In this document: positions 1 through 13,128 of the stretch, in pieces
How the letters are laid out: each line of letters starts with the position of its first letter
Numbering within the stretch: the first letter of the stretch is position 1
DNA from: Thermoproteota archaeon
Lineage (GTDB): Archaea; Korarchaeota; Korarchaeia; Korarchaeales; Korarchaeaceae
NCBI GenBank assembly: GCA_027491395.1
Contig: JAOZFI010000028.1
Location: 1 to 13,128 of the forward strand
Length of the DNA stretch: 13,128 bases
Reading direction: 5' to 3'
Notes under the pieces: model-generated
What the model was told of the DNA's origin: nothing
The model's database searches: none
What the model saw: the letters and a program-made list of their open reading frames with translations, nothing else
Program-made: the position numbers and the translations under genes

Positions 1-1134
1 GAGATAGATGGTGAGGAGTACCTGTTCTACGAAGCTCCAAAGCCTAACGTTTCCATGATCAGGGGAACTACGGCTGATGAGATGGGAAACATAACAATGG
101 AGAAGGAGGGCATATTCGGGACCGTGCTAGCCATCGCTCAAGCTGCGAAGGCCCAGCCGAATCCGGGGATAGTTATCGCTCAGGTGGAGAGGGAGGCGAG
201 GTTCGGCTCCCTGAATCCGAAGGATGTCCACGTGCCTGGGCCCTTGGTGGACTTCTTGGTCGTGGCTCCTCCCCAGTACCACTGGCAGAGCGGGACCATT
301 ATGTACGATCCTCGAATAAGCGGGACCATCATCCCACCGATAACCCCCAATCTGCTTCCAAAGATAGAGCTGAACGAGAGGAAGGTCATCGCGAGAAGGA
401 TAGCTTTAGAGATGGTGAGACTCGTGAACGAGAAGGGTGGTCCGATCCTAGTGAACCTAGGTATAGGCATCCCGGCCATGGTAACCAACGTCGCTGCTGA
501 GGAGGGGATATCAGATTACATAGTAACGACCATAGAGTCCGGACCTTGGGGCGGGCTGGCCCTTATGGGGGAGGACTTCGGTGTCTCCATAGGTCCCTTC
601 GCCATAATACCCATGCCGGACATGTTCACTAACTATGAAGGTGGGATAATAGACGCTGCTTCTCTAGGATTCATGCAGATAGACAAGGAGGGAAACGTTA
701 ACCCGTCCATGCTCCCAAACAGAATGCCCGGCCCGGGTGGTTTTCCAGTGATAGCCGCCGGATCTCCGAGGGTTTTCTTCGGTGGAGGATTCACAGCAGG
801 TAAGAAGAAGCTGAAGGTTGGGGAGGGGAAGCTTCTTATAGAGATGGATGGGAATGTGATCAAATTCGTCGAGAACGTTTACAAGATAGTCTTCAACGGG
901 AAGATCGCTCTGGAGGAGGGCAAGGAGGTACTCTATGTAACGGAGAGAGCGGTGTTCAGGCTGACCGACGAAGGGCTGGTGCTAGAGGAGGTGGCGCCAG
1001 GCGTTGACTTGGACAGGGATCTGTTATCCAAGATGGAGTTCAAGCCGATAATTGCTGACGATCTCAGGGATATGGATCCGAGGATATTCAGGGAGGGTAA
1101 GATGGGGCTGAAAGACGAGATAAAAAGGGGGTGA
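1..1134 (+). CDS. Family I acyl-CoA:acetate CoA-transferase (YdiF/propionate CoA-transferase type, fused alpha/beta), 5'-truncated by the window edge
   Basis: Frame is open from base 1 (EIDGEEYLFYEAPKPNVSMIRGTTADEMGNITMEKE). Family motifs IRGTTAD.GN, VNLGIGIP, catalytic Glu in TIESGPWGG, GPGGF, YVTERAVFRL and EVAPGVDL. Stop TGA at 1132-1134. Confidence 0.92.
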   Translation, partial: EIDGEEYLFYEAPKPNVSMIRGTTADEMGNITMEKEGIFGTVLAIAQAAKAQPNPGIVIAQVEREARFGSLNPKDVHVPGPLVDFLVVAPPQYHWQSGTIMYDPRISGTIIPPITPNLLPKIELNERKVIARRIALEMVRLVNEKGGPILVNLGIGIPAMVTNVAAEEGISDYIVTTIESGPWGGLALMGEDFGVSIGPFAIIPMPDMFTNYEGGIIDAASLGFMQIDKEGNVNPSMLPNRMPGPGGFPVIAAGSPRVFFGGGFTAGKKKLKVGEGKLLIEMDGNVIKFVENVYKIVFNGKIALEEGKEVLYVTERAVFRLTDEGLVLEEVAPGVDLDRDLLSKMEFKPIIADDLRDMDPRIFREGKMGLKDEIKRG

Positions 1135-1137
1135 GTG

Positions 1138-1190
1138 GATAAGGTTAGGGGAGCTCCCTCTTCAGCACTGGCGGGGGAGCTCCCCTTATC
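1138..1190. repeat. Imperfect inverted repeat at a convergent gene junction, possible terminator/RNA hairpin
   Basis: GATAAGG (1138-1144) is complementary to CCTTATC (1184-1190). The palindrome GGGAGCTCCC occurs twice (1149-1158, 1175-1184). Confidence 0.4.
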
Positions 1191-4100
1191 AACCTCGCAT
1201 CGAAGCCTCTCCTTTTAAGCTCCTTGAGCAGCTCCTCCCTGCCAGTGTATATTGGTACGCCCTCCCTGTCCGCTAGACCCAGAGCGGCTGAAAGCTCCTC
1301 ATCAGCTCCCCTCACGACTATCTTTCTCTTAGGGGCTTTCTCGACCTTTATAGCCCTGTCAACTATGAGCTTCTCTATGGAAGACATGAGAACTTGGTCC
1401 TTGCTCAGCTTATTGAAGGTCTCCATGGGTATCAATATCTCGTGGTCTTGAACTAGGTCATTGAGCACACCTCTCCTCGTCGCCCACTTCAGAGCCTCGT
1501 AATCCATCACTATCTTCTTGACTCCTTCCCTCCTCTTCACCGCTAGCAGGAGGGGAATCAGTGTCAGGGTGATCAGTATTATCCACCACGGGATCGATGG
1601 GAGAGATGGCAGCTCTATGCTGAATGTAGGTGGTGGAGCGACCCCTCTCTGGGCGGGACTGAACTCCACCTCCACCTTGACGCTTTTCCCGTATTTAGGC
1701 AGAGAGATTAGCACGCTCCCACCGGAGGACTCCTCGTCAGCTGGTGATACCTCGAACGTTATAGAGGCTGTACCACCCTTTGAAATAGAGATCTGCCACT
1801 CCAGCACGTTCCCCCTCACCCTAGGGGGTGAGGATACCCCCTCTATTCTGGAGCTTCCCTGCACGTATCTGAGCGATGGGTCTAGGTTCGCCAGTATCTT
1901 GACGGACCTCGCTCCAGTCGGGCTTGATACAGTTACCCTTATGCGGCTGTTACCTCCAAAGTTGCTGGCGGATGCCCTAAGGTCGACCACCTCAGGCGGG
2001 GGGGCAGGTGGTTTCGGCGGGGCGGGTTTCGACTTGGGCTTCACTGATATCAGCACGCTATCGGATGAGGAGTCGGCCCTAGCTACTACATTGAAGCTGC
2101 CGGACGTAGCCAGCAATTCAGCCCTGAAGCTGACCTCGACAGCCTTACCCGGATCCAAGGTCCCAATCTCCCACTTTAGCCTGTTATTCTCATTATCTGG
2201 CTCCCTTCGGAGACCTCCGACCATGGAGGTGCCTTTCACGTAGTCCAAGCCGCTTGTGAGGTCTACTGTGAGGGAGAGATCCTTGGATGGACCATCTCCT
2301 ATGTTGCTCACCCTAGCTACAAATGTGATAGGCGTCCCTGTCTCAGCTGATGTCGGTGTGGCCATCAGCTCGACCACCACCAAGGGAGGACTGGTTACCC
2401 CAGCCACTCCAGATACCCCGTTTTCGTCCCCGCTGTGCGAAGTGGGGATACTCCCTCTGGATCCTGACCCTGAGCTGTGCTGTCCTCTATATGATGATGA
2501 GATTCCTTGAGATCCCAATGACACTAAGACTATCGGGGGGCTGGTCAGCCTGTAGTTATGCGTCTCCTCCTCACTAGTCTGGGGGGCTTGGTCCTCTACG
2601 TCGTTGTTAGGTGGTATCCAGCCGCACGGTGGTGGAGTTCTCCTACGGGTCGATCCTCCGGTGTTCCAACCACTCTCAGGAGGTGGTGAGGGCGGCGGAT
2701 CCCTCACAAGCACGGAGACAGATGCCATGAAGGAGTCGTTGACGTACACTTTGTTATCCTTGGTGCCGTACGTTGTTGCTACGAGGGAATACATTACCCT
2801 CGCTACTTGGCCTGGATTCAGGGTGATATTGTACTTCAAATGTCTGCCCTCGATCACTGGACCGTCAACGGTCAGGTTGGATGAGAAGGACCCATTTACG
2901 TAATCCATCCCGGATGGAAGCAGGTCCTCCACCATCAGGAGGGCCGGCATGCCACCCGAATTGGTATGGATCACCGTGTAGTTCACGGTCTCGTTCACAT
3001 CCACCAGATCAGGCTGGGCCTCCTTGGTGACCTCTACTATGGCTGGGTTTATCACATTGACCTCATCAGTGTCGTTCCCCTCTTCGTAATCTCCATAGAA
3101 GACCACTAAGTTTTCCAAGGTCGTGCCGGCCGGGGCGTCGATCGAGACGTTGAATCTTATGACGACCTCCGAGTCGGCTGGCACATCTACCAACCAGCTC
3201 AGATTCCTGTCCTCTATTTCCGGCTCCACCATGTTGCCATCGACCCTCGCGGTTCCGTTGATGTATTCCATGCCCTCCGGCAGCACATCAGTTACCGTGA
3301 CGTTGTACGCGGTCCCATTGCCGTAATTCCTGATCAGGAGTAGGACTTCTGCAGTGGAATTGGGCGTCACCGTGGAAGGGTTGACGGACTTGGAGATGGT
3401 CAGATTCGTCGCCACAGCTGGCGCCTCGTATACCGGACCGAACTCTGAAGTCCCGTGAGGGAGCAGTGTAGTTAAAGCGGTCAGATTTATGGGCTTGGAG
3501 GCCAGCTCGGTGGGTAGATCTATCCATCCCAGGAATTCACCGTTCTCCGCCACCAGAGTGCCCAAGTACCTAAAGCCCTCCCCGTATCCGCTGGGATCCC
3601 CGTCAGACTGATAGATCTCCACGGCGGCACCGTCGAACTTGGAATTGGCACTATCAGATCCCTCCACATTTATGTAACCCCTCACTATGAGCTTGCTCCC
3701 GTAAACAGCAGCCCAAGAGAGGACGGGATAGTCAACTAGGTCGTTGGGACCTGTGGACAGCGAACCGTCGTTCAACGTCACGAAGTCGCTACCCAAATCT
3801 ATACCCAAGAGGGTGTTGTTGTAGGACGAGATCCTAGTAACTACATTACCGCGGGATGAGTTACCTTCCACTACTACGCCCGTGTACGAATTGTCGTGTA
3901 TCGATGTACCATTGATCACGTTGCCGGACGATCCGGAGAGGCCGGAAAGCAGCACACCCCATCTACATTCACTTATCTCCCCTCTGATCTCGTTATCGTT
4001 CCCATCTTGGATCCACACTCCGTACATGCTACCCGAGATCTCTGCATCTATCTCGTTACCCTCGCTCGCCTCCACGTAGATACCAGCTATAGTATTATTC

Positions 4101-5032
4101 TCTATCGTGGAATTCGTCAGAGAATTCCCGTTGGAGTGTGATACCACGGCCACTCCATAAACGTTTCCTCCAATGCTCATTCCGGTGAACCTATTGTTCT
4201 CGGACCTCAGGTAGACGTAGATACCGTAACCGTCGCTTCCGGAAGCCGTGTTGTTTACCGCCGCAACGTCGGAGAATGAGTTACCATCAGAATCTTCCAA
4301 GTAGATTCCGTACCATCCGTTCCTACCGGAGAACACGCTTGAAAATGTGTTGTTGGCCGAGTACTCCAGCAGCATCCCTCCCTCAGAGTTCCCGGTGGTG
4401 TTCACCTCTTCCACAGAGGTATCGGATGTGAACAGGAGGAGCAAACCCACCCTATTCCCATCAGCCGAGGAATTGTGGATTGCTGATATCACCGTTCCCT
4501 TCACATTGATCCCCACATTGGTGTTGTTGCCCGCGTCTATCCCGCTGAGGGTGATGTTTGAGCTCGATACGAGGTTGACCCCGAAGTAATTGCCAGTAGC
4601 GACTATGTTCCTGATGAGGCTCTCACTGGATAGCTGGACGTGTATTCCCGCCATCTGGGATCCTATGGCACCTACCACGGTGAAATTCTCCACCGTCACA
4701 TTTCTCACGTTCCACAGCTCTATGGTGTTTTGGGTGGTGTTCAGGGCCTCTATCCTGACCTGAGATGGGTCACCCACTCCCCTGAAAGAGATATCGCTCA
4801 CCGCGATCTTCACATTGTCCCTGTAGGTCCCGGGACAGACGAGTATTGTGTCCCCACGAGAGGCTGAAGAGAGGGCTTCGCTTGGTAGATCGAAGTACAG
4901 ATCACCAGAGACGCATGCCGTCCCGGTATGGACCACCAAGGTTCTTGGAGTGCTCGCCTTCAAACCGTAAGCTGGTAAGAGAAGTAGAAATATTAACAGC
5001 AGCGCGGATTTTACCTTCATGAGGCCTCGCAT
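1145..5032 (-). CDS. Large cell-surface glycoprotein: signal peptide, NosD/pectin-lyase-like right-handed beta-helix, four DUF11-like Ig repeats, Pro/Ser-rich linkers, one TM helix, cytoplasmic PIN-like domain
   Basis: 1295-aa ORF (alternative start ATG 5020). Signal peptide MKVKSALLLIFLLLLPAYG; GDTILVCPGTY and repeated N-x-x-GI-x-L beta-helix turns (~4940-3810); GIDLG..VTLND...GPN and GYGEG..YLG motifs; DUF11-like repeats (K-x-V-x-P...N-x-G...D-x-LP-x-G-x-x-YV-x-GS/T) at about 3406-3050, 3041-2705, 2383-2040 and 1990-1660; TM IPWWIILITLTLIPLLLAV followed by KRR (1538-1594); about 124-aa C-terminal tail. Confidence 0.88.
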   Translation of the reverse strand: MRGLMKVKSALLLIFLLLLPAYGLKASTPRTLVVHTGTACVSGDLYFDLPSEALSSASRGDTILVCPGTYRDNVKIAVSDISFRGVGDPSQVRIEALNTTQNTIELWNVRNVTVENFTVVGAIGSQMAGIHVQLSSESLIRNIVATGNYFGVNLVSSSNITLSGIDAGNNTNVGINVKGTVISAIHNSSADGNRVGLLLLFTSDTSVEEVNTTGNSEGGMLLEYSANNTFSSVFSGRNGWYGIYLEDSDGNSFSDVAAVNNTASGSDGYGIYVYLRSENNRFTGMSIGGNVYGVAVVSHSNGNSLTNSTIENNTIAGIYVEASEGNEIDAEISGSMYGVWIQDGNDNEIRGEISECRWGVLLSGLSGSSGNVINGTSIHDNSYTGVVVEGNSSRGNVVTRISSYNNTLLGIDLGSDFVTLNDGSLSTGPNDLVDYPVLSWAAVYGSKLIVRGYINVEGSDSANSKFDGAAVEIYQSDGDPSGYGEGFRYLGTLVAENGEFLGWIDLPTELASKPINLTALTTLLPHGTSEFGPVYEAPAVATNLTISKSVNPSTVTPNSTAEVLLLIRNYGNGTAYNVTVTDVLPEGMEYINGTARVDGNMVEPEIEDRNLSWLVDVPADSEVVIRFNVSIDAPAGTTLENLVVFYGDYEEGNDTDEVNVINPAIVEVTKEAQPDLVDVNETVNYTVIHTNSGGMPALLMVEDLLPSGMDYVNGSFSSNLTVDGPVIEGRHLKYNITLNPGQVARVMYSLVATTYGTKDNKVYVNDSFMASVSVLVRDPPPSPPPESGWNTGGSTRRRTPPPCGWIPPNNDVEDQAPQTSEEETHNYRLTSPPIVLVSLGSQGISSSYRGQHSSGSGSRGSIPTSHSGDENGVSGVAGVTSPPLVVVELMATPTSAETGTPITFVARVSNIGDGPSKDLSLTVDLTSGLDYVKGTSMVGGLRREPDNENNRLKWEIGTLDPGKAVEVSFRAELLATSGSFNVVARADSSSDSVLISVKPKSKPAPPKPPAPPPEVVDLRASASNFGGNSRIRVTVSSPTGARSVKILANLDPSLRYVQGSSRIEGVSSPPRVRGNVLEWQISISKGGTASITFEVSPADEESSGGSVLISLPKYGKSVKVEVEFSPAQRGVAPPPTFSIELPSLPSIPWWIILITLTLIPLLLAVKRREGVKKIVMDYEALKWATRRGVLNDLVQDHEILIPMETFNKLSKDQVLMSSIEKLIVDRAIKVEKAPKRKIVVRGADEELSAALGLADREGVPIYTGREELLKELKRRGFDARLIRGAPPPVLKRELP

Positions 5033-5118
5033 GGAGGTACCGAAAGAGCCATATATTGGGAAGAGGGCGCATGTAATGCGTCGTTAATCTCCTGCTATGA
5101 GGAACTAGGTGCTCGGAT
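5033..5118. promoter_or_regulatory. Divergent promoter region between the surface protein gene and topA
   Basis: AATATAT on the minus strand (5051-5057) lies about 20-25 nt upstream of ATG 5032. TTAAT (~5084-5088) and SD-like AGGTG (5107-5111) lie upstream of topA ATG 5119. Confidence 0.4.
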
Positions 5119-7278
5119 ATGACCACCCTAATACTCACAGAGAAGCCGAGGGTCGCCAAGAGGATATCCTCCATTCTCTCAAATAAACCTCAGCAGAAGA
5201 AGATCGGAAGACTGACCTACTACACCTTCGAGCTCGATGGCGAGGAGTACGTGGTAGTGCCAGCAGCTGGACACCTGCTGGAGCTCGACTATCCCGAGGG
5301 TAAGTGGGTCTATCCGATAATACTGCCCCCGGAGGAGCTTGTCCTGAGAGAGATAGATGGGAAGAGCCAGTTTCTAAGGGTGATAGAGAGGCTGGGGAGG
5401 AAGGCAGGTAGGATAATCATCGCAACGGATTTGGATGCTGAAGGGAGTTCCATAGCCCTCGAGATAATGAGAGCCTTGGGATGGGAGAAGGATAAGGAGA
5501 TTTACAGGATGGAGTTCTCATCCCTTAACGCTCAGGAGATAAAGGAAGCCTTCCGCAATCTCAAACCCTTCGACTATCCCAGAGCCAATGCAGGTTTCGC
5601 TAGGAGGGTTCTGGACCTGCAGTGGGGCGCTAATGTCTCGAGAGGGCTCACCCTGAGCACGAGGAAGAGGAGCTGGATAAAGGTGCTCAGTTCAGGTAGG
5701 GTTCAAGGACCCACTCTTTCTCTAATAGTGAAGAGGGAGCGGGAGATCAGAAACTTCGTTCCTAAGAAGTACTATGTCGTGACAGCACTGATGGAGAGTG
5801 GGAAGGGAAAGTTTGAGGTCAAGCTGGTGCCTCCTAAGGGTGAGGAGAGAGTATGGAGTAGGGAGTACGCGGAGAGGGCGGCCGAGGCCATCAGAGGAAA
5901 GGTGATCAAGGCCAAAGTCAGGTCTAGAAGGGTCTCGCTCGCTCCTCCCCCTCCCTTCGACGGCACTTCTATGCAGATCGAGGTGAGCAGGATAACGGGG
6001 CTGACCCCAAAGCTGATAGCAGACAGATCAACTGGAATCGCCCAGCAGTTGTATGAGGCAGGTCTCATTAGCTACATCGGAACGGAGAGTCAAAAGTACC
6101 CGAAAAACTGGACCAAGGAAGACTTCGTCAGGATGGTTGAGCTCATAGGAAGTTATTCCCCCCTCGAGGAGGACGCTTCCTTCGTGTTAAGGAACATGAG
6201 GGACAGGCCCGTGGAGGGGAAGAAGGACGATCCAGCTCATCCGACCATCCATGTTGTCGGGTCTCCCGAGGAGGAATTCCAGAGCAGGAACCACAGGCGA
6301 GTTTACGAGATAATAGCTAGAAGGAATCTGGCTACCCTTGCACCGGATGCCCTCATAAAGAGAGTGAATGTGGAGATCCCGGTGGAGGAATACAGGTTCA
6401 AGGCCAGCGGCGCCGCCCTATTAGAGGAGGGATGGCTCAGGGTCTACCCTTACGCCAAGAAAGATTATTTGATGCCTCCGGTGGACAATGGAGAGGAAGT
6501 TAAGTGCATCGACGTAAAGATAGAGGAGAAGGAGACCCAGCCTCCTAAGAGGTACACTCCGGTCTCGATAATTAAGGAGATGGAGAAGTTGGGATTGGGA
6601 ACAAAGAATACGAGGGTCCAGATACTGGACATACTCAGGGAGAGGGGGTACATAGAGGGGAAAAGTTTCAAGCCCACGCCGCTGGGGGAGGCGGTCGCGG
6701 AGGTGCTCGAGGAGTACGTTCCGGAACTCACAAGCCCGGAGCTCACTGCTAAGCTTGAAGAAGCCATGACGAAGATTGAGAGAGGGGAGTTGGACCACAG
6801 CTCCTTCCTCAGCGATGCGTTACTGAAACTGGAGCGGATAATGAGGGACTTCAAGAGTAAGGAAGGGCTCATCTCGGAGAAGCTGGCCAAGGCTGTTCAG
6901 GCATACAGGTTGTCCCAGAACATCGTCGGGAAATGCCCGAAGTGCGGAAGGGATCTCCTCCTCAAGAAGAGCAAGTACGGTTACTTCGTCATATGCTCCG
7001 GCTATCCTGACGAATGCGATGTGAAGTTCAACCTCTTACCTAGGGAACGCATATTGAGGGAGGAGTGCAAGTGTGGTCTCCCGCTGGTGGAAGGGGGGAT
7101 CAAAACTAAGAGTAAGAGGACCCTCAAGTACGTCAGGTGCTTGGGTAATTGCGAGGAAAGCCCGGTGAGGTGCGCCAAATGCGGCGGAGTGATGGTTCCG
7201 AAGAAAGGGAAGTTCGGGGTGTACCTGCAGTGCAGGGAGTGCGGATCAGTGAACTTCTTCAGAGTAAGAAAGCGCTGA
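5119..7278 (+). CDS. topA: Type IA DNA topoisomerase (archaeal TopA/Topo III-like) with three C-terminal Zn-ribbon modules; atypical active-site motif
   Basis: TOPRIM TEKP, AGHL, IATDLDAEG; SSGRVQGPTL; LYEAGLISY (Tyr319, codon 6073-6075); DPAHP; GLGTKNTR; Cys clusters CPKC..CSGYPDEC, CKC..CLGNC and CAKC..CREC. Confidence 0.93.
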   Translation: MTTLILTEKPRVAKRISSILSNKPQQKKIGRLTYYTFELDGEEYVVVPAAGHLLELDYPEGKWVYPIILPPEELVLREIDGKSQFLRVIERLGRKAGRIIIATDLDAEGSSIALEIMRALGWEKDKEIYRMEFSSLNAQEIKEAFRNLKPFDYPRANAGFARRVLDLQWGANVSRGLTLSTRKRSWIKVLSSGRVQGPTLSLIVKREREIRNFVPKKYYVVTALMESGKGKFEVKLVPPKGEERVWSREYAERAAEAIRGKVIKAKVRSRRVSLAPPPPFDGTSMQIEVSRITGLTPKLIADRSTGIAQQLYEAGLISYIGTESQKYPKNWTKEDFVRMVELIGSYSPLEEDASFVLRNMRDRPVEGKKDDPAHPTIHVVGSPEEEFQSRNHRRVYEIIARRNLATLAPDALIKRVNVEIPVEEYRFKASGAALLEEGWLRVYPYAKKDYLMPPVDNGEEVKCIDVKIEEKETQPPKRYTPVSIIKEMEKLGLGTKNTRVQILDILRERGYIEGKSFKPTPLGEAVAEVLEEYVPELTSPELTAKLEEAMTKIERGELDHSSFLSDALLKLERIMRDFKSKEGLISEKLAKAVQAYRLSQNIVGKCPKCGRDLLLKKSKYGYFVICSGYPDECDVKFNLLPRERILREECKCGLPLVEGGIKTKSKRTLKYVRCLGNCEESPVRCAKCGGVMVPKKGKFGVYLQCRECGSVNFFRVRKR

Positions 7279-7832
7279 TAACTGATCTGGATGGGACCTT
7301 AGTCGACCTCCACATAGATTGGGATTCTCTCAGGGAGAGGGTAAGAAGGGCGATGGGATGGGATCATCCCCTCAGGCCTTTGGGGAGGAGCATACCTCAA
7401 GCTGCAAGAAGTGAGGAGGAGGTTAAACGGGCATTCAAGATAGTCGAGGAGGAGGAATTAAAAGCAGCATCGAGGGCCCGACCGGACGAAGAACTGAGAA
7501 AATTCTTCGTTTCCTTAAGGAGGAAGGGCTTCCGATTAGGACTTGTAACGATGCAGGCCAGCAGATCGACCATTTTAGTCCTGAGGAATATGGATCTAGC
7601 CGATCTGTTCGACGTGATCGTCACTAGAGAGTACTCCCTGGACAGGAGAGAACAGTTAGTTTACGCTTTGAAAAAATTGGGTGTTAAGGGTGGGGATTGC
7701 GTATTTCTAGGGGACATGGAATGGGATGTAAGGTCCGGGAAGGAGATCGGGTGCCTCACCATATGCGTTGGGGGGAAGATAGAAGGTGCGGATCTCTATG
7801 TGCGAGACATCAGTGAAATATTCAAGTATTGA
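7239..7832 (+). CDS. HAD-superfamily hydrolase (subfamily IA, phosphoglycolate-phosphatase-like)
   Basis: Motif I KALITDLDGTL, motif II LGLVT, motif IV FLGDMEWD. Start uncertain: in-frame GTG 7239 chosen (40-nt overlap with the end of topA); the 7149 start in the ORF track is unlikely. Confidence 0.85.
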   Translation: MRISELLQSKKALITDLDGTLVDLHIDWDSLRERVRRAMGWDHPLRPLGRSIPQAARSEEEVKRAFKIVEEEELKAASRARPDEELRKFFVSLRRKGFRLGLVTMQASRSTILVLRNMDLADLFDVIVTREYSLDRREQLVYALKKLGVKGGDCVFLGDMEWDVRSGKEIGCLTICVGGKIEGADLYVRDISEIFKY

Positions 7833-8070
7833 CCAAGAGCTCGGGTTTCTCCTTTTCCAGCCTTTCAAGGAGCTTCTTCGCCCTTTCAGTGGCGTAAACC
7901 CTCATTCCGCCACCGCTGTAAGTGACCCTCACTAGGCCCTCACTCTCCAAATATTTGATGACCTTAACCCGGTATTCCCTCTTAGCAATTAGCTTGCTGG
8001 CCGTCATGCCCTTGTCGCCGCGCTTTACCAGCTCCTTTAGGATCCGAATATGGGACTTCAGTAATGCCAC
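7822..8070 (-). CDS. Small basic winged helix-turn-helix DNA-binding protein (MarR/ArsR-like fold)
   Basis: 82 aa, GTG start with strong SD GAGGAGGTGG. Pattern ILKEL...MTASKL...IKYLESEGLV...RVYATERAKKLL is typical of wHTH. Overlaps the convergent HAD gene by 11 nt. Confidence 0.78.
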   Translation of the reverse strand: MALLKSHIRILKELVKRGDKGMTASKLIAKREYRVKVIKYLESEGLVRVTYSGGGMRVYATERAKKLLERLEKEKPELLVNT

Positions 8071-8104
8071 TTGACCACCTCCTCATTCACTCTAGTACCG
8101 GTAT

Positions 8105-8125
8105 TCTTAATAAATGTTTACCGAC
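8105..8125 (-). promoter_or_regulatory. Putative TATA box of the wHTH gene
   Basis: The minus strand reads GGTAAACATTTATTAAG. TTTATTAA (8107-8114) is about 37 nt upstream of the start, leaving room for the SD-containing leader. Confidence 0.5.
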
Positions 8126-8260
8126 TTTAGGCTAAATTCATGCTGTATAAGGATATAATAACAATAGTAAAGCCATGAATTTTACCAACATTCCATGGAG
8201 AGGATAATTAGGGATCCTTACGACTTCGATGAACGACTTATTTGAACATAATGTGAACAT
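8126..8260. repeat. Cluster of short inverted and direct repeats in an AT-rich intergenic region
   Basis: TTTAG-G-CTAAA (8126-8136); AAATTCATG (8134-8142)/CATGAATTT (8174-8182); ACGACTT twice (8220, 8233); TGAAC three times (8230, 8243, 8254). GC is about 32% over 8101-8270 by hand count. Confidence 0.45.
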
Positions 8261-8287
8261 TAAGTAACCTCACCGGGGGGATGAAAA

Positions 8288-8728
8288 TTAGGCTCCTTCC
8301 ACATTCCTCAAGTATTCTCTTATGTAGGATGATAGAGATCTTACCAGCCTCTTCATTTCCCTCGCCTTTCTTCTTCTCTCTTCCATTTCCCTCTGGATGG
8401 AGGCTAGTTGCCTCTCTAACTTTTGTATGCCATCTGACGAAGACACCGCAACCAGAACCCTCTCCAGAGTTATGCGGTCCAGCCTCTCTAGGAAGTATTC
8501 TATCTGCTGAACCAAGTGTTTACCTACTGAATCGCTGGAGTCCCCCAGTCTCTTCAGCCTGTGCATGAACGAGATCAAATTCTGCCTTTCCTGACTCAGA
8601 GGATCGTAAATTATCTCAACCCTTATCATCCTGCCCATTCTGGAGACCCGTGTGAACTCCTCAAGTCCCAAGTCGCTGATCACCCTAGATATCGTTTCCG
8701 CTGGATCCTCTATCCCCCTTGGCCTCAT
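8288..8728 (-). CDS. Hypothetical protein, helical with C-terminal coiled coil
   Basis: 146-148 aa ORF with genome-typical codon usage. SD GAGGTG lies 7 nt before ATG 8728 (alternative ATG 8734). Heptad-like IQKLERQLASIQREMEERRRKAREMKRLVRSL. T-run follows the stop. Confidence 0.72.
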   Translation of the reverse strand: MRPRGIEDPAETISRVISDLGLEEFTRVSRMGRMIRVEIIYDPLSQERQNLISFMHRLKRLGDSSDSVGKHLVQQIEYFLERLDRITLERVLVAVSSSDGIQKLERQLASIQREMEERRRKAREMKRLVRSLSSYIREYLRNVEGA

Positions 8729-8903
8729 CCTCATCCACCTCTATCTCGGCCACGATGGGGCCTCTGTACCCACAGTCCAGACAGATATATTCCTCTGGCA
8801 GTAGCCAGCCAGAGAAGGGGGAGACCTTCCTAATATTGGTGCTCCCACAAACGGGACACACAGTTATCTTGATCGTCCTCTTTGACCTGCCCACTTCCAC
8901 CAC
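8685..8903 (-). CDS. Small archaeal C4 zinc-ribbon protein
   Basis: CPVCGSTNI...SGWLLPEEYICLDCGYRGP with an acidic tail. Start uncertain (ATG 8936 or GTG 8903/8900/8894; GGAGG at 8916-8920). Confidence 0.8.
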   Translation of the reverse strand: MVEVGRSKRTIKITVCPVCGSTNIRKVSPFSGWLLPEEYICLDCGYRGPIVAEIEVDEDEAKGDRGSSGNDI

Positions 8904-8932
8904 ACTTTCCCATTTCCTCCGTGATGTCGGTT

Positions 8933-8972
8933 CCATATATGTCGTGCTCCCTAATTAAAAATTGGTGACATC
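8933..8972. promoter_or_regulatory. Compact divergent promoter (Zn-ribbon gene pair / pilin-like gene)
   Basis: CATATATG (8934-8941) could serve the plus-strand gene and TTTTAATT (minus strand, ~8954-8961) the minus-strand genes. SD GGTGA at 8964-8968 precedes ATG 8973. Confidence 0.45.
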
Positions 8973-9206
8973 ATGCGGGGGAGGAAGGGGGTTACCGGTA
9001 CTCTAGAGCAGGCTCTCCTCATAGCCGTGACCCTAGCATTCTTCTTGGGGATAGTCGTCACTCCCATGGCGAATGCAGCTAAGTTCGTCTGGGAAATGCC
9101 TCAGAACGCTTGGGAAAACTGGAACAGCTTTGTTGAGTGGGTGGATGGTCTCATAAGCAACGTGTTCAGTCTCGATAGTGATGGAGGTGGCGGCCAGAAC
9201 GGCTGA
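8973..9206 (+). CDS. Short class III signal peptide-containing (type IV pilin-like) membrane protein
   Basis: MRGRKG|VTGTLEQALLIAVTLAFFLGIVVTPM: basic leader ending in KG followed by a hydrophobic helix. Well-placed SD GGTGA; pyrimidine tract downstream. Confidence 0.68.
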   Translation: MRGRKGVTGTLEQALLIAVTLAFFLGIVVTPMANAAKFVWEMPQNAWENWNSFVEWVDGLISNVFSLDSDGGGGQNG

Positions 9207-9209
9207 CCG

Positions 9210-9226
9210 ACCCCTCTTTCTTTCAT
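9210..9226 (+). terminator. Putative archaeal pyrimidine/T-rich terminator
   Basis: CCCCTCTTTCTTTC immediately after the stop codon at 9206. Confidence 0.35.
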
Positions 9227-9284
9227 CCACACACTAGGCTGAGGGTAACTTTTTCATTGGCACTGTCCCATTTGAGCGATTCCA

Positions 9285-12173
9285 GTGGAGAAGGTGGTGA
9301 TATTGGAGGCGGAGGCCAACCTCGTCAGCAAGCTTAGGCAGATAGAGAGGAAGTGGCAGGCCAAGTGGGAGGAAGCTAGAATATTCGAGGCGGATCCGGA
9401 CAACAGAGAGAAATTCTACCTCACCGTGGCCTATCCCTATCCCAACAGCCCGCAGCACGTGGGTCACGGGAGGACCTACGGACTCACAGATGCATATGCC
9501 CGTTTCAAGAGGATGCAGGGCTACAACGTGCTCTTCCCCATGGGCTTTCATTACACCGGAACTCCGATCCTCGCTATGGCAAAGAGGCTCAAGGAGGGAG
9601 ACAAGGAGCTCATACGCATATTCACGGAGGTATTCCACATACCCAAGGAGAAGCTGAAGGAGCTGGAGGACCCGCTCAAGATGGCTCGTTACTTCCATGA
9701 GGAGATCAAGTCGGGAATGAAGCTAATGGGGTACTCCATAGACTGGAGGAGGGAGTTCACCACCATAGACCCGCCCTACAACAACTTCATAACGTGGCAG
9801 TTCCACAAGCTCCACGAGAAAGGCCTCCTCACCAAGGGTAGACATCCTGTCGGTTGGTGTCCGAGGTGCAATAATGCGGTAGGTCAGCACGATACAATAG
9901 GTGATGTGGAACCGGAGATCGCTGAAACCACCCTGATAAAGTTCGAGGATGAATTCATCATCCCAGTCGTTACCTTCAGACCGGAGACCATCCTCGGCGT
10001 CACCAATATCTGGATAAATCCGGAGGTGAAGTACAAGATCATCGAGGTGGACGGGGAGAAGTGGGTGGTCTCTGAGGAGGCTCTGATAAAGCTCAAGTTC
10101 CAGAAGTTCCCCGTGAAGGAGGAGGTTGGCGAGATCTGGGGCAGAGATCTAATAGGGAAGAGAGTGAGGAACCCCATGACTGGGGAGGAGGTCGTGATAC
10201 TTCCAGCTGAGTTCGTTGATCCGGATTACGGGACCGGTATTGTGATGTCCGTCCCCGGTCATGCTCCTTACGATTATCTCGCTCTCACAGACCTCAAAAG
10301 GAACCCGGATGTTCTCAGGAAGTACGAACTCTCTCCAGAGATGCTCGATGGTCTCGAGCCAGTATCCATAATTGAGGTGGAGGGATTCGGTGAGTTCCCG
10401 GCCAAAGATGCCGTGGAGTCCCTCGGGGTTAGGGACCAGAACGATAAGAGGGCTGAGGAGGCCACCGAGCTCGTCTACTCCAAGGAGTATCACTCCGGAA
10501 GGATGAAACCTAACACCGGGAAGTACGCTGGCTTACCGGTAAGTGAGGCGAAGGAAAGGGTCAAGGAGGATCTGATAGCCGCGGGGAAGGCTTACGTGTT
10601 CTACGAAATAGCCAACGCCCCCGTGTACTGCAGGTGCGGGGCCAAGATAGTCGTGAACATAGTTGAGGACCAGTGGTTCATCGATTACTCCAACCCCGAG
10701 TGGAAGAGGTTGGCCCATGAGGCCCTCAACAGCATGAGGATAGTTCCTAAGGAGGTCAGGAGGGAGTTCGAGGAGGCAATAGATTGGATGAGAGAGAAGG
10801 CCTGTGCTAGAAAGAGCGGTCTCGGAACCAAGCTTCCTTTCGATCCCGATTGGATAATAGAGAGTCTCAGTGATTCCACGATTTACATGGCCTACTACAC
10901 TATAAGTAAGTTCATAAATGAGGGACTAGTTACCGCCGATCACCTTGACGATGAGACCTTCGATTACATATTCCTCGGGAAGGGAGATCCGGAGGACATC
11001 GCCCGCAGGAAGGGGCTCGATGTGGAGGTACTCAAGAGGCTCAGGGAGGAGTTCACATACTGGTATCCGCTTGACTCTAGGCACAGTGGTAGGGACCTCA
11101 TATGGAACCATCTCACCTTCTTCATCTTCAACCATGTAGCTATATTCCCTAGAGAGTTCTGGCCTAGGCAGATAGTCGTGAACGGCTCGGTCACCATGGA
11201 AGGAAAGAAGATGTCCAAATCCTTGGGCAATATAATCCCGATAAGGGAAGCAGTGGAAATATTCGGTGCTGACCCCATTAGGCTATCTGTTCTCGGTTCT
11301 GCCGAGCTCCTGTCGGATGCAGACTTCTCCCCTCAGGTAGCAGCCAGTACCCTCAGGAGGTTGTTTAGAATACACGAGATAGCCACGCAGTTCTCGGGAG
11401 CCGAGGAGAAGAAGGAACCAGAGGACTTCTGGGACAAGTGGATACTCAGCAGGACGAGAACCCACATAATAGCCACGACCGAGTCAATGGAGGAGTGCAG
11501 GAGCAGGGAGGCGATACAGCATGCCCTCTACCTGATCCTCAACGAGATGGAGGATTACTTGGAGGCTAAGGAGAGGCTTAACGAGGGCATCATCAAGGCG
11601 GTCCTCAAGATATGGGCCAGACTGCTCGCCCCCTTCGCGCCCCACATGGCCGAGGAGATCTGGGAGATACTTGGCGGGGAAGGTTTAGTGTCCCTCGCTA
11701 GGTGGCCCGATCCCGAGGAGGTGCCCCAGTACCCAGAAGCGGAGCTCTCATATGAAGTCGTGTCCAACGTTCTCGAGGATGTGAGGAGCATCCTATCTTC
11801 AGGGGTGAAGGGAAGCAAGCTTTACCTCTATCTAGCGTCAGACTGGAAGTACGACCTCTTCAGGAGGATCGACGAGTTGAAGAGAGTGCATGGGCTCGAT
11901 CCGCGCAAGATAATACCTGAAGTGATGAAGGAGGAGATGTTCAAGATCAGGAGCAAACAAGCGATTGACCTGATCAGGCAGTTCACCTCAGGCGGATGGC
12001 CGTGGCTGCCCAGCAAGGAAGCCGAGCTTGGGGCCCTCAAGGATGCTAAGTCCTTCTTGGAGAAGAAGCTGGGCTTGGAGATAGTGCTCGAGGACGAGGA
12101 TTCACCGTCCTACGATCCTAAAAAGAGGGCCGGGAGGGCCGCCCCCGGGAAACCAGCCATCTACATAGAGTGA
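9285..12173 (+). CDS. leuS: Leucine--tRNA ligase, archaeal/eukaryal type
   Basis: HIGH motif PYPNSPQHVGH, KMSKS, FPMGFHYTGTP, IDWRREFTT, CP1 editing motifs TFRPET and GTGIVMSVPGHAPYD, IESLSDSTIYMAYY, C-terminal APGKPAIYIE. The true start may be TTG 9303 behind AAGGTGGTGA. Confidence 0.97.
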   Translation: MEKVVILEAEANLVSKLRQIERKWQAKWEEARIFEADPDNREKFYLTVAYPYPNSPQHVGHGRTYGLTDAYARFKRMQGYNVLFPMGFHYTGTPILAMAKRLKEGDKELIRIFTEVFHIPKEKLKELEDPLKMARYFHEEIKSGMKLMGYSIDWRREFTTIDPPYNNFITWQFHKLHEKGLLTKGRHPVGWCPRCNNAVGQHDTIGDVEPEIAETTLIKFEDEFIIPVVTFRPETILGVTNIWINPEVKYKIIEVDGEKWVVSEEALIKLKFQKFPVKEEVGEIWGRDLIGKRVRNPMTGEEVVILPAEFVDPDYGTGIVMSVPGHAPYDYLALTDLKRNPDVLRKYELSPEMLDGLEPVSIIEVEGFGEFPAKDAVESLGVRDQNDKRAEEATELVYSKEYHSGRMKPNTGKYAGLPVSEAKERVKEDLIAAGKAYVFYEIANAPVYCRCGAKIVVNIVEDQWFIDYSNPEWKRLAHEALNSMRIVPKEVRREFEEAIDWMREKACARKSGLGTKLPFDPDWIIESLSDSTIYMAYYTISKFINEGLVTADHLDDETFDYIFLGKGDPEDIARRKGLDVEVLKRLREEFTYWYPLDSRHSGRDLIWNHLTFFIFNHVAIFPREFWPRQIVVNGSVTMEGKKMSKSLGNIIPIREAVEIFGADPIRLSVLGSAELLSDADFSPQVAASTLRRLFRIHEIATQFSGAEEKKEPEDFWDKWILSRTRTHIIATTESMEECRSREAIQHALYLILNEMEDYLEAKERLNEGIIKAVLKIWARLLAPFAPHMAEEIWEILGGEGLVSLARWPDPEEVPQYPEAELSYEVVSNVLEDVRSILSSGVKGSKLYLYLASDWKYDLFRRIDELKRVHGLDPRKIIPEVMKEEMFKIRSKQAIDLIRQFTSGGWPWLPSKEAELGALKDAKSFLEKKLGLEIVLEDEDSPSYDPKKRAGRAAPGKPAIYIE

Positions 12174-12193
12174 GGGGGAATTTTCCCATCTCA
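12171..12193. terminator. Imperfect palindrome between the convergent leuS and gap stop codons
   Basis: TGAGGGGGAA-TT-TTCCCATCTCA spans both stop codons; core GGGAA/TTCCC at 12176-12187. Confidence 0.35.
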
Positions 12194-13128
12194 CATTTTA
12201 TTCGCTATATAGTCGAGGAGATCGACTACTCTAGCCGAATAGCCCCACTCATTGTCGTACCATCCGAACACCTTGACGAAGTTGCCATCCACAACCTGGG
12301 TCAGCTCAGGATCGAAGATGACGCTGTGCTCGTCGCCCACCAAGTCGACCGATACTACAGGATCGTGGGCTATTCCTATGTACCTTGACAGAGGGCCGCT
12401 GGCAGCCTCCTCAAAGGCCCTGTTCACCTCATGGATGTTCGTCTCCCTCTCGACCTCTGCGGAGAAATCGACTATAGACACGTCCGGAGTAGGTACCCTT
12501 AGGGCTATTGCGGCCAGCCTCCCCCTCAGCTCAGGGAATATCAGCTCTATGGCCTTCGCCGCGCCGGTGGATGTGGGTATTATAGACATGGCAGCAGCCC
12601 TAGCCCTCCTAAGGTCCCTGTGGGGCGCGTCCAATATCCTCTGATCGTTGGTGTAAGCGTGAACCGTGGTCATCAAACCTCTTCTTATTCCGAAGCTCTC
12701 ATGCAGCACCTTGACCAACAGGGCGAAGGCGTTGGTAGTGCAGGAGGCGTTGCTTATCACGTGGTGCTTGTCCAGATCCAGACCGTCCTCGTTGACGCCC
12801 ATAACAACGGTATAATCTGCGGGTTCGCCCTTAGCCGGCGCTGTAATCACTACCTTCTTGACACTGCCCCTCAGATGCTTCGCGGCATCGCTCCTAGACC
12901 TGAAGAGTCCTGTAGCCTCCACCACCACATCAACACCCAGCTCTTCCCAGGGGATCTTCGCCGGATCTCTGACACCGAACACCCTGATCTCCTTACCATC
13001 CACGAGTATGCTGGATCCCTCGGCCACGATGTTCCCGGGATACCTGCCGAAGACGGAGTCGTACTTCAGCAGGTGGGCTAGCGTCTTGGGATCCGCTATA
13101 TCGTTCACCGCTACGAATTCCAAGTTAG
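12191..13128 (-). CDS. gap: Class I (bacterial/eukaryal-type) glyceraldehyde-3-phosphate dehydrogenase, 5'-truncated by the window edge
   Basis: VAVND, LAHLLKYDSVFG, VVEATGLF, catalytic SNASCTTN, TTVHAYTNDQRILDAPHRDLRRARAAA, PTSTGAAKA, RVPTPDVS, WYDNEWGYS. The frame is open to the window edge and the N-terminal GFGRIGR is not in the window. Confidence 0.96.
   Translation of the reverse strand, partial: NLEFVAVNDIADPKTLAHLLKYDSVFGRYPGNIVAEGSSILVDGKEIRVFGVRDPAKIPWEELGVDVVVEATGLFRSRSDAAKHLRGSVKKVVITAPAKGEPADYTVVMGVNEDGLDLDKHHVISNASCTTNAFALLVKVLHESFGIRRGLMTTVHAYTNDQRILDAPHRDLRRARAAAMSIIPTSTGAAKAIELIFPELRGRLAAIALRVPTPDVSIVDFSAEVERETNIHEVNRAFEEAASGPLSRYIGIAHDPVVSVDLVGDEHSVIFDPELTQVVDGNFVKVFGWYDNEWGYSARVVDLLDYIANKM

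Follow-up and report, generated by a model that had tools for sequence, protein, structure and literature searches.

A predicted transmembrane helix followed by a PIN-like tail at the C-terminal end of giant surface proteins in Korarchaeota

The gene and its predicted topology

The window, that is, the whole stretch of 13,128 nucleotides of korarchaeal DNA analysed here, carries on its reverse strand a frame (1145–5032) translated into 1295 amino acids without an internal stop. Its features are the following:

1145..5032 (-), whole gene: 1295 aa plus stop codon, predicted single-pass surface protein (ORF list, translation)
4946..5032 (-), predicted signal peptide, about aa 1–29: hydrophobic segment preceded by basic residues (MRGLMKVK)
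3713..4885 (-), right-handed beta-helix (NosD-like) ectodomain, about aa 50–440 (Pfam, NCBIfam)
1613..3412 (-), DUF11/CARDB/DUF7927 Ig-like repeats with Pro/Ser-rich linkers, aa 541–1140 (Pfam, TIGR01451)
1538..1612 (-), predicted single transmembrane (TM) helix, aa 1141–1165 (Kyte–Doolittle), then KRREGVKK
1178..1537 (-), predicted cytoplasmic minimal PIN-like domain, aa 1166–1285, tail residues 1–120 (AlphaFold2, Foldseek, VIA-align, profiles)
1148..1177 (-), Pro-rich C-terminal peptide APPPVLKRELP, predicted disordered, yet conserved

The ectodomain matched the Pfam families Beta_helix (1.2e-22) and NosD (1.6e-18) as well as the parallel beta-helix repeat of NCBIfam. The repeat region matched DUF11 (1.4e-23, in three stretches), DUF7927 and CARDB in Pfam, and TIGR01451 in NCBIfam. 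A Kyte–Doolittle scan of the whole protein revealed only two hydrophobic segments, aa 1–29 and aa 1141–1167; for the TM helix the maximum of 2.36 was reached over IPWWIILITLTLIPLLLAV, with KRREGVKK directly after it. The tail, which begins after the KRR stop-transfer, comprises 130 residues (aa 1166–1295; 1148–1537, (-) strand), and the span 1148–1594 to which the original prediction referred consists of this tail together with most of the TM helix. The peptides quoted there (KIVMDYEAL, GVLNDL, EILIPMETFNKL and GADEELSAALGLADREGVPIYTGREELLKELKRRG) are all present in the translation, and the length of about 124 residues given for the tail agrees with the 123 aa that separate the start of KIVMDY from the C-terminus.

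All 29 N-X-S/T sequons of the protein fall within aa 98–765 and the tail contains none. The signal peptide, the single TM helix, the basic residues that follow it and the confinement of the sequons to the region before it support the cytoplasmic location that had been proposed for the tail.

The gene, which is monocistronic, lies between a convergent CoA-transferase gene, kept in 16 out of 17 relatives, and a divergent topoisomerase gene; no antitoxin-like gene adjoins it, and the window yielded neither a tRNA nor an Rfam match. The idea that the tail serves as a membrane holder of a UPF0175-type antitoxin was rejected, since this family (PF03683) had no match in the source genome, which is 98.4% complete.

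Eighteen genomes carry 19 orthologous copies, in all of which the tail is conserved. Tail and ectodomain share one frame in all 19 copies, two of which are cut by contig ends, the remaining frames measuring 1258–1320 aa, and the same layout was found in 12 database proteins of 1211–1306 aa. In a search for stand-alone homologues of the tail, of 71–228 aa, none of 61 candidates gave a score. The possibility, raised in advance, that the tail is normally a separate gene is contradicted by these results. The source assembly does consist of 62 contigs with 1.93% contamination, and a second copy of the locus, 92% identical, lies on contig C62 of the same genome, features that would suit a fusion created by assembly or gene calling. 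However, the same continuous frame recurs in the 18 genomes and in the 12 database proteins, which come from several sources, while the topological signals listed above argue against a tail that lies outside the cell. We regard such an artefact, or an external tail, as extremely improbable.

Fold of the tail and its relatives

AlphaFold2 modelled the tail with a pLDDT of 80 and a pTM of 0.72, residues 121–130 scoring below 50. The model contains five strands and six helices arranged in PIN order, and displays the Rossmann-like alpha/beta/alpha core, with strands S1–S5 and helices H1–H5, that defines the PIN domain-like superfamily (VapC-like). With this model as query, all eight Foldseek matches at E ≤ 0.001 were PIN-domain entries. 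Re-ranking by VIA-align gave PIN-like domains in all 50 entries listed (Z 13.9 to 9.4), and in an independent scan of 48,161 chains ranks 1–39 were all occupied by PIN-like entries (Z 13.9–7.5), clearly different folds beginning at rank 42 (Z 5.5). The best structural match was 2mdt (SSO1118), a minimal PIN of COG2405 (Z 13.9, rmsd 3.5, 117 residues), and many structures of VapC toxins (PF01850), which have the same fold, scored Z 10–12. The PIN fold originally postulated for the tail is thus borne out by Foldseek and VIA-align on the AlphaFold model and by the scan of chains, and the predicted structure shows a minimal PIN domain.

Against the Pfam, NCBIfam and PDB sequence models the tail had no usable match: no PIN family of Pfam was hit at E ≤ 1, nor by the 19 orthologous tails at E ≤ 10; the tail stayed below the thresholds of PF01850 and PF11848; and the sole PDB sequence row was a designed Rossmann protein (E 0.63). 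The genome has 38 matches to PF01850, the tail not being among them, and DUF3368 is rare in the genus (3 of 21 genomes, with none in the source genome). The relationship to PIN domains is visible in profile–profile comparison only. When 25 tails were compared by hhalign with 16 PF01850 PINs of the same genome, the alignment scored 86.7% (E 4.3e-6); with four stand-alone PINs from the phylum (Pfam confirmed at least two as DUF3368) it reached 96.0% (E 4.8e-9) over 115 columns. At the level of profile alignment, the tail, taken within the wider tail family, is shown to be homologous to the stand-alone COG2405/DUF3368 (PF11848) PIN proteins, and it has the short PIN core in common with them.

The proteins of COG2405 are soluble, measure about 150–180 aa and have been described as toxins that pair with UPF0175 antitoxins, and this cluster has two to five active-site residues, 2mdt being among its predicted inactive members (PMC5499597). 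Unlike these soluble proteins, the tail sits at the C-terminus of a membrane protein of 1295 aa and, unlike the COG2405–UPF0175 and VapBC modules, its gene is without an antitoxin neighbour on the same strand. In the ESM Atlas, several PIN families were among the matches to the tail, with scores of at most 0.85 that are to be taken as leads only. A homodimer prediction for the tail scored 0.00 and was counted neither for nor against a dimer.

A search for the same tail on other ectodomains, as had been suggested, proved productive. The tail profile matched at 47 places (E ≤ 0.001), spread over 31 of 43 genomes of the phylum; 43 of these places are C-terminal ends of large frames with differing ectodomains, and a TM helix plus an R/K cluster lies upstream of the tail in all 43. 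The ectodomains vary: a 2968-aa protein carries 13 DUF11 stretches, a frame of at least 1499 aa has a beta-helix, and a 3245-aa protein of the source genome combines DUF11 with SdrD_B. Tail lengths range from 99 aa, in the 3245-aa protein, to 163 aa over the families. The most conserved part across families is the juxtamembrane segment, made up of an R/K cluster and, next to it, the motif hhhhDY..LK; the C-terminal halves vary widely. The model of a second tail family, built separately (pLDDT 90.5), again had PIN entries in all 50 places listed (Z 9.1–6.8). Four weak rows (L079, L080, L096 and L097; E 0.003–0.01, frames of 185–523 aa) were set aside as they are without the TM-plus-tail pattern. 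In a global search, a narrow profile of 12 tails retrieved only three representatives, including a 78-aa fragment, from 1.84 billion proteins, and a broad profile, with 8000 candidates of 287–2000 aa scored, recovered the known family and one 1226-aa protein. These comparisons show that a predicted TM helix with a related PIN-like tail ends many different giant surface proteins throughout the phylum.

Active-site positions and selection

PIN domains have four canonical acidic positions: an Asp after S1, an acidic site at helix 4, an Asp or Glu after S4 (T-x-D) and, usually after S2, a Glu (for PIN catalytic sites, Matelska et al.). The Asp after strand 1 corresponds to D12 of the tail (D1177 of the protein), which all 19 orthologues and all 25 tails retain and which is aligned with the first Asp in the PINs of the source genome. 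At helix 4, D79-E80 is aligned with D98-E99 of the DUF3368 motif DEGEAEAI; the cluster D79-E80-E81 (D1244–E1246) is kept and position 79 is D or E in every orthologue. The PF01850 alignment sets this acidic site three residues later, at L82, so that its exact residue is uncertain.

The remaining two positions are replaced. In the place of the Glu after strand 2 stands K43 (K1208), which is Lys in all 19 orthologues and K or R in 20 of the 25 tails (E in one); hhalign places P37/T40/K43 opposite P53/V56/E59 of the stand-alone DUF3368 PINs. Early, narrow hhalign runs (38%, 51%) had put E39 (E1204) at the Glu site and were set aside for the stronger alignments. The Asp after strand 4 is replaced by R100 (R1265), a position occupied among the 19 orthologues by R (seven), E (four), N (four), D (three: L014, L020 and L021) or K (one), with a register between helix 4 and strand 4 that is uncertain by one residue. 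By alignment, two of the four canonical acidic positions are shown to be kept and two to be now basic, Lys after strand 2 and Arg after strand 4, in accordance with the retained and replaced residues named in the original prediction. The tail and the VapC toxins have the first Asp and the acidic site at helix 4 in common; the tail differs from them in these two basic substitutions and in its tether to the membrane.

Two other acidic residues accompany the lost sites. E39, one helical turn before K43, is kept in 16 of the 19 orthologues, and E101 (E1266), which adjoins R100, in 18, the sole orthologue without it carrying D100; together they may form an unusual yet working acidic cluster. D12, T40 (T1205) and D47 (D1212) are conserved across all tail families, which might be the mark of a small-ligand or metal site.

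Of the 21 tail pairs for which dS was defined, 20 had a dN/dS of 0.04–0.13; the other, a very close pair, had 0.42. By mean column identity, the tail (0.667) matches the folded ectodomain (0.61–0.70) in conservation; the linkers reach 0.47–0.57 and the signal peptide, the least conserved region, 0.363. P122 is invariant in the 19 orthologues and the last Pro nearly so, and the tails of the orthologue group are basic (pI 9.1–10.5). Judged from the orthologues, the dN/dS values and a confident known fold, the tail is no chance feature, and its substitution pattern indicates that it is under purifying selection.

An intact PIN fold, the retention of D12 and of the D79–E81 cluster, the conserved E39 and E101, Asp100 in three orthologues and a basic character that suits RNA binding would all fit a tail that is an active or switchable RNase. 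Such a protein would be a one-component transmembrane sensor of Ire1-like logic, in which clustering of or damage to the ectodomain, for example through virus or cell contact, triggers RNA cleavage inside. We consider this unlikely, because K43 is fixed in the orthologues, position 100 drifts unlike a catalytic residue, in other tails of the wider family the second half of the domain varies or is cut short (as in the 99-aa tail), and the gene lies amid housekeeping genes, not defence or antitoxin genes.

Conservation also bears on the possibility that the tail is a folded plug without a partner, which would orient the TM helix, stabilise the anchor or aid the membrane insertion of very large proteins. 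The concentration of cross-family conservation right after the membrane and the wide variation of the C-terminal halves and of tail length would suit such a plug. However, the whole tail is under strong purifying selection within each orthologue group, and the conservation of the surface-type residues R22, K43 and D47 and of the disordered Pro-rich end exceeds a plug's needs, which makes this explanation rather improbable.

Proposed role and comparison with known systems

With moderate confidence, we favour a surface protein with a PIN-fold, non-catalytic cytoplasmic docking foot of toxin-type PIN origin. The tail would derive from a toxin-type PIN that was exapted as a docking module; basic side chains would occupy the former metal site, and the domain would probably no longer be a canonical metal-dependent nuclease. 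This folded foot would tie the surface proteins to a cytoplasmic partner, and in this orthologue group the high pI suggests an anionic one, such as RNA, DNA or an acidic protein. The protein belongs to a phylum-wide series of surface proteins that end in related tails, and this speaks for docking or anchoring of a generic kind more than for a specific receptor. The one-component system of the original prediction, coupling contact outside to signalling, RNA binding or toxicity, drew no support from these results.

Non-catalytic PINs that keep the fold, have incomplete acidic sets and act by binding are represented by SMG5 and Utp23, which were among the structural matches in the scan of 48,161 chains (2hwy, Z 9.9; 4mj7, Z 8.5). 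Both differ from the tail in being eukaryotic and soluble, with roles in RNA decay or ribosome biogenesis and no membrane link. Utp23 is an inactive nuclease with an RNA-binding function (PMC5499597).

Membrane attachment has its parallel in PIN.COG4956 (YacL); no other PIN cluster linked to a TM segment was found named in the main text of the 2017 classification (PMC5499597). YacL had been cited beforehand as a multipass protein, correctly: it has four TM helices in its N-terminal part and, in addition, a TRAM domain (PMC5499597). Unlike YacL, which has no large ectodomain, the protein described here has a signal peptide, an ectodomain of ~1,100 aa and one TM helix, its PIN is C-terminal, and Pfam gave no TRAM match. 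A literature search retrieved no description of a PIN preceded by a large ectodomain and just one TM helix.

In its general plan the protein recalls Ire1, in which a large sensing domain lies outside and is joined through one TM helix to a nuclease-type domain inside. The parallel is one of logic only, the RNase of Ire1 being a KEN domain behind a kinase and not a PIN. A broader and quite doubtful idea is that Korarchaeota share an exapted toxin-type PIN as a transmembrane coupler, through which their giant surface proteins would signal contact, stretch or attack by viruses to a module that binds and, in some lineages, still cuts RNA at the membrane, as an archaeal one-component counterpart of Ire1-type signalling.

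PIN domains are among the commonest nuclease folds; what is new here is that the layout of a TM helix and a PIN-like tail recurs in the phylum instead of being confined to a single protein. The layout appears to be a lineage-wide means of anchoring or wiring giant envelope proteins, made from a domesticated toxin domain, and the soluble domain of 130 aa would offer a handle on what the interior of the korarchaeal cell holds on to.

Layout and topology of the surface protein

The longest frame in the window (1145-5032, minus strand) encodes a surface protein of 1295 amino acids, with the following parts:

About aa 50-400: NosD-type right-handed beta-helix (Pfam, NCBIfam)
aa 541-1130: DUF11/CARDB/DUF7927 Ig-like repeats (Pfam, NCBIfam)
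1148-1537, minus strand (aa 1166-1295): tail, downstream of the TM helix
1148-1177, minus strand: Pro-rich C-terminal peptide (APPPVLKRELP type), the last ten residues, conserved and predicted to be disordered

Hydropathy over the whole protein showed two hydrophobic segments and no others (aa 1-29 and 1141-1167), the second followed by KRREGVKK, and all 29 N-X-S/T sequons lie within aa 98-765. These sequence features together place the protein as secreted and held by one helix, with aa 1166-1295 in the cytoplasm. The peptides quoted in the original prediction, which had proposed an ectodomain joined through one TM helix to a degenerate PIN (VapC-like) tail, were all found in the translation.

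The other genes of the window are ordinary:

5119-7278, plus strand: type IA topoisomerase with zinc ribbons
7149-7832, plus strand: HAD hydrolase, its listed frame overlapping the topoisomerase end
8288-8734, minus strand: 148-aa coiled-coil protein assigned to no family
9285-12173: leucyl-tRNA synthetase
12191-13123, minus strand: GAPDH

Fold, distribution and selection of the tail

Searches of Pfam, NCBIfam and PDB sequences gave no match to the tail. An AlphaFold2 model built from a 12-tail alignment (pLDDT 80, pTM 0.72) has the element order beta-alpha-alpha-beta-alpha-alpha-beta-alpha-beta-alpha-beta, and Foldseek recovered the proposed PIN fold: all eight matches with E≤0.001 were PIN domains, and these ranked top. 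After VIA-align re-ranking, PIN-like domains made up 50 of the 50 entries listed (Z 13.9-9.4). In a Foldseek-independent scan covering 48,161 representative chains, ranks 1-39 went to PIN-like entries (Z 13.9-7.5), and clearly different folds began at rank 42 (Z 5.5). The closest structural match is 2mdt (SSO1118), assigned to the COG2405/DUF3368 cluster, termed a minimal PIN core (PMC5499597).

By word-indexed search, the same tail was found at 61-100% identity in 12 proteins of 1211-1306 aa, one of which its source annotates as a NosD domain-containing protein from a Candidatus Korarchaeota archaeon. No stand-alone homologue (71-228 aa) was matched. Across 43 genomes of the phylum, a tail profile matched strongly 19 times, in 18 genomes of a single genus, including 17 of its 20 other genomes; the three genomes without a match are 63-86% complete. 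All 19 tails end frames of 1258-1320 aa, save two cut by contig ends. One continuous frame in 18 genomes contradicts a separate gene joined by assembly error, and an artefact or an outside topology is highly improbable. The tail is under purifying selection: dN/dS is 0.04-0.13 for 20 of the 21 pairs whose dS could be measured. At 0.667, its mean column identity is on a par with the folded ectodomain (0.61-0.70) and higher than in the linkers (0.47-0.57). P122 is kept in 19/19 tails (K1166 numbered as 1) and the terminal LP is nearly invariant; the Pro-rich end may be a short docking motif.

The convergent neighbour, a CoA-transferase gene, is kept in 16 of 17 relatives. It also adjoins a second copy of the gene's 3' part in the same genome (contig C62, 38341-41439; locus L002), which is cut by the contig end and 92% identical in the tail; a co-assembled strain variant is more probable than a paralogue.

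Similar tails on other ectodomains

The first tail profile also gave two weak matches in other very large frames, both with a tail that begins hhhhDY..LK behind a hydrophobic helix and an R/K cluster. Single-sequence searches with these two tails reach each other's families and, at E 1.2e-7 to 4e-4, that of the window; they also reach small stand-alone proteins, two of which are DUF3368 by Pfam. In a 25-tail alignment D12 and T40 never vary and L16 and D47 hardly do. Its profile found 47 places at E≤0.001, spread over 31 of 43 genomes and 6 of 10 genera. Of these, 43 form the C-terminus of large frames (up to 3328 aa; a few short frames were checked and stop at contig ends) and four lie in 157-184-aa proteins. 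A TM helix and basic cluster precede the tail in 43/43, and the ectodomains differ. One such protein lies in the window's own genome:

Contig C61, 10122-19858 (locus L098, 1122-10859), minus strand: 3245-aa DUF11/SdrD_B surface protein, with a TM helix and a 99-aa truncated PIN-like tail stopping just into helix 4

An independent model of a second tail family (pLDDT 90.5) matched PIN domains in 50 of the 50 entries listed (Z 9.1-6.8). In profile-profile comparison, the tail family scored 86.7% against the genome's own PF01850 PINs and 96.0% (E 4.8e-9) against stand-alone DUF3368 proteins. COG2405/DUF3368 is the tail's nearest kin by descent. The tail falls below the sequence-model thresholds.

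Three genomes of the genus encode proteins of ~175 aa (L100, 456-980, minus; L095, 1498-2025, minus; L094, 1405-1938, plus) with an N-terminal hydrophobic segment ahead of a COG2405-like PIN-type domain. They look like the TM and PIN module lacking its ectodomain, and the window's genome yielded none. At two loci (L022, 1988-2452, plus; L058, 3017-3874, minus) a membrane-protein gene begins at the stop of a giant tail-bearing gene or overlaps it, a possible operon partner; no such gene adjoins the window gene.

In the main text of the 2017 PIN classification, PIN.COG4956 is the only TM-linked cluster named; it has four N-terminal helices and a TRAM domain (PMC5499597). The comparison covers that text, and the supplementary per-sequence TM predictions could hold similar cases. 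Nothing of this layout was found in full-text literature searches on membrane-linked PINs, COG2405, DUF11 together with PIN, and Korarchaeota PINs or Korarchaeum S-layers.

Catalytic positions and proposed role

In the strongest profile alignments D12 aligns with the first PIN Asp, P37/T40/K43 with the canonical P..V..E, D79-E80 with the opening D-E pair of the DUF3368 motif DEGEAEAI, and R100 with the invariant Asp after S4. Among the 19 orthologous tails D12 and K43 are invariant, position 79 is D in 16 and E in 3, acidic residues prevail at positions 80 and 81, and position 100 is R7/E4/N4/D3/K1. By these alignments and counts, two of the four acidic sites that define PIN domains are retained and two are basic, in line with the earlier reading that the first Asp and the acidic cluster are kept while the Glu and the T-x-D Asp are replaced. 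Weaker early alignments put E39, not K43, at the Glu site; the register ahead of strand 4 differs by one residue among alignments, and that with PF01850 puts the H4 site at L82.

The fourth acidic residue of PINs usually follows S2, and activity requires at least four (PMC5499597). A nuclease still active or switchable is rather unlikely. Acidic residues do adjoin both lost sites (E39, and E101, kept in 18/19), so an atypical acidic site may exist. Because 20 of 25 tails carry K or R at the Glu position (E in one) and the domain's second half is variable or truncated across families, catalytic loss looks ancestral to the membrane-bound form. No antitoxin-like gene lies next to the window gene, and UPF0175, the usual COG2405 partner (PMC5499597), was not found in the genome. 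Free VapC-type PINs are abundant there, as 38 places match PF01850 at E≤0.01.

On balance we favour, with modest confidence, a non-catalytic docking role. The tail would work by analogy with non-catalytic PINs, of which SMG5 and Utp23 are two examples that appear among its structural matches. A structural plug without a partner is unlikely. The window's orthologue group is basic throughout (pI 9.1-10.5, 19/19 tails), which hints at an anionic partner; other tail families span pI 4.9-10.2. The tail would be a domesticated toxin-type PIN that has lost nucleic-acid cutting and may instead give giant surface proteins a conserved docking foot in the cytoplasm.
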